Shown: piece after piece, positions 1-64,000 of the stretch
Numbering within the stretch: position 1 is the first letter of the stretch
Layout of the letters: every line of letters starts with the position of its first letter
DNA from: Shigella phage ESh33
Reading direction: 5' to 3' (one strand)
Sequence record: ON528743
DNA length: 64,000 nt
The notes under the pieces: generated by a model
Databases searched by the model: none
The model's input: only the letters and a program-made list of their open reading frames with translations
Told to the model about the DNA's origin: nothing
Made by a program: the position numbers and the translations under genes

Positions 1-383
1 AATCTGACATTAAAATTGAAGTAGTAGAAACGGATAAAATTCCTGAAAATACCGATGTTTTGATTGAAGATACTCCTTTTGTTGAAGAAAAATTCGAGCA
101 GGCTGTAGCTGAGATTATTGAATCTGAAAAGCCGTCTGTATTTACTCTTCCGGAAAACTTTAGTCCGAATCTTCAGCTGATTGGAAAAAATCCAGGATTC
201 TGCACCGTTCCTTGGTGGATTTACCAGTGGATTGCTGAAACTCCGGATTGGAAATCTCACCCAACTAGTTTTGAACACGCGTCGGCGCACCAAACTTTAT
301 TTAGCTTAATTTATTACATTAATCGCGACGGATCAGTTCTAATTCGTGAAACACGTAATTCTTCTTTCGTAACATTAAAATAA
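1..383 (+). CDS. 3' end of a gene whose 5' end lies outside the window; by position just upstream of hoc probably inh (prohead protease inhibitor)
   Basis: Frame open from window start to TAA at 381-383; same strand, 9 nt upstream of hoc; identity from T4 synteny only. Confidence 0.45.
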   Translation, partial: SDIKIEVVETDKIPENTDVLIEDTPFVEEKFEQAVAEIIESEKPSVFTLPENFSPNLQLIGKNPGFCTVPWWIYQWIAETPDWKSHPTSFEHASAHQTLFSLIYYINRDGSVLIRETRNSSFVTLK

Positions 384-392
384 GGATAACTT

Positions 393-1811
393 ATGGCTTT
401 TACAGTTGATATAACTCCTAAAACACCTACTGGAGTTATAGATGAGACTAAGCAGTTTACTGCTACGCCCAGTGGTCAAACTGGAGATGGACCTATTACC
501 TATGCTTGGACTGTTGATGATGCACCGCAGGAAGAAACGTCTGCAGCTTTTAGTTATGTACTAAAAGGTCCTGCTGGACAAAAGACTATTAAGGTAGTTG
601 CAACAAATCCAGTTCCTGATTCTGAAGCTGAAACAGCTGAAATTAGTACAACTATCACAGTTCAAAATAAGACACAAACAACTACTTTAGCTGTAACTCC
701 TGGTAGCCCTGATGCTGGAGTGATTGGAACTCCAATTGAATTTACCGCTGCCTTAGCTTCACAGCCATCAGGTGCAAACGCTACGTATCAATGGCACGTT
801 GACGGTTCTCCTGTAGACGAAGCAACTGACGCTACATTCAATTACACTCCTGACACAAGCGGAGTTAAAAAAATCAAGTGTGTAGCTCAAGTAACTGCGG
901 CAGATTATGATGCACTAAGCGTTACTTCTAATGAAGTATCATTGACTGTTAATAAAAAGACGCAGACGACTACCTTGGCAGTAACTCCTGATAGTCCTCC
1001 AGCTGGAGTGATTGGAACAGCCGTTGAATTTACTGCTGCCTTAGCTTCTCAACCTGATGGGGCATCTGCTACGTATCAGTGGTATGTAGATGATTCTCAA
1101 ATTGGTGAAGCGACTTCTGCTACATTTAGCTATACTCCAACTACAAGTGGAGTAAAAAGAATTAAATGCGTAGCGCAAGTAACAGCAACAGATTATGACG
1201 CAAAAACAGTTACTTCTAATGAAGTATCATTAACAGTTAATAAGAAGACAATGAATCCACAGGTTACATTGACTCCTCCTTCTATTAACGTTCAGCAAGA
1301 TGCTTCGGCTACATTTACTGCTAATGTTACGGATGCTCCAGAAGAAGCACAAATCGAATATTCATGGAAGAAAGATTCTTCTCCAGTAGAAGGGTCAACT
1401 AATGTATACACTGTTGATACATCATCTATTGGAAGTCAAACTATTGAAGTTACTGCAACTGTTACTGCTACTGATTATGATAGCAAAACTATCACAGCAG
1501 AAGGTCAAGTTCAAGTGACTGATAAAGTTGCTCCAGAACCAGAAGGTGAATTGCCTTATGTTCATCCTCTTCCACATCGTACTTCAGCTTACATCTGGTG
1601 CGGTTGGTGGGTTATGGATGAAATTCAAAAAATGACTGAAGAAGGTAAAGATTGGAAAACTGAAGATCCAGATAGTAAATACTACCTGCATCGTTACACT
1701 CTTCAGAAGATGATGAAAGACTATCCAGAAGTTGATGTCCAAGAATCGCGTAATGGATACATCATTCATAAAACTGCTTTAGAAACTGGTATCATCTATA
1801 CCTATCCATAA
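393..1811 (+). CDS. hoc: Hoc, highly immunogenic outer capsid protein with tandem Ig-like domains
   Basis: 472 aa; RBS AAGGA; repeated ~96-aa Ig-like modules (KTQTTTLAVTP...NEVSLTVNK twice plus related segments); position next to rnlB and gene 24 as in T4. Confidence 0.88.
   Translation: MAFTVDITPKTPTGVIDETKQFTATPSGQTGDGPITYAWTVDDAPQEETSAAFSYVLKGPAGQKTIKVVATNPVPDSEAETAEISTTITVQNKTQTTTLAVTPGSPDAGVIGTPIEFTAALASQPSGANATYQWHVDGSPVDEATDATFNYTPDTSGVKKIKCVAQVTAADYDALSVTSNEVSLTVNKKTQTTTLAVTPDSPPAGVIGTAVEFTAALASQPDGASATYQWYVDDSQIGEATSATFSYTPTTSGVKRIKCVAQVTATDYDAKTVTSNEVSLTVNKKTMNPQVTLTPPSINVQQDASATFTANVTDAPEEAQIEYSWKKDSSPVEGSTNVYTVDTSSIGSQTIEVTATVTATDYDSKTITAEGQVQVTDKVAPEPEGELPYVHPLPHRTSAYIWCGWWVMDEIQKMTEEGKDWKTEDPDSKYYLHRYTLQKMMKDYPEVDVQESRNGYIIHKTALETGIIYTYP
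669..1244 (+). repeat. tandem in-frame duplication of a ~288-bp Ig-like-domain coding module inside hoc
   Basis: Hoc residues ~93-188 and ~189-284 are ~75% identical. Confidence 0.75.
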
Positions 1812-1817
1812 TCATAA

Positions 1818-1842
1818 GGGGCTTCGGCCCCTTTCTTCATTT
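1818..1842 (+). terminator. intrinsic terminator after hoc
   Basis: GGGGC-TTCG-GCCCC hairpin followed by T-rich tract. Confidence 0.7.
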
Positions 1843-1900
1843 TGAAAGCACACAAAACACAATCAGAAAATGATGTATATAATGGCACCAACTCGATAAC

Positions 1901-2116
1901 ATGAGATTGATTATGAGAACTGAGGTTGTGGTGTTTACTCTTCATGAGTCTGGAAAGTCATTCATTGAAATTGCTCGTGAATTAAACTTACAGGCAAAAG
2001 AAGTGGCTGTATTATGGGCTCGAGCTATGACTGCTAAGAATAAATTTGAAACTCGAGAAAAAGTTGTCTATAGAAAAAGACATATTAATAAAAAGGTGAA
2101 AAATGGAACAGTATGA
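1901..2116 (+). CDS. hypothetical small protein (71 aa)
   Basis: ORF between hoc terminator and rnlB; exact start uncertain (ATG 1901 or 1913). Confidence 0.45.
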   Translation: MRLIMRTEVVVFTLHESGKSFIEIARELNLQAKEVAVLWARAMTAKNKFETREKVVYRKRHINKKVKNGTV

Positions 2117-2381
2117 TTTTTATGAAAATGAATCTTTTGCTAATCAATTACGTGAAAAAGCACTTAAAAGTAAACAGTTTAAGCTAGAGTGTTTTATTAA
2201 AGATTTTTCGGAACTTGCTAATAAAGCAGCTGAACAAGGTAAAACATATTTTAGTTATTATTGTACTGCTCGCGATAAATTGATTACTGAAGAAATTGGT
2301 GATTGGCTGAGAAAAGAAGGATTTAGCTTTAAAGTCAATAGTGATCAGCGTGATGGTGATTGGTTAGAAATTACATTTTGA
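2103..2381 (+). CDS. hypothetical protein (92 aa)
   Basis: ORF with RBS AAAGGTG upstream of ATG 2103; overlaps previous ORF end. Confidence 0.55.
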   Translation: MEQYDFYENESFANQLREKALKSKQFKLECFIKDFSELANKAAEQGKTYFSYYCTARDKLITEEIGDWLRKEGFSFKVNSDQRDGDWLEITF

Positions 2382-2390
2382 GGATTAATT

Positions 2391-3395
2391 ATGTTTAAAA
2401 AGTATAGCAGTCTTGAAAATCATTACAATTCTAAATTCATTGAAAAACTTTACAGTTTAGGATTGACTGGTGGCGAATGGGTAGCTCGTGAAAAGATTCA
2501 TGGCACAAATTTCTCGCTGATTATTGAGCGTGATAAAGTAACTTGTGCTAAACGCACTGGTCCTATTCTTCCTGCTGAAGATTTCTTTGGGTATGAAATT
2601 ATTTTGAAGAATTACGCTGATTCTATTAAAGCAGTACAAGATATTATGGAAACTTCAGCGGTTGTATCTTATCAAGTCTTTGGCGAATTCGCTGGACCTG
2701 GCATTCAGAAGAATGTCGATTATGGTGATAAAGATTTTTATGTATTTGACATTATTGTTACTACCGAAAGTGGTGATGTAACTTATGTCGATGATTATAT
2801 GATGGAATCATTTTGTAATACATTTAAATTTAAAATGGCTCCACTTTTAGGTCGCGGTAAATTTGAAGAACTTATTAAATTGCCAAATGATTTAGATTCT
2901 GTCGTCCAAGATTATAATTTTACAGTAGACCATGCTGGATTAGTTGATGCAAATAAATGCGTTTGGAATGCTGAAGCAAAAGGCGAAGTATTTACTGCTG
3001 AAGGATATGTATTGAAACCTTGTTATCCTTCTTGGCTGCCTAATCGCAATCGTGTAGCCATCAAATGCAAGAACTCTAAATTTAGTGAAAAGAAAAAGTC
3101 TGATAAGCCTATTAAAGCTAAAGTTGAACTGTCAGAAGCTGATAACAAATTGGTTGGAATTTTAGCTTGTTACGTTACACTGAATCGAGTAAATAACGTT
3201 ATTTCTAAAATTGGCGAAATTGGTCCAAAGGATTTTGGAAAGGTGATGGGACTAACTGTTCAAGATATTTTGGAAGAAACTTCTCGTGAAGGTATTACTT
3301 TAGCTCAAGCGGATAATCCTTCTTTGATTAAAAAGGAATTAGTTAAAATGGTACAAGATGTACTTCGTCCAGCTTGGATTGAGTTGGTGAGCTAA
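2391..3395 (+). CDS. rnlB: RNA ligase 2 (Rnl2)
   Basis: 334 aa; nucleotidyltransferase motif I KIHGTN; length and sequence match my recollection of T4 Rnl2; followed directly by hairpin terminator. Confidence 0.9.
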
Positions 3396-3420
3396 ATAAA
3401 AAGGGACCTTTCGGTCCCTT
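3391..3420. terminator. bidirectional intrinsic terminator between rnlB (+) and gene 24 (-)
   Basis: AAAAA-GGGACC-TTTC-GGTCCC-TTTGTTTT: A-run and T-run flank a perfect hairpin. Confidence 0.75.
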
Positions 3421-3424
3421 TGTT

Positions 3425-4708
3425 TTATTCATCAATAATAATTTTTGGTAATTTAACACCTAATAAAACAGACAAATCTGAACGACCCGCCATTTTATCC
3501 ATGTCTCCACCGTCAATTATTCTTGCTTCTTTTTCATCTTTTGCTACGGTATAAGGATTTGCTGATAAAGCATATCTAACTAATAAACCAATAGACGGTT
3601 GTAAGCTTTCTGGATCAACAACAACTTTAAATGCACCTACATGTTCAGGGTCATCTAAGTCGAGACCTTCTGTATACGGAGCATAGAAAATTGATCCAAC
3701 AATTTCTTTTTCACCGATATTTTCTACTACACCAACGATTACATAATCTAATGGGCTGTTAGTATCGCAATAAAGCGGTAAACCATTAGCTAAGAATCCA
3801 TAGGCATTTTGTGAAAGATATTTATCATCTTCTGGTTTATGTTTTAACCAACCTGATGCAGCAAGAATCGCAGCGGCACGAGCAGAAGCAACACAGAACG
3901 TTGCTGTATAAGTTGATTCTTTTTGGATATGCGAAACCATTTCACACACCATTCGGTATAATGAACGACCAGCTTCAGGTGCAGATGCATAACTCAAATC
4001 AATGAATCCAGTATCAGTAATTCCTGTAACTTTATAGCGTTTTGACACTGTAATCAAAGACTGCAGAATATCTTTATTGATTTCATCTGCCATTTCGGTT
4101 GCAAGCAAATCTTCCAAGAAATTAGGAGCATCGAATCCATTTGCTTCTAAATCTTGTGCTAATTCAACTGTAATGCCAGTTTTAAGTTTACGAGATTTAA
4201 CTGCGGTTTGCCATTTATTAATCTGGAATCTAGCATCCGCAATTTCACTATCAGAGCTTTCAAATTTGCTTGTTGATGCTGCATCAGAAAATAGACGAAC
4301 CTTTAAAAGAACGATTGCAATCTGAAGAGCTAACTCTAAGTCGCTTTCTTCAATATCAGCAAATGGTGTATCTTCTAATACTTTATAAACGATATTATTA
4401 TATTTGAATAAATCGCCTTTATTGAGAGTTAATTTAGACTCTTCTGTTAATTCTGTGATTTGTTCTCGGTCTACATATCCAGCTTCGCCAGCATAAGTAG
4501 CACCAGTTTTAAATGTAAATTCATTGTCTGGGTTAAGGTATTTGATACCATAAAAAGCAGCAACAGGTTGATTAGTTCTTTGCGTTGCTACAATGTCAGA
4601 ATATATTAATTTAGTGGTAGCGCGAGTCAAAGCAACGAGATTTGGGCGACCGATTGAGTTGCTATTCGTTGTGGTTGATTCGCGCAGAAGTTCGTTGATT
4701 TTAGCCAT
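3425..4708 (-). CDS. 24: head vertex protein gp24
   Basis: 427 aa, capsid-fold paralog of gp23; T4 position and length. Confidence 0.9.
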   Translation of the reverse strand: MAKINELLRESTTTNSNSIGRPNLVALTRATTKLIYSDIVATQRTNQPVAAFYGIKYLNPDNEFTFKTGATYAGEAGYVDREQITELTEESKLTLNKGDLFKYNNIVYKVLEDTPFADIEESDLELALQIAIVLLKVRLFSDAASTSKFESSDSEIADARFQINKWQTAVKSRKLKTGITVELAQDLEANGFDAPNFLEDLLATEMADEINKDILQSLITVSKRYKVTGITDTGFIDLSYASAPEAGRSLYRMVCEMVSHIQKESTYTATFCVASARAAAILAASGWLKHKPEDDKYLSQNAYGFLANGLPLYCDTNSPLDYVIVGVVENIGEKEIVGSIFYAPYTEGLDLDDPEHVGAFKVVVDPESLQPSIGLLVRYALSANPYTVAKDEKEARIIDGGDMDKMAGRSDLSVLLGVKLPKIIIDE

Positions 4709-4735
4709 TGCGCTTTCCTTTTGGTTTATATGATT

Positions 4736-4743
4736 TATTTATA
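4736..4743 (-). promoter_or_regulatory. late promoter (TATAAATA) for gene 24
   Basis: TATAAATA on minus strand ~30 nt upstream of gene 24 start. Confidence 0.65.
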
Positions 4744-4747
4744 CCAT

Positions 4748-4776
4748 AAAAACAACTAAAGGGACCCGAAGGTCCC
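4748..4776 (-). terminator. intrinsic terminator after gene 23
   Basis: Minus strand reads GGGACC-TTCG-GGTCCC then TTTAGTTGTTTTT. Confidence 0.7.
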
Positions 4777-4791
4777 TTAAATCGTCAAAGA

Positions 4792-6357
4792 TTAGATACC
4801 TTTAACATATACACGGCGGAAGTAAGCGTTTTTACCAAGGCTATTCAGAATAGAAGGCATACCGCTCTGGATGCGAGAAGCCGGAGCCTGAGCAGCGGAT
4901 TCTGCAAATGGGTTGATACCGATACCGTAACGAGTTTTGAATCCCATTACCGGTTGGAAGTTCTTCGGATCGGAACCACGCAGCGGAGTCAGAGCTACAT
5001 ATGGAGCATAGTAAATACCAGCATCCATTTCGTTCGGACCTTTATAACCTACAGTGAAATAATCCTGTTTAGCATACTGGTCGATATATACACGGTATTT
5101 ACCACCCAGAACACCAGCAAATACTGACTTGGTAGTATCAGTGTTAAAGCCGGTAGCCAGACCTTGCGCAGCATAAGAAATGCCAGTATCAACTGAAGCC
5201 AGAACGTTAACTACGTTACGGGAAGCGATAATGAAGTTACCTTCACCACGACCGGTCTGACGAGCAATTTCAACTGCTTCTTTGTCAATCTGGAACAACA
5301 GAGCTTTAAAGGATTCACCCGCCCAGCGAGCACCACGAATATCGATTGGGTCCTGGAAGTCAAATACACCAGCTTTAGAACCCGGAGTCAGGGTCATACC
5401 AGATTTACCAACCTGAGCTGAGTAGTTAATCCAATCAACAACTTCACGGTTGATTTCCAGCATAATTTCTGTAGCCAGAATGCCAGACAGTTCAGCATCA
5501 GCATCCATACCGTGAACAGCGCGGAGGTCCTGTGCTAATTCGATAGAGTAAGCAGCTTTCAGCTGACGAGATTTAGCTTCGATAACTTGTTTATCGATAC
5601 GGAAGCCCATTTCATTCCATGGGTTATCGGTAGAACCATTGAAACCTTCCTGGAGTTCAGCGATAGAAGTAGCCATACCTTCAGCGATTTCTACCAGTGC
5701 ACCAGCTTCCATTTGTTTCTTAATTTCAGCATCTAATTTATCTGCATCAGTTGCGCTTGCACTAATTGTTACTTGAGCAGAAGCTTGCAGATACACAGTA
5801 CCAGTGTCCTGGAAGAAGTGAGTATAGATATCACCTACTGTGGTTTCTGTGCTAGCAGCCAGAGCTGGGAATTTCTTAGCAGCACCCTGACCAGAGAACA
5901 TTGCATCTGGACCATACATTGGGTGGAATGCTTCTTTAGCACCGGCAGCGATCGGATCTTTACCATATACCGCGCGGAGTGCGAATACCTGACCGGTTGG
6001 GCTGCTCATCGGTTGAACACCGCAAATATCGAAAGCAATCAGGTTAGGAATAGCACGACGTACCATACCCATAACAGCTGGGCCAATCTGAGTTACTGCG
6101 CCAGAAGTCTGACCTGCAGCGATGTTGGTAGCATTGTAACCGTGGTCACCACCGATTTCAGCTTCTGTTAAGAAAGAACCGAATGCCTGAGCAATTTTTT
6201 CGTCTTTATATTCCGGAGCTGTCTGGAAATCTTTTTCCTGGTTTTCAAAGATTTTAGCGATAATCGCTTGTTTGCTATTAGCAATTTCCGGTAAACCTTC
6301 ACCTTCCAGTAATGGCTTCCATTTGTTCAAAAGTTCAGCTTTAGTTTTGATAGTCAT
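4792..6357 (-). CDS. 23: major capsid protein gp23 precursor
   Basis: 521 aa; N-terminus MTIKTKAELLNKWKPLLEGEG as in T4 gp23; T4 synteny. Confidence 0.95.
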   Translation of the reverse strand: MTIKTKAELLNKWKPLLEGEGLPEIANSKQAIIAKIFENQEKDFQTAPEYKDEKIAQAFGSFLTEAEIGGDHGYNATNIAAGQTSGAVTQIGPAVMGMVRRAIPNLIAFDICGVQPMSSPTGQVFALRAVYGKDPIAAGAKEAFHPMYGPDAMFSGQGAAKKFPALAASTETTVGDIYTHFFQDTGTVYLQASAQVTISASATDADKLDAEIKKQMEAGALVEIAEGMATSIAELQEGFNGSTDNPWNEMGFRIDKQVIEAKSRQLKAAYSIELAQDLRAVHGMDADAELSGILATEIMLEINREVVDWINYSAQVGKSGMTLTPGSKAGVFDFQDPIDIRGARWAGESFKALLFQIDKEAVEIARQTGRGEGNFIIASRNVVNVLASVDTGISYAAQGLATGFNTDTTKSVFAGVLGGKYRVYIDQYAKQDYFTVGYKGPNEMDAGIYYAPYVALTPLRGSDPKNFQPVMGFKTRYGIGINPFAESAAQAPASRIQSGMPSILNSLGKNAYFRRVYVKGI

Positions 6358-6375
6358 TTGTGTTAACCTTTAAAA

Positions 6376-7185
6376 TTAGAAACGAGATGCGACTTTCGCA
6401 TATACACTTACAATATCTTCTGCACCCTGTGCAGCTTTATCTTCTACAGCTTCAGTGACGAAATTCAGTCCGGCTGCTTCAGTATCAGGAGTATTTATAC
6501 CCTCAGTAATAGTGCTTTCATCTTTATTAGACTTCTTCACCATTTCTACGATGGCACTCAATTTACTTGAGAATGCATCTGAATAATCCATACCTTCGAC
6601 CAGAGCAGAGACTTTTTCTTTTTGAGACTCAGTCAGATCTTTAGTACTTTCGCTCAATGCCACTTCACGCTGCACATAATTGATATATGCGTCACGCTTA
6701 TTGAGTTCTTCGAACAGACGAGCTGATTCTTCTTTATGTTCTTGCAGTTCTTCTTCCATTTCAGCTACAACATCAACTGATTCTTCTGGAACAACAACGT
6801 TGTGTTCAACGAAGAGCTCTTTCAATCCACCAAGCATGGATTCAAACAGTTCGGCTTTGATGCCTTTATCTACTGCTAATTTATTTTCAGTGAGCCATTC
6901 TTTTGCAAGATGGTCAAGGAATTTAGAAGCTTGCTCAGCGATTTTCTTCTCAGCTTTTTCTTCTGCTTCTTCTTTATTTTTTTCTACTTCTTCTTCTGCT
7001 TTTTCAGCAATTTTAGCGATATGAGATTCAGCTAATTTAACGGCGTGCTGCTTGACGGTAGCTTCGAATACAGTGCCGAAAGTTTCTTTTGCTTCCGGAG
7101 AAATATTAACTGATTCGAAAATACTATCAAGAGCAACGGAAGCATCAATTTTCTGCGCTTCAGCAATCAGTTGTTCTTTAAGCAT
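6376..7185 (-). CDS. 22: prohead core scaffold protein gp22
   Basis: 269 aa, highly charged coiled-coil; upstream of 23. Confidence 0.9.
   Translation of the reverse strand: MLKEQLIAEAQKIDASVALDSIFESVNISPEAKETFGTVFEATVKQHAVKLAESHIAKIAEKAEEEVEKNKEEAEEKAEKKIAEQASKFLDHLAKEWLTENKLAVDKGIKAELFESMLGGLKELFVEHNVVVPEESVDVVAEMEEELQEHKEESARLFEELNKRDAYINYVQREVALSESTKDLTESQKEKVSALVEGMDYSDAFSSKLSAIVEMVKKSNKDESTITEGINTPDTEAAGLNFVTEAVEDKAAQGAEDIVSVYAKVASRF
6492..6499 (-). promoter_or_regulatory. candidate late promoter for gene 23, inside 3' end of gene 22
   Basis: TATAAATA on minus strand ~135 nt upstream of gene 23 start. Confidence 0.45.
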
Positions 7186-7212
7186 TTTGTAGTCCTGTTG
7201 TTTAGATAATAA

Positions 7213-7220
7213 TATTTATA
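7213..7220 (-). promoter_or_regulatory. late promoter for gene 22
   Basis: TATAAATA on minus strand ~30 nt upstream of gene 22 start. Confidence 0.65.
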
Positions 7221-7854
7221 ACGCTTTTTTCATGGCCTCTGCGAGAGCCATATAGGCGTCATCGGCACTTGTATCGGCTTCCGCCGTCTGTGATTCGGTA
7301 ATTTCCTTAGGAGTTACCCATGCATCTGGAGCACTTGGACCCCATACTGCATCAACACCTACAGTTAATTTGAATCCTTCGTTTACGATACGATAACCTT
7401 TATTTGTGTCAGTCAATGAACCTAATCCACGAGAAGAAACTCCTGGAATCCATCCGGCACGAATATTAGCTGCTAATTTATCTCCAGGACCATGGTCACC
7501 TTCAATAACACGAGCTCGTCCGTATACGTCATTTCCTTTCCACCACATATCTTCTATAATGATAGCGGCTTGCATCGGGTCAACATTAGCGCGTGGAGGA
7601 TGATTTAATTCTCCGAGAGCTTGTTTAGTTAAAACTTGCTCATTAATATAGTCTTTTACCGCTTTTTCTAATATACGTTTTGGATAAAGACGTTTATTTC
7701 TATTGACGACTTCCGCTTGCATGAATATTCCTTCGATGTATAAACCAGGTTTTAAACCTAAGTCTTTTCCATCATGAGATTCAAGCATTGGTACGCCATC
7801 AATAATTTCGCCAGGTTGACCCCAAGTTTCAATTAGTAATTGGGGTTCATTCAT
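7216..7854 (-). CDS. 21: prohead core protease gp21
   Basis: 212 aa; T4 order and length. Confidence 0.9.
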   Translation of the reverse strand: MNEPQLLIETWGQPGEIIDGVPMLESHDGKDLGLKPGLYIEGIFMQAEVVNRNKRLYPKRILEKAVKDYINEQVLTKQALGELNHPPRANVDPMQAAIIIEDMWWKGNDVYGRARVIEGDHGPGDKLAANIRAGWIPGVSSRGLGSLTDTNKGYRIVNEGFKLTVGVDAVWGPSAPDAWVTPKEITESQTAEADTSADDAYMALAEAMKKAL

Positions 7855-8279
7855 TAGCTTAATCCTAATGCTTTACGGCGTTTAAGAGCTTTTTTACGCT
7901 TACGCTGAGCACGAGATTGACCTGCTGGATTGGCAATCTTCGTTTTGGTAGCTTTACGAGCAATTTGTCTACGTTTTGCTTTAGACAACCCGGTAGTTTG
8001 AAATGCATTACGTTCGCGGGTTTTGCGATCTTTAGTGCGAGTAATTTCACCACGGGCAGAAACATGTTTAACGATAAATTCATTTAACGGCATATTTTCA
8101 TTAATAGAAGCTAATGCAACCGCTAAATCAGTTTCATCATCAAGCATATTCTCGACAATTGTATTTATATCGTCTTTATTTAAAGCAGAAGACAATTCGT
8201 CAAAGCGACCCTGTGCTTCAGGAATAAGTGCTTCGACATTCTCGAGAACTAATTCATGAGTTTCAGGGATCAGAAGCAT
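7854..8279 (-). CDS. 68: prohead core protein gp68
   Basis: 141 aa; T4 order and length. Confidence 0.85.
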
Positions 8280-8523
8280 TATTCATCATCCTCGTCTTCG
8301 TCAGAGTCTTTGTCTTTTTTGTCGTCTTTATCATCACTATCTTCGTCTTCGTCTTCGTCATCATCCTCGTCATCAGGTTCTTCACCTTCGATTAAGAAAT
8401 TACGAGCGATAGCGATTTTTTCTTCTTTAATTAAATCAGTCGTTCTTGCAGCCATGGCTTCAGCAAATAATTTACGAGCGGCTACGAGGTCGTTTGATTT
8501 AATAGCTTCAATTAAACCTTCCA

Positions 8524-8524
<1 letters not shown>
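8279..8524 (-). CDS. 67: prohead core protein gp67
   Basis: 81 aa with acidic [10 protein letters not shown] tract; T4 order. Confidence 0.85.
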
Positions 8525-10149
<1,625 letters not shown>

Positions 10150-10181
10150 TTAAGCAGGATGGGGATTTCTCCCCATTCATT

Positions 10182-10673
10182 TTATTCCCAATAATCGAGA
10201 GCAAGAGTTACTTCAAAGGTTTGAATTTCATTGTTTGAATCCCAATCTAATTGAAGTTCACCCACGTTAGTAGGCCACAGACCTTTAATTTCAATTTCTT
10301 TTGTTACTGTTTTAGCGTCACGAGCATATTGACGAACGATAGCGCTCTTTTTATACTCTGCAGGTTTTCCACCAGTAATTTCGTTTCCTTGTCCCGCAGC
10401 AATGCTTTGCCAATCAACGAACTTCTGGCGAGCATCATGAGCTTCATCGTTCATTACTGTAACAGTCCAGTCATCGAATGTACGATCGCCTGCTACGTTA
10501 ATTTTACGGTTCATAAATCCGACTGGAATTTTTTCTACAATACCAGCTGGTAAAGCAGTGGCTTTACATTGGAACGTAAAATTTTGTCCAAGATAAGAAA
10601 TTTCTACTTGGAATAAGTTAGGTCGAGCAAAATCACCAGATTCAAACGCTCGTGTTACATCATCTACAAACAT
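10182..10673 (-). CDS. 19: tail tube protein gp19
   Basis: 163 aa; T4 order and length. Confidence 0.9.
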   Translation of the reverse strand: MFVDDVTRAFESGDFARPNLFQVEISYLGQNFTFQCKATALPAGIVEKIPVGFMNRKINVAGDRTFDDWTVTVMNDEAHDARQKFVDWQSIAAGQGNEITGGKPAEYKKSAIVRQYARDAKTVTKEIEIKGLWPTNVGELQLDWDSNNEIQTFEVTLALDYWE

Positions 10674-10687
10674 ATTAGCCTCTGTAG

Positions 10688-10695
10688 TATTTATA
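10688..10695 (-). promoter_or_regulatory. late promoter for gene 19
   Basis: TATAAATA on minus strand 15 nt upstream of gene 19 start. Confidence 0.65.
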
Positions 10696-10746
10696 TCCCT
10701 ATGTTTAACCTAGGGCATATAGAATTAAAGAATTAAGGATATAGTG

Positions 10747-10754
10747 TATTTATA
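10747..10754 (-). promoter_or_regulatory. second late promoter motif upstream of gene 19
   Basis: TATAAATA on minus strand in the 18-19 intergenic region. Confidence 0.5.
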
Positions 10755-10789
10755 TGGCCTGCCGAAACAGGCCTTTAGAATGCACCGTA

Positions 10790-12769
10790 TTAACCTGCAA
10801 GACCAGTTAACTCATCGAAATCTGCACCAGTAGCAGTTGCGACGAAATTCAAAGTAATATAATTTATACTGCGCGCCGGTTGGATGTAGAATGTTGCAAC
10901 AAACTCATTTCTATCAATTACTGACGGAGTGTTATTTGTTGTATCGCAAACTACACGATATTCATAAATTCCACCGAGAGCTTTAATTCCCTGTAAGTAC
11001 TGGGCAGTTTCTGTGCGGAATGATGAACGAGTAAACGCGTTGTTTAATTCGAACAAACGATATTTTGAACTACGTCCGATGTTCGTTTTCAACATATTAA
11101 ACAGACGACGAACGTTAATACGATCAAATGGAGAAGGAACAGAAGTAGCTGTTTTATCACCATACAATACGTAACCATCACCACCTGTACCAGTTACCGG
11201 GTTGATAGCTTCTTGGTATAAACGGTCGCGCTGAGCCTGGCGAGTTTCAATAGCCAGTTTAATAACGTTAAGAATCTGGCCACGATTATAACCAGCTGGA
11301 GACATCCAAGTCTGAGATACGTTATCAGTTCTTGCGCATAAACCAGCAATATCAGCTGCTAATGGAACCCAACGATTCACATCATTATATTTGTCATACT
11401 GATACTTATAGTTACCATCAATTGCTGCATAGGTTGAACTGATATTAAAGTTATTATCAGTGTATGAACCTGTTGCGGTTCTCCAGTTGACTAAGTTGTC
11501 AACAGCGCGAGTTACAGGAATTCCAACTACAGTTTCACGCGGTGGTGAGCACAATACTAAGCAATCCTGGCGAGCATCCCCAATTGAAACGACGTGTTTT
11601 TGGACAGTAGATGCTGTTTCTAAAGATTCACCGGCACAAGAACCCGCAATAAACAGTTGAACATCAACGGATTCACGGTCAGCAAAGAAGTCCCAAGCTT
11701 CCATCAAATCTCCTGCTGTTACTTCAGCATTTGATGATAATCCACCAGACAGAGTTAAAATTCCAGAGAAGCCTTCTGGCCAGTTTTGTGCAGTTGCAAA
11801 AATATATTCTGAGCCGCCTTTTGCGAAAAAGTCATCGATATAGATGTTACTATCGTAAATATCTTTTTCACCACGCTTAGTTGAAAGAACAACGCTTTGA
11901 ACAATAGCATCATTGCGACGAACTATAATAGCGTACTGTGAATCAGTTTGTGGTCCATATCCAAACACTGCTTTAGCAGTAGATGCACGAGTACCACCAC
12001 CTGGATAAATTGGGAGTAATGCAGAAGCTCCTTTTGCATAGTCAGCTTTAGATACGATTTCAATTTCAATTTTATCGCCTAATTCGCCTGGATAAAGAGC
12101 TACTACTCCTGGAATTCCGTATTTTTCGAGATTTGCTTGAAAGTCAACCGCTGTCATAGCAGCTTCAGCATTTTCAATTTCAGCTAATAAAATACCAGAA
12201 TCAGTAATAATTTTTCCAAGAGTTATTACTGCAGCTAAACCAGAGGAAGACGAAGAAATTTCCGCAGTCCAGTTAGAACCTAATTCCGGATATTCACCGA
12301 CTTCTTTCGCTTTAGCGATAATTTTTGCAGTAGGAATATTAATTTTCTTAATTTTTCCATCTGCGTCTACTTCGGTAATTTTACCTTCAGTTTCAATATC
12401 ATCTGAAACATATTTGACCGTGATTTTATCTCCAACTGCATAGTTACTACCTGGGGTAGAAATTGTGTATTCAATATTACCAGCAATTGGCGATGAGTTT
12501 TTAGCGGTATCTCTATCAACAGCACGAACTACTCGTAAGTCATTTCCGTATTGTAAGAAATTCATTGCAGACATAAAATAGTCAGCAGTTTCAGCTGTAG
12601 GTTGACCAAAAGTATTAACTAAATCTACTTCATTTGTAACCTGTTTAATTTGAAAAGCAGGACCCCACTGGAATTTACCGGCCAAAGCTGCTGTACCAGT
12701 AGAGTTATTAACCACGGTGCTTTGAACCGTAGTTTCTTTGAGCTCAATGCCCGGAGATAATAAAGTCAT
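10790..12769 (-). CDS. 18: tail sheath protein gp18
   Basis: 659 aa; T4 order and length. Confidence 0.9.
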   Translation of the reverse strand: MTLLSPGIELKETTVQSTVVNNSTGTAALAGKFQWGPAFQIKQVTNEVDLVNTFGQPTAETADYFMSAMNFLQYGNDLRVVRAVDRDTAKNSSPIAGNIEYTISTPGSNYAVGDKITVKYVSDDIETEGKITEVDADGKIKKINIPTAKIIAKAKEVGEYPELGSNWTAEISSSSSGLAAVITLGKIITDSGILLAEIENAEAAMTAVDFQANLEKYGIPGVVALYPGELGDKIEIEIVSKADYAKGASALLPIYPGGGTRASTAKAVFGYGPQTDSQYAIIVRRNDAIVQSVVLSTKRGEKDIYDSNIYIDDFFAKGGSEYIFATAQNWPEGFSGILTLSGGLSSNAEVTAGDLMEAWDFFADRESVDVQLFIAGSCAGESLETASTVQKHVVSIGDARQDCLVLCSPPRETVVGIPVTRAVDNLVNWRTATGSYTDNNFNISSTYAAIDGNYKYQYDKYNDVNRWVPLAADIAGLCARTDNVSQTWMSPAGYNRGQILNVIKLAIETRQAQRDRLYQEAINPVTGTGGDGYVLYGDKTATSVPSPFDRINVRRLFNMLKTNIGRSSKYRLFELNNAFTRSSFRTETAQYLQGIKALGGIYEYRVVCDTTNNTPSVIDRNEFVATFYIQPARSINYITLNFVATATGADFDELTGLAG

Positions 12770-12797
12770 TTTTAATCCTCTTTAATATGCTTTAATA

Positions 12798-15938
<3,141 letters not shown>

Positions 15939-15979
15939 GATTTCTCCTAATCTGGGCTTTAATTAGTTTATAATATTTA

Positions 15980-17681
<1,702 letters not shown>

Positions 17682-17683
17682 TT

Positions 17684-17710
17684 AAAAATCCTTTGGGGCC
17701 TTGCGGCCCC
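17684..17710 (-). terminator. intrinsic terminator after wac
   Basis: Minus strand GGGGCC-GCAA-GGCCCC followed by T-rich tract. Confidence 0.65.
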
Positions 17711-17713
17711 ATG

Positions 17714-19177
17714 TTATGCTGGTGATAAAAAGGTAGAAAGTAATACCCATTCGCCGTCTTTACGAACGTAAGCTTGGCCATCTTTTGGAGCTTCAGGAAT
17801 ATAACCTGCTTCTTGGAGAGCTTGAACATCACCTTGCAGAGAAGATATACTACCTTTAGCGGTATTCACTTCTTGTGTAACTGATGCAATGTTGGTTTCG
17901 TTAGCTTTTATTGAATTGGTTAATCCGCGTTCTTCGACAGTTGAACCATTTGGGTTAGTTCCATTTACTAAAGTATTTAACGCTACAACTTGCCCTTTAA
18001 TTCCTGTGCTGTTATTACCAATTTCTACCTGTAGGTTTTGAACATCGTTATTCAAGCCTGAAACAGAAGTTTCAATTGTAGAAACTCGGTTTAAAAGAGA
18101 CCCAGGAGGAGACGGTTGTCCACCGCTAGAATCAGTTCCAACAATTTGGTTTAACCACGAAACATTCGCTCTTAAACCGGATGAAGTGTTTTCACCCACA
18201 ATTCCGTTTAGAGCTTCGATTGAAGTTGTATTATCTTTGATTTGTCCTTTAATACTCGAAGGAATATCGTCTGAACCAATAGAAGTTTCAATAACGGTTA
18301 AACGCTGTTTAATACCTCCACTTTGATTTAGCTCTAAATTAATAGATGCAATATTATCAGTGTTTGTATTAACACTCGTGATAATCGAATTATTTCCCGG
18401 ATATCCTATTGAGGTCTTAATAACACTAATGTCAGACTCAACTGTTGTCTGTTTAGTGTCAATTTCATTTAAACGACTATAAACAGTTTGGGAAAATGAC
18501 GGCGGTTTCGGTCCAAGCTCTTCACGAAGATTGCCAACTTCAATAGTCAAAGAACCTACATCAGATTCAATAAATTTTGTTTCTAATTCGCTTAAACGTA
18601 TTCCCTGTGAAGTAATGACATCAGTATTATTAATAATGCGATGCTTCATTCCAGTGCTAGGATTTCCTACAACAGGAAGACCATTAATATCTTGACCTGT
18701 ATATTGACCTAATTCACGTTTAATCCAAAGTAAATCATTTCTGATCGTTCTATATACAGAGTTGGCCTCAGAGTTAAATGGACCAATATCAGCAAGAATG
18801 CTGTCAACCGTACTATTAGTTCCATTTAATATTTCTGTATGTTCACTGGTTAGCGTTTTAAGGTCAGAAATATCCTTTTTATTGATACTTATTTGAGCCA
18901 AAGCTTCAATATCACCAGATACATCTAAGATGCCCTGGATGGTTTTAATATCACTATTTGCGGTTTCTAAAGATGTTTTAAGTATTCCAATGTTTTTATC
19001 AAGAACTTCAACATTTCTTAGTACAGAAACTGTAGGTCTATTCATTGAACCTTCGCTTCCATACTGTGTGTCAGCTCCTAATATTTCTTCGCCGTTTTTA
19101 ATCCAGGAAATGCGGCTCTGGCCCTCCGCAGGAGGGCCGTCAACGAATGGTAAGTCATTCAGTACAATATCTGTCAT
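17714..19177 (-). CDS. wac: fibritin (whisker protein)
   Basis: 487 aa, long coiled-coil; T4 position between 12 and 13. Confidence 0.9.
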
Positions 19178-20757
19178 TCTTTTACCTTAATTATGTAGTT
19201 TAAAGAAATGTTCCATGGACGTGTTTCATTTCCAATTAATTCAGGACGATTTAATGTATATTTGGAATTTCGTTGTGATGCCGGGTCAATTTCATATCCG
19301 TCATTGGTGAAGTATGAACGGTTATCCCAGTCAAGTCCTTTACGTGTACCAACAAAATTTGATCTACGGGTATTACCGAATGCTCCAGAATCATCATGCT
19401 CACCAAATCCGCCAGCATGTTTATGATAAGACATCTGTTGTTTCTGTACTTCACCAACATATCCACCAGTACAACCTACACCTAATCTAGGCTTACCAAA
19501 CTGGTCATTACCATTAACATTTGGATTTGTTAAGTGAGAGCCACGACCAGAGCCGCGAACAAAAAGACCACGCATATCAGGTAATCCAGGATTTGATGAA
19601 CTTCCGCCGTATCTTGTTCCAATTCTAGAAGCATATAATGGACAATCTGATGCTGAAACAGTTCCACCGTGGCAAAAACGCCAAGCATCACTAGGAAGAC
19701 TATCAGCGGCCCACATCATAATAGCTCCGACAGGAATAGTTCTATCTATTTCATTCTGCGTTACAACACGCTTACCCTGAATATAACCACCGGTCATGTT
19801 AACTGTTCCGGTAATATTTGCTCCGCCTGAAGCTATTGTGAGCGTATTATTAATGCGAAGTGTTCCATTAATCGTTTGACCACCTCTTTGATGGATAACG
19901 TCAGCATTCCAAGCTAGTGCTGATGAAGCATCACCTCCACTCTGTGAGCCGGCGGTTGTAGTTAATTTAACTACGCCTCTCATTGACGTTGTAGAACCAC
20001 GACCATTAAGAGTTGCGCCAGTAACCGCAACAGAAGCATTATTCGAGTTAACTTCTGATTGTGTTCCTAATTTAATTACGCCTTTATATTCTTCAGTAGC
20101 AGTAGAATTCATTAGCGTATAAGGAGAAATTGCATAGCCTTCTCTTAAGGTTCCTTGACGAACTTGAGCTACTGTCGCTAATTGAACAACACCTTGGTCC
20201 GATTCGGTAGCTGTGGTTTCAGAAGGAGCGATTTGCGCAATTAGTTTAATAGCTAACTGCTGCGTTTTTAACGGAGTCATCGCAGTAGTATCATCTGCGC
20301 CAGCTAATGCTTGCGGTAGAGATGAAATTTTAATAACTCCATTTGATGATTCAGTTGAAACTCGTGTTTCAAATGCATTATTAAGGGCAACAGTAAATTT
20401 AGCAGGAGTTATAGAAGATTCATTATTAACTCCAGCAATCGCTTCATCATCTGTTGAATATCTTGTTAATCCGTAAACAGTTTCAGTTGCGTTTGGATAA
20501 GATAATCTTGTTGCCAACGTTGCGGGTGTAACTGCTTTGGTATTATCAGTTCCGTCGATAACTTCTTGTTCAGTGGCAAGAAATAAAATTCCTTTTGTTG
20601 TTGATGATGCATCAGGAACTCCATTTACACCAGCAGGAGAAATGGCTGCTATAGCAGCCTGAACATCAGTAATCTCTGCCGGAAAATTTGTACCAGTTGG
20701 ATCAAATTTTACATAGCGAGATTCATTAGAAACGTGTTGATATGTATTATTACTCAT
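19174..20757 (-). CDS. 12: short tail fibre protein gp12
   Basis: 527 aa; T4 order and length. Confidence 0.9.
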
Positions 20758-21413
20758 GCTGTTCTCTCAAAATGATAAAGTACTATTGGAGTTTGCTGAT
20801 TATCTAAAGTTACAGTTTGTGCACCAAGCAAATTCCATGTGCCATATCCAGGCTTAGATTCTGAAATAATTTCTTGGGAAATAGTTATTCCATATGTGGA
20901 ATATGTGCTTAATACATGTTTCTGATTATCTAAATAAGTAACTTCTAATTTACTACCATCGGTTGGATGGTCTTTATATGAATTGATAGCAGTAAATGAC
21001 GCAATAGCTTCTTGTAGAGCAACACGAACTTTGGCGACAAACTCAATAGCTGTCATTCCGGTTGTTGCTGAAACTGGAAGACCGAATACTAATACAGTAA
21101 CAGGAGAACCAGGAGGAAGCGAATCATCTGTTACAGTTCCCGAAAACGCCCAATAATCAGTTTGAGAAACACCCTCAGGAGAAACACCAGTTTTATTAGT
21201 AATAATTGTACCAACGTCTTTTATAGAAAAATTATGAACATCATTAATAGCTGATTCTACGTTTGGTTCATAGAATCCTTTCGCTAATTGAGAAATTGTC
21301 ACTGACCCAACTGATTGATGATTCATTACATCTATATTACCAGCTTTAGGTCTAAAACCAAGAAAATCGGCTAAGCGGGAAATAACTCCCGCTTTATTAT
21401 TAAGTAAACTCAT
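20754..21413 (-). CDS. 11: baseplate wedge protein gp11 (short tail fibre attachment)
   Basis: Start set to ATG overlapping gene 10 stop (219 aa, matches T4); track start 21431 is an upstream extension. Confidence 0.85.
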
Positions 21414-23221
21414 TATGCAATCCTTATCCAACGATAAACTGTAATATATGGTTGAATGTTAGTTATTGATGTTGGCGGAGTGTGAGTAGAGTTAGTAGAT
21501 GCTTTAGCTTCACGGTATTTAGTGTAAATTGGACCGGATTCATCTGGATCGTATTGACACCCACCAACAATGACTGATCCATTTTCATCAACTATTAGAA
21601 CTTCTTCATCTGTTTCAGTTGCAGGAAGATTAGCATTTTCCAATGTAACAGAAGTAGAACCACCTGTTCCACCTGCAGTATGCGAAGGATTTCCGCCAGA
21701 ATCTAAATCGTTGTTATTTAGAGCAAAATTCGGATCTGAAATATCTTCATTCCATCCAACTAAAACTTTTCCTTGCCCAAATAATTTCCATGAGCCGAAT
21801 CCCATATATGTAACAGGGTTGTTTGGATTAACAGCGTTTTCATATATAGTTCCAATAGGATAAATCGTATCAAAGATATTTGAAACAGCATTAAATTCGC
21901 GTTGATAAGATTGAACTGCTTCTACATTTGGCCAACCAATTTTATCGAAGTCTGTTAAATTTACATCACCGGAAATATCTACTCCTGGTCCTTGCGATAC
22001 ATAGAGATTATCAGTTTCATCAATAATCTCATCTTTTGTTAATAATGTACCTAAATCATTATTAAACCAGGTGATATTGATAATGTCGCCATGCTCAAAT
22101 ACTCTATCGAAATGTAAAATTTCTGGTATGCCGTTTTCATCAGTTTCAACTGAATAGTCTGTGTGAGACTGTTCCCAAGTTCCACCTAAAACAGAGCATT
22201 CTACTTCGTCGTCTGAATCAGCACCAACACAATGAAATAATGGCATTCCAACTGTTCCAGCCAATTCTTGTAAAATTCCATTAAAACGAACCTCAAGAGA
22301 ATTAGGATTAATAGGTTCACCTGGAATTAATCCAAAAGCTGAAAATGGAATTGATTTCATTGTTGATAAATCAGTAACGTAAATGCTTCCTTCTAAAGAA
22401 GTCTTTGACGTTAATTTTGAATCTAACACTCTAATTTGACGTCTTGTATATGAACTTCTCCACTGTGATACGCCATCCATAAATGTTTCAATTTGAACAG
22501 TATCACCAATATTACAAGGCTGTCTTAATCGAATATTAAATCCATCAAGAGGAACTAATTCACCTTCGCTTTCGCCCGGAGAGCCAAAATCGCTGTTTTC
22601 GCTAAATACATCGCCATAATATAATTCGTTACCACGATGTTTTACTCTGATGTTATTTACATTATAACTAGTTCCACGGAAAACATCTAAAAAGTCTGTT
22701 TGTCCTTGGACTTCGACTAAAAATTCTTTACGAGCTACATTACTAATGTCTGAACTGGTAATTTTGTCAATTTGCTTATTTTTGACATATTCCCAACGTC
22801 CTGGGGCGCAATACACTAATTCCAAATCGCTGAATTGAACATTAATTTCAACTGGTACCGCAGACCCTTTAATTGTATCGCCGGAAGCAGCTACTAATGT
22901 AACTGGGTTGACGTTCCATGTAGCAAATACGTCTCTAGCTCTAATTACCTTGTTGTAATCATTGACAGTTCCTTTTGGAAGATTTATAGTCACTCTTCCA
23001 GAAGAGGTATTAATAGCGTATGATTTTCCCCATTCGGCTTTTAGTGTTTGACCAGATGAAGCATCATAAGTTTTCCAGGCACCGGCTGAATATGGAACAT
23101 CTCCATCACCAAGCTCGTAATAAAGCTCATCAAAGTTTTCATTTATTTTTATACCACCTTTACGCAGGTAGTCACCGGTACCATCATCTACAACATTACC
23201 GATATTAATATTTTGTTTCAT
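21413..23221 (-). CDS. 10: baseplate wedge protein gp10
   Basis: 602 aa; T4 order and length. Confidence 0.9.
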
Positions 23222-24087
23222 TATTGAGCCACCCCGATTTTCTGCGTAGCGATAACTTTAACTGCTGCTCTCATACCGACAGTTGAAGAACTTATAGTCG
23301 CCGTTACGTAATTTTCTTTAATACTAAATGCAATATTAGCGATTTCGTCTTCTTCGGTTTCATTCCCAACTCGCATGACAGCATATTCAGAAGAAATGAC
23401 CTCTGAATTAACAGTATCCACAAGAATATTTATTTCTGCTGTTTTAATTTTTCTTCCATCTACCGATTGGCATGTAACTAGCAATTTAGCCATATTGTAT
23501 TCAGTGCGATGAAATAATGGAATATCAACTGATCCGGATGTAGAAATATTCCATGTACCTTCAGCTGGTGATTCCTTTTGTCCAAACATGCTTTCAATAG
23601 AATAATTCCAAACCGATGTAGAATTATCAGATGAAATACAGCGTAAAGTTACTTTACTATATGGGCTAGTTACTACTAAATTACCCGAAACACCTTTAAT
23701 TGAATCAATCGCTTGAATCGTTAAAGGATTAGTAACTGATATAGATCCATTTGAGTTAATAAATTCAACACAGTCGCCAAGTTCGCCTCTTTCAATGATA
23801 ACTTTAACACCTACAGTAGAGGTATCAATATCATGCCTAGTGCCAACTTTTACTGGAGTTGCGTACTCTGCAATAGAGTGTTTTTGATAATATCCAGTAG
23901 CATGAATAATTTGGCCATCTGCTCCAGTTCCATTTGCTACTGCCATTTTACGTTGATCGCCAAACGCATTATAAATTGCGTTAAAATCACTATTAATTTT
24001 ATTACCACCGTCGAATAAGATATCACCAGTAGAAGCGTTACCAATTTCGCCGGTATCAATCAATTTCTTTGGTTCTTGAATGAACAT
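23221..24087 (-). CDS. 9: baseplate wedge protein gp9 (long tail fibre socket)
   Basis: 288 aa; T4 order and length. Confidence 0.9.
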   Translation of the reverse strand: MFIQEPKKLIDTGEIGNASTGDILFDGGNKINSDFNAIYNAFGDQRKMAVANGTGADGQIIHATGYYQKHSIAEYATPVKVGTRHDIDTSTVGVKVIIERGELGDCVEFINSNGSISVTNPLTIQAIDSIKGVSGNLVVTSPYSKVTLRCISSDNSTSVWNYSIESMFGQKESPAEGTWNISTSGSVDIPLFHRTEYNMAKLLVTCQSVDGRKIKTAEINILVDTVNSEVISSEYAVMRVGNETEEDEIANIAFSIKENYVTATISSSTVGMRAAVKVIATQKIGVAQ

Positions 24088-24111
24088 AGCGGTTTCCTTA
24101 TGAGTTTATAG

Positions 24112-24119
24112 TATTTATA
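24112..24119 (-). promoter_or_regulatory. late promoter for gene 9
   Basis: TATAAATA on minus strand between gene 8 terminator and gene 9 start. Confidence 0.65.
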
Positions 24120-24120
24120 A

Positions 24121-24145
24121 AGAAAAAGGGAGCCCATGGGCTCCC
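24121..24145 (-). terminator. intrinsic terminator after gene 8
   Basis: Palindrome GGGAGCCC-A-TGGGCTCCC followed on minus strand by TTTTTCTTT. Confidence 0.7.
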
Positions 24146-24150
24146 TTAAG

Positions 24151-25155
24151 TTAAAATGTAAACAGAATATTGATTTCTTCTGTTTGATCCATTGCCATGA
24201 TAATAGGTGGCCTATTTTCCATATAAATCATTTCGCCCGAATGCCTCATTAAATCTTCCGGATCATAATAATCCTTTTCAGCTTTAACGTTTGGGTCATT
24301 TGGATGAGCTTTAGCTTCAAGAGGATTCGTGATTATTGATATTTGTCTAAATCCTTTATTTCCCGGCAATGCAGCTTCTGGAAAATAAACTGAATCTAAA
24401 TATGCTTTAAAACGGATAGTATTTGCCTTAACACGGTAAATTAATCCAAAATCATCTTGTTGCCAAGTGAGATTATCTTCATACCCCCATCTAGCCGGGT
24501 CTTCTTTTAATTCCTCAGGCCAAGGAACCACGATATATTCATTCGTGCATCTATTTATAGATACATCAGGCGGAATCTCAAAAAGATATTCCCAAACATA
24601 TCCGTCTCCTGGTTCGATTGTTCCTTCCGCGTCTCCTCGACCTTCAGGAGGAGTCATTGACCTAACAGAAGGAGTCCATTTTCCACCTAACTTAAGGCAT
24701 TCATCTTTATCAGTTAAAGATGCTATTGAACACATTCCTGTGTCAGGAACATCTAAACAGCGATATACTAACCAGCCTGCGCCTGATTCAGTAGCATTGT
24801 AAGGAGCTGAGTTACACACTACAATATCGTTAATTCTAAATGTATATGGATCCGGATATCTAGTATCTCCCCAATCTCTACGAGGAATAACTGCATCAAG
24901 CATAGATGGAAGAACCTTTACGGTTCCCATCATATGCGTCCACATGTCAGTTACGCCTAATACAGAATCAGTTGGATAAGGTGGAGCAAAGCCCACCTCA
25001 TTTTCATTTGATGACCACGGTTCTGATCTTCCAAATGTGATAAAGATAGTGTTTTTATCCGGACCACTTCCAATTGAATTATAAAAATTCAACATTTTTT
25101 CTGTTCTAAATTTTGAAGTAACTATCGCACGATAGATAACACTTGAATCATTCAT
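24151..25155 (-). CDS. 8: baseplate wedge protein gp8
   Basis: 334 aa; T4 order and length. Confidence 0.9.
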   Translation of the reverse strand: MNDSSVIYRAIVTSKFRTEKMLNFYNSIGSGPDKNTIFITFGRSEPWSSNENEVGFAPPYPTDSVLGVTDMWTHMMGTVKVLPSMLDAVIPRRDWGDTRYPDPYTFRINDIVVCNSAPYNATESGAGWLVYRCLDVPDTGMCSIASLTDKDECLKLGGKWTPSVRSMTPPEGRGDAEGTIEPGDGYVWEYLFEIPPDVSINRCTNEYIVVPWPEELKEDPARWGYEDNLTWQQDDFGLIYRVKANTIRFKAYLDSVYFPEAALPGNKGFRQISIITNPLEAKAHPNDPNVKAEKDYYDPEDLMRHSGEMIYMENRPPIIMAMDQTEEINILFTF

Positions 25156-28100
25156 CTATTTTAACCTGTGTTGGATTTTCAGGGTCTCTTGGATTTCCTA
25201 TATTATCTTTTAGACGTTTATTAACTAAATCTCTAAATTGCGCAAATGTTGTTCCAGATGCGTCAAATAGAGGACTCATTAATTTACGTCGTTCAGACGG
25301 CAATTGACCTTGAAATATTGAATTGTTATTTTCAGCATTATAGTCATCAGGAAGAGGATATTCTACACCAGCCATTGGGCCAGGCTCATAAATTGCTTCG
25401 CCTGTTACCGAATCATGCTCAATTTCACCAGTCGGAGTTAATTTAGCTACTCTATCAGCATATTCAGTAGGCAATCCAGAATCCCATTTATAGTTTTTGT
25501 ATTTATTAATTATGGTCTCTGTATGTTTAAGAGTTAAACCAACATTAATAAACATAGTTAAAAGGGTAATTGCTATAAATCCAAATCCTACTGGATGAAC
25601 AAAACGAATAACGTCAGATTTCCAGCGGGAAGAAGGTAAGTTGGATTTAATTTTCATTACATAATATGATCGACTTCTATTAATATAGTCTATATTATTT
25701 TGAAGCAAATCCTTTCCTTTAACCCCACGAATAATTTCGCCTTCAAAACTAGGAAGTCTTTCTGCTTTAACTTCTTGACCGGCAATCAATCTTCCCAAAA
25801 GATTATGAATAGTTACGGTCCATTGCAATTTACCATTAGAATAGCTTCTTTCTATATAAGTAACATTACATCTTCCTGTAGCTGTATAAATCGTTTGTCC
25901 TACTAAGTCTTCAGTCAAAGAATCAGATTGAACGATTATATCATATTCAGTACCAGCCCCAGATTCAATTTCAATTTCAACTTCTTCATTATAAAGAACT
26001 TTAAAAAGAAATTTGTATGATGCTTCAATTCCTTTAGTAGAATAAAAATCATAGCTACGTGATTCGAAAAATCTTGTAACAGCATCACGTTTGTCAGCAT
26101 TTAAATAAATGTTTCTTTTATATATCTCTGACCACAAATATTCCCATGCATGCTCTTCTCGTGGATATTTGTTACGAATTAAATTTCGTAAATTGTTATA
26201 CTGAGTTCCATATCCATCAGAAAGATACTGAATATATGCTTCGCAAAATGCCTCAAAATTCGAATCCTGCAACAAATAAGAATCAGGCATCATTGTGCCA
26301 ATCAATGGTCTTAAATCAGGGTCAGCTAATCCACGCTCTTCTTCGGGCGACCAAGGAGTTTCATGCTCTTGGTTTTGTAAAAATGCTTTTAAAAATACTT
26401 CAGTTGGCTTCCAAATAATTTCGACAGTGTCTCTAACACGATAGTTAAAATCATAGTAAGAAATTATTTCACCAGAGGCTTTATAGAAAAGCATCCCAGA
26501 TGCATATTTTTTAAATCCAGTGAATTTAACATTTGGCATTACTATAGTACAATCGCCATCATCCCAGTATTCATGAACTAATCTATCTGGTGATGTTTCC
26601 GGAATATTTTCTATAACTTTAGTGTATTTTAAATCAGCATAAACTACTACAACCTTATCGGAGTTGTTTATCCAACAACGTGTGTTAGATTTTTTAGACC
26701 AGTTAAAGAACGGTTCTGCGTAGTATTTCATCGGCTGAGGCGTAAAAGTTTCCCAATCAGACTTTTCATCTGCTATAAATGCCATCATATGATAATGCTT
26801 ATCAGCTAACCATTCACGAGGAAATTCATATTTAACAGCACCGATTAACTGATATTTTGCTGCAGTTTCAGGGTCATTAACAACATTATCACTTAAAAAT
26901 TTAAAATTACTCGATGATAGAGAAACTAATTTACCATCAGTTGACATATTCGCATACCCCGGTTGAATACGTCTTCTTTCTTCTTCAGTGTTGCCAAAAA
27001 CTCTTTTCCACGTTTTTGTGTCGTGATTTAAAACATATATTCCTTTATCAGCAGAATCAATTATTTTTGATGTTCTAGGATTAGCATTTAATGTTTCAAC
27101 TTCACCGATAATAAGAGCAAAAACTTTATCACCGATAGAATCCATTTTATAGCATACTGCTTTAGGATTTCCGGTTATAGTCATCGTATCAGGTTCAAAA
27201 AGCCTTTCCGAATATGTTGGAGATAATGGATCAGAATCTATAGGTGCATTGCTCGTTTTTATGTATCTAACTTTGTCTCTGGCGACAACGTAAATGTAGT
27301 CATCGGTGCAAGTAATAGCTTCTGCAATGCGATATACATTCGCTGGTAAAGTCGCGTAAGTGGCAAAAATTTCTACATCAAATCCTAAATGTAATTGGTC
27401 GCCAAGTTTAGCGAATGTTATATCCTGAGAACTAAATCTGACATCATCAGCTGACCATCTAACATCAGTCGATTTGCGGCTATAGAAAATCTTGTCGTAT
27501 CCTAGAACGTATGTTGTGTTCGCAGATTGGTAATATACTGTCTTAGATAAAGGATATCCTACGCGGTCATTGAAGAGCTTTACAGCTTTCCAAGTTTGTC
27601 CTTTATCATTGGATACTTTAACTACAGGTTGATAACGCTCAAAAAGGTATAGAATCCCTTCTGATTCCATCAAATAAACTCGGTTAATATCCTTACATAC
27701 TTGCTGAATAGAACCCTGTATTTCATGATACTCATTTTCACCAATAATAAAATTACTTATTGATGAAACATCAACATATGATGGGCTGAACTGAAATGAT
27801 TCATTCATCAATGCAGCCATTATAGTGTCATTATTAAAATTAACATAATCAGAATTATTAAGAGTAAATTTTTCCTGAATGAATTTATTAGCTAATTGCA
27901 TTTCAATCATGTTTTGAAATGTATAAGCATTTGTAGCAAAAGTTTCAAACTCTTCGGTATAAATCCAATCAGACTGCTCAAAATCTTGCGCAGCTGTAGC
28001 TACTCTAATAACGTATGATGTCAATGGGTCAGCATCATCAAAAAAGAAGCTGTTATTTGCAGTATATCCTAAGTTAATCCATCTGTATTGATTACTCGGG

Positions 28101-28246
28101 AGATTTTCCCCCGAGTTTGTTTTTGTCTCAGCGATTTCTACAAAATAGTAGAAATTAGCACCAACGTCATCCCAGCGTACTTGCACCTGATTTGCGGATA
28201 ACTTGGAAATTCTGAGACTAGTGACTGAAGGTGCTTTTACTGTCAT
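25148..28246 (-). CDS. 7: baseplate wedge initiator gp7
   Basis: 1032 aa; T4 order and length. Confidence 0.9.
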   Translation of the reverse strand: MTVKAPSVTSLRISKLSANQVQVRWDDVGANFYYFVEIAETKTNSGENLPSNQYRWINLGYTANNSFFFDDADPLTSYVIRVATAAQDFEQSDWIYTEEFETFATNAYTFQNMIEMQLANKFIQEKFTLNNSDYVNFNNDTIMAALMNESFQFSPSYVDVSSISNFIIGENEYHEIQGSIQQVCKDINRVYLMESEGILYLFERYQPVVKVSNDKGQTWKAVKLFNDRVGYPLSKTVYYQSANTTYVLGYDKIFYSRKSTDVRWSADDVRFSSQDITFAKLGDQLHLGFDVEIFATYATLPANVYRIAEAITCTDDYIYVVARDKVRYIKTSNAPIDSDPLSPTYSERLFEPDTMTITGNPKAVCYKMDSIGDKVFALIIGEVETLNANPRTSKIIDSADKGIYVLNHDTKTWKRVFGNTEEERRRIQPGYANMSTDGKLVSLSSSNFKFLSDNVVNDPETAAKYQLIGAVKYEFPREWLADKHYHMMAFIADEKSDWETFTPQPMKYYAEPFFNWSKKSNTRCWINNSDKVVVVYADLKYTKVIENIPETSPDRLVHEYWDDGDCTIVMPNVKFTGFKKYASGMLFYKASGEIISYYDFNYRVRDTVEIIWKPTEVFLKAFLQNQEHETPWSPEEERGLADPDLRPLIGTMMPDSYLLQDSNFEAFCEAYIQYLSDGYGTQYNNLRNLIRNKYPREEHAWEYLWSEIYKRNIYLNADKRDAVTRFFESRSYDFYSTKGIEASYKFLFKVLYNEEVEIEIESGAGTEYDIIVQSDSLTEDLVGQTIYTATGRCNVTYIERSYSNGKLQWTVTIHNLLGRLIAGQEVKAERLPSFEGEIIRGVKGKDLLQNNIDYINRSRSYYVMKIKSNLPSSRWKSDVIRFVHPVGFGFIAITLLTMFINVGLTLKHTETIINKYKNYKWDSGLPTEYADRVAKLTPTGEIEHDSVTGEAIYEPGPMAGVEYPLPDDYNAENNNSIFQGQLPSERRKLMSPLFDASGTTFAQFRDLVNKRLKDNIGNPRDPENPTQVKIDE

Positions 28247-30225
28247 TGTGATATAGGCTCCAAATCGATAGTTAAGTATTGTGGACGTAAGTCATTTTCA
28301 AATACAATCAGTGAACCATCGCGAGTAAAGATAACATCATCGGTTGGGTCAGAATATAATTCAATAGTCTGAACTTCAAATTTTTCAGATGTTAAATTAA
28401 TTTTAGCGATATTCCAATAAATCACATCAGCTGGGTAATTTATTTCACCGATAACATAGTATTTGTCGCGTCCATCAGAATTTGCTAATTTGTTAAAATC
28501 GTTGCCTGTATACGGCTGAATGTTTTCATTTTCTGTAACATCGCCAGAAGCAAATGGACCAATAATAACTTTACCAATTCCTTTAGAATCTCGGTCTGTT
28601 GATACTATGCGAACGTCATATAATACATCTTCTTCTAAACCAGTATCAGGATTTACAACCTTTCGTCCGGAATTAAATGAAAACGTATTAGATTCCATAG
28701 AACGATCTTTTATTTGATTATTGTATTTAATACCTGCTTCAGGCGTTTTATAGAAGTTTTGTACTTCACGAACAATTTGAATTGTCGCTGATGAGCCAAT
28801 GATAGAATGATCTGCATCATCTACATATGTCAACATCTTAGATTTAGCGAAAGATGAGTTAAAAATTTCTACATCTTCGGTATAATAACGATCAATTTTA
28901 TCAATTATTTGACCTTCGAGCCACTGTTCGGATTCTTGCAGCTTATTTAAAGCATATGTGACTTTTAAATTAGTCTTAATAAAAAGATAATTAGGAGAAA
29001 TAATTGATGGCGTAATAGGAGCTAAATTATAGTCTTTGAGATAATTTTTAATATCTTCGCGCTGTACAGTCGTTAAATATAGCCCTGATTTAGGTTTAGC
29101 AGCAATAAATGCATAACCAGGTTTAGTAGAATCAGTGAACGTCTGAACTGCTTGAATAATAGAACCAAATCTCTCTGAAACGAATGTATCATAGTCAGTC
29201 GCAGTTACGCAGCGTTGCTGGGTTTCGCGTTTAATAGTACCCAATTCGCGAATACGTTCAATATCTTCTGGATCACCGCCGCCATCTGCCCCAACAAAAT
29301 CTGGGTCATCGTTTGGATTTTCATTAATATTGATGACAGTTATATTTGTTAATGTATCTGCGTATGAAAATCCGACTGCGCCATTCGCATCTGCACCGTT
29401 AGTACTGATGTACTCAATAACAATCGTAGAGTTCTGGGTAGGCTTAAGACCTCCAATATAATTAGCAGTCAATGCTCCTTCTGCCGCATTAACAGAAATC
29501 TCGCCTTCACCAAAATAAAACTCAGTATTTCCATCAATAGTTTCACGCATGTAGTAAATTGTTGATGTAGAACCAGCATGAACCATTGACTTTCTTGTCC
29601 AGTTAATCCATTCTGCTCCATCAACGTACAGTTTAACTTGGTTTCTATCAATATTTTTATCATAAATGATAATAGGTGTTAATTTATCATAAATGATTTC
29701 AGTTCTTACTATACGTCCCTGAGCCAATTTTAAACGCGGAAAATATTGGTTATTTTTATCACGAATGGCAATAACGTCTTCGGTAGAAACGAAGTTATAT
29801 GGATTAACAGAAGTATCTTTTGCATATGCTAAAAAGCGAGTTCCGCGAGGAATAGTAATGTAATTCCTATTCAATGCGTCTGTACAAGTTAACATAATTT
29901 CAGTCTGCGCAGCGGATTTTGAAGTAGGTAAATATCCATTATCTTGTGCCGCTTGAACTACTGAACTACGTAAGTTAGCAGTACGCATAAAGCTTTCATA
30001 CACGGCAGCATTACCAAACTGCTGAATGTACAATGTATTATAAGCCAAAAGGTCGCACAGAACGTTTAATCTTGAGCCTTCAAAATCATAATCCAAAAAT
30101 TCATTTTGGCCATTAAGCCATTCAATGAGGTTTTGTTTTATTTCAGCAAATGTACCCCCGACGAATATCTCGGGAATAGCATTTGCTGTTCTTGTTAATT
30201 GATAATTTACAGGGGTATTTGCCAT
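28243..30225 (-). CDS. 6: baseplate wedge protein gp6
   Basis: 660 aa; T4 order and length. Confidence 0.9.
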   Translation of the reverse strand: MANTPVNYQLTRTANAIPEIFVGGTFAEIKQNLIEWLNGQNEFLDYDFEGSRLNVLCDLLAYNTLYIQQFGNAAVYESFMRTANLRSSVVQAAQDNGYLPTSKSAAQTEIMLTCTDALNRNYITIPRGTRFLAYAKDTSVNPYNFVSTEDVIAIRDKNNQYFPRLKLAQGRIVRTEIIYDKLTPIIIYDKNIDRNQVKLYVDGAEWINWTRKSMVHAGSTSTIYYMRETIDGNTEFYFGEGEISVNAAEGALTANYIGGLKPTQNSTIVIEYISTNGADANGAVGFSYADTLTNITVININENPNDDPDFVGADGGGDPEDIERIRELGTIKRETQQRCVTATDYDTFVSERFGSIIQAVQTFTDSTKPGYAFIAAKPKSGLYLTTVQREDIKNYLKDYNLAPITPSIISPNYLFIKTNLKVTYALNKLQESEQWLEGQIIDKIDRYYTEDVEIFNSSFAKSKMLTYVDDADHSIIGSSATIQIVREVQNFYKTPEAGIKYNNQIKDRSMESNTFSFNSGRKVVNPDTGLEEDVLYDVRIVSTDRDSKGIGKVIIGPFASGDVTENENIQPYTGNDFNKLANSDGRDKYYVIGEINYPADVIYWNIAKINLTSEKFEVQTIELYSDPTDDVIFTRDGSLIVFENDLRPQYLTIDLEPISQ

Positions 30226-30233
30226 TTTAAATC

Positions 30234-30527
30234 CTATTTAATGAATACTTTAGATGATGCCTGAGCCACAGTATCACCGCATGATATTGGATCAGCCATT
30301 TGAACAGCTTTCTTTCCAGTGACATATACCTTAGAAGTTCTAGGTTGTGTCACTCCGCCATGTGTTTCATATGGCTTTTTAATTTCTGTATGTTCTGTAA
30401 TTGGATCACCTGCTACGAGAACAGCAATTCCTCCAGTGAATACTTTACTTTGCGTAGCATTCACAACTGTTGGAGGCCATGCTTCATGGCCGGCAGTAAC
30501 ACACTTATCATAACTTAATCCTGACAT
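30234..30527 (-). CDS. 5.4: baseplate spike tip protein gp5.4 (PAAR-like)
   Basis: 97 aa; T4 position next to gene 6. Confidence 0.8.
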
Positions 30528-31111
30528 TTATAATACCCCGCTTTAACTCGCCCCTTTAAGGTACTATAATTTATATTAAGAGCTTTAGCTGCGATTTTAA
30601 TACTTTTATATAAAACGCCGTTGATAATAACAGATTTAGCATTAGGGGCTATTTTGCCATACCTTGGGTTATTGGCGCCACACATCTTCAGAGTTTTACC
30701 TCTAGGCCCTCTAGGCCCTCTTTTTCTAGACGATTTAATGCTAATTTTCAATCTAGTTTCACGCGAATGAGATTTACCGTAAAATCCATTTTTAGCACCC
30801 GCTGTGTTATGTTTTGGGAAGCCACCGATACCGCCTAGTTTCATATTATAAGTTTTCTTAGATTTAACAAATTCCTCTGTGACTATTTCTGCCTCTGCGT
30901 CATACATAGCTTTTTCAGATTCAAAGAATTTTATAATATGCTTATAAAAATTATCTATGCCATATTTTTTAATGGCATTTTTAATGGCAACGCCAGAACC
31001 CATATACCCATCATCCAAATTTGAAGTTTTGTGGACGCCTACATAAATTTTTCCTGTTGTTTTATTAGTTATTGAATACAAATAAAAATATTTATGGTCT
31101 TGCATAGACAT
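30515..31111 (-). CDS. GIY-YIG family homing endonuclease (Seg-like)
   Basis: 198 aa; N-terminal [19 protein letters not shown] (GIY...YIG variants); basic C-terminal DNA-binding-like tail; overlaps 5.4 start and 5.1 end. Confidence 0.75.
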
Positions 31112-31649
31112 ATTCTCTCAATTTATTAGCCCAACGACTCCAATTTCCAACTATAGTTTTTGTGTAATTTTTAACAAGAGTTTTTCTTATTGGAGCTGGA
31201 GGATTCGTTGGTTCAGTAGTATCAGAAGATGACCTAGAATTACTGCCAGAACCTCCAGATTCACCTTGTTCTTGGTAGTCATATATTAATGTTACTTCGT
31301 AAGTGAATGTCTTCTGGAGGTTTTGAGGAGCTTTCCATAAATATAACTGAGTATTAGAATCAGTTGGAAGGTCTTCCCATGAAGCAGCGGTTTTAAATTC
31401 ATTATCTAAACGATATTTCAACGCATCATTTCCAAATCCAAATACAGATTCATACGTTCCATATAAACGATTTTCTTCTACTAAAACCCCAGGAGTTTCT
31501 TCGTAACTAGTTATATTTATAGATACTAACGTTTCACCTGTTTCTAATTGAGCGGTAAAGGTGACGTCGATAGAAGAACCTTCCATGGATTCTCCTAAAT
31601 CAGTGCTCATTGGAAGTATATTAGCCAATGTCAATCCTCGATCCATCAA
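31092..31649 (-). CDS. 5.1: gp5.1-like protein of unknown function
   Basis: 185 aa ORF directly downstream of gene 5 as in T4; start uncertain. Confidence 0.6.
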   Translation of the reverse strand: MMDRGLTLANILPMSTDLGESMEGSSIDVTFTAQLETGETLVSINITSYEETPGVLVEENRLYGTYESVFGFGNDALKYRLDNEFKTAASWEDLPTDSNTQLYLWKAPQNLQKTFTYEVTLIYDYQEQGESGGSGSNSRSSSDTTEPTNPPAPIRKTLVKNYTKTIVGNWSRWANKLREYVYARP

Positions 31650-33348
31650 TTGTGTATTGACCAGATGAAATAGAACTCATAGATGCCATTTTTTCTGTCC
31701 AATCGCCACCAACGTCCCAATCAACTGTCCCAGCAACTTTCCAAGAAAGATTTCCATTTACTGTATTAGTCTGATTTCCTTCAACTAAAGTGGTAGCATC
31801 TCCTTTAACTGTAATGTCAGCATTACCTTCAACTACAATAGTAACATTACCTTTAACTAGGATAGTTCCATTACCTTCAACTGTCTTAGTTTCATCGCCA
31901 CGTACAAATATTGTATTGCTTCCATCTATTTGGTGAAGACGATTATCCATGTTGTAATAAATTTCTGATCCACCGACGTTAGTCTTTTTATCGCCGGCTA
32001 CCAAAAAATTACCATCAGCATTTGTTATATCATACAAATTATCAACAGTTTTTCTTGTTCTTCTCCCTGACGGTGATACTTCTTCATAAGTTCCAGTTGG
32101 ATGAACTAATCTATATCGTTCTTGCCCAGGGGTATCATCAAATTCCTGAATATGCCCACTTTCAGTTTCCATTGTATGCACATAAGGATATTCGCCTTTA
32201 TATGAAGAAACTGGTTCTTTGAATAAAATTCTTGAATCATTTGGAATAGGAGGGTCAGCAGGGTCAGAAGATTTAGCTACAGTCGCAGCCATTGCCGATA
32301 AAGACCTAGCTGGAGTTTTCACTTCAACACCATATGATTCCAAATTCCCCGTAAGAATAATCATGGTAACACGGGATGCACGGCCTTTTGTTTGTTGATA
32401 CCACAATGAATCACGACCGGCTTTATATGCTTTTTCCCAATCTCCTGCTAACATAGCAGTTAACATTGTGTTAAATTTAGCTACACCGCCAACACCCATC
32501 TGAAATGCCATATTTTCTAATGCCATTTGACGAGAACGATTGACAGCTTGCCAGACTGGTCCTACTTTAGAATGTGATTTAATGTCACGTTGCATATCAG
32601 CCAAATCACGCTCAAATAAAGTCGTCGCCTCTTCCATTGTAATAGAACCTGGGTTTCCAGTAATTTCACGACCAACTTGTTTTGATAAAACTTTATTAAT
32701 TTGAGCCATATCACGAACTGGCTGCTTCATGATAAGATGACCAATTCCAATTGTCGGATATCCTTCGGTATCCCAATAAACTTTTAGTCTTAATCCTTCA
32801 TCACGGCGAAGCATTTCAGCCATTGACATATTTGGATTATCATCAGTTGGAATCTCTGATAGTGGTCTATCATCAGGATTTATTGCAGTGTCTAAGTTAC
32901 TATCTTGGATAACGTTAGAAGACGAATCATATCCTACTTCTCCGCCTTGGTTTAGTACGTTAGTATCATTTCCTAAACGTCTAGGATATTGCCCAGTTGG
33001 GTCAGAAAATCCTTCAAGTCTATTCGGTTTTTCGCGAACTATTCCACCATACGTGCCAAGGACAATTCCGTTAGTTTTCCATTTGTCCAAAAAATGACCA
33101 TAAACTCTAGTTCCTTCTACCGGTCCAGTAACAGAACCTCCAATTCCTGACATTGCTGCAGAAGTTATAGGTTGAATAACTGACATCCATGGTAATTTTT
33201 CAGTTGGAATACCCATTACATCACCTTGTGCTCTTTGAGGTGGATGCAAACCAACCACACGAACACGAACACGACCTAATTTCAATGGGTCCATTCTATC
33301 TTCAACAACACCAACAAACCAATTGAGGTTATTACTTATCATTTCCAT
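31621..33348 (-). CDS. 5: baseplate hub and tail lysozyme gp5
   Basis: 575 aa; internal lysozyme domain GYPTIGIGHL resembling the e lysozyme [10 protein letters not shown] in this window. Confidence 0.92.
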   Translation of the reverse strand: MEMISNNLNWFVGVVEDRMDPLKLGRVRVRVVGLHPPQRAQGDVMGIPTEKLPWMSVIQPITSAAMSGIGGSVTGPVEGTRVYGHFLDKWKTNGIVLGTYGGIVREKPNRLEGFSDPTGQYPRRLGNDTNVLNQGGEVGYDSSSNVIQDSNLDTAINPDDRPLSEIPTDDNPNMSMAEMLRRDEGLRLKVYWDTEGYPTIGIGHLIMKQPVRDMAQINKVLSKQVGREITGNPGSITMEEATTLFERDLADMQRDIKSHSKVGPVWQAVNRSRQMALENMAFQMGVGGVAKFNTMLTAMLAGDWEKAYKAGRDSLWYQQTKGRASRVTMIILTGNLESYGVEVKTPARSLSAMAATVAKSSDPADPPIPNDSRILFKEPVSSYKGEYPYVHTMETESGHIQEFDDTPGQERYRLVHPTGTYEEVSPSGRRTRKTVDNLYDITNADGNFLVAGDKKTNVGGSEIYYNMDNRLHQIDGSNTIFVRGDETKTVEGNGTILVKGNVTIVVEGNADITVKGDATTLVEGNQTNTVNGNLSWKVAGTVDWDVGGDWTEKMASMSSISSGQYTIDGSRIDIG

Positions 33349-33922
33349 AAGATTTCTCCATTATACGTATAAGGTCGTTCATAAATGAATTAATGTCTGA
33401 TTTTGCTATTATTTTTATTTGACGAAGTTTTTCATTTTCAAGAACAGCAGCTTCATACGTATCGACCGCAGCAAGTGCTCCTTCATATTGAGGATATTTT
33501 CTAGCTTTATCACCTTTGTCATACCAAACATATGGATTATCATCGTATGATACTAAATTATAAAATTTTTCACCGTTCTCATTCACATGATATACTATTT
33601 GGTCTCCACCTACGTTTTTGTATTTTTGTATAGATGCTTGATAAGCAGCTTCTTGTGAAGTAATCCATCCATAATACGGATCATAATTATCATTACACAT
33701 CAATAAAACCCAATACAACTGCGGATTTCCATATATAGTATTTGCTAATTCTTCCGGGCGTGGTGAACCTTTAATATAATAAGTACGTAAGCGGTATCCC
33801 GCAAGAGCACGTTTGAAATAGTCTTTATAGTTTCTAAAAATATCTGTCATAGGAATAGTCGGCGCGTTTTTATTCACCGTTTTGGCCGCATATTCAATCG
33901 GATCAAAAAATGTAAAGAGCAT
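33332..33922 (-). CDS. 53: baseplate wedge protein gp53
   Basis: 196 aa; T4 order and length. Confidence 0.88.
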   Translation of the reverse strand: MLFTFFDPIEYAAKTVNKNAPTIPMTDIFRNYKDYFKRALAGYRLRTYYIKGSPRPEELANTIYGNPQLYWVLLMCNDNYDPYYGWITSQEAAYQASIQKYKNVGGDQIVYHVNENGEKFYNLVSYDDNPYVWYDKGDKARKYPQYEGALAAVDTYEAAVLENEKLRQIKIIAKSDINSFMNDLIRIMEKSYGNDK

Positions 33923-33936
33923 GGGCCCTCCTGTTT

Positions 33937-33944
33937 ATAAATAT
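33937..33944 (+). promoter_or_regulatory. late promoter for gene 4
   Basis: TATAAATA on plus strand 26 nt upstream of gene 4 ATG. Confidence 0.65.
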
Positions 33945-33951
33945 ATTATCT

Positions 33952-33959
33952 ATTTATAA
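33952..33959 (-). promoter_or_regulatory. late promoter for gene 53 (divergent from gene 4 promoter)
   Basis: TATAAATA on minus strand 30 nt upstream of gene 53 start. Confidence 0.6.
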
Positions 33960-33969
33960 GGAGAATCCA

Positions 33970-34422
33970 ATGGCATATTCTGGAAAATGGGTTCCTAAAA
34001 ATATATCAAAGTATAGAGGTGACCCTAAAAAAATTACGTATAGATCAAATTGGGAAAAATTCTTTTTTGAATGGTTAGATAAAAATCCAGAAATTATTGC
34101 ATGGGGTAGTGAAACAGCAGTAATTCCTTATTTTTGTAATGCAGAAGGGAAAAAACGTAGATACTTCATGGATATTTGGATGAAAGATTCTTCTGGACAA
34201 GAATTTTTTATTGAAATAAAGCCTAAAAAAGAAACACAACCACCAGTTAAACCAGCACATCTAACAACTGCAGCGAAGAAAAGATTTATGAATGAAATTT
34301 ATACATATTCTGTTAACACCGATAAATGGAAAGCAGCGCAAGCTTTAGCTGAAAAGCGTGGAATAAAATTTAGAATTCTAACAGAAGATGGATTACGAGC
34401 TCTTGGCTTTAAGGGGGCATAA
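33970..34422 (+). CDS. 4: head completion protein gp4
   Basis: 150 aa; late promoter TATAAATA at 33937-33944; T4 order. Confidence 0.85.
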
Positions 34423-35246
34423 TGGCTATTTTTCAAATAATTAATGAAAGCACTCCCCAAGTTCCAAAGGTTAAGCAATCATTAAACGAAAAGAAATGGA
34501 TTCAGATAGGTCTTGAATATAAAAAGGCCAAAGCAAAAGGAATGGCAGGAAAGCAATTTGCTGAAGAAAGAGGAATCAAATACTCTACGTTTACTTCGGC
34601 AATGTCAAAATATGCTTCAGGAATTAAAACAGCTGAAAAGATTCAAAAGCTTGAATCAAAACCAATGAACAAGCTAAATAAGCAAGAAAGACAATTGCTT
34701 ATGATAAATTCATTCAGACAAACATTGCGCGATAAAATTCGTAATGAAGGTGCAGCAATTAATAATAAAACCAGAAAATGGTTTGCTGAAACTATTAAGC
34801 AAGTAAAAGGACATAAAGTTGTTCGCCCGCAGCCGGGACGAATATATGCTTTTGCTTATGATGCTAAACACAAGGAAACTCTTCCTTACTGGGATAAATT
34901 TCCTTTGATAATTTACCTTGGTTTAGGTAAGCATAATTTAATGTACGGATTAAACCTGCACTATATTCCACCTAAAGCTCGTCAGCAATTTCTAGAAGAG
35001 CTTTTAAAGCAATATGCAAATACACCTACTATTACTAATAAAACGAAATTAAAAATTGATTGGAGTCAAGTGAAAGGATTTAGGGGTGCAGACCAAATGA
35101 TTAAGGCATATATACCCGGTAATATTATGGGTAGCCTTGTTGAAATCGCCCCGAAAGACTGGGCGAACGTTGTGTTAATGCCACTTCAGCAGTTCGTTTC
35201 AAAAGGAAAACGTTTCTCTGCAAACAAAGTCTGGTCAAATATCTAA
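34422..35246 (+). CDS. 2: DNA end protector protein gp2
   Basis: 274 aa; start overlaps gene 4 stop; T4 order. Confidence 0.85.
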
Positions 35247-35352
35247 TTCTATTATCTTCCATTCTTTTCTGTTGTTTGTTCTAAATGGAATTGAATGGAA
35301 GGGACTTAGACCCATTATACCACCAACAGTTATAAAGCATTATGAGGAATAT

Positions 35353-35883
35353 ATGTCGCAAGCTCTGCAACAAATTTTTAACCAAGCAAATACAACTAAC
35401 TTTGTAGTATCAATACCACATAGTAATACTACATCTGCTTTTACTTTAAATGCTCAGTCAGTTCCTATTCCAGGAATTAGAATACCTGTTACTGATACCG
35501 TGACTGGGCCGTTTGGACTGGGTAGAGCACAACGTCCAGGTGTTACATTTGAGTATGATCCACTCATTGTGAGATTTATAGTTGATGAAGAGCTTAAGTC
35601 ATGGATAGGAATGTATGAATGGATGCTAGGAACTAGTAACTATCTTACAGGCGAAAATACTGCCCAAAAAACAGGTCCTGAATACATTACGCTTTACATT
35701 TTAGATAATAGTAAAACTGAAATCGTGATGTCAATAAATTTTTATAAGCCCTGGGTTTCTGACCTGTCTGAAGTAGAATTTAGCTACACAGAAGATTCAG
35801 ACCCAGCCTTAGTATGCACAGCAACGATTCCTTATACGTATTTTCAAGTAGAAAAAGATGGAAAAATTATAGCAGAAGTTTAA
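35353..35883 (+). CDS. 3: tail completion and sheath stabiliser gp3
   Basis: Start set to ATG 35353 (RBS GAGGAA), 176 aa as in T4; track start 35272 is a TTG extension. Confidence 0.8.
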   Translation: MSQALQQIFNQANTTNFVVSIPHSNTTSAFTLNAQSVPIPGIRIPVTDTVTGPFGLGRAQRPGVTFEYDPLIVRFIVDEELKSWIGMYEWMLGTSNYLTGENTAQKTGPEYITLYILDNSKTEIVMSINFYKPWVSDLSEVEFSYTEDSDPALVCTATIPYTYFQVEKDGKIIAEV

Positions 35884-35932
35884 TGCTTCAGTTTTGTGTG
35901 TTATAATCTTAATTAAATTTGAGGAGAAACAC

Positions 35933-36645
35933 ATGAAACTAATCTTTTTAAGCGGTGTAAAGCGTAGTGGAAAAGATACTACTGCTGATTTTATCATGAG
36001 CAATTATTCTGCAGTTAAATACCAACTTGCTGGTCCTATTAAGGATGCATTGGCTTATGCATGGGGAGTATTTGCAGCAAACACTGACTATCCTTGCTTA
36101 ACTCGTAAAGAGTTTGAAGGAATTGACTATGATCGTGAAACTAATTTAAATCTGACTAAATTAGAAGTAATTACGATTATGGAACAAGCATTTTGCTATC
36201 TTAATAGTAAAAGCCCAATTAAAGGTGTGTTTGTTTTTGATGACGCAGTTAATTTCGTAGCATTTAACAAGATTGCTGACGTTATAAATAATATTGAAGA
36301 TCAATGGTCAGTCCGTCGTCTGATGCAAGCCCTAGGTACGGATTTGATTGTTAATAACTTCGACCGCATGTATTGGGTAAAATTATTTGCTTTAGATTAT
36401 CTTGATAAATTTAACTCAGGTTATGATTATTATATCGTTCCTGATACTCGTCAAGATCATGAAATGGATGCGGCTAGGGCGATGGGTGCTACAGTAATTC
36501 ATGTAGTTCGTCCTGGTCAAAAATCCAATGATACTCATATTACAGAAGCTGGATTGCCAATTCGTGATGGCGATTTAGTAATTACAAACGATGGTTCTCT
36601 TGAAGAACTTTTTTCTAAAATTAAAAATACACTAAAGGTACTATA

Positions 36646-36646
<1 letters not shown>
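35933..36646 (+). CDS. 1: deoxynucleoside monophosphate kinase gp1
   Basis: Start set to ATG 35933 (RBS GAGGAG); P-loop GVKRSGKDT; T4 order. Confidence 0.85.
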
Positions 36647-37343
<697 letters not shown>

Positions 37344-37356
37344 TTTCACAAAGTTG

Positions 37357-37393
37357 TTTACATGCTGATGAGGTAGTGATACTATTACCTCAT
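37357..37393 (+). promoter_or_regulatory. sigma70-like early promoter for ipI with palindrome flanking the -10
   Basis: TTTACA-17-TACTAT with TG extension; inverted repeat GATGAGGTA/TACCTCATC around the -10. Confidence 0.6.
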
Positions 37394-37416
37394 CAAAATT
37401 AATTAGGAAAAATAAA

Positions 37417-37701
37417 ATGAAAACTTATCAAGAATTCACTTCAACGACTAGCGCTTCTACTTTGACTGAAGCGACCCTTACTTCTGAAGTTATTAAAGCA
37501 AACAAAGGACGTGAAGGTAAACCGATGATTAGCCTGGTTGATGGCGAAGAAGTCAAAGGTACTGTTTACCTGGGTGATGGATGGTCCGCTAAGAAAGATG
37601 GTGCTACAATCGTTATCTCCCCTGCTGAAGAAACTGCTTTGTTTAAAGCCAAGCATATTTCAGTAGCTCAGCTTAAAATTATTGCAAAAAATCTTCTATA
37701 A
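37417..37701 (+). CDS. ipI: internal protein I (capsid-targeted, predicted gp21-processed)
   Basis: 94 aa; N-terminal capsid targeting sequence MKTYQEF with L-T-E cleavage motif, leaving a ~76-aa mature protein; next to 57B as in T4. Confidence 0.8.
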   Translation: MKTYQEFTSTTSASTLTEATLTSEVIKANKGREGKPMISLVDGEEVKGTVYLGDGWSAKKDGATIVISPAEETALFKAKHISVAQLKIIAKNLL

Positions 37702-37704
37702 TAG

Positions 37705-37742
37705 TTTACAACTTGATAGAACTATGTTATAGTAGTTCTATC
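37705..37742 (+). promoter_or_regulatory. sigma70-like early promoter with palindrome flanking the -10
   Basis: TTTACA-17-TATAGT with TG extension; inverted repeat GATAGAACT/AGTTCTATC. Confidence 0.6.
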
Positions 37743-37769
37743 AAAACAAATGTGAAATTGGAGAATAAA

Positions 37770-37955
37770 ATGAAACGCTGTGAATTAATTCGAAATGTTG
37801 CTATTGCAATTTCTGCTTCCGCTTTTAGTTTTTCAATGTTTGTTGGATTTATATGCGGATTATTAACTACAGCAGAAAATGTGTTTTCGCTTGTAGTAGC
37901 ATTTTTAATTGGTTTAATCGCTATCGTTATGGATAAAATTTCTAAAGGTGAATAG
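37770..37955 (+). CDS. small membrane protein (61 aa)
   Basis: RBS GGAGAA; hydrophobic helices; downstream of palindrome-flanked promoter 37705-37742. Confidence 0.6.
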   Translation: MKRCELIRNVAIAISASAFSFSMFVGFICGLLTTAENVFSLVVAFLIGLIAIVMDKISKGE

Positions 37956-37956
37956 A

Positions 37957-38337
37957 ATGTATAAAGTGTACGCGGATTATCAGGCTAATCCATCTGAAAA
38001 GCCAGATTGCCAAATTGGATGGGCTCATGATACCCTGCTTGAAGCAGTAGATGCTGCTCAAAAATTAGGATATAGTTATGTAGATATTGTTCAACCTGGC
38101 GGAACAGTTATTACTCTTGAAGAGTTTAATAATATTAAACCAAACTTTTTACTTTTTGCAGGTGATAATTATTATCCTCGTGGTGGATATGCTGATTTAA
38201 TCGCGAAAGCCGCTACCGAAGATGAACTCCGTGACATTATCAAAGAAAATGAGAACAAACCAATGTATGGTTCTAATCGCTTTGATTGGTGGCAAATTGT
38301 AAATGCCCACACTCATACTATTGTTGATGAAGGGTAA
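37957..38337 (+). CDS. hypothetical protein (126 aa)
   Basis: ATG 37957 with RBS AAGGTG; track start 37948 is GTG. Confidence 0.6.
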   Translation: MYKVYADYQANPSEKPDCQIGWAHDTLLEAVDAAQKLGYSYVDIVQPGGTVITLEEFNNIKPNFLLFAGDNYYPRGGYADLIAKAATEDELRDIIKENENKPMYGSNRFDWWQIVNAHTHTIVDEG

Positions 38338-38340
38338 ATA

Positions 38341-38631
38341 ATGATTCTTTATGCTAAAGTATCATCAATTGAAAATGGATATAAATATGATCAAGACGCG
38401 GCTAAAGCCTTGATTGATGATTATGGTGTTTTAACATGTTTTGAAGTTGAAAAGGTTTATGTTGACCGTTCATCTTCTCAAGTTAAATTAGTGAAGGAAG
38501 ACCATAAATTTAATACAGTAAATTTTGATTTCTTTATTGAAACAGAAAAAGGTCCTCTTGAATATGATATTTTCAAGAATCCTTTGGGTCTTGAATGTAT
38601 TCAGAAAACGTATATTAATGCAGCGTGGTGA
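38341..38631 (+). CDS. hypothetical protein (96 aa)
   Basis: ORF coupled to preceding stop. Confidence 0.55.
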   Translation: MILYAKVSSIENGYKYDQDAAKALIDDYGVLTCFEVEKVYVDRSSSQVKLVKEDHKFNTVNFDFFIETEKGPLEYDIFKNPLGLECIQKTYINAAW

Positions 38632-38633
38632 AA

Positions 38634-39149
38634 ATGAATATTTGTTTAGGTACTACAATTCCACAGGGTTACGTAATTGATGTCACTACCTGGGAAAATG
38701 ATGGTGACAACTATAAAACTAAAACACTGTTTGGCGTAGAAGAGCATGAAATCTTACAATTCCAATATCTTTTAAAGAAGTTTAAAAGCAGACATTCTAG
38801 TACTAAAGCTGAACGTTATTGTGGTAATGGCTTGTTCAGCGAGCAATCGCTTTTTATTTATGAATACTTGGTTGAAGGACTGTTCTCAGAACAACTTTAT
38901 CCAGAATTCATTAAAAAGGTCTTTGACATAGAAGTTGACCTTGGTAATAAATCCGAAGAAGACGAAGAACGTGTATTTGACTTATTCTTTGTGAATGGTA
39001 ATAAAGTGCTTGAAGGACTTATTAATATTTTAGGTAATGCTTCTGAGTATTATGATTATGATTTTTTGCGTGTAGTTGAGAGTGTTAAATACTCTTATAT
39101 AGAAGAAGAAATTGTTTTGCCGACCGTTAAGATGTTTAATTTGCTTTAA
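38634..39149 (+). CDS. hypothetical protein (171 aa)
   Basis: ATG 38634 after GGTGG; track start 38625 is GTG. Confidence 0.55.
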   Translation: MNICLGTTIPQGYVIDVTTWENDGDNYKTKTLFGVEEHEILQFQYLLKKFKSRHSSTKAERYCGNGLFSEQSLFIYEYLVEGLFSEQLYPEFIKKVFDIEVDLGNKSEEDEERVFDLFFVNGNKVLEGLINILGNASEYYDYDFLRVVESVKYSYIEEEIVLPTVKMFNLL

Positions 39150-39235
39150 GAATTATTTGTTATTATTAACTCATACCGCACTGATTAATACCCTCTATCA
39201 TCAAGGGTTCTTATTTGAGAGCCTTTGTTAATAAT

Positions 39236-39308
39236 TGGGAATTAGCCAAGTTGGTAAGGCACTGGATTTTGATTCCAGGATGCAAAGGTTCGAGTCCTTT
39301 ATTCCCAG
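39236..39308 (+). tRNA. tRNA-Gln (anticodon UUG), no encoded CCA
   Basis: Cloverleaf by hand: acceptor TGGGAAT/ATTCCCA, anticodon loop TTTTGAT, T-arm GGTTCGAGTCC. Confidence 0.8.
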
Positions 39309-39309
39309 C

Positions 39310-39396
39310 GCGAGAATGGTCAAATTGGTAAAGGCACAGCACTTAAAATGCTGCGGAATGATTTCCTTGTGGGTTCGAGTCCCACTTCTCGCACCA
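39310..39396 (+). tRNA. tRNA-Leu (anticodon UAA), long variable arm, CCA encoded
   Basis: Acceptor GCGAGAA/TTCTCGC, anticodon loop CTTAAAA, T-arm GGGTTCGAGTCCC. Confidence 0.8.
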
Positions 39397-39401
39397 AATT
39401 T

Positions 39402-39475
<74 letters not shown>

Positions 39476-39485
39476 ATTTAATTTA

Positions 39486-39559
39486 CTCCGTGTAGCTCAG
39501 TTTGGTAGAGCGCCTGATTTGGGATCAGGAGGTCCAAGGTTCAAATCCTTGTATGGAGA
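39486..39559 (+). tRNA. tRNA-Pro (anticodon UGG), no encoded CCA
   Basis: Acceptor CTCCGTG/TATGGAG with G-U pairs, anticodon loop TTTGGGA, T-arm GGTTCAAATCC. Confidence 0.75.
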
Positions 39560-39561
39560 CT

Positions 39562-39651
39562 GGAGGCGTGGCAGAGTGGTTTAATGCACCGGTCTTGAAA
39601 ACCGGCAGTCGCTCCGGCGACTCATAGGTTCAAATCCTATCGCCTCCGCCA
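39562..39651 (+). tRNA. tRNA-Ser (anticodon UGA), long variable arm
   Basis: Acceptor GGAGGCG/CGCCTCC, anticodon loop CTTGAAA, T-arm GGTTCAAATCC, CCA encoded. Confidence 0.8.
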
Positions 39652-39656
39652 GTTTT

Positions 39657-39732
39657 GCTGATTTAGCTCAATAGGTAGAGCAACTCACTTGTAATGAGAA
39701 GGTCGGCGGTTCGATTCCGTCAATCAGCACCA
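39657..39732 (+). tRNA. tRNA-Thr (anticodon UGU)
   Basis: Acceptor GCTGATT/AATCAGC, anticodon loop CTTGTAA, T-arm GGTTCGATTCC, CCA encoded. Confidence 0.75.
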
Positions 39733-39733
39733 A

Positions 39734-39808
39734 GGCCCTGTAGCTGGAAGGTTCAAGCAAGCGACTCATAATCGCCAGATGGTGGTTCAATTCCACCCAG
39801 GGCCACCA
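39734..39808 (+). tRNA. tRNA with anticodon CAU (Ile2 if lysidine-modified, otherwise Met)
   Basis: Acceptor GGCCCTG/CAGGGCC, anticodon loop CTCATAA, T-arm GGTTCAATTCC, CCA encoded. Confidence 0.7.
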
Positions 39809-39814
39809 AATTAA

Positions 39815-39901
39815 GGGGAGTTATCCCGTAGAGGTAGCGGTGTGGACTGTAAATCCATTGTCATTGCGACTCGGGTGGTTCGACTCCATCACTCCCCACC
39901 A
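39815..39901 (+). tRNA. tRNA-Tyr (anticodon GUA), long variable arm
   Basis: Acceptor GGGGAGT/ACTCCCC, anticodon loop CTGTAAA, T-arm GGTTCGACTCC, CCA encoded; not among the eight T4 tRNAs as I recall them. Confidence 0.7.
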
Positions 39902-39905
39902 ATTT

Positions 39906-39980
39906 GGATGTGTAGCTCAATGGCAGAGCGATCGCCTGTTAAGCGATTGGTTATAGGTTCGAATCCTATCACGTCCGCCA
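39906..39980 (+). tRNA. tRNA-Asn (anticodon GUU)
   Basis: Acceptor GGATGTG/CACGTCC, anticodon loop CTGTTAA, T-arm GGTTCGAATCC, CCA encoded. Confidence 0.7.
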
Positions 39981-40094
39981 AATTTGTGACAACTGTCACA
40001 TTAATATCTACTTGACGCGATTATAGGGGTTGAACTGATCACTCTTCTCTTAATTTCGTGTGAAGACATCATGATTGTTGGAGTAGATATTAAT
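39981..40094 (+). ncRNA. 114-nt structured spacer inside the tRNA array; candidate small stable RNA or processing element
   Basis: No ORF; long-range inverted repeat CATTAATATCTAC (39998-40010) / GTAGATATTAATG (40083-40095) and local palindrome GTGACAACTGTCAC. Confidence 0.3.
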
Positions 40095-40170
40095 GTGGCC
40101 GTAGTTCAGTTGGTAGAACTCGAGATTGTGATTCTCGTAGTCATGGGTTCGACTCCCATCGGTCACCCCA
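40095..40170 (+). tRNA. tRNA-His (anticodon GUG); position -1 is T, so no encoded G-1
   Basis: Acceptor GTGGCCG/CGGTCAC, anticodon loop TTGTGAT, T-arm GGGTTCGACTCCC, CCA encoded. Confidence 0.7.
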
Positions 40171-40174
40171 ATTA

Positions 40175-40250
40175 CGGGGCATAGCTCAGAAGGAAGAGCA
40201 AGGACCTTCTAAGTCCTAGGTCGTAGGTTCGATCCCTACTGCCTCGACCA
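40175..40250 (+). tRNA. tRNA-Arg (anticodon UCU)
   Basis: Acceptor CGGGGCA/TGCCTCG, anticodon loop CTTCTAA, T-arm GGTTCGATCCC, CCA encoded. Confidence 0.75.
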
Positions 40251-40268
40251 ATTATAAGTGAGGAAAAT

Positions 40269-40619
40269 ATGAAAGGTAATGTTTATTTAGTAGTTCATGA
40301 TTTAACATTCTATTTTAATCATAATGATACTGCTATTTCTGAACGTGTAATTAATTTACTTTATCAGCATGCAGATTATGTTTATGTTGAAAATGAATTT
40401 GGCCATTGGCAATTTCTCAAAAATCGTTCATTTGGTTTAGATGGTTACGAATACTTTGATCGTAAAGACCTTTTAGATACAATTCCATTATCTACACAAT
40501 ATCAAAATCATAAGTCTTTACATAAATGCCGGCTAATTCGAAATGCTGAATCTGCGTATGAAGCAATTGATTTATGGCGTAAACGCCGTGAACAGATTGA
40601 TGCTTTAAAAGAATATTAA
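40269..40619 (+). CDS. hypothetical protein (116 aa)
   Basis: ORF with RBS GAGGAAAA directly after tRNA-Arg. Confidence 0.6.
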   Translation: MKGNVYLVVHDLTFYFNHNDTAISERVINLLYQHADYVYVENEFGHWQFLKNRSFGLDGYEYFDRKDLLDTIPLSTQYQNHKSLHKCRLIRNAESAYEAIDLWRKRREQIDALKEY

Positions 40620-40960
40620 GAAACCGGGTCGCTACCGGTAAGTCGTCGGACTGATGTTCCCTGTTTAAGGACTGGCATTAATAAATCTTTATGTTTTGTT
40701 AATGTCCCCTTATATCACAGCAGAAACGGCGCACCGAATTATCGATTCGAGGAAATATCTTTGCCGTAAGCCGAGTAGCGTTTTTGACGGAACGTTCGGA
40801 TATGGTCGAGATATGGCCTTTTAAAAATATTGAGTAGCGTCAACTGCTTGATAACCGGGTTCGAATCCCGGCGTTTCGTACAAACACTTGCCTTAGCAGG
40901 TGGAACCCCGACAAGGTTGCCGCAAGGCTTAGCCCCAGCCGAAAGGTTGGGGCTTTTTAG
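40620..40960 (+). ncRNA. ORF-free structured region; candidate small stable RNA(s) ending in an intrinsic terminator
   Basis: ~340 nt without ORF; tRNA-like T-arm CCGGGTTCGAATCCCGG at 40854-40870; repeated GAGTAGCGT; terminator 40932-40958. Confidence 0.35.
40932..40958 (+). terminator. intrinsic terminator closing the tRNA / small RNA region
   Basis: GCCCCAGCC-GAAA-GGTTGGGGC then TTTTT. Confidence 0.7.
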
Positions 40961-40968
40961 TATAAATA
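40961..40968 (+). promoter_or_regulatory. late promoter for the IP-like gene at 41005
   Basis: TATAAATA just after terminator 40932-40958, ~37 nt upstream of ATG. Confidence 0.6.
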
Positions 40969-41004
40969 AGTATATTAAATCTACAAATTAAAACAGGAAA
41001 TAAG

Positions 41005-41478
41005 ATGAAATCATATACTCAATTTTTAAATGAAGCGGTGTTAAATGAAGCGTCTAGCACCGAAATTCAAGCTGTCGCAAAAGCAGCCATTGCAGCGGGT
41101 AAATATTCCTATAAAGATGCTTCTGATGAATCACGATTCCAATTTGCTCGCGACATGAAAGCAGAAGGATTTACGGGGAATGCTGTTAGTATGGCCTGGA
41201 AAAGTTTAGTTGCTACTGGCGCTGCTTTTGCAAAGGCTTCAGGTAAACCTGCTCCTAAAGCAGATCCTAAAGTCACACAAGAGAAAAATATCGTTAAAGG
41301 AATTATCTCCAAATATGAAGCTATCCTTAAAGAGCTTTTAGTAATCAAAACTGAAGGCCAAAAGCTAGCTCGTGCTTATAGTTTCAAAGATAACCCACAT
41401 GTTCACTCTCTTGAGTATGTTGAAGACATCCAAAAAATTATTAAAGACCGCATTTGGTCTGCTAAACAAATCAAATAA
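41005..41478 (+). CDS. predicted capsid-targeted internal protein (novel IP-like)
   Basis: 157 aa; N-terminus MKSYTQFLNE-A resembles the CTS of ipI/ipII/ipIII with L-N-E cleavage motif; basic Lys/Ala-rich body; late promoter TATAAATA at 40961-40968; terminator at 41487-41514. Confidence 0.6.
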   Translation: MKSYTQFLNEAVLNEASSTEIQAVAKAAIAAGKYSYKDASDESRFQFARDMKAEGFTGNAVSMAWKSLVATGAAFAKASGKPAPKADPKVTQEKNIVKGIISKYEAILKELLVIKTEGQKLARAYSFKDNPHVHSLEYVEDIQKIIKDRIWSAKQIK

Positions 41479-41486
41479 CATTCTTA

Positions 41487-41514
41487 GCCCTAGCCAAAAG
41501 GTTGGGGCTTTTTG
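41487..41514 (+). terminator. intrinsic terminator after the IP-like gene
   Basis: GCCCTAGCC-AAAA-GGTTGGGGC then TTTTTG; near-duplicate of the 40932 hairpin. Confidence 0.7.
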
Positions 41515-41647
41515 ATATCTAGGCCTTTCCAGGCCTCTCTAGACATCGTTTAGTTTCTACCCTTTATAATATATTATCCTATCCTTTGATTTCCCCTCCC
41601 TGCCCTAGAATTCCCCAAAACTTTTTAAAAATTTTTTCACAAAACTG

Positions 41648-41676
41648 TTTACATCCTTGTCCTTCCATGGTACTAT
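41648..41676 (+). promoter_or_regulatory. sigma70-like early promoter
   Basis: TTTACA-17-TACTAT with TGG extension; A/T-rich upstream element. Confidence 0.6.
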
Positions 41677-41719
41677 ACAACTATCAACTACTGATACAGA
41701 AAACAACTTGGAGAATGAA

Positions 41720-41983
41720 ATGGATAATTACGGTGAGCTGTTCAACTTCTTTATGAAATGTGTTTCAGAAGATTTCGGTCGTACAGTGAATGATATTAAA
41801 GTTATCGGTCCTGACCATCCGATGTTTGAAACCTATGCAGTAATGGGTAATGAAGATGGTCAGTGGTATACTGTAAAGGTTGTGATTAATATGTTCACTG
41901 CTGAAGGTTATGTTAAACTGTCTTCTAAAGTTTACCATGATAACGATGAAATCGCAGAAGAATATTTCAATAATATGAAATAA
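41720..41983 (+). CDS. hypothetical protein (87 aa)
   Basis: ATG 41720 with RBS GGAGAA downstream of early promoter 41648-41676; track start lies in the promoter. Confidence 0.55.
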   Translation: MDNYGELFNFFMKCVSEDFGRTVNDIKVIGPDHPMFETYAVMGNEDGQWYTVKVVINMFTAEGYVKLSSKVYHDNDEIAEEYFNNMK

Positions 41984-41986
41984 TTG

Positions 41987-42015
41987 TGTACAAACACCAA
42001 GGACGGTGTTATTAT
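41987..42015 (+). promoter_or_regulatory. possible promoter for ORF 42052
   Basis: TGTACA-17-TATTAT with TG extension. Confidence 0.35.
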
Positions 42016-42051
42016 AGACTTATCAAAACAAATACAGAAACGGAGAAATAA

Positions 42052-42228
42052 ATGACTACTTTAATTATTTGGTTTGACGAAAATGAAGAAACATACTGCG
42101 TGAACATTGGCGAAAGCCCAATGCCAGAATTTGAATCTTCGGATAAAAACTCGGTTATATCTTGGGCTGAAGGTTATAAAGCAGCAAAAGGCGATGTTGA
42201 AATAGTTTATAAACTATCCGGAGTATAA
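42052..42228 (+). CDS. hypothetical small protein (58 aa)
   Basis: ATG with RBS GGAGAA; below the ORF-track size cutoff. Confidence 0.45.
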   Translation: MTTLIIWFDENEETYCVNIGESPMPEFESSDKNSVISWAEGYKAAKGDVEIVYKLSGV

Positions 42229-42271
42229 TACTCTCACGGATTTTAAATCTTAATCAACCTAAGGAAATACT

Positions 42272-42865
42272 ATGAACACACTGAAGAAAATTGTTGAGTT
42301 TATTCGCACTAAACTTGGTTCTGCTATGGCTAAAAATTTATCTGTTGAAGAACAGTATACTGCCGCAGCAGCAAAACTACTTGATAAAATTAAAGATCTA
42401 AAAACTGCTTCTGTTAAATCTATTAATGAAGAAAAGCGTATTCGTGAACTTATTGTCGAAAAGAATAAGCAGGCCGAATCAAAAGAGCGTGAAATTCGCA
42501 AGCTTCTTTCGGAAGGTCAAGATGTAACAATGCATGCTAAACTTGGTTTACTATATCGTCGAACAGCTGAGCAGTTGACTACTAAAGCTGATGGTTATGC
42601 TGAAATGCGAATTGAAATCGCCAAGAAAGTAGTTGAGTTAGATGATGCTCGCCAAGAACTTGCAGTTAAATTGGAATATATCCGTGAAACTCGCGCCGCG
42701 AATGCCCTCGGAATTAGTACTGCTGATGATGTAGTTGAAATTGCAGCACTGACTAAGGTTGATATTGAAGATACTCTTGCTCGAGTTGAAACCTTTAATG
42801 GCAATATTTCTGGGGTTGAAACTACCTCTGCCGATGTTCAGGAATATATTAATTCTCTGAAATAA
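42272..42865 (+). CDS. coiled-coil protein of unknown function (197 aa)
   Basis: Charged helical sequence; followed by terminator 42872-42892. Confidence 0.6.
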
Positions 42866-42871
42866 TGATAA

Positions 42872-42892
42872 GGGGCTTCGGCCCCTATTACT
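42872..42892 (+). terminator. intrinsic terminator-like hairpin
   Basis: GGGGC-TTCG-GCCCC, weak T-tract. Confidence 0.5.
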
Positions 42893-42906
42893 TGGAGTAA
42901 GTAGGA

Positions 42907-43512
42907 ATGAAAATGCAAAGTGATTTCAATTCAATGTTTGAAGAGTTCCAAAGACGAGTTGATGTTCCGGACCAATTATTAAATGCTCTTAAACGTATGG
43001 CAGAAGGACGTAATTATTATTGGGGTTCTTCATATGAAACTGATGAAAGTCTTTCTGGATTTTATAAAGGTAAAAAGTCTTTAATACGTCCTGGAATACT
43101 TATTAACAGTATTGAATCAATTCATTCATTAACATGCGATTTTGACGTTGAATTTACTGATTTTGTTTCTCCTGAATGGACGGTCTGTTATTTAAACGAC
43201 GATTATGATTATCTTGGCGTTTATAGTTTAAGTGATGCATGGTTTAAACGTAATTTACAAAAGTCAAATTTATTCTATATTGATACTACTGTAAAATTTC
43301 AGGGCAAGAAATATTTCTTTACTCTTATAGTTGATTCTGAAACAAAGCATGAAAATAAACGTATTCTTAGTAAAAAGAATATCTTAACTATTGTTGATGA
43401 TCTTTTTGATAAATTCGTAGAAAATCCTAATTTTGAAAGCGATTTATTATTAGAAAAATTTGTTAAGGAATGTAGAGAATATGTCAAAGCCATCACTATA
43501 CCTTCCAAGTGA
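42907..43512 (+). CDS. hypothetical protein (201 aa) ending in the shared FVKECR junction motif
   Basis: RBS GGAGTAAGTAGG; C-terminal FVKECREY shared with the next three ORFs. Confidence 0.6.
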   Translation: MKMQSDFNSMFEEFQRRVDVPDQLLNALKRMAEGRNYYWGSSYETDESLSGFYKGKKSLIRPGILINSIESIHSLTCDFDVEFTDFVSPEWTVCYLNDDYDYLGVYSLSDAWFKRNLQKSNLFYIDTTVKFQGKKYFFTLIVDSETKHENKRILSKKNILTIVDDLFDKFVENPNFESDLLLEKFVKECREYVKAITIPSK

Positions 43513-43873
43513 ACCTGTGAAGTATGAACTAAAGCGTCAGCTAATTCCTACTGATGTATTAATAGGTCCTGTGACAGCTATATCATTTGTAATTCTATTG
43601 ATTGTTGGAATGGTTATAGACTTTATGACTGATATTGAATCTGGCGTAATATTTTTGTTAGTATTAATTCTTCCATTAGTAGTTCCATTTTTATTGGTAC
43701 CTGTAAATTGGGTAGGATATTGGTATCAAGGAAGGCATTATCGTAAACGTGTACGTGAATGGAAAGCTCAGTGTAAAAAGATTAAAAAGGAACACCAGCT
43801 TAAACTAAATATGTATGAATTTAATGAAATTATGAAATTTGTTAAGGAATCACGATGCAAAAGCCAAAACTAA
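43481..43873 (+). CDS. two-TM membrane protein, paralog family member
   Basis: ATG 43481 with RBS AAGGAA embedded in the upstream gene's C-terminal codons; two hydrophobic helices then basic tail ...FVKESRCKSQN. Confidence 0.6.
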   Translation: MSKPSLYLPSEPVKYELKRQLIPTDVLIGPVTAISFVILLIVGMVIDFMTDIESGVIFLLVLILPLVVPFLLVPVNWVGYWYQGRHYRKRVREWKAQCKKIKKEHQLKLNMYEFNEIMKFVKESRCKSQN

Positions 43874-44229
43874 ATAAAGTCAAATATTCTTTTTCTGAGT
43901 CATTTTTAATTTTTGCTGTGGCGTTGGCTGCAGCTCTTGCTGGTAGTCTTATTGGATTAATGATTGACTGTATTATTTTAAACATCCGCAGTAACGTCAG
44001 CGGTATAGTAGATATAATAGAAGTTTGGAGTGAACTTCATTATACTATAGCAATTTCATTATTTTCATTCTTTAGTATCATTTTATATTTTCATTATGAT
44101 AATTTTAAAATAAATTGGCAAAGAAAAAAGGATTACAAAATACAATTAAAAGAATATAATAACTACATGTCTTATATTGAAAATGAATCAATGAAAGAAT
44201 TCGTGAATGATTGTAGGAAAATCAAATGA
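43855..44229 (+). CDS. two-TM membrane protein, paralog family member
   Basis: Two hydrophobic helices then NWQRKKDYK...FVNDCRKIK tail; start overlaps previous gene. Confidence 0.6.
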   Translation: MQKPKLNKVKYSFSESFLIFAVALAAALAGSLIGLMIDCIILNIRSNVSGIVDIIEVWSELHYTIAISLFSFFSIILYFHYDNFKINWQRKKDYKIQLKEYNNYMSYIENESMKEFVNDCRKIK

Positions 44230-44695
44230 TTTTAAAAACTCGCTGGTATGATTTAGATGATGGGGACGATGGCATTTCAGTCGATAGAGTTGACTGGAGC
44301 GGCTGTTCTGAAGATACAAAGAAACGATTAATTAGGGAGTTTAGAATGGGATATCAAGCAGTTAAGCCATCTACTGTAACAGATGATAAATTCGTGTGTA
44401 TTCAAAATGGTCGTGCTAAGTTAACGAACGCTGATTGGTTCACAGATAAGAAGGTTATTCTGTGGTATATTATTAGTTTTCCTGTGACATCATTTGTATT
44501 TTGCTTCTTTGGAGAAAGTCCAGTAGGCAGAACGGAAGATTGGATTCTTTTAATTATACTTGTTAATATTTTTACAGCAGCAGTACTATCAGGAATATGG
44601 TGCGTGTTCATTGAAATGCCATGGCGGTTACGTAGACAGCAAAAGATTTTTGATGAAAAGAAATATACTCAAAATTTAAATAATTTTATCACTGA

Positions 44696-44714
<19 letters not shown>
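44226..44714 (+). CDS. two-TM membrane protein, paralog family member with extra N-terminal domain
   Basis: Hydrophobic helices then PWRLRRQQK...FITECRKLK tail; ATGA overlap with previous gene. Confidence 0.6.
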
Positions 44715-45683
<969 letters not shown>

Positions 45684-45688
45684 AGTTG

Positions 45689-45727
45689 TTTACTTTCTCC
45701 TAGAACTGTGATAGTATATTCACAGTT
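45689..45727 (+). promoter_or_regulatory. sigma70-like early promoter for denV with palindrome flanking the -10
   Basis: TTTACT-17-TAGTAT with TG extension; inverted repeat AACTGTG/CACAGTT. Confidence 0.55.
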
Positions 45728-45742
45728 ACTTGGAGGGATAAA

Positions 45743-46159
45743 ATGACTCGTATTAATTTGACTTTAGTATCTGAACTTGCTGATCAGCATTTAATCGCAG
45801 AATACCGTGAATTGCCGCGTGTTTTTGGTATAGTTCGTAAACACTTGGCAAATGGTAAGCGGGTTAAAGATTTTAAAATATCTTCCGAGTTTATTTTAGG
45901 TTCTGGTCATGTTACGTTCTTTTACGATAAGTTAGAATTTTTGCGAAAGCGTCAATCAGACATTATAACGGAATGCTTAAAACGTGGGTTTAGTATAAAA
46001 GATACTGAAGTTCCTGACATCAGTGATATTCCAGCAGAATGGAAAAATGATTATAATCCATGCAAATCAGCTATTAAATTGAGTCAACAACGACTCGATG
46101 AAAAAATTTTAATGAAGCCACACTGGTACAAGTATTACGGCAAAAATATTTACATTTAA
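45743..46159 (+). CDS. denV: endonuclease V (pyrimidine dimer DNA glycosylase)
   Basis: 138 aa; [17 protein letters not shown]...WYKYYGK close to T4 DenV as recalled. Confidence 0.9.
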
Positions 46160-46168
46160 AGGAAACAT

Positions 46169-46486
46169 ATGAAAACGTATAAAGAATTTATTGCAGAATC
46201 TGCCGCAGGACAACGTGTAGAAGGCGGTTATATCTGGATTGAACAAGTTGAGCCGCCAAGTCGCACTTCTACAGGTAAATGGAAAATCACTGTTGATGGT
46301 CCTGGCGGTAAACGTAGGACTCTTAAAGAAATTAACGGGTACTATGAAGAAGCTCTTTCTGACGCGGGTACTTATATGATGCAAATCATGATTAAAAACC
46401 CAGAAAATCGTTTTGCGGCTAGAGTTTTCCGCCGTATTGGAAATAAGCTTTATGATGCATATTCTAAAAACTTCCCTAAAGAATAA
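46169..46486 (+). CDS. internal protein (ipII-like), capsid-targeted
   Basis: 105 aa; CTS MKTYKEFIAE-S with I-A-E cleavage motif; basic. Confidence 0.75.
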   Translation: MKTYKEFIAESAAGQRVEGGYIWIEQVEPPSRTSTGKWKITVDGPGGKRRTLKEINGYYEEALSDAGTYMMQIMIKNPENRFAARVFRRIGNKLYDAYSKNFPKE

Positions 46487-46502
46487 AAATTAAAGGAAAC
46501 AC

Positions 46503-46976
46503 ATGAAAACATATCAAGAATTTATTACTGAAGCAGCTATTAATTCTCAAATTATTGCTGAATCTTTTACTGATCTTTTGAAATTTAAAAAAGGTCAAAA
46601 AATCACTGCTGTATTGGATGATGGTACAGAAGTTGAGATGGATGTACAAGGATATAATTATGCAGTAGATGGAAAACTGTATAATAAATCTCATGCTAAA
46701 TTTGATTCATTTGACGACTTTGTTAATGCAGTTGAAGATGAAAAAACTCGTCGATCCATTGCAACTGGTGATGCTAAGGTTCTTATGGCACATGGTCATG
46801 AACGCATTCGCGCTAAACAGAATAAAATGGGTGAAGATAATTTTGCATTAGTTGGTTATCAATCTGGTAAACAAACTTATGGTTATCAGCGTACTGCTAC
46901 CATGTATAACAAAAATGGTAAAATCGCTTTCGTGAATAGTAAAGGTTCTGTTCAGTACGTCAAATCATTCAAATAA
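46503..46976 (+). CDS. internal protein (ipIII-like), capsid-targeted
   Basis: 157 aa; CTS MKTYQEFITE-A; leader DNA nearly identical to the ipII-like leader. Confidence 0.75.
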   Translation: MKTYQEFITEAAINSQIIAESFTDLLKFKKGQKITAVLDDGTEVEMDVQGYNYAVDGKLYNKSHAKFDSFDDFVNAVEDEKTRRSIATGDAKVLMAHGHERIRAKQNKMGEDNFALVGYQSGKQTYGYQRTATMYNKNGKIAFVNSKGSVQYVKSFK

Positions 46977-47129
46977 GCAAATAAGAAATATGGGAACAAG
47001 CTGGACCTCATGATTCTATGAGGGATTCCCGCCAACCTGTAATAAGGTCGAGCCCAAGTGCGGTAATGGGTAAATACAGAAATGGACAATTCATGCGCCA
47101 CGGAATGGCCCAAACTTAGAGAGAATAAA

Positions 47130-47669
47130 ATGAGAACATTTTTAACTGGTCCTTATCTATCCCTGATGAATGCTTTTACACACCATTCTGATGCTAGAGT
47201 AGAAGAAATTTGTAAGAATGATTATCTTCCACCAATGGAAGATATGCTCAAACAGTACTGCACACTTCGATTAGATGGTGGACGTCAATCCGGTAAATCA
47301 ATTGCTGTGACTAACTTTGCTGCTAATTGGCTGTATGATGGTGGAACAGTTATTGTTCTTTCTAATACTTCAGCTTACGCTAAAATTTCTGCAGGCCACA
47401 TTAAAAAAGAATTTTCTCGTTATTCTAGCGATGATATTCGATTCCGTTTATTTACCGATTCTGTCCGTAGTTTTATCGGTAATAAAGGAAGCAAGTTCAG
47501 AGGTTTATCGCTTTCGCGGATTTTGTATATAATCGATGAGCCTGTTAAATCTCCTGATATGGATAAAATTTACGATATTCATATTGAAACTGTGCAACAC
47601 TGCTGCAATAGTAAATGTTGCATTGGTGGTATTACTCGTCCACAGTTTTTCATAATCGGAATGCAATGA
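47130..47669 (+). CDS. P-loop NTPase-like protein of unknown function
   Basis: Walker A GGRQSGKS and Walker B-like LYIIDEP; ATG 47130 with RBS; track start 47082 possible alternative. Confidence 0.55.
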   Translation: MRTFLTGPYLSLMNAFTHHSDARVEEICKNDYLPPMEDMLKQYCTLRLDGGRQSGKSIAVTNFAANWLYDGGTVIVLSNTSAYAKISAGHIKKEFSRYSSDDIRFRLFTDSVRSFIGNKGSKFRGLSLSRILYIIDEPVKSPDMDKIYDIHIETVQHCCNSKCCIGGITRPQFFIIGMQ

Positions 47670-47995
47670 TGACAGACACGCAGCTTTTCGAATATCTTTA
47701 TTTTTCGCCAAAAACTATTAAAAATAAATTGGTGAATCATTTTGAAATTTTGGCAAATAACAACGTCTTGAGCGAATTTTATCCTAAGCAATACAAATTA
47801 CAAAAAGGTGTATTCAAAGGATGCAGAGTTTTGTGCACTGCTCCTAACGCGCAGTTAATGAATAAAATTCCATATTTTACCATGGAATTTATTGATGGAC
47901 CTTTTAAAGGACTAATCACCCAAAGTTTAATGGCATATGATTCTGAGCCATTTTTAATTAAAGAACAATCTTGGATAAATTTATTTTCTAATTGA
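47666..47995 (+). CDS. hypothetical protein (109 aa)
   Basis: ATGA overlap with previous stop; track start 47615 is TTG. Confidence 0.55.
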
Positions 47996-48002
47996 GGTTT
48001 AT

Positions 48003-48365
48003 ATGAAAGCATATCAAATTCTTGAAGGCACGCATAAAGGTACTATTTATTTTGAAGATGGTATTCAAGCACGAATTATTGTCTCTAAAACCTTTAAAGA
48101 GGACTCTTTTGTAGACCCAGAAATTTTCTATGGTTTGCATGCCCGTGAAATTGAAATTGAGCAACAGCCTACAGTTAAAATTGAAGGTGGTCAACACCTG
48201 AACGTTAACGTTCTGCGTCGCGAAACTCTGGAAGATGCAGTTAAGCATCCGGAAAAATATCCGCAGCTGACCATCCGTGTATCAGGTTATGCAGTTCGCT
48301 TTAACTCTCTGACTCCGGAACAGCAGCGCGACGTTATCGCTCGTACCTTCACCGAGAGTTTGTAA
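48003..48365 (+). CDS. autonomous glycyl-radical cofactor-like protein (GrcA/YfiD-like)
   Basis: 120 aa; C-terminal half ...[31 protein letters not shown] matches the glycyl-radical domain of E. coli GrcA as I recall it; that half has GC-rich host-like codons. Confidence 0.8.
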
Positions 48366-48586
48366 TGGCAAAGATAATTATTGAAGGTTCTAAAGATGTG
48401 CTAAATGCTTTCGCCGAGTGGTTTAGTAATTCAGGCGAACAGCAATTTAATGAAGCCTGGAATATGGGTGATATTGATGGAATTTATCCTACGACAGAAA
48501 TTTCTGTTCAAGGATATGGCATTCATGAACCTATTCGTTTAGTTGAATATGATTTATGCACTGGTGAGGAAGTCAAATATGATTGA
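48365..48586 (+). CDS. hypothetical protein (73 aa)
   Basis: TAATG overlap with previous gene. Confidence 0.55.
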   Translation: MAKIIIEGSKDVLNAFAEWFSNSGEQQFNEAWNMGDIDGIYPTTEISVQGYGIHEPIRLVEYDLCTGEEVKYD

Positions 48587-48845
48587 AGATATTAAAGGTT
48601 ATAAGCCGCATACCGACGAAAAAATCGGTAAAGTAAATGCTATTAAAGACGCTGAAGTTCGTTTAGGACTTATCTTTGATGCTTTATACGATGAATTTTG
48701 GGAAGCATTTGATAGCTGTGAAGATGATGAACTCGCGAAGAATTACGCCGAAAGCCTCGATCAGTTAACTATTGCTAAAACGAAACTCAAAGAAGCCAGT
48801 ATGTGGGCTTGCCGTGCTGTGTTCAAACCAGAGGAAAAATACTAA
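48579..48845 (+). CDS. hypothetical protein (88 aa)
   Basis: ATG 48579 with RBS GGTGAGGAAG; track start 48543 is an upstream extension. Confidence 0.5.
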
Positions 48846-49123
48846 TGGCTCAATTAAGCGCAGGGTTTGGTTATGAGTATTATACTGCACCTCGTCGTGT
48901 ATCTGCCGCTCCTAAGAAAATTCAAAGTCTTGATGACTTCCAGGAAGTAGTCCGTAAAGCTTTCCAGGACTATGCACGCTATCTTAAAGAAGATTCACAG
49001 GACTGTCTCGAAGAAGATGAAATTGCTTACTATGAACAGCGTCTTGAACAGCTTAAAAACTTACATGAGGTTCGTGCAGAAGTTTCAAAGTCTATGAATA
49101 AATTGATTAGATTTAAAGAATAA
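48845..49123 (+). CDS. hypothetical protein (92 aa)
   Basis: TAATG overlap with previous gene; track start 48803 is GTG. Confidence 0.5.
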
Positions 49124-49126
49124 CTG

Positions 49127-49155
49127 TTTACTTTTCCTCTTGACTGTGGTATAAT
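49127..49155 (+). promoter_or_regulatory. sigma70-like early promoter for regB
   Basis: TTTACT-17-TATAAT with TG extension. Confidence 0.65.
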
Positions 49156-49182
49156 TTTTCTATCAGTTAAGAGGAGAATAAC

Positions 49183-49644
49183 ATGACTATCAATACAGAA
49201 GTTTTTATCCGTCGAAATAAGCTTCGTCGTCACTTTGAGTCGGAGTTTCGTCAAATTAACAATGAGATTCGTGAGGCATCAAAAGCAGCAGGGGTCTCAT
49301 CGTTTCATCTAAAATATTCTCAGCATCTTCTTGATCGTGCAATTCAACGGGAGATTGATGAGACATATGTTTTTGAATTATTCCACAAAATAAAAGACCA
49401 TGTTTTAGAAGTTAATGAATTCCTGAGTATGCCTCCGCGTCCTGACATTGACGAGGATTTTATTGATGGGGTTGAATACCGTCCTGGACGTTTAGAAATC
49501 ACAGATGGAAATCTTTGGCTTGGATTTACAGTTTGTAAACCTAATGCGAAGTTCAAAGACCCGTCACTTCAATGTAGGATGGCAATTATTAACAGTCGTC
49601 GTTTACCAGGAAAGGCTTCTAAAGCAGTAATTAAAACTCAATGA
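49183..49644 (+). CDS. regB: site-specific endoribonuclease RegB (probable)
   Basis: 153 aa, same length as T4 RegB; RBS GAGGAG behind a perfect sigma70-like promoter (TTTACT-17-TATAAT); position near tk and denV consistent with T4. Confidence 0.6.
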   Translation: MTINTEVFIRRNKLRRHFESEFRQINNEIREASKAAGVSSFHLKYSQHLLDRAIQREIDETYVFELFHKIKDHVLEVNEFLSMPPRPDIDEDFIDGVEYRPGRLEITDGNLWLGFTVCKPNAKFKDPSLQCRMAIINSRRLPGKASKAVIKTQ

Positions 49645-49651
49645 GGTAAGC

Positions 49652-50197
49652 ATGAGAAAAGCACTACTCGCTGGTCTATTGGCCATTTCAATGATGGCAC
49701 ATAGCTCCGAGCATACTTTCAGTAATGTCCAACTCGATAACATGCGTTACGCGTATCAATTCGGGGAACAGTTTTCTAAGGATGGAAAATATAAAACACA
49801 CAAAAATATCCACAAGAGCGGATTAGGTCATATAATGGCTGCTATTTTATGGCAAGAAAGCTCTGGCGGAGTTAATTTAAAATCTAAACCAAAGCATCAC
49901 GCCTACGGAATGTTCCAAAATTATTTGCCTACTATGCGAGCAAGAGTTAAGGAACTTGGTTATAATATGACCGATGCTGAAATAAAAAGAATGTTGAATA
50001 AACGGTCCAATTCAGCTTCCTGGGCGTACATTGAACTTTCTTATTGGTTAAATATACATAAGGGCGATATAAGAAAAGCAATATCCTCTTATAATTCGGG
50101 ATGGAATGTTAAAGCTGGTTCTAAATATGCTTCTGAAGTCCTAGAAAAGGCTAATTACCTTAAAAATAATAAACTTTTGGAAATAGTAAATGACTAA
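49652..50197 (+). CDS. secreted lytic transglycosylase-like protein (SLT domain)
   Basis: Signal peptide MRKALLAGLLAISMMAHS; motifs WQESSGG, AYGMFQ, SYNSG resembling family 1 lytic transglycosylases. Confidence 0.6.
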   Translation: MRKALLAGLLAISMMAHSSEHTFSNVQLDNMRYAYQFGEQFSKDGKYKTHKNIHKSGLGHIMAAILWQESSGGVNLKSKPKHHAYGMFQNYLPTMRARVKELGYNMTDAEIKRMLNKRSNSASWAYIELSYWLNIHKGDIRKAISSYNSGWNVKAGSKYASEVLEKANYLKNNKLLEIVND

Positions 50198-50537
50198 AAT
50201 TTTGGTTTTATGTATAGGATTAATTTCATTTTCTGCTTCTGCATCAGCAGATACATCATATACTGAAATTAGAGAATATGTAAACCGCACTGCGGCAGAT
50301 TATTGTGGGAAAAATAAAGCATGCCAAGCTGAATTTGCACAGAAATTAATATATGCATATAAAGACGGAGAAAGAGATAAATCAAGCAGATACAAAAACG
50401 ATACATTGTTAAAACGATATGCTAAAAAGTGGAATACCTTAGAATGTTCAGTTGCGGAGGAGAAAGATAAAGCCGCTTGTCATTCAATGGTTGACCGTTT
50501 GGTAGATTCTTATAATCGAGGATTGAGTACTAGATGA
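50190..50537 (+). CDS. secreted small protein (115 aa)
   Basis: N-terminal signal peptide MTKILVLCIGLISFSASASA; four Cys in mature part. Confidence 0.55.
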   Translation: MTKILVLCIGLISFSASASADTSYTEIREYVNRTAADYCGKNKACQAEFAQKLIYAYKDGERDKSSRYKNDTLLKRYAKKWNTLECSVAEEKDKAACHSMVDRLVDSYNRGLSTR

Positions 50538-51013
50538 TTGTAAAATATATCAAGGGCGATATTGTCGCCCTCTTTCTTGAAGGTAATATTATTGCGCATG
50601 GGTGTAACTGTTTTCATACAATGGGCAGTGGTGTAGCTGGTCAATTAGCAAGAGCCTATCCCAAAATTTTAGAAATAGATAAAACCACTACTGAGTACGG
50701 TTCTCGTGATAAATTAGGCGATATGTCTATTGTTTTTAAACATAAACCTAATGGTTTTGGCATATGTTATAACTTGTATACGCAATACGAACCAGGTCCT
50801 AATCTTGATTATGGTGCTTTAGTAAACTGCATGATAGAATTAAATCTACAGGCAGAAACCCTTTTGTTTAAACCAGTAATTTATATTCCACGCATAGGTT
50901 GTGGTATTGCTGGCGGTGATTGGGATAAGGTTTCTAAATTAATTGACATGTTTACTCCTGATATTGATTTAATAGTGGTGGATTATGAAAGTACATTACC
51001 CACATCCGTTTGA
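50534..51013 (+). CDS. macro-domain-like protein (putative ADP-ribose binding or hydrolysing)
   Basis: 159 aa; HGCNCFHTMGSGVAGQL and IGCGIAGGDWD resemble the two glycine-rich macro-domain motifs. Confidence 0.55.
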   Translation: MIVKYIKGDIVALFLEGNIIAHGCNCFHTMGSGVAGQLARAYPKILEIDKTTTEYGSRDKLGDMSIVFKHKPNGFGICYNLYTQYEPGPNLDYGALVNCMIELNLQAETLLFKPVIYIPRIGCGIAGGDWDKVSKLIDMFTPDIDLIVVDYESTLPTSV

Positions 51014-51197
51014 TCCTAAAAACAAAGTGGAAATTATTCGTCAATGGGAACGCATTTGTCGTACTAAATGTCCAATTAATAGTCCACATGATGTAGATAA
51101 AGACTACATTGGAACATTCGTTGAATATACCTTTATTGATAAGAAAGGTCGTAAACAACATGTAGAAGAATATTGCTTAAAGGTTACATGGTTATGA
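50985..51197 (+). CDS. hypothetical small protein (70 aa)
   Basis: ATG after GGTGG; overlaps 3' end of macro-domain ORF. Confidence 0.5.
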   Translation: MKVHYPHPFDPKNKVEIIRQWERICRTKCPINSPHDVDKDYIGTFVEYTFIDKKGRKQHVEEYCLKVTWL

Positions 51198-51400
51198 GCC
51201 AAACTAGTATTCTTAAAAATGCCCACTGTGAAAAGTGTAAGTGGCCGGTTGTTTTTGCTTTATGCAACGATGAAATGGCTTGTGATTTCGATTATTGGTG
51301 CTATTGTTCTAATAAAGGATGCATCAATCATAAAGGTGAAGGATTTTATTCAGGATTTTATCCTTATCCTGATTTCGTTAAAGAAGGTAAACCAAAATGA
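51188..51400 (+). CDS. Cys-rich small protein (70 aa)
   Basis: ATG 51188 after AAGG; 10 Cys in 70 aa (CEKCKW...CNDEMACDFDYWCYCSNKGC); track start 51173 is TTG. Confidence 0.5.
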   Translation: MVMSQTSILKNAHCEKCKWPVVFALCNDEMACDFDYWCYCSNKGCINHKGEGFYSGFYPYPDFVKEGKPK

Positions 51401-51576
51401 ATAGTTTTGAGTTACAATACGAAGTGTTACGTGAGCTTGATAATTTAATTGAACTCGCTGTTAATAAAGGTTTTGCCATTGGAATCGGTCAAAAAGATAC
51501 TGGTCATTTAACTATGGAAATATTTAAGCAAAAGCGAATTATTTTAAAACTCCTGGAAATTAATATACGAGTCTAA
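51397..51576 (+). CDS. hypothetical small protein (59 aa)
   Basis: ATGA overlap with previous stop; below track cutoff; followed by a 62-codon open frame without ATG. Confidence 0.45.
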   Translation: MNSFELQYEVLRELDNLIELAVNKGFAIGIGQKDTGHLTMEIFKQKRIILKLLEINIRV

Positions 51577-51761
51577 GTAAAGAACAAAAAGATAAATTGT
51601 TTGAGCTTATCCATGAACTTCTAGATGAGCATACAGAAGCAAACACCTTTTATGATGAATATGGCCCGCTATCTCCCGAACAGCAGGAAGAATTTGCTGA
51701 TCGGTTTGATAAGAAAGAAAACGAATTAATAGCTTATGTGAATACGCTTTAAGAAGGTGAT

Positions 51762-52343
51762 ATGGCGAGTTTAATTTTTACTTATGCAGCAATGAATGCT
51801 GGAAAATCTGCTTCTCTTTTGACTGCTGCACATAATTATAAAGAACGTGGAATGAGTGTATTAGTTCTTAAGCCTGCTATTGATACTCGCGATTCTGTCT
51901 GTGAAGTCGTTTCTCGCATTGGAATTAAGCAGGAAGCGAATATTATTACAGATGATATGGATATTTTCGAGTTCTATAAATGGGCTGAAGCACAAAAAGA
52001 TATTCATTGCGTATTTGTAGATGAAGCTCAGTTTTTAAAAACTGAACAAGTGCATCAATTGAGCCGAATTGTTGATACATATAATGTTCCTGTTATGGCT
52101 TATGGATTAAGGACTGATTTCGCTGGAAAATTATTTGAAGGTTCTAAAGAACTTTTAGCGATTGCAGATAAACTTATTGAACTAAAGGCAGTTTGTCATT
52201 GCGGTAAAAAAGCGATTATGACAGCTCGATTAATGGAAGATGGAACACCAGTTAAAGAAGGTAATCAAATCTGTATTGGTGATGAAATTTATGTTTCTTT
52301 GTGTAGAAAACATTGGAATGAATTAACTAAAAAGCTCGGTTAG
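51762..52343 (+). CDS. tk: thymidine kinase
   Basis: 193 aa; P-loop AAMNAGKSASLL; close to T4 Tk as recalled; RBS AAGGTG. Confidence 0.9.
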   Translation: MASLIFTYAAMNAGKSASLLTAAHNYKERGMSVLVLKPAIDTRDSVCEVVSRIGIKQEANIITDDMDIFEFYKWAEAQKDIHCVFVDEAQFLKTEQVHQLSRIVDTYNVPVMAYGLRTDFAGKLFEGSKELLAIADKLIELKAVCHCGKKAIMTARLMEDGTPVKEGNQICIGDEIYVSLCRKHWNELTKKLG

Positions 52344-52352
52344 TGCAAAAGT

Positions 52353-52360
52353 TATAAATA
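52353..52360 (+). promoter_or_regulatory. late promoter upstream of the 70-aa ORF and rI
   Basis: TATAAATA 26 nt upstream of ATG 52386. Confidence 0.55.
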
Positions 52361-52385
52361 GGTTTATCTAACTAAAGGGGTATAT

Positions 52386-52598
52386 ATGCTACAATTAACT
52401 GAAAAGCAACTTCGCAATCTTACTGTGCTTCAATTAGATGAAATTCGTAGGGAAGTTGGAAATATCATTTCAGCTTTGCGTCGAGAAGTATCACTCAACC
52501 AATCTCCGGCAGACTATACTAGATTGCGAAATTTTGAAAAATACCTTGATAAAGTTAAGGCCGTGCATCGGCATAAAGTAAATACAGGACAAAAATGA
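52386..52598 (+). CDS. small helical protein (70 aa), member of a ~60-aa paralog family
   Basis: RBS AAAGGGG; late promoter TATAAATA at 52353-52360; N-terminal LTEKQLRNL pattern shared with four downstream small ORFs. Confidence 0.55.
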
Positions 52599-52610
52599 TA
52601 GGAGGCCTTT

Positions 52611-52904
52611 ATGGCCTTAAAAGCAACGGCACTATTTGCCATGCTAGGATTGTCATTTGTTTTATCTCCATCGATTGAAGCGAATGTCGATCCTCATTTT
52701 GATAAATTTATGGAATCTGGTATTAGGCACGTTTATATGCTTTTTGAAAATAAAAGCGTAGAATCGTCTGAACAATTCTATAGTTTTATGAGAACGACCT
52801 ATAAAAATGACCCGTGCTCTTCTGATTTTGAATGTATAGAACGAGGCGCGGAGATGGCACAATCATACGCTAGAATTATGAACATTAAATTGGAGACTGA
52901 ATGA
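52611..52904 (+). CDS. rI: lysis inhibition regulator RI (probable)
   Basis: 97 aa with N-terminal signal-anchor MALKATALFAMLGLSFVLSPSIEA; adjacent to tk as in T4; RBS GGAGG. Confidence 0.7.
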   Translation: MALKATALFAMLGLSFVLSPSIEANVDPHFDKFMESGIRHVYMLFENKSVESSEQFYSFMRTTYKNDPCSSDFECIERGAEMAQSYARIMNIKLETE

Positions 52905-53287
52905 AATTCAGCGACTTTTCACAAAGTGGAAAACCTTCAAAGGCAGATGAATACTTGGGTTTATTAATGGCTGCACAAGCTTATTTTCATTCTGCACATT
53001 TTGAAACTAAAAGTTATGCTAGACACAAAGCATACGATTTTATTTTCTCCGAGTTGCCAGATTTGATTGACAAATTTGGTGAGCAGTATTTGGGGTATTC
53101 TGGTAGAAAATACACACCTTCAATTCCAGATGCTAGTAAACTTCCTACCGACACAATTAAAATGATTGATCGCATACTAGACCAATCTAACAGCATTTAT
53201 AAAGAAATGCCTCCAGCCATCCAAAGCACGATAGATGATATTACTGGAATGTTTTACCAAAGTAAGTATCTTCTTTCCCTCGAATAA
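52901..53287 (+). CDS. hypothetical protein (128 aa)
   Basis: ATGA overlap with rI; followed by terminator 53293-53316. Confidence 0.55.
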
Positions 53288-53292
53288 CATTA

Positions 53293-53316
53293 GTCTCCTT
53301 CGGGAGACTTTTTCAT
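53293..53316 (+). terminator. intrinsic terminator
   Basis: AGTCTCC-TTCG-GGAGACT then TTTTTC. Confidence 0.7.
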
Positions 53317-53324
53317 TTTACCGG

Positions 53325-53353
53325 TTTACTTTTCGTTTGAGCCGTGGTACTAT
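53325..53353 (+). promoter_or_regulatory. sigma70-like early promoter
   Basis: TTTACT-17-TACTAT, directly after terminator 53293-53316. Confidence 0.6.
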
Positions 53354-53381
53354 ACAACCATCGGATAAAGAGGAGAACATC

Positions 53382-53570
53382 ATGAAAATTGAAGCACTTA
53401 ATCAAGAAGGAAATATCTACGTCATCATTAATGGTGATTTTTTCGTCGACATGGATGAAGTTACTAGTGAAGAACTTGTAGAACTTCTTAAGAAACGTTA
53501 TAATATGTGTGATGAAGTTGCAACTCACATGGCGTGTGCAATATTCTCTCTTTCATATGTGGTGGAATAA
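53382..53570 (+). CDS. hypothetical small protein (62 aa)
   Basis: ATG 53382 with RBS GAGGAG behind early promoter 53325-53353. Confidence 0.55.
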
Positions 53571-53773
53571 TGATTAGTGTAGAGCAAGCGGATAAAATCA
53601 AGGAATTAGTGGCTTCAATTCGTAAAGCAGATGAGGAACTTAGTGACTTTGCTTGGTTTTCGTCAGGCATTGCAAATAAAGGTATTGATGAACTTGAAGC
53701 TAAAGTTGATAATGCTTTAGAAGCGTTAGATATGTTTCTTGATGAAATTATCGATCATAATACGAGAGTTTAA
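53570..53773 (+). CDS. small helical protein (67 aa), paralog family
   Basis: TAATG overlap; N-terminus [13 protein letters not shown]; track start 53534 is GTG. Confidence 0.5.
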   Translation: MISVEQADKIKELVASIRKADEELSDFAWFSSGIANKGIDELEAKVDNALEALDMFLDEIIDHNTRV

Positions 53774-53775
53774 GT

Positions 53776-53970
53776 ATGCTAACACGCGAACAGTTTGAAA
53801 AAATCATTAAATTAGCACGTGATATTGAAATAGATTCATATCAATTAGCAGTTGAGCATTGTGAAGGATATTCATACGACGGTATAGAAGCAGCTAAAAA
53901 GGATTTGGATAAATCTAAAGTTAAGTTAGTTCAATATCTTGAAATGATTAGGTGGAATAATGAAAACTGA
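53776..53970 (+). CDS. small helical protein (64 aa), paralog family
   Basis: N-terminus MLTREQFEKIIKL. Confidence 0.5.
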   Translation: MLTREQFEKIIKLARDIEIDSYQLAVEHCEGYSYDGIEAAKKDLDKSKVKLVQYLEMIRWNNEN

Positions 53971-54133
53971 AAAGCAGATGTTTTTAATGAAACTAATTGA
54001 AGAATATGCTAATGCAGTTTCTGACTATGAATGTTCTTCTCGGGAAAGAGGTACAGCTTTCGCCAAAGAAGAAATGAAAATCATGGTTGATGCTCACACA
54101 AAGCTTCAAAATTTTATTGAAAACGTCATTTAA
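53960..54133 (+). CDS. small helical protein (57 aa), paralog family
   Basis: ATG after GGTGG; N-terminus MKTEKQMFLMKLIEE; below track cutoff. Confidence 0.45.
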   Translation: MKTEKQMFLMKLIEEYANAVSDYECSSRERGTAFAKEEMKIMVDAHTKLQNFIENVI

Positions 54134-54136
54134 TGG

Positions 54137-54165
54137 TTTACAAGTTGGCAAGGTTATGGTATAGT
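54137..54165 (+). promoter_or_regulatory. sigma70-like early promoter
   Basis: TTTACA-17-TATAGT. Confidence 0.55.
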
Positions 54166-54193
54166 AATCTTGTCAACTGTCAAGGAGAAGAGA

Positions 54194-54298
54194 ATGAAAA
54201 TTTTGTTTGTTGTGTATGTGGTGATTCAATATAATTACCCAATGTTTACTTATAATCTGGTGAACAACATTATTGATATGATTCAGAGGAGTATGTAA
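54194..54298 (+). CDS. hydrophobic micro-ORF (34 aa)
   Basis: RBS AAGGAGAAG; MKILFVVYVVIQ...; TAATG coupling to next ORF; speculative. Confidence 0.3.
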   Translation: MKILFVVYVVIQYNYPMFTYNLVNNIIDMIQRSM

Positions 54299-54483
54299 TG
54301 ACAAGTGAGCAGGCTTTTAAATTAAGAGAATTAATTGAGACGTATAGTAAAGCTGTTCATACATCAACAATTATTGATGAATCAGCTTTCTCCGGACATG
54401 CTAACAAGATTAAATACAAAACTCTTATGGAAGAAGCTAAAGTAAATCTTGATTCTTATATTGAAACTTTAATTGGTAAATAA
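54298..54483 (+). CDS. small helical protein (61 aa), paralog family
   Basis: RBS GAGGAG; N-terminus MTSEQAFKLRELIE. Confidence 0.55.
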   Translation: MTSEQAFKLRELIETYSKAVHTSTIIDESAFSGHANKIKYKTLMEEAKVNLDSYIETLIGK

Positions 54484-54484
54484 T

Positions 54485-55027
54485 ATGAAAGCTGTAATTG
54501 AAACAACTGATTTGTTCGGTGACCTGGTTATCGAAAAACGTGATAATGTATACGTTCTGACGCAGGAAGACGATAGTATTACTATTCTTCCTATGGAACT
54601 GGCTGCGATTTTATCTTATGCTCCCTCAGGAGTTACCGGTGTAACTAATATTACAGGCGACCTCCAAGTTCGTTTTTATCGTGGCCTTTACGGCGGTAAT
54701 ATTGAAACTGAATTTATGTGTCTTTCTATCAACAATTGGGCAACATTCGTTGCCAAGGTGAAAGAATTCTTAGAATCTGAAACAGTCGAAACACCCGAAA
54801 AGGCTAAACTTCAATGGGCTAAAGATCGCGGTGCTAACATTATTAATCCAGTAGCTGCAAACTATACTACGACTTTGGATGTCAAGACTTCTTATGAAGA
54901 TGGCGATGTCGTACTTGTTCGCCAAAATGATGATTCTCGAGCACATATTGTCACATTTACCAAAGACGAAGCTATTGCGCTAAAGACTTATCTTGATTCT
55001 GTCATTCTAACTATGATTTCAAAGTGA
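54485..55027 (+). CDS. hypothetical protein (180 aa), paralog of 55034-55555
   Basis: ATG 54485; C-terminal FTKDEAIALKTYLDSV matches LSKSEAEAMIKYLTTV of next ORF. Confidence 0.55.
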   Translation: MKAVIETTDLFGDLVIEKRDNVYVLTQEDDSITILPMELAAILSYAPSGVTGVTNITGDLQVRFYRGLYGGNIETEFMCLSINNWATFVAKVKEFLESETVETPEKAKLQWAKDRGANIINPVAANYTTTLDVKTSYEDGDVVLVRQNDDSRAHIVTFTKDEAIALKTYLDSVILTMISK

Positions 55028-55033
55028 GGAAAT

Positions 55034-55555
55034 ATGTTTATTTCAAGTGGAAGTGGTTTAATTCGTGTTGAATTTAAAAATGACATCTTTCTTATTCAAG
55101 GAGATGATATTATTAAAATGAGTTATGACGAAATCAAGAAAATTTGTCATGCTCTTGAAAGTCATGGAAAAGTGAACGCTGTTATTGATATTGGCGATTT
55201 ATGGGTGACACTTTATGAAGTATCCGAAGGATTTAACATTGAAGATGAAAATAACATTTTAGCTATTGATAAAAGAAGTGATTTGTTTGATGTATTAAAA
55301 GTTTATGAACAGTCAAATGGCGGAAGAAAAGCTGCATTGATTTATCAAAAACCGCATTCATGTGGAACTGCTTCAATCATTTCAAATATTGAAGATGAAG
55401 TTGATACTTATATGTGTGTTTTAAAAGCTGGTGGTGACCGTCATCCGGATTTTATTTCTATTCGTCAAAACAATGGAGAAATTTCATTATCAAAATCAGA
55501 AGCTGAAGCTATGATTAAGTATTTAACAACTGTTACGCCTTCAATGAAAGGATAA
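55034..55555 (+). CDS. hypothetical protein (173 aa), paralog of 54485-55027
   Basis: RBS GTGAGGAAA; shared N- and C-terminal motifs with previous ORF. Confidence 0.55.
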   Translation: MFISSGSGLIRVEFKNDIFLIQGDDIIKMSYDEIKKICHALESHGKVNAVIDIGDLWVTLYEVSEGFNIEDENNILAIDKRSDLFDVLKVYEQSNGGRKAALIYQKPHSCGTASIISNIEDEVDTYMCVLKAGGDRHPDFISIRQNNGEISLSKSEAEAMIKYLTTVTPSMKG

Positions 55556-55557
55556 TT

Positions 55558-56019
55558 ATGATTATTAATGAAAACGCTTGGCACTATAAATTATTCAAAT
55601 TGTTTAACGATGAATGGCAACGACCTAAGACACTATGCGCATATTTTTGGTCTATTGCCATTCCTACATTTTTCGTTTCTATTTTTGGATGTGCTATACT
55701 CGTAGGGCTAACAATTATTTGTGCAGAAAGCCTACAACGTTGGCTTATTTTCGGTAGTTTATGGACTCTTATTCCATCAGCATTTATACTTGCCATTTTG
55801 TTTGTTTTACTTATTATTGGTTCATTTGTTATTCCTGCACAACTGCATGAAAAATATAAAGATTATAAATGGAAAAAGGATTATGCTTTACATGTAGAAA
55901 ATATTGATAGGGCGTATAAGGGTTTACCTCCTATTCAACCCAAGAAATCTATTATCGTCGAATTTTTAAAAGCGCGTAAAGCTAAAGTATGTCCTGTTAT
56001 TGAATATAAGGCTGAATGA
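55558..56019 (+). CDS. multi-pass membrane protein (153 aa)
   Basis: RBS AAAGGA; three or more hydrophobic helices; stop overlaps start of the nucleotidyltransferase-like gene. Confidence 0.6.
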   Translation: MIINENAWHYKLFKLFNDEWQRPKTLCAYFWSIAIPTFFVSIFGCAILVGLTIICAESLQRWLIFGSLWTLIPSAFILAILFVLLIIGSFVIPAQLHEKYKDYKWKKDYALHVENIDRAYKGLPPIQPKKSIIVEFLKARKAKVCPVIEYKAE

Positions 56020-57029
56020 TGAAAACAGTAATGAAAAGCTATTTTGGTAGTCATCTTTATGGAACTTCTACCCCAGAATCTGATGTAGATTTTAAAGAAA
56101 TCTTTGTTCCTCCTGCTCGTGATATTCTTATCGGAAATGTTAAAGAGCATATGAGTAAAAACACTAACAACACATCATCTAAAAACACTAAAGATGATAT
56201 TGACCATGAACTATACAGTCTTAAATATTTCTTTAAATTAGCAGCAGATGGTGAAACTGTAGCATTGGATATGCTCCACACTCCGCCGGAACTAGTGGTT
56301 AAATCTGATTTGCCTGATGTATGGAAATTTATCCAAGACAATCGTTCACGGTTTTATACAACTAACATGAAATCCTATTTAGGATATGTCCGCAAGCAAG
56401 CTTCTAAATACGGTGTCAAGGGTTCTCGTTTGGCCGCATTACGTGATGTATTGAAAGTAGTTAATCAAATCCCTGACCAGTGGGTCGACTATCAAGAAGG
56501 AATCCCTGATAGACTTCGTCGTACTAAGGTAGAAGATATCAAACACAGACTCCCTGAAAACGAGTTCTGTGAATGGGTGTTCCATAATCACGAGAAAACA
56601 GGCCCGCAAACGTTCTACACTGTGTTGGGTCGTAAATATCAGACAACACTTTCTCTTATTGAGCTTAAGCAGTCACTGAACAAATTAGATGCTGAATATG
56701 GTGAACGTGCTCGTAAAGCCGAAGCTAATGAAGGTATTGATTGGAAAGCTCTGAGTCATGCTTGTCGTGGTGGACTTCAACTATTGGAAATTTACAAAAC
56801 TGGTGACTTGATTTATCCACTCCAAGATGCTCCATTTATTCTCGACGTGAAGTTGGGTAAGCATCCATTTAAAACAGTTCAAGAGTTTTTGGAAGATGTG
56901 GTCGATCAAGTAGAAGCAGCATCTACTGAAGCTTCTAAGAACGGTATGCAGCAAAAAGTAGACATGAGTTTCTGGGATGACTTCCTTGAGAAGGTCTATC
57001 TTGAAAACCACCGAAGTTATTATAAATGA
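56016..57029 (+). CDS. nucleotidyltransferase-like protein (Pol-beta superfamily signature)
   Basis: 337 aa; N-terminal GSHLYGTSTPESDVDF fits G[SG]x(9-13)Dh[DE]h; third acidic residue candidate in VALDMLH; followed by terminator 57031-57058. Confidence 0.6.
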   Translation: MMKTVMKSYFGSHLYGTSTPESDVDFKEIFVPPARDILIGNVKEHMSKNTNNTSSKNTKDDIDHELYSLKYFFKLAADGETVALDMLHTPPELVVKSDLPDVWKFIQDNRSRFYTTNMKSYLGYVRKQASKYGVKGSRLAALRDVLKVVNQIPDQWVDYQEGIPDRLRRTKVEDIKHRLPENEFCEWVFHNHEKTGPQTFYTVLGRKYQTTLSLIELKQSLNKLDAEYGERARKAEANEGIDWKALSHACRGGLQLLEIYKTGDLIYPLQDAPFILDVKLGKHPFKTVQEFLEDVVDQVEAASTEASKNGMQQKVDMSFWDDFLEKVYLENHRSYYK

Positions 57030-57030
57030 T

Positions 57031-57058
57031 AGGGAGCCTTCGGGCTCCCTTTTTTATT
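57031..57058 (+). terminator. intrinsic terminator after the nucleotidyltransferase-like gene
   Basis: GGGAGCC-TTCG-GGCTCCC then TTTTTTATTT. Confidence 0.75.
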
Positions 57059-57080
57059 TCAAAAATTTTTCACAAAACTG

Positions 57081-57109
57081 TTTACAAGCATAAAGCTTTA
57101 TGGTACTAT
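57081..57109 (+). promoter_or_regulatory. sigma70-like early promoter (cassette shared with 41648 promoter)
   Basis: TTTACA-17-TACTAT; 26-nt upstream block identical to 41630-41655. Confidence 0.6.
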
Positions 57110-57147
57110 ACAACTATCAAAACAAATGAGTAAATTGGAGATACAAA

Positions 57148-57348
57148 ATGACTACTTTGAATAAACGTTTCGGTAAAGCTAAATCTGGTTGTGCAGCTGA
57201 ACGTCGTTATGTTTTCGCTCAGTTAGAAGATGTAGAGTATCAGATTAATCAAGTTCACATTACTGGTATCGAGCCTATGTGTGGCCTTGAAGCTCTTCGT
57301 GAAGTTCGTGACGGGTATCGTCGTGACATCGAAGAAATGTCAAAATAA
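57148..57348 (+). CDS. hypothetical small protein (66 aa)
   Basis: RBS GGAGA behind early promoter 57081-57109. Confidence 0.55.
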   Translation: MTTLNKRFGKAKSGCAAERRYVFAQLEDVEYQINQVHITGIEPMCGLEALREVRDGYRRDIEEMSK

Positions 57349-57349
57349 G

Positions 57350-57387
57350 TATACAAACTGATAGGACTATGTTATAGTAGTCCTATC
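57350..57387 (+). promoter_or_regulatory. promoter for the AAA+ ATPase gene with palindrome flanking the -10
   Basis: TATACA-17-TATAGT; inverted repeat GATAGGACT/AGTCCTATC, a compensated variant of the 37715-37742 element. Confidence 0.55.
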
Positions 57388-57405
57388 AAATCAAAGGAGA
57401 ATAAA

Positions 57406-58374
57406 ATGAAAACTGTAACTATCAATAAGGGTATCTACTTTGGCAAAGAAATCTCTGGAACTTTTGAGCTCTTAGGCGAATGGTTCCCAGATAATGCTCC
57501 GGTAGATGCGCAAGGAGATGGTAAAGTTTTTGTTGAAATTGACGGTAAACGTCGCGGTGTTTGGGTTTACAAATCAGACATTTCATATGATGGTGTAAAA
57601 GTTGAAGAAGTTAAAGAATCATATGAAGATATGAAAACCCGCATTAATAAAAGATTTAATGTTATGGGAATGATGACGAATGGTATTATTAACGGAAACA
57701 TTCGTTCATTAATTATCTCTGGTGCGGCGGGTATTGGTAAAACGTATTCTTTAGATAAAGCTTTAAATAAAGCAAATGATATTGGATACATTGAATATAA
57801 AAGCATTAACGGTAAAATCTCCGGTATCGGTCTTTATGAACAGCTTTGGAATAATCGTGAAGAGAATTCTGTCCTTTTGATTGATGATGTGGATGTTTTC
57901 TCTGATATGGACATTCTTAATCTTCTGAAAGCTGCTCTGGACACTGGAGAGACCCGTAAAGTCTGCTGGAGCACCGCATCTTCTTACTTAGAAGAAAAAG
58001 GCATTGAGCGTGAGTTTGAATTTAAAGGAACGATTGTTTTTATCACAAACGTTGACATTGACCGCGAATTAGACCGTGGTACTAAACTTGCTCCACATTT
58101 ACAAGCATTAGTGTCCCGCTCAGTTTATTTGGATTTGGGTGTTCACACTAATGAAGAAATTATGGTCAGGGTTGAAGATGTTATTCTTTCAACTGACATG
58201 ATGCAAAAGCGCGGTCTTTCTGATGAAGAAACTTATAAAGCATTATCATGGATGAAAGTCAATGTTAATCGTTTACGCAATGTTTCACTGCGTACTGCTC
58301 TTTATCTTGCTGACTTTATTATGACCGACAAAAATGGTTGGGAAGAAATTGCTGAGGTTACTCTTCTGAAATAA
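57406..58374 (+). CDS. AAA+-type ATPase of unknown function
   Basis: 322 aa; Walker A GAAGIGKT, Walker B LLIDDVD, sensor-like FITN; RBS AAAGGAG behind palindrome-flanked promoter 57350-57387. Confidence 0.65.
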   Translation: MKTVTINKGIYFGKEISGTFELLGEWFPDNAPVDAQGDGKVFVEIDGKRRGVWVYKSDISYDGVKVEEVKESYEDMKTRINKRFNVMGMMTNGIINGNIRSLIISGAAGIGKTYSLDKALNKANDIGYIEYKSINGKISGIGLYEQLWNNREENSVLLIDDVDVFSDMDILNLLKAALDTGETRKVCWSTASSYLEEKGIEREFEFKGTIVFITNVDIDRELDRGTKLAPHLQALVSRSVYLDLGVHTNEEIMVRVEDVILSTDMMQKRGLSDEETYKALSWMKVNVNRLRNVSLRTALYLADFIMTDKNGWEEIAEVTLLK

Positions 58375-58472
58375 TTCATAAGAGGCCTTCTATGACAAAA
58401 AGGCAGTTCAGAAATAGATTATATGGACTGCCATCAAAAAGATGACTAGAATTAAACTGGTAAATGGAGGTA

Positions 58473-58778
58473 ATGATGTTATACTCAAAGGCTCGTGAAA
58501 TTTACGAAACTAAAATTAAAGAAGCAGTATTTCAGTTCGCAACGACAATGCGTTGGACAAATGACTGGGAATACTCCAAGAATCATAAGAAGCCCTTGGT
58601 GACAAGAAAGGCTCATATGTTAGTGTTAATAGACCGTGAGCAGATTAAAGCCCGAGAAGCCCTCCAGAATCATAAAAAGGCTGCCTTTGAATGGTTTATG
58701 GATAACACTGCTCCTGAGACTAAGAAAGCAGTGAGCGCTTGGTTCAGTGGAAAAAATTGTGAAAGAAGTTTCTTTTAG
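58473..58778 (+). CDS. hypothetical protein (101 aa)
   Basis: ATG 58473 after GGAGG; track start 58464 includes the RBS. Confidence 0.5.
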   Translation: MMLYSKAREIYETKIKEAVFQFATTMRWTNDWEYSKNHKKPLVTRKAHMLVLIDREQIKAREALQNHKKAAFEWFMDNTAPETKKAVSAWFSGKNCERSFF

Positions 58779-58781
58779 TTG

Positions 58782-58810
58782 TTTACAAGACTGTTCCTCT
58801 GTGGTATTAT
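58782..58810 (+). promoter_or_regulatory. sigma70-like early promoter
   Basis: TTTACA-17-TATTAT with TGG extension. Confidence 0.6.
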
Positions 58811-58838
58811 ACAACTATCAACTACGGAGGAACAGAAA

Positions 58839-59366
58839 ATGAATGCTAAAGATATTTTCAACTTGGTAAACTACAATGATGGTAAATTTAAATCTGAAGC
58901 TCAAAGCAAGTTCTTTAATGATGTCTCAATCGGTGGTGAAATCACGGTTGATGGAGGACAAATTTACAAATCCCGTTGGAATTGGATCGTTATTATCGAT
59001 GAGATTGGTATTGTAGAAATTTACAAAAATACGAATAAAAATCGTACATTACACTGGTCTCGTGATACTAACGAACAGTACAAAAAGGATAAAGCATCTA
59101 AATTATCTCGTGTAACTCAAGAAGATATTGAGTTCATCAAGAAAGATATTTTGATGTATGATAACTTAATTGCTGAAGAGCAAGCTGTTATTGATAAATT
59201 TGACGAGATTAAAGCTTCTCGTGAAATTCCTGATTTTATGAAAGAATCAGTAAATGAACGATACACTCTCATTTCAGAGCGTATTGAAACTTACAAAAAG
59301 CAAAGAGCTGAACGCCAGAATACTCTTCGGAAGTTTGAAGAACGGTTAAAGACGGTACTCGCATAA
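58839..59366 (+). CDS. hypothetical protein (175 aa)
   Basis: ATG 58839 with RBS GGAGG behind early promoter 58782-58810; track start 58779 lies in the promoter. Confidence 0.55.
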   Translation: MNAKDIFNLVNYNDGKFKSEAQSKFFNDVSIGGEITVDGGQIYKSRWNWIVIIDEIGIVEIYKNTNKNRTLHWSRDTNEQYKKDKASKLSRVTQEDIEFIKKDILMYDNLIAEEQAVIDKFDEIKASREIPDFMKESVNERYTLISERIETYKKQRAERQNTLRKFEERLKTVLA

Positions 59367-59421
59367 CCGCTTTATACCAAGGATGGTATAATGGTTCTAA
59401 GCCCTTTTAATTGAGATTATT

Positions 59422-59823
59422 ATGAAACAGTTGATAATTAAAAGATTGAATTTATTGATATGTTGTTTATGTATAGTAGTTGCATATGGTTATTATGCTA
59501 TTAATGATTATATGCATTATAAAGATTATGATGTTACTGTAGTTAATACCCTTACAGGAACTCAAGGAAAGGGGTCTAGTTTATCGTTTATTGCTGTATA
59601 TGAGCTGAATGATGGTTATAGATTTAGCGAATATATTTCACCAGAGATGTATTCGTCAATAGAAAAAGGTGATAATATTACTGTAAGTTTACGTCCTTTC
59701 GACGTAAAACAGACATTGTTTGATAATATCGTTTGGTTCTTTGGAATGGTATTAGTTCAATCTATATGCGGTGCTTATATAGTCTTTTCCATCATATTCT
59801 GTATATTTAGTAAAATTGAGTGA
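59422..59823 (+). CDS. small membrane protein (133 aa)
   Basis: Two hydrophobic helices (N- and C-terminal). Confidence 0.5.
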   Translation: MKQLIIKRLNLLICCLCIVVAYGYYAINDYMHYKDYDVTVVNTLTGTQGKGSSLSFIAVYELNDGYRFSEYISPEMYSSIEKGDNITVSLRPFDVKQTLFDNIVWFFGMVLVQSICGAYIVFSIIFCIFSKIE

Positions 59824-59830
59824 GGAAAAT

Positions 59831-60718
59831 ATGTCAGTAGTAATTAATAATGTTAATGCAGTAATTAAATCTTTAGTTAATAAAAAATTGAATGAATGGA
59901 CTGTACTTCGTCGTGGAGAGCCAGATAAATTTTTTCATAGATTTAACCCAACTTTGGATTTGAATGTTATTGACAGAGATGTTCATGCAGAAATTTTAGA
60001 TAAGTTTAAAGTTGATATTGGATTTGGATTAGAAAAACATTTACAGCGAACAAACGGGTCTGGAATGGGTTTATCTAATCGCATTATGAAAGCCCTTAAT
60101 AAAATTGGAGCATTGTCTCGTATTAATGCAAGTGAAATTCTTCGCAATTATAATAAAGGATATGACCTTTATGGTCGACTAATGCCAAAATTATCATTCG
60201 ATCAAATGATTGAGGATTTGTGGGAAAATCAACGACGATTATTAGCATTAGGCGCTCGATTAGCTAAAGGTCTAGATAAACAAATGATTTTTAAGACCAA
60301 TAATACAGAAGACCTTAAATGCTTTAAATTTAGTATTCGCGGCGATGATTATTACGTCAGAGCTCGCTCTACAGATTATGTTAATATGGGGCATCATCTC
60401 TGTTTAGCTTTTGAAGTTTTAAAAGAAGCTGGAACATTAGAATATTCATCTGGTGCAAAATGCCCGATTGGTTCAAGTTGTATTTTAATTTATCGCCCGG
60501 ATGAATCCAGTTCAACTAAATTGCCTACAAACCCTGTACCAGTTCGTAGTAACGAAAAACATTCTGAGCAAATTGATTATTTTAATAAGCAAATTGAAGA
60601 GCTGAATATTTCTATTCAACAGTATGACGATGAAATTTTCAGACTATCTGGATTGAGTAGTAAAGCTAAATCTGAGCGTGAAAAATTAATTAAAATTGTT
60701 GATTTACTTAAATCTTAA
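59831..60718 (+). CDS. hypothetical protein (295 aa), first of four tandem large ORFs with C-terminal coiled-coil
   Basis: ATG 59831 with RBS GAGGAAAA (track start is TTG); C-terminal amphipathic helix. Confidence 0.55.
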   Translation: MSVVINNVNAVIKSLVNKKLNEWTVLRRGEPDKFFHRFNPTLDLNVIDRDVHAEILDKFKVDIGFGLEKHLQRTNGSGMGLSNRIMKALNKIGALSRINASEILRNYNKGYDLYGRLMPKLSFDQMIEDLWENQRRLLALGARLAKGLDKQMIFKTNNTEDLKCFKFSIRGDDYYVRARSTDYVNMGHHLCLAFEVLKEAGTLEYSSGAKCPIGSSCILIYRPDESSSTKLPTNPVPVRSNEKHSEQIDYFNKQIEELNISIQQYDDEIFRLSGLSSKAKSEREKLIKIVDLLKS

Positions 60719-60726
60719 GGAACACT

Positions 60727-61731
60727 ATGAAAACTCGTTCTCAAATTGAAGATATGGTTCGTAATGCCAGCTATACCCGTAATGTTATGACATTTTTGTG
60801 CCAAAATAATTTAGACCCTGATAAAGTTAATCGTGATATTCACTTTAAGTATATGAATAGCAGTGAATGGTTACGTCATTTTAGTAAAGCGGGATATATT
60901 ACACAAATGACTGCTCGTGAGCAGCTCACCGATTTCTGTAAAACTATTGATTATAAAAATCCTCTATTTGTTCAAGGCGTTGGTCAGAGTAAGGTTGATT
61001 TATCAACAGGATTTTTTAATCCAAATCATTATCGTATTGAATGGAGATTTATTGCTCTATTTCGTAAACAATTAAAGCAAATTTTGTCTACTGCTAGTCG
61101 ATTAAAGGGCTCTGATATTAACTTAAAGAATCTGAAATTTGATGGTTATACTCTTCAGATGGAAGTAAGACCATTAAAAGAAAATAATAGAACTGCACGA
61201 ATTAGCTTTAAACCTAGTACTAAAAATTCTCTTTCAATTTGTGAATGTCTTAAATCACAGTTGACAGAAGCATTTAAGTATATGGATGTTGTTTCTGCTG
61301 TTCAGTCTAAGATTTCGCAGCATTTCGAACGATTTAAATTAGATACGACAACATATGAACTTGATATGATCGTTTCATTTAAATATGATTTTTTGAGAAA
61401 GGACGAAGTTACACAAGAGAAAAAACCTGAACCCCAAACTAATTACTCATCAAACGATCCTAAATTTTGGATGTATAGTTCAGGTAATAATGATGCATGG
61501 AAATTCAATAAAGTGAATTTTCTTCCTGTTGAAAATCCGAGTCTTAAACCTGTTGAAAAATGGCACGCGGATGCGATTGAGAAGTCTATCAAGGCAGTAG
61601 ATGATGAACTCGTTAAAGCAACTAATGAAGTGTTAGAAGCTGAAAAGATGCTAGAAAAAGCTCAAGAAAAAGTAAAAAATCTCACGAAGCAACGTTCTAA
61701 ATTGAACAACGCACTAAATGCACTAAACTAG
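60727..61731 (+). CDS. hypothetical protein (334 aa), tandem family member
   Basis: RBS AAGGAA; N-terminus MKTR...; C-terminal coiled-coil EAEKMLEKAQEKVKNL. Confidence 0.55.
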   Translation: MKTRSQIEDMVRNASYTRNVMTFLCQNNLDPDKVNRDIHFKYMNSSEWLRHFSKAGYITQMTAREQLTDFCKTIDYKNPLFVQGVGQSKVDLSTGFFNPNHYRIEWRFIALFRKQLKQILSTASRLKGSDINLKNLKFDGYTLQMEVRPLKENNRTARISFKPSTKNSLSICECLKSQLTEAFKYMDVVSAVQSKISQHFERFKLDTTTYELDMIVSFKYDFLRKDEVTQEKKPEPQTNYSSNDPKFWMYSSGNNDAWKFNKVNFLPVENPSLKPVEKWHADAIEKSIKAVDDELVKATNEVLEAEKMLEKAQEKVKNLTKQRSKLNNALNALN

Positions 61732-61760
61732 TTTACTTCGCCACAAGGATGTGGTATAAT
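61732..61760 (+). promoter_or_regulatory. sigma70-like early promoter
   Basis: TTTACT-17-TATAAT with TGG extension. Confidence 0.6.
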
Positions 61761-61788
61761 GTTCTTACTTTCTACTGAGGAGATTAAT

Positions 61789-62790
61789 ATGACTCGCAAC
61801 GAATATATTAAATCGTTCAACAGCGTTATTGATGATAAAGTTAAACCTATGTCTAGTCAGAATAGTGTGATTTCTATTATCAATCAATGGCTCAATAATA
61901 CTGATGCAAGTATTGTTTCTTCCGGCAAATTTATTCATGAAGTTCGTGAAATTTCTAGTCGTACAGATAAAGATGACATTAAGAAAACCTTTAAAGGGTC
62001 TCGTCTTCTTTCATACTTAGTCAACAGAGATATTCTTAGTAAATTTGGGAAAGAAATTAAACGAACTAAAGATGTAGTAGGATATAATTGGTTCGGTGAT
62101 GTTAATTCTTATCATCTTAATAATAAAGAATACCCTGAGAATATTTTTACTCGTCGTTGGATTAGTAATTTCAGACTTTTCAAAGGACAAATTCTAAAAT
62201 CAGCTTCTAAATTATGTTATGGCGATTATCGTCAAATTCATCCTTTGGCTTCTGATATGATTATCGTAAAAGAATATGAGCTTGATGAAAATAAAGTAGC
62301 TATTTTTGTGAATTATGGATTTTTTACACCAAACGCTAACCAAAAGAATATTAATAAATTTTTCTCAATTGCTAGCACTATAACTTATCAATTAGAGGCG
62401 GTTTTGGGCTGTATGGAAACTGTAAAAAGTATTCATACATATCCTTTCAAAAATATGTGTGGTTGGGAAGGATATAAAATTATAATTAGCCTTCGTGAAG
62501 TAAAGTGTGCGTGCTCATCGACTGATAAAGAAATTTACCAACAAAAATGTGATGAAATTGTGAATACTCCTAAAGAAGAAACTACCCTTGAAGAACTAAT
62601 GGAATGTCTTGACGATTCACCTGAACCGATAGAAATTCGTCCAGAAGTTATTGCACTAGAAAAAGCTTATAAAGAAGCTCTAGAAATTTCTAATAAAGCA
62701 CAGAAAGAATATGAGAAGGCTAAAAGGATTTGGGAAGAATCTGTTAATCGCCTGGATCGTCTTGAACAAGCTTTACAGTTAATTAAGTAA
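61789..62790 (+). CDS. hypothetical protein (333 aa), tandem family member
   Basis: ATG 61789 with RBS GAGGAG behind promoter TTTACT-17-TATAAT (61732-61760); C-terminal coiled-coil. Confidence 0.55.
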   Translation: MTRNEYIKSFNSVIDDKVKPMSSQNSVISIINQWLNNTDASIVSSGKFIHEVREISSRTDKDDIKKTFKGSRLLSYLVNRDILSKFGKEIKRTKDVVGYNWFGDVNSYHLNNKEYPENIFTRRWISNFRLFKGQILKSASKLCYGDYRQIHPLASDMIIVKEYELDENKVAIFVNYGFFTPNANQKNINKFFSIASTITYQLEAVLGCMETVKSIHTYPFKNMCGWEGYKIIISLREVKCACSSTDKEIYQQKCDEIVNTPKEETTLEELMECLDDSPEPIEIRPEVIALEKAYKEALEISNKAQKEYEKAKRIWEESVNRLDRLEQALQLIK

Positions 62791-62842
62791 TTTAAAGCCA
62801 AGGATGGCTCGGAGTATAAACCATTAACCAAGTGAGAAGAAT

Positions 62843-63772
62843 ATGAAAACTCGTAAACATTATATTGATTATTTTGACAGTCTTATTACTAAACACCGTA
62901 ATTATCAGATCGGGCACAGAACAGTAATCAATAATATTCTTCGTGATTTCCTTCAATATGTTGGTCAGGAAAATCATATCTGTAAAGATACTCAAAACGC
63001 TTATTCTCATTCGTTAGGCAATTTGCTTGAATGGTTTAAACGTTCTCGTATGTTATCTTCTACTGTAGCTCATGAGAACATTAAAAACTTTATGAAGCCG
63101 AGCTTCATTAAATCTGAGACATCTATAACCGATTTGGTTGAATTTACTATTGTTAATGATGTTAAAAAGACTCATTTGGCTGATTGGTTTTCTACCATTC
63201 CTGAAACTAATTTTGCTGATAAATTTGCTTGTCAATTCAATGACCAAGTGAATATGCTTTTTAAGCATGCTCGCAAACTATTTACCGCGGGCGATGACCG
63301 TACAAATACAGTTCATGTTAAGGACTGGGTTATTGCTGATGAAGTAACACATAAGCCAGGTGGTTCATCAGTATTAATTAATATCCAGGTTCCTTATTAT
63401 TACTCACGTAATCTTGGCACCATGACAGCTAAAGAAATTAATAAGCACAACAAAACTATTCGTTCGTTATCTTATAAACTCCGCATGATGTTAAAAATCA
63501 TGGACGTAGTAGAAATGTATGACGAAACCGAAGATAATGGTTCAATGTTATACAGTTCACGCATTTTAATTAAACTGAAGAACCCTAATACATATAAGAC
63601 AGTTGTAAAAGAGCCTAAAGTAGAAAAGATTGATAACTTGAGCGAAGAACGTGAATACCTCAAATCTCGACTAGTTGAAGTTGAAGCTCAGATTGCCGAA
63701 CACACTAAATTGTTAAAAGCTCTTAATGCAAAAGCAAATGGTTTACGTAATGCTATTGAGGTATTGAAATGA
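62843..63772 (+). CDS. hypothetical protein (309 aa), tandem family member
   Basis: RBS GAGAAGAA; N-terminus MKTRKHYIDYFDSLI resembles previous member; C-terminal coiled-coil. Confidence 0.55.
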   Translation: MKTRKHYIDYFDSLITKHRNYQIGHRTVINNILRDFLQYVGQENHICKDTQNAYSHSLGNLLEWFKRSRMLSSTVAHENIKNFMKPSFIKSETSITDLVEFTIVNDVKKTHLADWFSTIPETNFADKFACQFNDQVNMLFKHARKLFTAGDDRTNTVHVKDWVIADEVTHKPGGSSVLINIQVPYYYSRNLGTMTAKEINKHNKTIRSLSYKLRMMLKIMDVVEMYDETEDNGSMLYSSRILIKLKNPNTYKTVVKEPKVEKIDNLSEEREYLKSRLVEVEAQIAEHTKLLKALNAKANGLRNAIEVLK

Positions 63773-64000
63773 AAAAGCGTCTATTAGAAGATATTGCAGC
63801 TTCAAGTAATTCCAGTCTAATTAAAATTATTATGGCTGGTGAAGAAGACGATCTGGAAATGCGCGGAAAGATTCATGGTTGTGATGATTTAGATTTTAAA
63901 CCTCCAGCCTGGGATGCTATTATGGTTATGGTTGAACGTCGCGAAAGGGCTTCTAAAAACGTTCCTAATTGTCCTGAATGCGGTACTGAACAAGTTCAAT
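63769..64000 (+). CDS. 5' part of a hypothetical protein with a CPECG zinc-ribbon-like motif; continues past window end
   Basis: ATGA overlap with previous stop; frame open to window end. Confidence 0.45.
   Translation, partial: MKKRLLEDIAASSNSSLIKIIMAGEEDDLEMRGKIHGCDDLDFKPPAWDAIMVMVERRERASKNVPNCPECGTEQVQ

Follow-up and report, generated by a model that had tools for sequence, protein, structure and literature searches.

The window analysed here, the whole 64-kb stretch of DNA from Shigella phage ESh33 (ON528743), belongs to a Tequatrovirus of the T4 group, and its early-gene strand is the + strand, on which the promoter cassettes described below lie. Two strong early promoters in it, that of trna.4 (site 1) and that of nrdC.10 (site 2), carry an inverted repeat around the -10 element. 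Site 1, where the window and Yersinia phage phiD1 share about 98% identity, begins directly 3' of the double stop TAA-TAG of ipI (37699-37704), with a -35 element GTTTAC at 37704-37709 (sigma-70 hexamer TTTACA, 37705-37710) and an extended -10, TGtTATAGT, at 37725-37733 (TGn 37725-37727, TATAGT 37728-37733). The resulting promoter, TTTACA-N17-TATAGT with TG, has 10 of 12 consensus matches, and 25 of the 29 nt 5' of it are A or T. The left arm TTGATAGAACTA (37713-37724) lies in the spacer of the promoter, from about -27 to -16, the loop TGTTATAG (8 nt, 37725-37732) contains most of the extended -10, and the right arm TAGTTCTATCAA (37733-37744) covers the discriminator and start region, about -7 to +5. 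With the -10 hexamer set at -12 to -7, transcription is predicted to start at A37740, within a conserved CTATCAA. The 5'UTR downstream of the hairpin (37745-37772) has a Shine-Dalgarno (SD) sequence GGAG at 37760-37763 and leads to the ATG at 37770 of a 61-aa ORF ending at 37955, which the earlier note had described as a membrane ORF and which is the orthologue of T4 Trna.4; no Pfam family was found for it. Further 3', beyond trna.4-trna.2, 11 tRNA genes are clustered at 39236-40247, compared with 8 in T4; these 11 tRNAs are the only hits of Rfam 15 at gathering score in the window, with none at either site.

Site 2 has the same layout. Its -35 element GTATAC (57349-57354) adjoins the TAA stop codon (57346-57348) of a 66-aa ORF, and the promoter reads TATACA-N17-TATAGT, with the left arm TGATAGGACTA at 57359-57369, the loop and -10 at 57370-57378 (the same 8-nt loop TGTTATAG; TATAGT 57373-57378) and the right arm TAGTCCTATCA at 57378-57388. 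The predicted start is A57385, again within CTATCAA, and the SD sequence GGAG (57396-57399) and the ATG of nrdC.10 (57406) follow. At both sites GGAGAATAAAATG forms the 3' end of the cassette, in the SD region. The A/T share 5' of site 2 is about 63%, lower than at site 1, because the upstream ORF extends to the -35 element. The window around site 2 is 99.5% identical to phage PinkRuby. The downstream product, NrdC.10, is a 322-aa P-loop protein, and its designation as an AAA+ ATPase in the earlier note has a counterpart only in sub-threshold Pfam AAA matches. The 66-aa ORF (57148-57348, between nrdC.11 and nrdC.10), for which no Pfam family was found, has an early promoter of its own at 57080, with which it makes up a module at 57080-57348; ahead of this promoter lies a canonical terminator, at about 57030-57057, and the promoter spacer contains, entirely between -35 and -10, a perfect palindrome ATAAAGCTTTAT (57090-57101), which is another of the stem positions published for promoter-early stem-loops (PeSLs).

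The earlier note had reported GATAGAACT-ATGTTATAGT-AGTTCTATC at 37715-37742 and GATAGGACT-ATGTTATAGT-AGTCCTATC at 57360-57387, and both are present exactly there, in early promoters with a central, TGn-extended TATAGT as it had said. The inverted repeat stands at both sites, but not its arm length of 9 bp, as the inverted-repeat scan of the 64-kb window gave perfect arms of 12 bp at site 1 and 11 bp at site 2. The paired change between the two copies is also real: A37720/T37737 and G57365/C57382 are genuine pairing partners. In the sense RNA, site 1 folds with z = -4.2 (-20.1 kcal/mol for an 86-nt segment, about -16 for the hairpin itself) and site 2 with -17.7 kcal/mol and z = -4.8; the hairpins end about 16 and 8 nt before the SD sequence, respectively, and leave it unmasked.

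With a minimum arm length of 9 bp and a loop of 3–12 nt, the window has only 10 perfect inverted repeats, against 3.8 ± 2.3 in Markov simulations, and the three longest of these all lie at early promoters, namely those of ipI, nrdC.10 and trna.4. The pattern shared by the two sites had 0 matches at up to 3 mismatches in 100 shuffles. Tight stems with the -10 in the loop occur in at least 5 of the 13 early promoters of the window, and some relatives have 5–7 copies per genome of the cassette family to which the two sites belong. The ipI cassette (37356-37419), of the same architecture, has a stem TGATGAGGTA (37366-37375), loop gtgatactat, TACCTCATCA (37386-37395), and this stem (TGATGAGGTA-N10-TACCTCATCA, 37366-37395) is identical in T4. 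A cassette of the same geometry at 54136-54196, whose PST orthologue drives MobD.2, has AGTTGgCAAGgTTA (54143-54156), loop tggtatag and TAAtCTTGtCAACT (54165-54178) with two G.T wobbles, and a cassette of the second internal-protein locus (45688-45745) has AACTGTGA (45704-45711), loop tagtatat and TCACAGTT (45720-45727), with one T.G wobble pair in PST.

The pairing at sites 1 and 2 is maintained by selection, and the evidence for this comes from covariation among relatives. When IMG/VR was searched for exact matches to TGATNNNNCTATGTTATAGTAGNNNNATCA, only 2 contigs were returned, too few to count pair states, and loci anchored on protein sequences were therefore used. Among the orthologues of the trna.4 promoter in 20 T-even-type contigs, a stem surrounds the -10 in all, but the arms are unrelated: the variants include GATAGGGTA/TACCCTATC, ATGGGATA/TATCCCAT, AGGGTTAT/ATAACCCT, GGGCT/AGCCC and a 13-bp stem extending to the SD sequence. 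One pair of this promoter can be followed through its states, being A-T in the window and in locus L021, G.T in L010 and G-C in L011. In an alignment of 12 distinct family members with the loop TGTTATAG, which were selected for pairing, 91% of the cells are paired and 7 of the 12 stem pairs show changes on both sides, the intermediates being mostly sense-strand G.T; these values were matched by 0 of 500 shuffles, and the signal was lost when the partner was shifted by 1–3 columns. A second set of cassettes was chosen by BLAST homology, independently of pairing, and its inner 10 pairs gave 95 Watson-Crick pairs, 3 G.T/T.G, 1 C.A and 1 G.A. Pairing is likewise kept between T4 and PST at ipI/ipV, ipVI and trna.4. 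The earlier note had taken the single paired change as an argument for selection on structure and had named uncompensated arm changes at a similar rate as evidence to the contrary; changes on one side alone occur, but most of them are neutral through wobble pairing, and full compensation is far above chance, so that its argument is borne out by strong covariation among relatives.

More broadly, the window and 60 loci supplied 284 unique early-promoter cassettes. A stem scoring 7 or more is present in 49% of them, compared with 16% of dinucleotide shuffles, in a count uncorrected for phylogeny. About half of the cassettes are thus stemless, which implies that the stem is dispensable.

The mismatches that do occur indicate on which strand the structure is formed. 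Unique mismatch events inside stems comprise 21 G.T/T.G and 6 A.C/C.A, compared with 46:56 in shuffles (Fisher p = 0.003), and base composition alone predicts about 1:1. In addition, among the stems bracketing the -10, sense folds are 2.0 kcal/mol stabler than antisense folds (26 vs 12; Wilcoxon p = 0.003). Such one-strand wobble tolerance speaks for a single-stranded structure, with the pairing read on the sense strand, and counts against a protein site in duplex DNA or a symmetric cruciform. The simplest reading of a sense-strand structure is mRNA, although part of the surplus of G.T could stem from strand bias in mutation.

However, the RNA in question would not be the promoter's own transcript. 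With the predicted +1 inside the right arm, that transcript would lack the hairpin, and only read-through RNA from upstream would have it. An annotation of phage SA21RB by another group labels these palindromes as rho-independent terminators (WebGeSTer/TransTermHP). The tails of the two sites are AACAAATG and AATCAAAG and have no U-tract, which makes efficient intrinsic termination unlikely; of 16 tight stems, only 1 is followed by 4 or more T within 8 nt, and A predominates in the tails. The terminator scan of the window flagged neither palindrome, and the identification of the stems as canonical terminators was ruled out on this ground. Real terminators of the window (40931, 41486, 57030) are G+C-rich with T-runs. 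A literature search found no published T4 transcript-end data (Term-seq, cappable-seq) for either site.

The distribution of stems is nevertheless related to that of terminators, in the opposite sense. When stems anywhere in the cassette were counted among cluster representatives, uncorrected for phylogeny, and a terminator was scored within 85 nt upstream, a stem was present in 81 of 143 cassettes without a terminator but in only 4 of 28 with a canonical one (p = 5e-5). The stems that bracket the -10, taken alone, show the same trend, which at the cluster level is not significant (p = 0.14).

The cassettes are also places where genomes differ. Phages with nrdC.10 at least 99% identical have two arrangements at site 2. 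In SA20RB, L027, L029, PST and most other records, a promoter 3' of the nrdC.11 terminator leads directly into nrdC.10, whereas in the window, L028 and PinkRuby this promoter drives the 66-aa ORF, after which come the site-2 cassette and nrdC.10. This ORF is missing from PST, SA20RB and most of 656 related records, and other lineages have different small ORFs and cassettes between nrdC.11 and nrdC.10. Divergence at this indel starts after CTATCAA and stops at GGAGAATAAAATG, that is, within the cassette. The 5'UTR of the relatives (ctgatacggattt) is unlike either UTR of the window, so that a simple deletion from one window cassette to the other does not account for the event. At site 1, the entire cassette from the ipI stop to the trna.4 SD sequence differs from those of T4 and PST, and the flanking genes are conserved. 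In PST (L067, about 2060-2125, minus strand), the trna.4 stem GATGgGgTA/TAtCtCATC is chimeric: its left arm is as in the trna.4 cassettes of other phages and its right arm as in ipV/ipI, and two G.T wobbles keep the pairing. This is consistent with an origin by crossover in the shared loop gtgatactat. The comparison with T-even relatives that the earlier note had called for thus yields indels and replacements at cassette boundaries, a level of resolution at which we make no claim to exact crossover points.

The earlier note had also remarked on a resemblance to the stem-loop cassettes reported for T4-type phages, and the consensus, the stem position, the internal-protein (IP) locus and the ORF-plus-cassette indel near site 2 all agree with it. 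According to Arbiol 2010 (PMC2839356), PeSLs were defined in RB49 and phi1 as strong early promoters combined with stem-loops, mostly between -35 and -10 or over the -10; promoter activity, efficient terminator activity and mini-circles were shown experimentally, for the RB49/phi1 elements only, and the proposed roles are to terminate or attenuate transcription arriving from upstream and to serve as sites for recombination of ORF cassettes. The same paper attributes to Repoila 1994 the finding of PeSL-like sequences at two T-even internal-protein loci. For the T4/PST pair, Comeau, Arbiol & Krisch 2014 (PMC4122927) give a stem 'AGNA-loop-TCNT' and a promoter TTTACW-N17-TAYWAT. T4 and PST are of the same phage group as ESh33, and site 1 lies at the same locus, with ipI/IP beside trna.4. 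The stem consensus fits the AGAA/TTCT and AGGA/TCCT of sites 1 and 2, and the promoter consensus fits both sites except for the G at position 5 of the -10. An AT-rich stem of variable size, an SD sequence and ATG at the 3' end, hyperplastic regions and indels are likewise common to the T4/PST elements and our two sites, and we see no essential difference. In PST, other arm variants are found at trna.4 and the site-2 cassette is absent. A figure legend in the 2014 paper places the PST stems 'just upstream of the promoter' (PMC4122927), whereas the sites here and the PST IP locus bracket the -10.

What we find at the two sites is thus a sigma-70-type intergenic promoter, a stable stem-loop over the -10, an SD sequence and start codon 3' of it and an A/T-rich upstream region, in several copies within hyperplastic regions (the IP locus and nrdC.x), beside small variable ORFs and accompanied by indels and replacements. 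Because all sequence-level features of PeSLs are present, the earlier note had correctly rediscovered a published element, and on these features sites 1 and 2 are of an already known kind, site 1 lying at a locus where it was first noticed. The likeness to the RB49/phi1 elements is looser. They share a composite of promoter and stem-loop before small ORFs, with the stem over or near the -10, but in Arbiol 2010 (PMC2839356) the RB49 stems are G/C-rich (polyG/polyC), with promoters near TTGACA/TATAAT, and are efficient terminators, whereas the stems here are AT-rich; the same paper calls the T-even elements 'analogs, not homologs' of RB49 PeSLs. In the RB49-like loci L055 and L057 the stems lie around the -35 and a T-run follows, unlike at our sites. 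Three aspects, uncorrected for phylogeny, appear to be incremental in that they were not seen in the available portions of the PeSL papers: the sense-strand wobble bias, the lack of a U-tract together with the mutual exclusion with terminators, and a class of stems that would mask the SD sequence, described below.

Other known systems offer partial analogies. Hairpins in T4 genes e, soc, 49 and I-TevI mask the ribosome-binding site in read-through transcripts only, and the promoters concerned are late or middle ones. There, too, the promoter lies inside the hairpin and its own transcripts lack the 5' arm, as at the sites here; their masking function would be matched in the window by stems over GGAG at 49132-49178 and 58791-58835, but sites 1 and 2 do not mask. 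Intrinsic terminators and REP stabilisers resemble our stems as stable intercistronic hairpins soon after a stop codon, and the distribution of the stems complements that of canonical terminators; however, the stems here are AT-rich, average -13 kcal/mol and have no U-tract, and a terminator or stabiliser role is putative. Integron attC sites, an analogy cited by Arbiol 2010 (PMC2839356), also mark cassette boundaries with imperfect palindromes whose one-strand structure is conserved over sequence. The element here differs in being a promoter as well, recombination is thought to be homologous, and no dedicated integrase is implied.

Taken together, we consider it probable that both sites are T-even PeSL cassettes in which the hairpin bounds the upstream cistron in read-through RNA and the cassette aids module shuffling. 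The arms have been recruited from two weakly constrained segments of the promoter, one in the spacer (about -27 to -16) and one across the discriminator and the start (about -7 to +5), and the constrained extended -10 serves as the hairpin loop. In read-through RNA from ipI or the 66-aa ORF, the hairpin would lie 10–15 nt past the upstream stop codon. There it would mark the 3' end of the upstream cistron, by attenuating transcription and/or holding up 3' exonucleases, and so stand in for a canonical terminator where intergenic regions are tightly packed. A stabiliser or attenuator role is what we infer from these positions. For exonucleases to be blocked in this way, the RNA would first be cut, either within the A/U-rich leader or at GGAG. 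RegB cleaves the GGAG of early SD sequences, and a RegB cut there would place the hairpin near the new 3' end. Finally, a cassette of about 70 nt, repeated 5' of many early genes, provides the homology for gain, loss and swap of ORF-plus-promoter modules, a step for which one indel was observed here and the remainder is taken from the literature.

A wider version of this reading is more tentative. It is possible, though we would not assume it, that the stems are a general 'promoter-embedded transcript insulator' of T-even early regions, acting in sense RNA and in read-through transcripts only, in two forms. In one, tight hairpins with the -10 in the loop may take over from canonical terminators the task of delimiting the upstream cistron at its 3' end or of stabilising it; in the other, stems with long loops and an anti-SD sequence in the spacer may block downstream translation on read-through RNA. 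If this is true, each early gene would be expressed essentially from its own promoter alone.

Several alternatives would place the function, if any, in DNA. One is that the stems are recombination elements. The T4 machinery would preferentially cross over at a DNA hairpin or cruciform, or merely at copies of the cassette, and ORF modules would thereby be excised and inserted as mini-circles, with the RNA hairpin incidental. That cassette boundaries are the places of indels and replacements, and that the PST trna.4 stem joins arms of two cassettes across gtgatactat, agrees with this idea, which we nonetheless regard as unlikely: a cruciform needs both strands, yet a sense G.T is an A.C on the other strand, antisense folds are less stable than sense folds, and the depletion of stems beside canonical terminators is not predicted. 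Moreover, about 70 nt of cassette homology suffices without a palindrome, and evolvability is a weak selective force. The strand specificity of wobble tolerance also counts against the idea that the repeat acts within the promoter, by tuning melting, supercoil sensitivity or escape and hence its own output. Spacer and discriminator modulate sigma-70 promoter kinetics, the arms sit in precisely these segments, and, besides the canonical elements, the literature describes 'additional regions of consensus' in T4 early promoters. However, arm sequences are unrelated between cassettes and pairing alone is kept, some stems lie elsewhere, bracketing the -35 or extending to the SD sequence, and half of the strong early promoters are stemless, so that we give this explanation little credence.

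It could also be that there is no selected function, the two sites being recent paralogues in which pairing was restored by quasipalindrome-templated mutation or gene conversion. Quasipalindrome-templated mutation is well documented in T4, and the two cassettes, which can be aligned all the way from -35 to ATG, are clearly paralogous. We consider this very unlikely, since distant T-even lineages have stems with unrelated arms at one and the same place in orthologous promoters, stems are about 3-fold enriched over shuffles, and templated repair predicts neither the bias of G.T over A.C nor the link to terminator absence. Least of all do we expect an operator, at which a dimeric phage or host protein would bind the palindrome and repress some early promoters, for example during early shut-off; the proposal would be extremely hard to sustain. 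Dyad symmetry across the -10 is the classical layout of such a site, and the mechanism of T4 early-promoter shut-off is incompletely explained in the literature, but the half-sites co-vary instead of being conserved, arm length (5–16 bp), loop (6–34 nt) and position all vary, and strand-specific wobble is meaningless in a duplex site. The operator, cruciform-only and neutral-palindrome readings were accordingly rejected on covariation, strand bias and the anti-correlation with terminators.

The two sites confirm that T4-type early promoters come as portable cassettes in which a structure is packaged together with the promoter, and this structure is under real selection. This bears on how phages may gain and lose small genes in hyperplastic regions without disturbing the neighbours, and on annotation, in that palindromes of T-even early promoters should be labelled neither operators nor canonical terminators. 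The wobble bias, the terminator exclusion and the SD-masking class amount to testable predictions on the insulation of adjacent early units.

The SD-masking class was noticed in the window at two cassettes, 49126-49185 (left arm 49132-49146, right arm 49164-49178) and 58781-58841 (left arm 58791-58805, right arm 58821-58835), which by PST orthology are the promoters of regB and nrdC.8. An anti-SD sequence (..CCTC..) just 3' of the -35 pairs with GGAG/GAGGAG, and the -10 and start site lie within a loop of 15–17 nt, so that the SD sequence would be masked in read-through RNA only. This type was seen in 13 of 171 cassette clusters; L022 and L025 have it likewise at trna.4, with a 13–16 bp stem.

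Some further observations concern individual elements. In T4 (L002, about 3520-3570, minus strand), the trna.4 promoter reads ATAGGGT-N18-ACCCTAT, with the left arm directly 3' of the -35; its spacer looks rearranged relative to relatives (tttaGATAGGGTA), with the stem retained. A start motif, (a)CTATCAA(c/a), is found 1–7 nt 3' of the -10 in nearly all early promoters, with or without a stem (for example, 37740-37746, 57385-57391, 41682-41688, 57112-57118 and 58815-58821), and in the family of sites 1 and 2 the right arm has this motif as its outer half. Two canonical terminators of the window, at 40931-40954 and 41486-41509, are near-identical, AGCCCCAGCC-GAAA-GGTTGGGGCT and AGCCCTAGCC-AAAA-GGTTGGGGCT, each followed by TTTT; a C-to-T difference between them turns a C-G pair into a sense-strand U.G wobble. 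Lastly, a perfect 9-bp repeat, TTATAAATA-N7-TATTTATAA, at 33935-33959 places TATAAATA, the motif of T4 late promoters, on both strands, with GGAG directly after it, and probably marks divergent late promoters, by position in the gene 4/gene 53 region.

What the first reader, a model, noticed from the sequence alone, without database searches (positions are those of the whole stretch)
40620..40960. 340-nt ORF-free region with a tRNA-like T-arm ending in a terminator
After the 116-aa ORF that follows tRNA-Arg there is no ORF until a strong terminator at 40932. The interval contains a perfect T-arm-like stem-loop CCGGG-TTCGAAT-CCCGG (40854-40870), a repeated 9-mer GAGTAGCGT (40773 and 40831), and is more GC-rich than the surrounding coding DNA. 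It is a candidate for one or two stable RNAs co-transcribed with the tRNAs; it could also be a degenerate tRNA or a ribozyme-like element.
Basis: seen in the sequence. Interest (0 to 1): 0.45.

Follow-up and report, generated by a model that had tools for sequence, protein, structure and literature searches.

The report
Phage T4 stable RNAs RNAD and RNAC

Summary
The window comes from a T4-like phage (Tequatrovirus; 100% identical here to Shigella phage ESH35). Alignment to the annotated T4 and RB68 genomes shows that 40616-40735 is rnaD (species 2 RNA) and 40742-40880 is rnaC (species 1 RNA). A conserved 50-nt trailer and an intrinsic terminator (40931-40959) follow.

The T-arm is at 40855-40871 and the 9-mer at 40773 and 40832. 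GC is about 0.42-0.45, against 0.30-0.37 in the flanking coding DNA.

New here: RNAC folds into a four-way junction. It has a 7-bp acceptor-like stem stacked on a canonical T-arm, plus two non-tRNA hairpins. Across 18 homologues from at least six Tevenvirinae genera, 94.7% of cells are paired and 31 of 44 pairs show compensatory changes. The two hairpin loops (UUGACG and CGUCAA) are complementary in all homologues, which suggests a kissing loop. RNAC and RNAD occur independently of each other in other genera.

No Rfam family matches. The small ORFs that gene callers and PHROGs place here look spurious. The papers found, dated 2010 to 2025, call the function unknown.

Verdict: already known, correctly spotted, low novelty.

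The parts
40616..40735 (+). RNAD (T4 species 2 RNA) homologue, 120 nt. The ends are inferred from the T4/RB68 annotation, and the 5' end overlaps the stop codon of the 116-aa ORF.
   Evidence: Alignment to T4 rnaD (71053-71171) and RB68 rnaD. It is 88% identical to T4 and 99% to RB68. A 45-nt 5' block and a 20-nt 3' block are invariant across Tequatro-, Mosig- and Dhakavirus.
40623..40639 (+). RNAD 5' hairpin ACCGG-GUCGCUA-CCGGU (5-bp stem, 7-nt loop).
   Evidence: Present in the minimum-free-energy fold of all 11 homologues. It is invariant apart from an A/G change that keeps the closing pair.
40642..40734 (+). RNAD long irregular hairpin, closed by GUCGUCG/CGGCG-AC. Its apical part (about 40662-40714) is replaced by unrelated sequence in other lineages.
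   Evidence: Three unrelated apical sequences (T4 type, T2 type, Dhakavirus type) all fold as hairpins. Five pairs show compensatory change. The basal pairs never vary, so they are uninformative.
40736..40741 (+). 6-nt spacer GAAUUA between RNAD and RNAC.
   Evidence: This is the gap between the two annotated RNAs in T4 and RB68. An A-rich 5-6-nt spacer also precedes RNAC where a tRNA lies upstream.
40742..40880 (+). RNAC (T4 species 1 RNA) homologue, 139 nt: a tRNA-like four-way junction.
   Evidence: 136 of 139 positions are identical to T4 rnaC. It scores 153 bits with covariance model R1. Fold z-score is -3.8. On 18 homologues, 94.7% of cells are paired and 31 of 44 pairs show compensatory change.
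40743..40749 (+). RNAC acceptor-like stem, 5' strand (CGAUUCG). It pairs with 40872-40878.
   Evidence: This is a 7-bp helix with two U.U mismatches in T4-type, Karamvirus and Gelderlandvirus sequences. It is fully Watson-Crick in phiR1-RT and PM2. Pair 3 switches between A-U and G-C.
40750..40819 (+). RNAC long arm (about 70 nt) in the place of a D-arm. Its apical loop carries UUGACG at 40784-40789.
   Evidence: Helices 2-4: 18 of 23 pairs show compensatory change. The stem sequence is wholly replaced in VPA32, Melville and PM2, but its length and the loop motif are kept.
40828..40853 (+). RNAC second hairpin (about 10 bp). Its loop is CGUCAA at 40838-40843.
   Evidence: Helix 5: 7 of 9 pairs show compensatory change. 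The loop is complementary to 40784-40789 in 18 of 18 homologues, with one C-G to U-A double change.
40855..40871 (+). RNAC T-arm CCGGG-UUCGAAU-CCCGG.
   Evidence: Helix 6 is 100% paired, and the middle pair occurs as U-A, G-C, A-U or U-G.
40872..40880 (+). RNAC acceptor 3' strand (CGUUUCG), then U40879 at the discriminator position and A40880, the annotated 3' end.
   Evidence: After the stem every homologue has U followed by ACA, UCA or, in PM2, CCA.
40881..40930 (+). 3' trailer with small hairpins at 40885-40902, 40904-40918 and 40919-40928. It is presumably removed during 3' maturation.
   Evidence: Fold (z = -3.9 including the terminator). The stretch from 40883 to about 40917 is almost invariant in Tequatro-, Mosig- and Dhakavirus (Dhakavirus lacks one base in the first hairpin's loop), and in Dhakavirus it directly follows RNAD.
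40931..40959 (+). Intrinsic terminator of the tRNA/RNAD/RNAC transcription unit.
   Evidence: 10-bp stem with 7 G-C pairs and a GAAA loop, followed by TTTTT. PMC2330249 states that T4 tRNA-cluster transcription terminates after the species I gene.

Best explanation
The interval holds two known non-coding RNA genes of T-even phages: rnaD (species 2 RNA, 40616-40735) and rnaC (species 1 RNA, 40742-40880). A trailer and the intrinsic terminator (40931-40959) that closes the tRNA transcription unit follow them.

Shown here:
- Homology to the annotated T4 and RB68 genes.
- The RNAC secondary structure, supported by covariation. It is a four-way junction. A 7-bp acceptor-like stem stacks on a canonical 5-bp T-arm with a UUCGAAU loop. 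A roughly 70-nt arm and a 26-nt hairpin take the places of the D-arm and anticodon arm.

Inferred from established tRNA biology:
- The 12-bp acceptor/T-arm stack makes RNAC a substrate for host RNase P at its 5' end.
- It also exposes RNAC to the tRNA 3'-end machinery (trimming to the discriminator U, possibly CCA repair).
- This would explain how a discrete, stable RNA of about 140 nt is cut out of the tRNA polycistron.

New inference:
- The two non-tRNA loops (UUGACG at 40784-89 and CGUCAA at 40838-43) probably base-pair as a kissing loop that locks the non-tRNA half.

RNAD is a separate module: an invariant 5' hairpin plus a long hairpin with a freely replaceable tip.

The molecular function is not established for either RNA. 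My best guess, at about 30%, is that RNAC is a structural tRNA mimic that binds a tRNA-recognising host or phage protein as a decoy or sponge and does not decode. RNAD would act through its invariant single-stranded and loop sequence on a host-specific partner.
For: Identity:
- RB68 annotates rnaD and rnaC on the homologous bases. T4 annotates rnaD at 71053-71171 and rnaC at 70908-71046.
- The alignment maps these to 40616-40735 and 40742-40880. RNAC matches at 136 of 139 positions.
- About 800 phage records carry the region.

Expression in T4:
- RNAC and RNAD were classified as late RNAs, with northern-blot validation (RNAC probe) (PMC9697503).
- They are part of a roughly 1.75-kb tRNA precursor that terminates after the species I gene (PMC2330249).

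Structure:
- RNAalifold found 28 of 42 pairs with compensatory change on 8 sequences.
- On 18 sequences, 94.7% of cells are paired, against 37-47% when the partners are slid. 31 of 44 pairs have double changes, and 0 of 500 shuffles reach any of the five measures.
- The acceptor stem is imperfect (two U.U) in T4 but fully Watson-Crick in phiR1-RT and PM2.

Specificity:
- Model R1 scores RNAC homologues at 116-157 bits and ordinary tRNAs at only 13-27 bits.

Kissing loop:
- 99.1% of cells are paired, against 17-52% when slid. It is kept even where the long arm's stem sequence is replaced. There is one compensatory C-G to U-A change.

Terminator.

RNase P recognising the tRNA domain, and the CCA-less T4 tRNA precursors: PMC11143913.
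Against: - No RNA data exist for this particular phage, so the ends are transferred from T4.
- Here a 116-aa ORF sits between tRNA-Arg and RNAD, where T4 has one nucleotide. The RNAD 5' end therefore cannot arise the same way and is uncertain.
- The annotated RNAC 5' end (U40742) lies one base upstream of the 7-bp stem. This is not the canonical RNase P product. Either the mature RNA keeps a -1 U opposite the discriminator U, or the annotation is off by one.
- The kissing loop rests on a single evolutionary event of covariation. Its geometry is also untested, since a 25-bp arm must fold back to reach a 10-bp hairpin. The pairing could be intermolecular or part of an alternative fold.
- The decoy function is pure inference. 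T4 tRNA-region deletions are viable on laboratory hosts (from memory, not checked here), and reviews from 2010 to 2025 call the function unknown.
- Rfam has no family for either RNA.
Confidence: 0.93

Rival explanations
1. The region is a decayed tRNA gene (or genes) plus junk spacer. It is carried passively between the tRNA cluster and its terminator, and any RNA made from it is a by-product of processing with no function.
For: A perfect T-arm and an acceptor-like stem without an anticodon arm look like tRNA remnants. Ordinary tRNAs give weak hits to the RNAC model. The tRNA region is described as not essential for phage development (PMC2330249). Dhakaviruses have lost RNAC, and several other genera lack RNAD.
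Against: All six RNAC helices, including the two non-tRNA arms, are maintained by compensatory substitutions across at least six genera, and the length stays at 142 +/- 2 nt. The loop motifs UUGACG, CGUCAA and GGCC are invariant while the stems drift. RNAD has a 45-nt block that is invariant across three genera. This pattern indicates purifying selection on an RNA structure, not decay.
Confidence: 0.03
2. The region encodes small proteins: the 42-aa ORF at 40696-40824 and the 53-aa ORF at 40830-40991. Automated annotations of many T4-like genomes and two PHROG families treat them as such.
For: Both ORFs match PHROG profiles strongly (phrog_24262 at 3e-34, phrog_28391 at 5e-38). They are annotated as hypothetical proteins in ESH35, ESh30 and many other records.
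Against: Both start with TTG and lie on experimentally known RNAs. T4 itself has an in-frame stop in the 42-aa frame. Divergent RNAC homologues have 1-3 stops or frame-breaking single-base indels. Variable columns show no third-codon-position excess: 22/27, 21/28 and 22/28 for one ORF, and 14/18, 8/18 and 11/18 for the other. The N-terminus of the 42-aa ORF lies in RNAD, which is absent wherever RNAC stands alone. The substitutions follow RNA pairing instead. The PHROG families are most simply explained as clusters of the same miscalled ORFs.
Confidence: 0.02
3. The structured RNAs act mainly in cis. As 3'-terminal structured modules of the tRNA polycistron, they would protect it from 3' exonucleases or organise the order of RNase P, RNase E and RNase III cuts. 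They would not act as free trans-acting RNAs.
For: They always lie inside or at the 3' end of tRNA clusters, on the same strand. The trailer 40883-40917 is invariant even where RNAC is missing. In the precursor fold, GAAACG at 40723-28 in RNAD can pair with CGUUUC at 40872-77 in RNAC, giving an alternative acceptor stem. This suggests precursor-level conformations.
Against: In T4 they accumulate as discrete stable species late in infection (PMC9697503). In Karam-, Gelderland-, Teguna- and Mosugukvirus, RNAC sits in the middle of the cluster between two tRNAs, not at the 3' end. The non-tRNA arms and their loop complementarity are conserved far beyond what a processing signal would need.
Confidence: 0.1

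Closest known systems
Bacteriophage T4 rnaC (species 1 RNA, 'band C') and rnaD (species 2 RNA, 'band D')
   Same: These are orthologous. The order is the same (tRNA cluster, rnaD, 6-nt spacer, rnaC, trailer, terminator), as is the strand. RNAC is 98% identical and RNAD about 88%. The RB68, RB59 and RB3 records annotate the same features.
   Different: This phage has the T2-type tRNA region: 11 tRNAs, no segB, and a 116-aa ORF ('trna.2' of T2L) inserted between tRNA-Arg and rnaD. The RNAD 5' end therefore abuts an ORF stop codon, where T4 has tRNA-Arg's CCA. The apical RNAD hairpin differs from T4 at about 14 positions.
Canonical tRNA (Rfam RF00005)
   Same: A 7-bp acceptor stem is stacked coaxially on a 5-bp T-stem with a GGUUCGAAUCC T-loop. 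A single discriminator base follows, and the gene sits in a tRNA cluster. By inference it shares RNase P and 3'-end processing.
   Different: There is no D-arm and no 7-nt anticodon loop. In their places are a 70-nt arm and a 26-nt hairpin with 6-nt loops. Total length is 139 nt. Two U.U mismatches sit in the acceptor stem. CCA is not encoded, except in PM2. ARAGORN does not detect it, and the Rfam tRNA model does not either.
tRNA-like domains of other non-decoding RNAs (tmRNA TLD, bacterial YrlA, plant-virus 3' tRNA-like structures, mascRNA)
   Same: The principle is the same: an acceptor/T-arm mimic that recruits tRNA enzymes, grafted onto non-tRNA structure. This comparison comes from my own knowledge.
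   Different: ARAGORN finds no tmRNA. Within the RNAC/RNAD interval Rfam gives no YrlA or tmRNA match at E <= 10. RNAC has no tag reading frame, and it is phage-encoded and much smaller than tmRNA. No sequence or model relationship was found.
Loop-loop ('kissing') complexes such as ColE1 RNA I/RNA II or the HIV-1 DIS
   Same: Two hairpins with similar stems (GUAG/CUAC) carry fully complementary 6-nt loops.
   Different: Here both loops are in one molecule, and the interaction is only predicted. This is a comparison of mechanism from my own knowledge, not a claim of membership.

Membership tests
T4 RNAC (species 1 RNA) | Sequence homology to T4 rnaC over its full length | tested here: met
   136 of 139 positions are identical to NC_000866 70908-71046. 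It scores 153 bits with model R1.
T4 RNAC (species 1 RNA) | Location in or at the end of the phage tRNA cluster, on the same strand, upstream of the cluster's terminator | tested here: met
   tRNAs lie at 39236-40250 (+), RNAC at 40742-40880 (+) and the terminator at 40931-40959 (+). The order matches T4 and RB68.
T4 RNAC (species 1 RNA) | Conserved secondary structure (acceptor/T-arm plus two further arms) | tested here: met
   94.7% of cells are paired, 31 of 44 pairs show compensatory change, and the slid controls give 37-47%.
T4 RNAC (species 1 RNA) | Accumulates as a discrete stable RNA of about 140 nt in infected cells | not testable with these tools
   Shown for T4 by northern blot (PMC9697503). 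There are no RNA data for this phage.
T4 RNAD (species 2 RNA) | Sequence homology to T4 rnaD and a position immediately upstream of rnaC | tested here: met
   About 88% identical to T4 and 99% to RB68. The 45-nt 5' block and the 20-nt 3' block are identical. A 6-nt spacer separates it from RNAC, as in T4.
T4 RNAD (species 2 RNA) | Discrete stable RNA of about 120 nt whose 5' end lies next to tRNA-Arg | tested here: inconclusive
   In this phage a 116-aa ORF separates tRNA-Arg from RNAD. The 5' end is therefore inferred by homology only, and there are no RNA data.
tRNA (RF00005) | 7-bp acceptor stem plus a 5-bp T-stem with a T-loop consensus | tested here: met
tRNA (RF00005) | D-arm and an anticodon arm with a 7-nt loop, in a cloverleaf of 70-95 nt | tested here: not met
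   ARAGORN reports no tRNA here. The Rfam tRNA model gives no hit at E <= 10; there is only a tRNA-Sec hit at 16.4 bits, E = 9.5. The other arms are 70 and 26 nt with 6-nt loops.
tmRNA | tRNA-like domain plus a tag-peptide reading frame and pseudoknots | tested here: not met
   ARAGORN finds no tmRNA in the window, and Rfam gives no match.
   cmscan of 39000-41700 at E <= 10 lists only tRNA-related and chance-level hits in 40616-40960.
Intrinsic (rho-independent) terminator | G+C-rich hairpin followed directly by a U-run | tested here: met
   40931-40954: 10 bp with 7 G-C pairs and a 4-nt loop, then TTTTT.

The most novel reading that the evidence does not exclude
RNAC is a dedicated tRNA mimic conserved across enterobacterial Tevenvirinae. 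Its acceptor/T-arm half engages a tRNA-recognising factor, such as a host tRNA-targeting defence nuclease, the CCA-adding enzyme, RNase P or an elongation factor. A kissing-loop-locked module replaces the anticodon half, so RNAC would work as a decoy, sponge or sensor that shapes host range. RNAD would be a second, independently mobile host-specific module. That fits the convergent rnaD SNP seen when a T4-like phage adapted to ECOR34 (PMC12685909).
Probability: 0.15. Interest if true: 0.7.

Novelty: already known. Interest (0 to 1): 0.22.

Why it matters
For this window the result mainly tidies the annotation. The stretch is two known RNA genes, not an unexplained gap, and the 'hypothetical proteins' that many T4-like records and two PHROG families place on it are very likely artefacts.

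More broadly, RNAC and RNAD are among the oldest orphan RNAs in molecular biology. They were sequenced in the 1970s, and papers from 2010, 2022 and 2025 still call their function unknown.

The comparative results here give concrete handles for a functional study:
- a covariation-supported four-way-junction model of RNAC;
- its presence, unannotated, in at least five further Tevenvirinae genera;
- the independent occurrence of RNAC and RNAD;
- a predicted loop-loop interaction.

None of these changes the classification of the finding.

Tried and rejected
- **Rfam.** A scan at E <= 10 found no family for RNAC or RNAD; only a 16-bit tRNA-Sec hit overlaps RNAC.
- **Faulty pattern.** My first degenerate pattern for viral contigs had one base too many and matched nothing, not even the window. 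I corrected it.
- **Cellular homologues.** An RNAC pattern found 0 matches in 185,579 bacterial and archaeal genomes. Metagenome and IMG/VR scans returned only T4-like contigs and added no new diversity.
- **Alternative acceptor stem.** The precursor fold pairs GAAACG (40723-28, inside RNAD) with CGUUUC (40872-77). I rejected this as the conserved stem. Phages lacking RNAD keep RNAC, and covariation supports pairing with RNAC's own 5' strand. It may still form transiently in the precursor.
- **Coding potential of the 42- and 53-aa ORFs.** Rejected, despite the PHROG hits.
- **RNAD as a tRNA-like RNA.** It has no T-arm, and only the variable arm gives covariation; the core is invariant and therefore uninformative. 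RNAD ends in ...CACC, followed by A in T4 but G here, so an encoded CCA-like end is not conserved.
- **RNAD-RNAC loop pairing.** The RNAD loop CGCUA is complementary to the UAGCG in both RNAC 9-mers. I noted it but did not pursue it. It is 5-6 nt, lies mostly in stems, and RNAC keeps the motif where RNAD is absent.
- **Processing literature.** Searches for the classical work (p2Sp1, Pragai/Apirion, RNase III) found nothing usable, and Miller et al. 2003 is not held. Statements about an RNase III or 'RNase F' role in maturation therefore remain my recollection and are not used as evidence.

Full report
**What is there**

The window is a T4-like myovirus. The interval 40600-40980 is 100% identical to Shigella phage ESH35 and 90-99% identical to several hundred Tequatrovirus genomes.

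ARAGORN finds 11 tRNA genes on the + strand at 39236-40250. A 116-aa ORF follows at 40269-40619, and the next substantial ORF starts at 41005.

- The T-arm CCGGG-UUCGAAU-CCCGG is at 40855-40871, one base to the right of the reported position.
- The 9-mer GAGTAGCGT occurs at 40773 and 40832. That is two copies against 0.17 expected, and 0 of 100 shuffles reached 2.
- GC is about 0.42 over the region and 0.45 in RNAC, against 0.30-0.37 in the neighbouring coding DNA.
- A strong intrinsic terminator lies at 40931-40954 and is followed by TTTTT.
- The whole stretch folds far better than shuffled sequence, with z = -5.7.

**Identity**

The RB68 GenBank record annotates the homologous bases as ncRNA rnaD ('species II RNA') and rnaC. 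The T4 reference record annotates rnaD at 71053-71171 and rnaC at 70908-71046 as 'small, stable RNA; species 2/1 RNA'.

Pairwise alignment transfers these to the window:
- RNAD: 40616-40735
- 6-nt spacer GAAUUA: 40736-40741
- RNAC: 40742-40880

RNAC differs from T4 at 3 of 139 positions. One of these is in an unpaired position, and the other two convert A-U pairs to G.U pairs. RNAD is about 88% identical to T4.

Rfam 15 has no family for either RNA. The only overlapping hit is tRNA-Sec at 16.4 bits, E = 9.5.

**What the literature says**

- A 2022 transcriptome study classified both as late RNAs 'of yet unknown functions' and validated this by northern blot, using an RNAC riboprobe whose 5' end is the same TCGATTCGAGG found at 40742 (PMC9697503).
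- The SegB paper describes a primary transcript of about 1.75 kb. It is the precursor of the tRNAs and of species I and II RNAs, and it terminates after the species I gene. The paper also shows that T2L has a different tRNA-region layout, with extra tRNAs and two ORFs (PMC2330249). The window has this T2-type layout.
- A 2025 evolution experiment found a convergent SNP in rnaD when a T4-like phage adapted to E. coli ECOR34 (PMC12685909).

**Anatomy of RNAC**

The 139-nt RNA folds (z = -3.8) into a four-way junction:
- a 7-bp acceptor-like stem (40743-49 with 40872-78) containing two U.U mismatches;
- a roughly 70-nt composite arm (40750-40819);
- a hairpin of about 10 bp (40828-40853);
- the T-arm (40855-40871).

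The acceptor stem and T-stem together give the 12-bp coaxial stack typical of tRNA. A single U at the discriminator position follows the stack.

I looked for divergent homologues and found RNAC, unannotated, in four more genera:
- Karamvirus (ZX13, CW742, VPA32)
- Gelderlandvirus (Melville)
- Tegunavirus (phiR1-RT)
- Mosugukvirus (PM2)

In these phages it sits in a gap of about 150 nt next to tRNA-Trp. It is also present in Mosigvirus.

RNAalifold on 8 sequences gave 28 of 42 pairs with compensatory changes. A covariance model built from that alignment scores RNAC homologues at 116-157 bits and ordinary tRNAs at 13-27 bits.

On 18 distinct homologues:

| Measure | Result |
|---|---|
| Cells paired | 94.7% |
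| Cells paired with the 3' partner slid 1-3 columns | 37-47% |
| Pairs with double-sided changes | 31 of 44 |
| Shuffles reaching the observed value | 0 of 500 on every measure |

The acceptor stem is especially clear. It reads CGAUUCG/CGUUUCG in T4, CGGUUCG/CGUUCCG in Karamvirus, and the fully Watson-Crick CAGUCCG/CGGACUG in phiR1-RT and AGGUUCG/CGAAUCU in PM2. After the stem every homologue has U followed by ACA, UCA or, in PM2, CCA.

**A predicted loop-loop contact**

More striking, their loops are exact complements: UUGACG at 40784-89 and CGUCAA at 40838-43. This holds in 18 of 18 homologues. It holds even in VPA32, Melville, PM2 and L021, where the stem sequence of the long arm has been replaced altogether. 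The Tegunavirus lineage carries a double change, UUGAUG with CAUCAA. In that test 99.1% of cells are paired, against 17-52% when slid.

This is one evolutionary event, so I rate it as a good hypothesis and not a demonstrated contact. It could be intramolecular, intermolecular, or part of an alternative fold.

**Anatomy of RNAD**

RNAD consists of a 5' hairpin (40623-40639, 5 bp, loop GUCGCUA) and a long irregular hairpin closed by GUCGUCG/CGGCG-AC.

Across Tequatro-, Mosig- and Dhakavirus the first 45 nt or so and the last 20 nt or so are invariant. The apical 50 nt or so exist in three unrelated versions, and all three fold as hairpins. Covariation therefore supports only the variable arm; the invariant core says nothing either way.

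**Modularity**

- Dhakaviruses (JS98, IME08, C6) have RNAD directly followed by the trailer and terminator, with RNAC precisely absent.
- Karam-, Gelderland-, Teguna- and Mosugukviruses have RNAC without RNAD.
- The trailer 40883-40917 is almost invariant wherever it occurs; the only change seen is a one-base deletion in the first hairpin's loop in Dhakavirus.

**How it most likely works**

*Shown:* homology, structure, genomic context and the terminator.

*Inferred from established knowledge* of RNase P, which recognises the tRNA domain (the acceptor/T-arm stack), and of T4's CCA-less tRNA precursors (PMC11143913):
- RNAC is released from the polycistron by RNase P at its 5' side.
- Its 3' end is formed by tRNA 3' trimming, possibly with CCA repair.
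- Its tRNA-like compactness makes it stable.

One oddity is that the annotated 5' end (U40742) lies one base outside the 7-bp stem, opposite the discriminator U.

*Function* is not known. The conservation pattern, with invariant loops and a constant length of 142 +/- 2 nt, argues for a structure-dependent trans-acting role. I favour a tRNA mimic that binds a tRNA-recognising protein, at about 30%. RNAD's invariant sequence and the adaptive SNP hint at a host-specific partner.

**Rivals**

- *Decayed tRNA.* Contradicted by the covariation in all helices.
- *Small proteins.* The 42-aa and 53-aa TTG ORFs hit phrog_24262 and phrog_28391 and are annotated in many records. However, T4 has an in-frame stop, distant homologues have several, indels are not multiples of three, and there is no third-position bias. 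These families look like artefacts of gene calling over rnaC and rnaD.
- *A purely cis-acting processing or stability role.* It remains possible for part of the region, especially the trailer. It does not explain RNAC in mid-cluster positions or its accumulation as a discrete RNA.

**Limits of the search**

An RNAC sequence pattern found nothing in 185,579 bacterial and archaeal genomes and only T4-like contigs in metagenomes and IMG/VR. I could not retrieve the classical processing papers, so a role for RNase III in 3' maturation is not claimed.

**Verdict**

This is a correct reading of a known element. Novelty is nil for the element itself. The incidental value is modest: a structure model, a wider distribution, a candidate kissing loop, and the flagging of spurious protein families.

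Noticed in passing
window 40696-40824 and 40830-40991: Two TTG-start mini-ORFs (42 and 53 aa) lying on RNAD/RNAC DNA match PHROG families phrog_24262 (3e-34) and phrog_28391 (5e-38). Many T4-like genomes annotate them as hypothetical proteins. In-frame stops in T4 and in distant homologues, together with the lack of codon-position bias, indicate that these protein families are artefacts of gene callers run over rnaC and rnaD.
   Followed up: yes
window 40784-40789 and 40838-40843: The apical loops of the two non-tRNA hairpins of RNAC (UUGACG and CGUCAA) are perfectly complementary in all 18 homologues. One lineage shows a compensatory double change. This is a candidate kissing loop, which I did not find described in the papers I could search.
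   Followed up: partly
L003 2509-2652; L008 621-762; L009 528-669; L005 620-761; L006 602-743; L007 531-672: Full-length RNAC homologues (118-155 bits) sit unannotated next to tRNA-Trp in Karamvirus, Gelderlandvirus, Tegunavirus and Mosugukvirus genomes, without RNAD. In PM2 the RNA is followed by an encoded U-CCA, and its third acceptor pair is G.U.
   Followed up: partly
L004 about 2495-2700; L026; L027 (Dhakavirus JS98, IME08, C6): RNAD is present directly after tRNA-Arg, but RNAC is cleanly absent. RNAD is joined straight to the conserved trailer and terminator, so the two RNAs are independent modules.
   Followed up: partly
window 40269-40619: The 116-aa ORF between tRNA-Arg and RNAD is the 'trna.2' ORF of phage T2L (primer #24 in PMC2330249 closely matches its start) and belongs to phrog_3355, of unknown function. 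It is absent from T4, and its stop codon overlaps the homology-inferred 5' end of RNAD. RNAD 5'-end formation must therefore differ from T4, where RNAD starts one nucleotide after tRNA-Arg's CCA.
   Followed up: partly
window 40723-40728 with 40872-40877: In the fold of the unprocessed RNAD-RNAC precursor, GAAACG near the 3' end of RNAD pairs perfectly with CGUUUC, the 3' acceptor strand of RNAC. This competes with RNAC's own imperfect 5' strand. It may be a precursor-specific alternative conformation that affects the order of processing.
   Followed up: partly
window 41486-41509: A near-identical twin of the RNAC terminator (AGCCCTAGCCAAAAGGTTGGGGCT plus a T-run) follows the next gene, the 157-aa ORF at 41005-41478 (phrog_2280, unknown function). 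The terminator module is therefore duplicated about 550 bp apart.
   Followed up: no
window 40961-40968: The T4 late-promoter consensus TATAAATA lies immediately after the terminator's T-run and about 37 nt upstream of the 157-aa ORF. Another copy at 38380-38387 (+) lies upstream of the tRNA cluster.
   Followed up: no
window 39981-40094: A 114-nt gap without a tRNA or a sizeable ORF separates tRNA-Asn from tRNA-His inside the cluster. It was not examined.
   Followed up: no

What the first reader, a model, noticed from the sequence alone, without database searches (positions are those of the whole stretch)
40961..41514. Extra capsid-targeted internal-protein-like gene with its own late promoter and terminator
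ORF 41005-41478 begins MKSYTQFLNE-A, resembling the capsid targeting sequence of the three internal-protein genes in this window (MKTYQEF...) and containing the L-x-E prohead-protease cleavage motif. The body is basic and Lys/Ala-rich, as expected for a DNA-associated protein injected with the genome. The gene is an insulated unit: terminator at 40932, TATAAATA at 40961, terminator at 41487. T4 has three internal proteins by my recollection, so this looks like a fourth, lineage-specific one; internal proteins such as IPI* are known anti-restriction effectors.
Basis: partly seen in the sequence, partly recalled or inferred. Interest (0 to 1): 0.65.

Follow-up and report, generated by a model that had tools for sequence, protein, structure and literature searches.

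The report
Unannotated candidate internal head protein gene
A small late gene next to the tRNA cluster of this T4-like phage carries the N-terminal "address label" that T4 uses to load proteins into its head for injection, so it is probably a further, so far unnamed, injected internal protein; it is widespread in T4 relatives but missing from T2, T4 and T6.

Summary
ORF 41005-41478 (157 aa, pI 9.5, Ala/Lys-rich) lies between two strong terminators, behind an exact TATAAATA late promoter and an AGGAA ribosome-binding site. It is a real gene: dN/dS is 0.03-0.35 and over 500 phage records carry a homologue. Nearly every record calls it "hypothetical" (PHROG 2280, unknown function).

Its N-terminus, MKSYTQFLNE, keeps all four residues that matter in the T4 capsid targeting sequence: Y4 and F7 for targeting, L8 and E10 for cleavage. 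Relatives only 26-40% identical keep the same motif. The late promoter and the position after the tRNA/rnaC unit are conserved in Mosigvirus, Jiaodavirus and a Cronobacter phage.

The gene is therefore not lineage-specific. T2, T4 and T6 lack exactly the 555 bp between the two 36-nt terminator repeats, which looks like a deletion.

The mature part has a confident three-helix, HTH-like domain, a Pro/Ala/Lys linker and a helical hairpin. It matches no known Ip family.

I found no virion proteomics, so packaging, cleavage and any anti-restriction role remain inferred.

Verdict: a likely new member of the known, polymorphic Ip class, at a third locus. Moderate interest.

The parts
40928..40963 (+). 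Terminator repeat, copy 1. Stem-loop 40931-40954 plus a T5 run. It ends the tRNA/rnaC transcription unit.
   Evidence: -20.6 kcal/mol. In T2, T4 and T6 its left flank is joined directly to the right flank of copy 2.
40961..40968 (+). T4-type late promoter TATAAATA, 37 nt before the ATG.
   Evidence: The same element lies in the same place in Jiaodavirus phiKp_22 and Cronobacter phage VP8. Mosigvirus (AATAAATA) and a metagenome contig (GATAAATA) have 7-of-8 variants. T4 has no such element at the empty site.
40995..40999 (+). Ribosome-binding site AGGAA, 5 nt before the ATG.
   Evidence: read directly from the sequence.
41005..41478 (+). Coding sequence of the 157-aa precursor (PHROG 2280; RB32ORF132c/133c type).
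   Evidence: dN/dS is 0.03 against GiZh, 0.10 against Mosigvirus and 0.35 against Jiaodavirus.
41005..41049 (+). Predicted propeptide, CTS-like: MKSYTQFLNE|AVLNE|A. It has two L-N-E sites, after E10 and after E15.
   Evidence: Y4, F7, L8 and E10 match the T4 CTS determinants (PMC9026906). The motif is conserved in homologues. AF2 pLDDT is below 50 for residues 4-15.
41026..41055 (+). 15-bp tandem duplication (TTAAATGAAGCGGTG / TTAAATGAAGCGTCT) that doubles the LNEA site.
   Evidence: repeat D2. Homologues P0004 and P0005 have a single site.
41050..41244 (+). Conserved N-terminal three-helix domain of the mature protein (residues 16-80).
41230..41265 (+). Pro/Ala/Lys-rich basic linker (residues 76-87, KASGKPAPKADPK).
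   Evidence: Distant homologues have longer P/A/K tracts at the same place.
41266..41466 (+). C-terminal helical hairpin (helices 88-124 and 131-154).
   Evidence: Only generic hairpin matches were found. Two alternative C-terminal types exist within the family.
41483..41518 (+). Terminator repeat, copy 2. Stem-loop 41486-41509 plus a T5 run. It ends the gene.
   Evidence: -17.5 kcal/mol.

Best explanation
The gene encodes the precursor of an additional internal head protein, at a third Ip locus just downstream of the tRNA/rnaC unit.

Proposed mechanism:
1. The gene is transcribed late from its own TATAAATA promoter and ends at its own terminator.
2. The first 10-15 residues act as a capsid targeting sequence that carries the protein into the prohead scaffolding core.
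3. The gp21 prohead protease cuts after E10 and/or E15 (L-N-E|A).
4. This leaves a basic mature protein of about 15.5 kDa (A16-K157, pI about 9.6). It consists of an HTH-like three-helix domain, a P/A/K linker and a helical hairpin.
5. The mature protein stays with the packaged DNA and enters the host with it. By analogy with Ip1-3, it most likely blunts a host defence or protects the incoming DNA.

The gene is dispensable. T2, T4 and T6 lost it by recombination between the two terminator repeats.

What is shown: the gene, its signals, conservation of the CTS-like motif, synteny and the deletion junction.

What is inferred: packaging, cleavage, injection and function.
For: - **Targeting and processing residues:** Y4 and F7 (targeting) and L8 and E10 (processing) match those mapped for the IPIII CTS (PMC9026906).
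- **Family-wide motif:** homologues start MKTYNEFLNE, MKTYNEFLMTE-A, MKSYAEFLTE, MKFKEFLAE-A, MLKFNEFLAE-G, MINFSDFLNE-G, MKSFSSFLNE-G and MISFNEFVDGNLITE-S, although they are only 26-49% identical overall. M1 and F7 are invariant and L8 nearly so.
- **Motif specificity:**
- **Conserved late promoter and position:** kept across genera.
- **A neighbouring CTS gene:** in Cronobacter phage VP8, a second small CTS-bearing ORF (MKSFTEFLTE-S) sits between the same late promoter and the homologue. The site therefore behaves as an Ip locus.
- **Composition:** basic and rich in Ala and Lys.
- **Accessory behaviour:** absent from T2, T4 and T6, and frameshifted or truncated in some phages.
- **Precedent:** Ips share only the CTS and are otherwise unrelated (PMC3012670; PMC12373910).
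- **One independent annotation:** one depositor named a Klebsiella phage homologue "Internal head protein".
Against: - I found no virion mass spectrometry, N-terminal sequencing or genetics for any member.
- The window copy shares only 5 of 10 identities with MKTYQEFIAE. A strict PSSM separates it poorly from background.
- The canonical Ips have a nearly invariant MKT[YF][QK]EF, while this family is looser.
- It lies outside the two Ip loci recognised in the literature (PMC12373910).
- It is under strong purifying selection and is syntenic across genera, unlike the highly polymorphic Ip loci.
- The fold gives no functional link.
Confidence: 0.6

Rival explanations
1. A late-expressed cytoplasmic DNA-binding protein that is not packaged, for example one acting on replicating or packaging DNA, or on late gene expression. 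The CTS-like N-terminus would then be an ancestral or coincidental amphipathic start with no targeting role.
For: - The linker is basic and rich in P, A and K.
- Purifying selection and conserved synteny are more typical of a housekeeping accessory gene than of an arms-race Ip.
- The match to the canonical CTS is only moderate.
- T4 gene 61.1 shows that a CTS-like start can occur on a protein not known to be packaged.
Against: - Exactly the four functional CTS positions, plus an x-E|A/G/S site, are conserved in relatives as low as 26% identical. The residues between them vary.
- The motif hits almost only Ips in about 200 kb of T-even DNA.
- A second CTS ORF sits at the same locus in VP8.
Confidence: 0.17
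2. A prohead-core accessory protein. It would be targeted into the prohead by its CTS but act in assembly as a scaffold-like component. It would then be degraded or expelled at maturation rather than injected.
For: - The CTS evidence is the same as for the best explanation.
- An internal L-K-E site (residues 108-110) could allow further cleavage (sequence).
- The long helical hairpin resembles coiled-coil scaffold elements.
Against: - The gene is dispensable: T2, T4 and T6 build normal heads without it.
- The N-terminal domain is a compact, well-folded unit (pLDDT 93).
- Known small CTS proteins stay in the head.
Confidence: 0.12
3. A non-functional or decaying remnant, kept only because it lies between two terminators.
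For: Frameshifted or truncated copies exist in a few phages, and the gene is lost in T2, T4 and T6.
Against: - dN/dS is 0.03-0.10 within the coliphage genera, with 15 synonymous against 2 non-synonymous changes relative to GiZh.
- The frame is intact in 467 of 511 matching records at 80% coverage or more.
- The promoter, ribosome-binding site and terminator are all conserved.
Confidence: 0.02

Closest known systems
T4 internal proteins IPI, IPII and IPIII, and the polymorphic Ip4-Ip10 of other T-even phages (Repoila et al. 1994, as cited in PMC3012670 and PMC12373910)
   Same: - A small, basic, dispensable protein.
- An N-terminal M-K-S/T-Y/F-x-x-F-L/I-x-E leader followed by A, G or S.
- Presence or absence varies among close relatives.
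- No sequence similarity to other Ips beyond the leader, which is also true among the known Ips.
   Different: - It lies at a third site, after rnaC and before e.8, not at the ipI locus or the ipII/ipIII locus.
- It has its own dedicated late promoter and terminator.
- The leader is looser than the near-invariant MKT[YF][QK]EF, and this lineage has a duplicated cleavage site.
- It is conserved and syntenic across genera rather than swapped.
- Packaging has not been shown.
IPI* (and Ip2, Ip3) as injected inhibitors of GmrSD-type Type IV restriction enzymes (PMC12373910); Bas37_0260 as a McrBC inhibitor (bioRxiv 10.1101/2025.11.20.689424)
   Same: The predicted delivery route is the same, and the mature protein is small, so a counter-defence role is plausible.
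   Different: - IPI* is reported as a compact fold with two beta sheets flanked by helices (PMC3012670). This protein is predicted to be all-helical, with an HTH-like domain and a hairpin.
- No target is known, and the family is not among the ip4-10 tested by Silas et al..
Other gp21-processed T4 head proteins with short N-terminal propeptides (gp24, Alt), reviewed in PMC9026906 and PMC5694885
   Same: An x-E cleavage motif near the N-terminus. Extra cleavage sites within a propeptide are thought to help clear the fragments (PMC5694885).
   Different: Those proteins are shell or enzyme components that have homologues in T4. This protein has none.
Mobile regulatory cassettes flanking genes in hyperplastic regions of T4-type genomes (PeSL elements; Arbiol et al. 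2010). Recalled from memory and not checked here.
   Same: The gene is bracketed by a repeated regulatory stem-loop, and recombination between the copies can delete or move it.
   Different: Here the repeat is a terminator joined to a late promoter, not an early promoter with a stem-loop. Only two copies occur in the window.

Membership tests
T4-type internal (Ip) proteins | N-terminal capsid targeting sequence: an aromatic residue at position 4 and Phe at position 7 (the targeting determinants) | tested here: met
   The window protein has Y4 and F7. Position 4 is Y or F and F7 is invariant across the aligned family. The determinants are as summarised in PMC9026906.
T4-type internal (Ip) proteins | gp21 cleavage motif (L/I-x-E, then a small residue) at the end of the leader | tested here: met
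   L8-N9-E10|A11 and L13-N14-E15|A16. Homologues keep L-x-E followed by A, G, S or Q. Only the motif was tested, not the cleavage.
T4-type internal (Ip) proteins | Actual proteolytic processing by the prohead protease | not testable with these tools
   This needs mass spectrometry or N-terminal sequencing of virion protein. I found no published data.
T4-type internal (Ip) proteins | Presence inside the mature head and injection with the DNA | not testable with these tools
   I found no virion proteome covering this family.
T4-type internal (Ip) proteins | A small, basic, non-essential protein whose presence varies between close relatives | tested here: met
   157 aa with pI 9.46. Absent from T2, T4 and T6. 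Truncated in some phages.
T4-type internal (Ip) proteins | Encoded in one of the two recognised Ip loci (next to 57B, or next to denV/e) | tested here: not met
   The gene lies between rnaC and e.8. This is a positional habit of the family, not a mechanistic requirement.
GmrSD / Type IV restriction inhibitors (IPI*-like) | Sequence or fold similarity to a characterised inhibitor, or demonstrated inhibition | tested here: not met
   - No BLASTP similarity beyond the leader.
- No PDB sequence hit.
- Fold searches return only generic helical matches.
- Inhibition itself cannot be tested here.
Helix-turn-helix / winged-helix DNA-binding domains | Three-helix core superposable on HTH domains with a significant score | tested here: inconclusive

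The most novel reading that the evidence does not exclude
PHROG 2280 may be the founding family of a third, previously unrecognised internal-protein locus of the Tevenvirinae. It would be a conserved, injected, HTH-like DNA-binding protein that counters a host defence other than the GmrSD subtypes handled by Ip1-3. It would have escaped seventy years of T-even work because T2, T4 and T6 all lost it through recombination between two terminator copies.
Probability: 0.3. Interest if true: 0.6.

Novelty: new member of a known kind. Interest (0 to 1): 0.42.

Why it matters
All three T4 internal proteins are now known to be injected inhibitors of distinct Type IV restriction enzymes. A further Ip, from phage Bas37, blocks McrBC (PMC12373910; bioRxiv 10.1101/2025.11.20.689424).

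A conserved extra candidate, present in hundreds of therapeutic-type coliphages, Shigella, Yersinia and Klebsiella phages but absent from the model phages, is a ready-made target for finding another defence/counter-defence pair. It could also help explain host-range differences between T4 and its wild relatives.

The finding also shows that Ip genes are not confined to the two known loci. And it gives a clean example of gene loss through recombination between duplicated terminators.

Tried and rejected
- **Family databases:** Pfam, NCBIfam and the PDB sequence search gave nothing. PHROGs gave only family 2280, of unknown function.
- **Fold search of the N-terminal domain alone:** weak RecX and GntR-type hits. 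I kept these only as a hint.
- **BLASTP against T4 IPI, IPII and IPIII and GiZh IpIV, IpV and IpVI:** no alignment to this ORF, not even over the leader.
- **Strict PSSM from canonical CTSs:** poor separation. I replaced it with a similarity-matrix score and a test of the four functional positions.
- **Rfam scan of 39000-42000:** only tRNAs; there is no family for rnaC or rnaD.
- **Literature searches** for RB32ORF132c, fHe-Yen9-01 and virion proteomes of Tequatrovirus, Mosigvirus and Jiaodavirus found no data on this protein.
- **Papers not held in the library:** Repoila 1994, Bair 2007 and Rifat 2008. I therefore could not check the sequences of Ip8-Ip10 directly. The claim that this family is none of them rests on its position outside the loci those authors studied and on its absence from T2, T4 and T6.
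- **"Lineage-specific insertion"** was considered and rejected on the outgroup synteny.

Full report
**Context.** The window comes from a Tequatrovirus. Region 40800-41700 is 99.2% identical to Shigella phage SHBML-50-1. The window's + strand corresponds to the T4 minus strand. The local gene order is:
- 57B;
- an IPI homologue (37417-37701, 90% identical to T4 IPI);
- the trna.x ORFs;
- eleven tRNAs (39236-40250);
- a 116-aa ORF;
- rnaD and rnaC;
- the ORF in question;
- e.8, e.6, e.5 and the following e-region ORFs, then nudE, e and denV;
- two more CTS-bearing genes (46169-46486 and 46503-46976, the latter being IpIV).

**The observation.**
- ORF 41005-41478 encodes 157 aa starting MKSYTQFLNEAVLNEA.
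- It follows AGGAA at the right spacing and an exact TATAAATA at 40961-40968.
- It lies between two strong intrinsic terminators, at 40931-40954 and 41486-41509, with 10-bp stems, U5 tails and energies of -20.6 and -17.5 kcal/mol.
- The protein has pI 9.46, with 24 Ala and 21 Lys.

Two details are new.
- The two terminators are copies of one 36-nt direct repeat, 555 nt apart.
- The double LNEA site comes from a perfect 15-bp tandem duplication at 41026-41055.

**A real gene.**
- tblastn finds a homologue in 511 phage records, 467 of them at 80% coverage or more.
- Against GiZh there are 15 synonymous and 2 non-synonymous differences (dN/dS 0.03). Against a Mosigvirus copy dN/dS is 0.10, and against a Jiaodavirus copy it is 0.35.
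- All members fall in PHROG 2280, "unknown function". There is no Pfam, NCBIfam or PDB sequence match.
- Among about 130 named cluster members every one is "hypothetical". The single exception is a UniRef entry for Klebsiella phage KPKp, called "Internal head protein".
- The otherwise carefully annotated GiZh genome leaves the gene unannotated.

**The leader.** The review PMC9026906 summarises Mullaney and Black (1996). In the 10-residue IPIII capsid targeting sequence MKTYQEFIAE, targeting depends mainly on residues 4 and 7, and processing on residues 8 and 10. The window protein has Y4, F7, L8 and E10.
- As a single sequence this is a moderate match, with 5 of 10 identities. BLASTP does not report it, and a strict PSSM built from the near-invariant canonical leaders gives it only a small margin.
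- With a similarity matrix it scores 30. It ranks directly after the three known Ips among 471 candidate starts. The background is -1.7 +/- 7.6 and the next best score is 20.
- The four-position motif M..[YF]..F[ILV].E hits only this ORF and the two Ips with a 10-residue CTS in the window.
- In 1,477 starts from all T-even DNA held, the motif hits only annotated Ips, this family, one extra CTS ORF in L005, and T4 61.1.

The family gives the stronger argument. Members that are only 26-49% identical overall start MKTYNEFLNE, MKTYNEFLMTE-A, MKSYAEFLTE-Q, MLEYSEFLKE, MKFKEFLAE-A, MLKFNEFLAE-G, MINFSDFLNE-G, MKSFSSFLNE-G and MISFNEFVDGNLITE-S. M1 and F7 are invariant, L8 is nearly so, and position 4 is always Y or F. 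AlphaFold leaves residues 4-15 at pLDDT below 50, as expected for a detachable propeptide.

**Expression signals and synteny.** The homologue sits directly after the tRNA/rnaC-like unit and before the e.8-type early promoter in four other genomes:
- Mosigvirus WFbE185;
- Jiaodavirus phiKp_22;
- Cronobacter phage VP8;
- a metagenomic contig.

Each has a terminator followed within a few bases by TATAAATA (phiKp_22, VP8) or a 7-of-8 variant (AATAAATA, GATAAATA). In those read in detail (the window, phiKp_22 and the metagenome contig) this element starts 36-44 nt before the ATG. In VP8 a second small ORF with a leader (MKSFTEFLTE-S, 72 aa) sits between the late promoter and the homologue. The site therefore behaves like an Ip locus.

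By contrast, the window's ipI homologue follows an early-type promoter. The two Ip genes after denV have no promoter of their own.

**Not lineage-specific.** The syntenic regions of T4, T2 and T6 contain no homologue. They carry a single terminator. Its left flank equals the flank of copy 1 in the window, and its right flank (GGTATCTAGGCCTTTCCAG...) equals the flank of copy 2. That is exactly the product of recombination between the two repeats.

Mosigvirus has the same duplicated terminator around the gene. More distant genera have the gene at the same site. Presence is therefore the older state, and the three classical T-even phages carry a deletion. This plausibly explains why the protein has never been studied. 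Frameshifted or truncated copies in a few phages confirm that the gene is dispensable.

**The mature protein.** The full model has mean pLDDT 75. It shows a three-helix domain (residues 18-75), a Pro/Ala/Lys linker (76-87) and a helical hairpin (88-154).
- Modelled alone, the N-terminal domain reaches pLDDT 93.
- Full-length fold searches return only the protein's own relatives or generic hairpins.

This fits a DNA-associated protein but proves nothing. IPI* is described as a compact fold with two beta sheets flanked by helices (PMC3012670), so there is no structural link to it.

**Comparison with what is known.**
- The Ips of T-even phages are a diverse set sharing only the CTS (PMC3012670). 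At least ten have been reported, encoded in two loci (PMC12373910).
- Ip1, Ip2 and Ip3 each inhibit a distinct GmrSD-type enzyme. Ip4-10 were tested without a hit.
- Bas37_0260, an Ip at the ipI locus of phage Bas37, blocks McrBC.

The present family lies outside both loci, is absent from T2, T4 and T6, and is not annotated as an Ip. I file it as a probable new member of a known kind. The membership features that can be read from sequence are met. Those that define the biology (packaging, cleavage, injection) cannot be tested here, and I found no published proteomics.

**Verdict.**
- The "capsid-targeted internal protein" reading is the best-supported explanation, at about 0.6.
- The "lineage-specific" part is wrong.
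- The anti-restriction role is an analogy only.
- Interest is moderate: a specialist would not be surprised by one more Ip. However, a conserved, widespread candidate at a third locus, missing from the model phages, is a concrete and cheap experimental lead.

Noticed in passing
L009 (T4 NC_000866) 18966-19130, minus strand: T4 gene 61.1 (54 aa, annotated "hypothetical") starts MKTFKEFIKE. That is a near-perfect capsid targeting sequence with an I-K-E site. It is either an unrecognised packaged protein in T4 itself or the one false positive of the CTS motif.
   Followed up: no
window 46169-46486 (+): A 105-aa ORF between denV and IpIV has a perfect leader, MKTYKEFIAE-S. Its family, PHROG 3966, is labelled "unknown function", and GiZh lacks the gene at this place. 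It is likely another under-annotated Ip.
   Followed up: partly
L005 (Cronobacter phage vB_Cdu_VP8, OQ361773.1) 3786-4004 (+): A 72-aa ORF (MKSFTEFLTE-S ADLTLTE-A ...) with no PHROG match sits between the late promoter and the PHROG 2280 homologue. This gives two tandem CTS genes at this locus.
   Followed up: partly
window 41026-41055 (+): A perfect 15-bp tandem duplication creates a second LNEA cleavage motif. Tequatrovirus relatives occur both with and without it, and the Mosigvirus copy has a single site.
   Followed up: yes
window 40928-40963 and 41483-41518; L002, L007, L008: T2, T4 and T6 carry one hybrid terminator exactly where the window has two repeat copies flanking the gene. This is a clean deletion junction produced by recombination between the repeats.
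   Followed up: yes
window 39236-40250 and 40269-40619 (+): The tRNA array has 11 genes, including Tyr, Asn, His and a CAU-anticodon tRNA, against 8 in T4. A 116-aa ORF follows tRNA-Arg, and there is no segB between the tRNAs as there is in T4.
   Followed up: no
window 37340-37416 (+): The IPI homologue is preceded by an early-type promoter (GTTTACA, 17 nt, TACTAT) and no TATAAATA. The candidate at 41005, by contrast, has only a late promoter.
   Followed up: no
phage records vB_EcoM-G28, 235Ecol030PP, SfPhi01, KpV477: Homologues are split or truncated (97, 111 and 78 aa, or tblastn matches in two pieces). This suggests repeated pseudogenisation of the gene in some lineages.
   Followed up: no

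Follow-up and report, generated by a model that had tools for sequence, protein, structure and literature searches.

A shared C-terminal peptide motif and repeated gene junctions in the e.5–e.2 early gene block of a T4-type phage

In Shigella phage ESh33 (accession no. ON528743), four consecutive ORFs, one for a soluble protein and three for predicted membrane proteins, share a short peptide at or near their C-termini, and the DNA coding for it lies at the ribosome-binding site (RBS) of the following gene. Is this peptide a mark of gene duplication, the read-out of a translation signal, or an element kept by selection on the protein? The question concerns genes that belong to the about half of the T4 genes still without function, e.2 to e.6 included. 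We address it here in a 64-kb window (the whole stretch of 64,000 nt that was analyzed), to which all coordinates refer. In the literature searched, we found no description of either the shared motif or the junction repeats, and searches by gene names, accessions and old msp names retrieved no functional study of these genes.

Locus Identity and Gene Order

The window is from a Tequatrovirus (T4-type phage); it shows 99.4% identity to phage JLBYU22 in this region and synteny with T4 from e.6 to e. The four ORFs, located between e.6 and nudE as in T4, are orthologs of T4 e.5, e.4, e.3, and e.2 and follow the T4 order; the old names of this T4 block are msp4–msp7 (UniProt Y06P, Y06O, Y06N, and Y06M), and the T4 annotation already labels e.2, e.3, and e.4 "predicted membrane protein". 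The genes and the intergenic hairpin are as follows.

42272–42865, plus strand: e.6-like gene, 197 aa, long helical hairpin protein, immediately 5′ of the e.5 block
42871–42886, plus strand: hairpin AGGGGCTTCGGCCCCT between e.6 and e.5; the old T4 record L13089 has a stem_loop at the same place
42907–43512, plus strand: e.5 ortholog, 201 aa, soluble (Pfam Phage_T4_Y06P)
43481–43873, plus strand: e.4 ortholog, 130 aa (Pfam Phage_T4_Y06O), tail end FVKESRCKSQN
43855–44229, plus strand: e.3 ortholog, 124 aa, tail end FVNDCRKIK, ATGA overlap with e.2
44226–44714, plus strand: e.2 ortholog, intact, 162 aa (Pfam Phage_T4_Y06M), tail end FITECRKLK
44711–45151, plus strand: nudE (Nudix hydrolase; Pfam NUDIX, E = 7.6e-13), closing the overlapping block

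Family membership is clear for the four proteins. The e.5 product is 95% identical to that of T4 and matches phrog_2607 (E = 6e-108), and the e.5 orthologs in L006 and L018–L021 carry PF26876. For e.4, whose product shows 85% identity to P0022, a member of the T4 type, we found 99 homologs, all with a precomputed PF26873 (Phage_T4_Y06O) assignment; a search of 1.84 billion representative proteins with the e.4 profile returned seven clusters (among them the family representative, short fragments, and the chimeric or partial P0098 and P0099), and in that search the family extended no further. The e.3 product, which has no Pfam family, matches phrog_2330 (E = 2.3e-61) and has 45 homologs, one of them (phage PP01) named "e.3 ... 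predicted membrane protein", while PF26896 (Phage_T4_Y06M) is found on 51 homologs of e.2. A scan of IMG/VR retrieved only 9 loci. The e.2 gene of the window aligns along the whole of T4 e.2 except for two 1-nt indels in T4; the T4 reference reads as a product of 102 aa, against 162 aa in the window, because one nucleotide is missing from a run of adenines and the original frame returns only about 90 nt further on.

The successive overlaps e.5/e.4, e.4/e.3, e.3/e.2, and e.2/nudE are 32, 19, 4, and 4 nt. The promoters of L13089 sit only upstream of e.8, e.7, and e.6, and promoter-like sites were not above chance (26 vs. 18.6 ± 4.8 expected); internal promoters in the block are rejected. RNA from e.2 to e.6 is of the early class and all the proteins have been detected (PMC9697503, supplement), and e.2–e.8 can be deleted in T4 (PMC9825161). 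We read e.5-e.4-e.3-e.2 as a series of early accessory cistrons, each overlapping the next, with nudE at its end.

Predicted Membrane Helices and Topology

The preliminary description of this DNA, made from its letters alone, had read e.4, e.3, and e.2 as proteins of two hydrophobic helices followed by a basic tail, and this architecture was confirmed. Kyte-Doolittle analysis in 19-residue windows identified two hydrophobic segments in each of the three (peaks of 2.61 and 3.08 in e.4, 2.47 and 1.76 in e.3, and 2.12 and 2.43 in e.2) and none in e.5, and the tails contain 9–15 Lys plus Arg residues. The predicted helices, on the plus strand, are these.

43556–43621, plus strand: e.4 TM1, aa 26–47
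43643–43708, plus strand: e.4 TM2, aa 55–76
43903–43980, plus strand: e.3 TM1, aa 17–42
44035–44094, plus strand: e.3 TM2, aa 61–80
44454–44513, plus strand: e.2 TM1, aa 77–96
44541–44618, plus strand: e.2 TM2, aa 106–131

The predicted periplasmic loops have only 7–18 residues and are acidic (net charge −2), the termini are rich in Lys and Arg, and the N-terminal part of e.2 (76 aa) is predicted to be cytoplasmic. From this charge distribution we infer that the three proteins are N-in/C-in hairpins, which would place the shared motif in the cytoplasm. The AlphaFold2 model of e.2 was kept out of the fold search because of its low confidence (pLDDT 54).

A C-Terminal Motif Specific to the Block

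A six-frame scan of the 64-kb window for F[IV].[ED][CS]R gave exactly four matches, all of them near the C-termini of e.5, e.4, e.3, and e.2; in the complete genome of the close relative TH09 (167,656 bp), four of its five matches are in this cluster. The motif codons are located as follows.

43459–43476, plus strand: FVKECR of e.5 (TTT GTT AAG GAA TGT AGA), in which AAGGAA is the Shine-Dalgarno (SD) element of e.4
43838–43855, plus strand: FVKESR of e.4 (TTT GTT AAG GAA TCA CGA), the e.3 ATG beginning on the third base of the Arg codon
44200–44217, plus strand: FVNDCR of e.3
44685–44702, plus strand: FITECR of e.2

The fuller segment, hydrophobic-x-x-F-[IV]-x-[ED]-C-[RK], is at or near the C-terminus of the four proteins. 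A common end motif had indeed been claimed for them; it is shared, but in the 201-aa e.5 product it lies 11 residues short of the end. Cys is not universal in it, since e.4 orthologs carry Ser, Ile, or Val at that position.

Genes downstream of e.6 keep the motif in no fewer than seven genera of T4-like phages, a range that reaches from Tequatrovirus to the phages of Aeromonas and the RB43-like phages, and its distance from the stop codon varies from 1 to about 30 residues (about 30 in RB43). Among eight loci from seven genera, [FW][IV]..C[RK] occurs within the last 40 aa of 17 of the 120 plus-strand ORFs and of 0 of the 47 reverse-strand ORFs. Among e.5 orthologs whose identity to the protein of the window is only about 19%, the columns that do not vary are M1, L28, N97, L180, F185, C189, and R190. 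The motif is also present on unrelated soluble proteins: besides e.5, a Klebsiella-phage protein of 102 aa and a Karamvirus protein of 131 aa.

Whole-Gene Duplication or a Shared Tail

The three membrane-protein genes could be whole-gene tandem duplicates carrying the RBS-containing 3′ end with them, as proposed in the preliminary description, which saw the family as apparently grown by duplication of a unit with its own coupling signal and its members as of a kind that often serves in superinfection exclusion or lysis timing. The three share the same architecture, the junction repeats described below are real, e.4 and e.3 have a common start (ATG-xxx-AAG-CCA, M-x-K-P-x-L; family D14), and an in-frame e.4::e.2 chimera occurs in nature. 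Alignments of the proteins, which that description had suggested, gave a divided answer. Pairwise BLASTP among the four proteins yielded nothing significant. Profile comparisons with hhalign, in which homology calls, positive or negative, are weak because the family profiles are shallow (Neff about 1.3–2.3), aligned the tails (e.4-e.3, E = 3.6e-5; e.3-e.2, 3.3e-4; e.5-e.3, 1.5e-3; e.5-e.2, 1.4e-3), and shuffling supported the e.3-e.2 tails (p = 0.0005). The e.4-e.3 pair gave an hhalign probability of 84% over 109 columns, and e.3 matched the e.4 PHROG at E = 0.006. Some signal survived motif trimming for this pair only, with a profile score of 22.9 where reversed profiles gave a null of about 14.

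Against duplication of all three genes, none of the three membrane-protein pairs was significant in segment-wise shuffles without the last approximately 14 residues (p = 0.08, 0.89, and 0.61), and every profile pair involving e.2 fell to the reversed-profile null after motif trimming. The presence of the motif on soluble and otherwise unrelated proteins implies that it is no mark of whole-gene duplication. Moreover, each family has orthologs in other genera, so that any duplication would be ancient, with no recent expansion. These comparisons indicate, with modest support, that e.4 and e.3 are probably ancient whole-gene paralogs, while e.2 appears to share with them the tail module only. What persists of the duplication idea is therefore the junction unit and, modestly, the e.4/e.3 pair.

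The functional half of the proposal fared worse. No homology to Imm or Sp was detected with Pfam, PHROGs, or NCBIfam, there were no profile matches to RI, holins, or antiholins, the RNA is early, the short loops leave no periplasmic domains, the predicted location of the tails is the cytoplasm, and T4 tolerates deletion of the block. The e.4, e.3, and e.2 products resemble Imm, Sp, holin T, and antiholin RI in being small inner-membrane proteins of phage origin that can be dispensed with under laboratory conditions, but their conserved parts are predicted cytoplasmic tails rather than periplasmic domains, and their genes are outside any lysis or immunity locus. The idea of exclusion or lysis timing is unsupported by these results, and we regard the duplication model as a whole as unlikely.

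Ribosome-Binding Sites in or beside the Motif and Repeats at the Junctions

The SD-like sequence UAAGGAA (−6.1 kcal/mol) precedes the ATG of e.4 by 10 nt and that of e.3 by 5 nt; for e.2 and nudE (ATG at 44711), the element is UAGGAA or CAGGAA, at a distance of 6 nt and with about −4.2 kcal/mol. The SD codons, in or beside the motif, are Lys-Glu (AAG-GAA) for e.4 and e.3, and Arg-Lys (AGG-AAA) for e.2 and nudE. Hence, the earlier statement that the motif DNA doubles as the RBS of the next gene is correct in that an SD lies in or beside every copy, but needs amending in that the motif residues carrying it differ by junction type. The junctions also contain direct repeats: an exact 16-nt repeat, AAATTTGTTAAGGAAT, at 43456 and 43835, and a stretch of about 21 nt, GAWTGYAGGAAAWTNAAATGA, common to the e.3/e.2 and e.2/nudE junctions.

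43456–43471, plus strand: copy 1 of junction repeat type A, AAATTTGTTAAGGAAT (family D9), which matches copy 2 at 100% identity
43835–43850, plus strand: junction repeat type A, copy 2, AAATTTGTTAAGGAAT, holding the e.3 SD
44209–44229, plus strand: junction repeat type B, copy 1, GATTGTAGGAAAATCAAATGA, with SD AGGAAA, the e.2 ATG, and the e.3 stop
44694–44714, plus strand: junction repeat type B, copy 2, GAATGCAGGAAATTAAAATGA, with the SD, the nudE ATG at 44711, and the e.2 stop

An SD at every window copy is what would be expected if the peptide had no function of its own and were the in-frame read-out of an SD, a spacer, an ATGA overlap, or an RNA operator. The terminal Lys (AAA) before TGA does follow from the AAATGA overlap, and in Klebsiella phages TGGATTAGGAG and TGGATTAAGGAG, with frames that differ after a 1-nt difference, give WIRS and WIKE, which looks like conservation of DNA. 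However, no other junction, in the window or the whole genome, yields the peptide; Phe, Ile/Val, Cys, and Arg are constant while their codons change (AGA, CGA, AGG, CGT, and CGC for Arg; TGT and TGC for Cys); and the residues bearing the SD differ between genes. An explanation from RNA structure was ruled out, the junction RNAs being unstructured, less structured than their shuffles (z-scores of +0.3 to +1.3). The motif also stays in the e.5 genes of Dhakavirus, Klebsiella, Karamvirus, Biquartavirus, and RB43 phages, in which the next start or SD is elsewhere or the next gene does not overlap; in Dhakavirus and Klebsiella phages, the SD-like element of the annotated e.4 start lies on the downstream side of the motif. 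As it is kept where the SD lies elsewhere, with varying Arg codons, the motif is not just a by-product of the RBS, and a read-out without protein function is quite improbable; rather, we infer that selection on the protein keeps it. The SD does overlap the motif in Tequatrovirus, so an RNA-level constraint adds to its conservation there, in a way inseparable by sequence alone.

An action of the motif on the ribosome (slowed termination leading to re-initiation) or as a protease site (I/V-x-E, as in T-even internal proteins) is scarcely credible: the motif is at most about 25 nt upstream of the next start in the overlapping cistrons, F-I-x-E is similar to E-F-I-A-E in the internal-protein leader (MKTYKEFIAE, ORF at 46169), and the prohead protease prefers I/L-x-E, but the distance from motif to stop varies from gene to gene, a likeness of four or five residues could be chance, and these are early membrane-anchored proteins, whereas the leader acts N-terminally.

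Recombination between Junctions

Phages lacking e.2 occur naturally (L008 and L018–L021). Their junction is identical (100%) to the e.3/e.2 junction of T4 upstream of TGCAGGAAA and to the e.2/nudE junction (100%) downstream of it, which is exactly a hybrid junction; from this comparison, the junction repeats are seen to recombine, and the view of the repeated junction as a unit is borne out. The natural in-frame e.4::e.2 fusion has its crossover at a 10-nt microhomology, TCCTGTGACA, present at two sites in the window.

43567–43576, plus strand: TCCTGTGACA at the start of e.4 TM1, crossover site of the e.4::e.2 fusion
44480–44489, plus strand: TCCTGTGACA at the start of e.2 TM1, its partner

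Proposed Function and Comparison with Other Systems

We favor, with a probability of roughly one half, a reading of the e.5–e.2 block in which a docking motif is selected in the protein, the SD is fitted into it, and the resulting junction repeats recombine. The motif would be a short amphipathic docking or assembly element, shared and cytoplasmic, that holds soluble e.5 and the membrane proteins together or links them to some partner that they share; docking is our best guess, for which conservation, position, and amphipathic spacing are the only grounds. Owing to the gene overlaps, the SD of the next cistron would have been fitted into motif codons (AAG-GAA as K-E or AGG-AAA as R-K). As a side effect, direct DNA repeats of 16–21 nt would arise at successive junctions, and recombination at them would take out or bring in complete cistrons in frame, preserving the stop/start overlap. 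An RBS inside a conserved peptide may thus create direct repeats that delete or insert entire cistrons, a loss that the e.2-less haplotype records. A block-specific, predicted cytoplasmic peptide links one soluble and several membrane proteins, which can therefore be studied as one system, and it offers a handle on five uncharacterized genes.

Two arrangements in T4-type phages are comparable. The T-even internal-protein (ip) genes reportedly share a conserved N-terminal capsid-targeting leader. Like them, the e.5–e.2 genes are tandem, fast-diverging accessory genes with only a short terminal peptide in common, and the DNA coding for the peptide is at the gene boundary, a possible recombination site for cassette exchange. 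There is no homology between the two families, and the ip peptide is N-terminal, cleaved by the prohead protease, and targets the capsid, whereas that of e.5–e.2 is C-terminal, belongs to proteins of the cytoplasm or the membrane that are made early, and shares its DNA with the SD of the following gene. PeSLs are said to be mobile regulatory cassettes of the hyperplastic regions of T4-type genomes. They are likewise short repeats at gene boundaries that promote modular gain and loss of ORFs, but they consist of intergenic early promoters and stem-loops, while the e.5–e.2 repeat is coding sequence plus SD; at the e.5–e.2 junctions, we found no promoter excess and no hairpin.

A partner for the motif might be e.6, whose synteny with e.5 is conserved in seven genera. 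The best Foldseek matches of its product are Vipp1, which makes it a candidate PspA/Vipp1-like protein and, by that resemblance, a speculative partner. Proteins of the PspA/IM30 type act with small membrane partners, PspA with PspB/PspC and LiaH with LiaI, and the arrangement here is similar, with a helical-hairpin e.6 encoded just ahead of small membrane proteins whose C-terminal helices are predicted to be cytoplasmic. The docking reading could then be extended to a phage-encoded membrane-maintenance module, with e.6 as a PspA/Vipp1/ESCRT-III-like protein, the motif as docking tag, e.4, e.3, and e.2 as anchors, and e.5 as soluble adaptor or regulator; the anchors, and likewise their counterparts in other genera, would be interchangeable and swapped by recombination at the junction repeats. 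The e.5–e.2 proteins have no match to PspB, PspC, or LiaI families in Pfam or NCBIfam (E ≤ 1), and the e.6 and e.5 profiles gave chance matches only against PDB sequences. This extension is speculative and decidedly doubtful; if the resemblance of e.6 is true, it would be a membrane-repair or remodeling system new for T4-like phages.

Annotation of the Block and the nudE Start

Pfam, NCBIfam, PADLOC, and PHROGs provided no functional assignment for these proteins, and the public names "sulfurtransferase", "phosphoserine phosphatase", "host specificity protein", and "DNA primase" are unsupported by the domain libraries and should be corrected. The annotation should also reflect that e.2 is intact in most relatives, and that nudE probably begins at its second ATG. 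This ATG, at 44711, is likely to be the true start: it is the only one of the nudE start candidates preceded by an SD, the e.2-less phages have no ATG upstream of it, and the old T4 record L13089 begins nudE at the equivalent start.

A C-terminal motif on consecutive overlapping genes

The peptide F[IV]x[ED][CS]R has exactly four matches in the six frames of the 64-kb window, all of them near the C-termini of the products of e.5, e.4, e.3 and e.2; in the whole 167,656-bp genome of TH09, a close relative, four of the five matches fall in the same cluster. Genes were mapped by alignment to the annotated T4 genome and to Escherichia phage JLBYU22, to which the 3.5 kb around the motif genes is 99.4% identical.

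Genes of the region (window coordinates)
42272–42865, e.6
42907–43512, e.5
43481–43873, e.4
43855–44229, e.3
44226–44714, e.2
44711–45151, nudE
45189–45683, e (lysozyme)
45743–46159, denV

The 3.5-kb region matches 644 phage records, nearly all from Tequatrovirus, and successive genes from e.5 to nudE overlap by 32, 19, 4 and 4 nt. The T4-style start of nudE (ATG 44696, MQEIK...) lies inside e.2 and lacks a Shine-Dalgarno (SD) element; ATG 44711 (MKTLSAG...) lies 6 nt after an AGGAAA and overlaps the stop codon of e.2 in an ATGA, its equivalent is the sole possible nudE start in phages lacking e.2, and it is also the start used in the old record L13089.

These are known T4 ORFs, already labeled "predicted membrane protein"; an old T4 entry gives the genes of this region the names msp1–msp8, with promoters annotated only upstream of msp1–3 (e.8, e.7 and e.6), and newer Pfam releases contain sequence-only families for three of the block genes (Phage_T4_Y06P, Phage_T4_Y06O and Phage_T4_Y06M). 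The names deposited for ORFs in 42272–44714 (sulfurtransferase, phosphoserine phosphatase, host specificity protein, DNA primase, head outer capsid protein) found no support in Pfam, NCBIfam or PHROGs and therefore look like propagated mis-annotations. A hairpin with a UUCG loop, AGGGGCTTCGGCCCCT (42871–42886), separates e.6 from e.5. The coding strand has no T-run after it, and its role may be in RNA stability or processing and not in termination; similar hairpins also precede e.5 in Klebsiella and Yersinia phages. Further downstream (45683–46486) denV directly follows e, without ipIII or ipII in between, unlike in T4. The leader MKTYKEFIAE opens an internal-protein-like ORF at 46169; its E-F-I-A-E bears a loose resemblance to the motif's F-I-x-E, perhaps by chance.

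By hydropathy analysis, e.4, e.3 and e.2 each contain a pair of hydrophobic segments; e.5, e.6 and nudE contain none. The short loops have a net charge of -2, and K/R residues are abundant in the N-termini and above all in the C-terminal tails, which under the positive-inside rule indicates that the three proteins are N-in/C-in hairpins with predicted cytoplasmic tails; a low-confidence AlphaFold2 model of e.2 draws TM2 and tail as a single long helix. The preliminary description had proposed a common terminal motif on four consecutive ORFs, and two hydrophobic helices with basic tails in each membrane protein, and both proposals agree with these data.

We give a probability of about one half to a model in which the cistrons would be translated in a coupled fashion and the motif, placed in the cytoplasm and maintained by selection on the protein, would serve as a short amphipathic element for docking or assembly, by which e.5 and the membrane proteins might bind each other or a common partner.

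Distribution of the motif among phage genera

Gene e.6 occurs in 1,106 phage records; its identity is 51–100% across the span from Tequatrovirus to Aeromonas phages, and it is much more widespread and conserved than the genes downstream of it. In all genera examined, the gene directly following e.6 carries the motif near its C-terminus, and the best local alignment of these proteins between genera is usually the motif segment alone.

Motif in the gene following e.6
Tequatrovirus: FVKECR
Mosigvirus: FIMECR
Dhakavirus: FIAECR
Klebsiella phages: FIKYCR
Karamvirus: FINYCR
Biquartavirus: FVDYCRR
RB43: FIHSCKK

Additional bearers differ by lineage: two-helix membrane proteins in Klebsiella phages (98 and 108 aa), Mosigvirus (101 aa), Karamvirus (124 aa) and Dhakavirus (the 195-aa e.2 ortholog), and soluble proteins in Klebsiella phages (102 aa, after nudE) and Karamvirus (131 aa). 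The consensus is hydrophobic-x-x-F-[IV]-x-[ED]-C-[RK], with a spacing that places L, F, I/V and C on one helix face. Across eight loci from seven genera, [FW][IV]..C[RK] occurs within the last 40 residues of 17 of 120 plus-strand ORFs versus 0 of 47 reverse-strand ORFs.

Recombination at the junction repeats

An exact 16-mer recurs at the e.5/e.4 and e.4/e.3 junctions, and about 21 nt are common to the e.3/e.2 and e.2/nudE junctions. For each downstream start, the best SD-like element is within or adjoining the motif codons: UAAGGAA, at the K-E codons, for e.4 and e.3, and (U/C)AGGAA, at the R-K codons, for e.2 and nudE. Repeated junction DNA, and a ribosome-binding site for the next gene within the motif DNA, had both been anticipated from inspection of the sequence.

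Recombination at these repeats is apparent among relatives. In an IMG/VR Tequatrovirus contig (L008) and in the contigs examined (L018–L021) for the e.3 protein cluster P0125 (163 member sequences), e.3 is directly followed by nudE, with e.2 absent and the ATGA overlap unchanged. The L008 junction is 100% identical to the T4 e.3/e.2 junction upstream of TGCAGGAAA, and 100% identical to the T4 e.2/nudE junction downstream of it, so that the C-terminus of e.3 reads CRKLK, not CRKIK. Such a junction would be expected from recombination between the two direct repeats flanking e.2 or, equally, from insertion of e.2. By a rough comparison of tblastn records (503 for e.4, at ≥60% identity, versus 447 for e.2), e.2 is missing from roughly one in ten Tequatrovirus records.

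Five contigs contain an in-frame e.4::e.2 fusion of 106 aa (e.g., vB_EcoM-UFV05, L006:3001–3321), joined through the 10-nt microhomology TCCTGTGACA where TM1 begins in each of the two genes, with deletion of e.3; e.3 is also missing from one Mosigvirus contig (L012). In the T4 reference (NC_000866), e.2 has lost 1 nt in an A-run and recovers its frame about 90 nt later, which explains its 102-aa annotation and the 161-nt "gap" before nudE; the terminal 11-residue peptide is still present and abuts nudE, and e.2 is intact (162 aa) in most relatives. Separately, a frameshift in the Tequatrovirus contig L008 (2917–3532) splits e.5 into 145 and 92 aa.

Relationships among the membrane proteins

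Pairwise BLASTP among e.5, e.4, e.3 and e.2 retrieved no significant match. We compared Smith-Waterman scores with those of sequences shuffled within segments (N-terminus, TM1, loop, TM2 and tail): e.4–e.3 and e.3–e.2 were marginal at full length (p about 0.03), significance was lost on removal of the last 14 residues (p = 0.08, 0.89 and 0.61), and the e.3–e.2 tails alone gave p = 0.0005. First-pass family profiles aligned only over the last 12–23 residues. Broader profiles with a permissive alignment threshold aligned nearly full-length (e.4–e.3, probability 84%, E = 7e-6; e.3–e.2, probability 89%, E = 2e-6), a result tempered by reversed-profile controls, which scored 12–17. After trimming the motif plus six residues, only e.4–e.3 (22.9) and e.4 versus the Klebsiella 98-aa protein (25.5) exceeded this null, to which all e.2 pairs dropped. 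Additionally, e.3 matches the e.4 PHROG (E = 0.006) and both genes share the start M-x-K-P-x-L at the DNA level.

The proposed growth of the family by duplication of a unit thus stands in part: profile comparison suggests that e.4 and e.3 are probably ancient whole-gene paralogs, whereas for e.2 demonstrable sharing is limited to the C-terminal module. Since it is also found on soluble proteins, the motif behaves as a portable C-terminal module and not as a marker of duplication. The preliminary description had coupled whole-gene duplication to a role in superinfection exclusion or lysis timing; this model appears unlikely and takes most of its weight from the e.4/e.3 paralogy and not from the function, as nothing ties e.2–e.6 to Imm, Sp, holin or antiholin. 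Domain and defense libraries returned no functional match for the block genes, and an exhaustive search of 1.84 billion representative proteins with the e.4 profile recovered only seven clusters, so this family is not seen outside close relatives. In T4, e.2–e.8 is one of seven large deletable fragments (PMC9825161); early RNA for all genes from e.2 to e.6, and their proteins, are detected in infection (PMC9697503, supplementary tables).

A possible Psp-like module

First noted as PspA-like by eye, e.6 gave a single-sequence AlphaFold2 model with a long helical hairpin and a third helix (mean pLDDT 74, about 90 over residues 30–140). Its ten best Foldseek matches in the PDB were all Vipp1/IM30 (E from 2.8e-4, about 210 aligned columns, 16–20% identity), with archaeal ESCRT-III (CdvB) and PspA at lower ranks, and a phage protein named PspA/IM30 was at rank 17 in BFVD. 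On this model, e.6 is a tentative PspA/Vipp1-like candidate. Bacterial PspA-type proteins act with small membrane partners, and for this reason the motif-bearing proteins might be the anchors and adaptors of a phage Psp-like module, a reading that we consider improbable.

The motif as peptide and as nucleotide signal

The peptide could also be a by-product of the ribosome-binding site, an explanation that we consider improbable and against which several observations speak. The motif is absent from other gene junctions in the 64-kb window and in one whole genome, and F, I/V, C and R are retained even though the two junction types differ in which motif residues carry the SD. Orthologous blocks from four further groups (Mosigvirus, Dhakavirus, a Yersinia phage and Klebsiella T4-like phages) conserve the motif despite codon turnover (Arg AGA/CGA/AGG/CGT/CGC; Cys TGT/TGC; Phe TTT/TTC), and Dhakavirus and Klebsiella phages keep it in e.5 even though the SD-like element of the annotated e.4 start lies downstream of it. 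An alignment of e.5 including distant members, about 19% identical to the window protein, has only seven invariant columns, three of which are the motif residues F185, C189 and R190; a fourth, L180, is five residues ahead of the motif. Finally, shuffled controls fold better than the junction RNAs. Together, these results indicate that a nucleotide signal and a peptide coexist, and we infer that the peptide is selected in its own right.

The searchable literature holds no description of this cluster-specific C-terminal motif or its conservation across genera, of its dual use with the SD of the next gene, or of cassette gain and loss at motif-derived repeats. The nearest analogs are the T-even internal-protein genes, which likewise have only a short terminal targeting peptide in common at a recombination-prone boundary, and the PeSL cassettes of hyperplastic regions. 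Unlike in both of these, the motif here is C-terminal, coding and includes the SD, and it belongs to early cytoplasmic or membrane proteins, with no promoter or hairpin.

A second C-terminal peptide is shared at junctions together with a ribosome-binding site: tandem small soluble proteins from Mosigvirus, Dhakavirus, Yersinia and Karamvirus phages (L003:3731–4525, L004:3691–4701, L005:3691–4712 and L025:4299–4825) all have the C-terminal sequence G-W-[VL]-S-S-S-x-x-C, and TAAGGAA and the ATG of the next gene come immediately after it, with conserved junction DNA (GGGTNTCCTCTTC...TGCTAAGGAA).

Follow-up and report, generated by a model that had tools for sequence, protein, structure and literature searches.

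Two small proteins, Y06I (Vs.6) of bacteriophage T4 and YfiD (GrcA) of Escherichia coli, are named in the part of PMC8683613 that deals with them as the only experimentally validated spare-part proteins for pyruvate formate-lyase (PFL) that has been cleaved by oxygen, on the strength of an earlier report cited there (Wagner et al. 2001, BBRC 285:456) of radical installation by PFL-AE and rescue of oxygen-cleaved PFL for both proteins. The same part of that article describes residues 1-60 of YfiD as disordered and residues 61-127 as a copy of the PFL C-terminus, attributes to the variable N-terminal half a role in binding to cleaved PFL and in activation, and gives the role of the radical glycine, which is Gly102 in E. 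coli GrcA and Gly734 in PflB. The conservation of vs.6 and its match to Gly_radical were noted by Nolan et al. 2006, where identity to host DNA is not mentioned. There is nothing new in the gene or in its function, Y06I having been validated since 2001, and the original prediction for the DNA analysed here was right in saying so of the gene, a YfiD-like protein of T4 having been reported before. The present work is concerned with a different property of this gene, namely the origin of the DNA that encodes its radical domain.

Cyanophage psbA and psbD are mosaics in which the phage copy of a host metabolic gene swaps internal segments with the host gene and carries patches of host-like GC content. 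The locus described here resembles them in being an intragenic mosaic of phage and host sequence, but it differs in that it belongs to a T4-type coliphage, whose DNA is modified and which degrades the chromosome of its host, in that the tract is short (~170 nt) and essentially unchanged from the alleles of living hosts, and in that the product is a repair cofactor and not a photosystem subunit. The usual description of T4-type phages is that they have practically no DNA in common with their hosts. Homeologous recombination, for example by lambda Red on diverged sequences, is presented as a source of phage mosaicism in PMC2327257, and the situation treated there is similar to the present one in that the sequences are ~80% identical and the crossovers lie in short identical runs; it is unlike the present one in that temperate phages and phage-phage exchange are considered there, whereas a virulent phage and a chromosomal gene are involved here. 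The literature search found no paper on the DNA-level mosaic or on the parallel Klebsiella tract described below, a prior mention in key older papers being possible.

The gene lies in a window of 64,000 nucleotides of Shigella phage ESh33 (sequence record ON528743), in which positions 48003-48365 on the + strand form an ATG open reading frame of 120 amino acids. The original prediction identified this reading frame as a GrcA/YfiD-like glycyl-radical cofactor gene, and the profile searches agree: PHROG 1209 matches the protein over its full length (residues 1-120, E 5.7e-63) and matches the N-terminal half by itself (E 4.8e-16), Pfam Gly_radical (PF01228) matches with E 2.5e-18 (67 bits, cutoff 22.2), and the structure of E. 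coli YfiD (PDB 6OWR) matches residues 22-120 with E 9.3e-42. Like the members of the GrcA/YfiD family (TIGR04365, IPR011140), the product has a C-terminal glycyl-radical domain, containing RVSGYAV and the radical glycine, that is preceded by an N-terminal region of variable sequence, and it is a small stand-alone protein with a GrcA-type N-terminal region (120 amino acids in the phage, against 127 in E. coli GrcA). It is unlike E. coli GrcA in that the identity of the N-terminal halves is only about 26%, and in that the gene is carried by a virulent phage and is AT-rich in its 5' half. Because the N-terminal half is diverged, the score of the protein against TIGR04365, the NCBIfam GrcA equivalog model, is 154.9 bits and lies under the cutoff of 170; by the NCBI rule the protein is GrcA-like and not an equivalog. 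The features of the gene to which the analysis refers are the following:

47993-47996, + strand: Shine-Dalgarno sequence GAGG of vs.6, 6 nt 5' of the ATG at 48003, overlapping the TGA stop of vs.7
48003-48365, + strand: vs.6 (Y06I) coding sequence, phage autonomous glycyl-radical cofactor, homolog of GrcA
48003-48180, + strand: N-terminal half of vs.6, AT-rich and without an E. coli DNA match, diverged from the GrcA N-terminal region but homologous to it
48181-48349, + strand: host-derived tract attributed to conversion, 169 nt long and differing from E. coli grcA only at 48284, encoding the glycyl-radical domain
48285-48287, + strand: codon of Gly95, which lies within RVSGYAV and is predicted to bear the radical (motif position computed)
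48350-48365, + strand: phage-type 3' tail, the last 16 nt of the gene (codons TTC ACC GAG AGT TTG TAA)

The gene order in the window is denV, vs.8, vs.7, vs.6, vs.5, vs.4, vs.3, regB, in which the T4 order vs.8-vs.7-vs.6-vs.5-vs.4-regB is kept, and the stop codon of vs.6 shares the sequence TAATG with the ATG of vs.5. Both the full-length family match and the placement of the gene, with vs.7 on one side and vs.5 on the other within the denV-regB region, are those of T4 Vs.6/Y06I, and the reading frame can be identified by sequence and context as the ortholog of this gene. The resemblance extends to the neighbours and to the host-like tract: vs.6 of the window is 97.8% identical in DNA to vs.6 of phage T4T, and the two proteins differ in one amino acid (P54 in T4T, Q54 in the window). 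The 2.5 kb surrounding vs.6 are 99.1% identical to the Tequatrovirus Escherichia phage JLBYU22, and 489 phage records span at least 80% of this region. Promoter and terminator scans close to vs.6 gave results no better than shuffles, and the antisense reading frames at 47988-48248 and 47779-48012 were taken as chance, nothing being found in their support.

The names given to vs.6 in public records vary, and include pyruvate formate-lyase, 2-ketobutyrate formate-lyase, acetyltransferase-related and hypothetical; the inconsistency means that the present finding also bears on annotation. The neighbouring vs genes are labelled in some records as “putative large terminase subunit” or, repeatedly, as “endoribonuclease RegB”, the pairing of labels with genes being provisional, and vs.8 has only a weak match to PHROG_2 (terminase large subunit), with E 2.9e-5. 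Two genes 3' of vs.6, the vs.4 ortholog (48579-48845, + strand) matches Pfam Acb2_Tad1_hairpin, an anti-CBASS cyclic-nucleotide sponge family, with E 1.6e-19.

The original prediction drew attention to a difference in composition between the two halves of the gene, the DNA from 48181 to 48365 being GC-rich and the N-terminal half AT-rich, and this difference is reproduced by direct measurement: GC content is 0.343 in 48003-48180 and 0.492 in 48181-48365, and GC3 is 0.22 in the 5' half and 0.47 in the 3' half. The discontinuity is also evident in a window analysis, in which the mean GC content is 0.362 (sd 0.046) and the tract falls in the top 1.1% of 185-nt windows. GC content alone must nevertheless be rejected as proof of host origin, because the window is equally GC-rich elsewhere, in the major capsid gene and in a tRNA cluster. 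What can be taken as proof of such an origin is identity at the level of DNA and of synonymous sites, not composition.

The strongest GC-rich region of the window, with values up to 0.535, lies within a reading frame of 521 amino acids at 4792-6357 on the minus strand, which we take from its translation to be the major capsid protein gp23. The tRNA cluster comprises 11 tRNA genes identified with Rfam at 39236-40247 (+ strand), and a part of it (39781-39966) is 83-90% identical to tRNA-Tyr/Thr/Asn clusters which 255 E. coli genomes carry on plasmids of ~70-120 kb, and matches no chromosome. A further stretch, 46975-47124, in which Rfam at the gathering threshold gave no match, is GC-rich locally (0.45-0.49 in 100-nt windows) and spans the gap from the end of a reading frame (46976) to the start of vs.8 (47082).

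At the level of identity, the separation of the two halves is sharp. The C-terminal 60 residues of the protein (EGGQH...TFTESL), which the original prediction had likened to E. coli GrcA, are 100% identical to GrcA residues 68-127. When the two halves are searched separately, the DNA from 48181 to 48365 aligns with grcA at 96.8% identity in each of the 5,426 complete genomes of E. coli, whereas 48003-48180 has no blastn match in the same 5,426 genomes. A megablast search with the whole 64 kb window found the grcA tract as the sole match to the E. coli chromosome, and no further host-like DNA was found in the window, except for the tRNA genes that resemble plasmid tRNA clusters. The C-terminal half is moreover closer to the host gene than to its phage relatives, with 96.7-98.3% identity to E. 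coli grcA and 72-88% to phage homologs outside Tequatrovirus and Mosigvirus. In a maximum chi-square scan of the alignment between the phage and E. coli, the breakpoint falls exactly at 48181, where the original prediction had placed it, with a chi2 of 86 that was reached by none of 2000 permutations; the crossover points are resolved only to the nearest informative sites.

What the original prediction overlooked is that there is also a 3' boundary, the host-like stretch ending before the stop codon. The only mismatches to E. coli grcA 3' of 48180 are at 48284, 48350, 48353, 48356, 48359 and 48360, which leaves one mismatch in the core and four to five synonymous differences from E. coli within 11 nt of the 3' tail (Fisher p = 1e-4 for tail against core). 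The tail codons GAG AGT are common to Slopekvirus, Pseudotevenvirus and Mosigvirus homologs. Because the host-like stretch ends at 48349 and is followed by this phage-type tail, the host-like DNA is an internal patch, nearly identical to the host at synonymous sites and flanked on both sides by sequence of phage type. In T4T the equivalent tract (corresponding to 48181-48358) agrees at 178 of 178 positions with the grcA alleles of many present-day E. coli strains and, carrying the CGT allele at 48221, is one mismatch from other E. coli genomes. The tract of the window differs from that of T4T in that its 3' end is 9 nt earlier, in that it has CGC and not CGT at 48221, and in that it has a private change at 48284.

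The same layout, with the same 5' boundary as in the phages of E. coli, is found in the Klebsiella Jiaodavirus phage vB_Kpn_AM_K5 (AM_K5; L006, 481-653), in which GC3 is 0.23 in the N-terminal half and 0.58 in the C-terminal half and the identity of the tract is 94.2% with grcA of K. pneumoniae, against 88% with that of E. coli. In the vs.6 homologs of Klebsiella Jiaodavirus the grcA tract is of K. pneumoniae type, with up to 97.1% identity, and 106 phage records, of which all those listed are Klebsiella phages, show 95-99% identity to the K. pneumoniae tract. Within 48181-48349 there are 20 sites at which E. coli and K. pneumoniae grcA differ; the window, T4T, G53 and JK36 have the E. coli state at 20 of the 20, AM_K5 has the K. 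pneumoniae state at 15, and the Slopekvirus and Pseudotevenvirus homologs are mixed. The apparent donor is in both cases the phage's own host species. These comparisons give good support to the conclusion that conversion has happened at least twice, with an E. coli-type and a K. pneumoniae-type tract that would each have come from the phage's own host. The process is not universal, because no Salmonella-type tract was found in phages above 83.8% identity and because several T4-like lineages that infect E. coli, such as Krischvirus ECD7, are without the tract; the AT-rich IMG/VR homologs L102-L106, from unassigned lineages, are without it as well.

Three records that emerged from these searches deserve separate mention. 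Escherichia phage vB_EcoM_Nami (L003), a Tequatrovirus, has an unusually diverged tract with 93% identity to E. coli and carries two amino-acid substitutions (N to H, I to S) within a radical domain that is elsewhere invariant; its divergence could be due to decay, to another donor or to sequence error. The record CP125156.1 (L176) is a K. pneumoniae “plasmid unnamed2” of 5.37 Mb with grcA, which is probably a mislabelled chromosome, and NZ_CP170105.1 (L038) is a Klebsiella sp. plasmid record of 275 kb with grcA.

The reading which is favoured here, with a probability of roughly 0.85, is that a patch of host grcA has been introduced by homologous or homeologous recombination into an old phage homolog of grcA, namely vs.6. 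The original prediction had proposed instead a fusion of host-derived sequence to a phage N-terminal domain, and the part of this proposal that holds is the host derivation of the 3' half. A fusion in which a fragment of host grcA was joined by illegitimate recombination to an unrelated phage domain would account for the sharp break in composition and identity at 48181, and the N-terminal half by itself indeed has no Pfam or NCBIfam family match, but the idea is very unlikely in view of what is found on both sides of the tract. Profiles of the phage N-terminal half and of the bacterial GrcA N-terminal half align end to end with hhalign (probability 96%, E 4.5e-9, 62 columns, 26% identity), whole-protein alignments with HMMER and NCBIfam reach back to residues 20-22, and the N-terminal half is on this basis homologous to, though diverged from, the N-terminal region of GrcA and is not a foreign domain. 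Its DNA is 89% identical to the N-halves of Mosigvirus and 73% to those of Jiaodavirus. Full-length vs.6 homologs with 3' halves that are not host-like occur in other T4-like genera and in T5-like and jumbo phages, and at least 70 other phage homologs have C-terminal halves that reach only 70-84% identity with any bacterial grcA of a panel of 80 species. The phage-type 3' tail and the preserved stop/start overlap with vs.5 are likewise contrary to a fusion. The phage therefore already had a homolog of grcA, a part of which was overwritten, and the event is better described as conversion than as fusion or capture. It could also be supposed that there was no transfer at all and that extreme purifying selection combined with convergent codon choice has kept the 3' halves alike, as might be imagined for a 60-residue radical domain that is nearly invariant across bacteria and phages; the probability of this is negligible, because phages that encode exactly the same 60 residues (L107-L109) have a DNA identity to E. 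coli of only 83.3%, the 178 of 178 identical positions in T4T include about 45 synonymous sites, and the synonymous diagnostic sites follow the host, E. coli phages agreeing with E. coli and Klebsiella phages with K. pneumoniae. In the same tract segment the identity of E. coli to other bacteria is 98.3% for Escherichia sp., 92.2% for Citrobacter, 88.9% for K. pneumoniae and 83.3% for Salmonella, and the dS of the phage tracts against E. coli is 0.07-0.15, whereas E. coli itself has a dS of 0.40 against Citrobacter and of 1.1 against Salmonella. Sequence identity in itself gives no direction, and E. coli (and Klebsiella) might in principle have taken the 3' half of grcA from phages, but such a reversal is extremely improbable when the host gene is considered as a whole. 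The 5' half of E. coli grcA is 98.0% identical to Escherichia sp., 88.6% to Citrobacter and 84.6% to Salmonella, so close to the values for the 3' half that the host gene has no discontinuity between its halves against close relatives; GC3 is similar in the two halves of the host gene (0.39 and 0.45), whereas in the phage the tract is a GC outlier. The lineage-private differences in the phage tracts are, by eye and uncounted, mostly G/C to A/T, as would be expected of host DNA decaying in an AT-rich genome. What these sequence comparisons show is the identity, the boundaries, the homology of the N-terminal half and the host-specific tracts, and they support the host derivation of the 3' half and the direction from host to phage.

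A related question is how many times the host-to-phage step has been taken. There may have been a single event for each host type, after which the E. coli-type tract spread through Tequatrovirus and Mosigvirus by phage-phage recombination; this is possible, and on balance doubtful. T-even phages recombine freely in mixed infections, and the two genera have the host E. coli and the 5' boundary in common. The flanking genes vs.7 and vs.5 are 68-72% identical between Tequatrovirus and Mosigvirus, the N-half of vs.6 is 89% identical and the conversion tract 97-99%, so that the N-half too is more conserved between the genera than its surroundings, as spread between phages would predict. Within the gene itself, T4T differs from G53 at 19 of 178 N-half positions, against 2 of 171 tract positions (Fisher p = 1.5e-4). 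On the other side, the allele at 48221 is CGC in the window and CGT in T4T and Mosigvirus, and Escherichia seems to contain both alleles, because ER1709 has CGC, L016 has CGT and the T4T tract is identical to some E. coli. The 3' endpoints of the tract also vary among phages, the tract extending to 48358 in T4T and to 48349 in the window with other combinations in L097 and L099, and the separate Klebsiella-type tract indicates that the host-to-phage step is repeatable.

According to the favoured reading, that of a conversion patch within vs.6, T4-like phages would long have carried a full-length AT-rich homolog of grcA, and in the lineage of ESh33 homeologous recombination with the chromosomal grcA of the host would have replaced ~170 nt (48181-48349), with crossovers confined to the highly conserved region that encodes the radical domain. 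The 5' edge of the tract sits just inside the structured domain, where the similarity of phage and host DNA starts; this position, and the phage-type 3' tail that was left in place, would be explained by crossovers having been possible only within the radical-domain region. The C-terminal halves of phages that have not been converted share exact runs of 14-20 nt with host grcA, which fits a rare homeologous recombination between such sequences. What we infer beyond this concerns the recombination machinery, the timing and the selective benefit.

The function of vs.6 in ESh33 as a spare part for PFL is likewise suggested by its orthology and near-identity to the T4 gene. The host activase PFL-AE would install the radical on Gly95, and the C-terminal domain would then replace the oxygen-cleaved piece of PFL (the PflB C-terminus), by which fermentative production of acetyl-CoA and formate would be restored. 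T4 shuts off host gene expression, and a phage copy of grcA would make sense because a host in which expression has been shut off cannot supply new GrcA.

The value of the finding is evolutionary and does not lie in the gene as such. A patch of 170-180 nt identical to living E. coli alleles, together with a parallel patch in Klebsiella phages, is an unusually clean match, and it constitutes an uncommon, clear example of a virulent phage whose gene was converted by host DNA, as well as dated evidence that virulent phages recombine with the chromosomal genes of their hosts where homology permits. The tract could serve as a natural marker for the rate, the tract length and the enzyme dependence of host-to-phage conversion. 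There is about an even chance that the half of the gene encoding the radical domain has been overwritten repeatedly by the grcA allele of the current host, and that each such patch then decays to the AT-rich composition of the phage. If this is true, T4-type phages would be engaged in an ongoing and measurable conversion by host genes, which would keep an auxiliary protein of the phage matched to that of its host.
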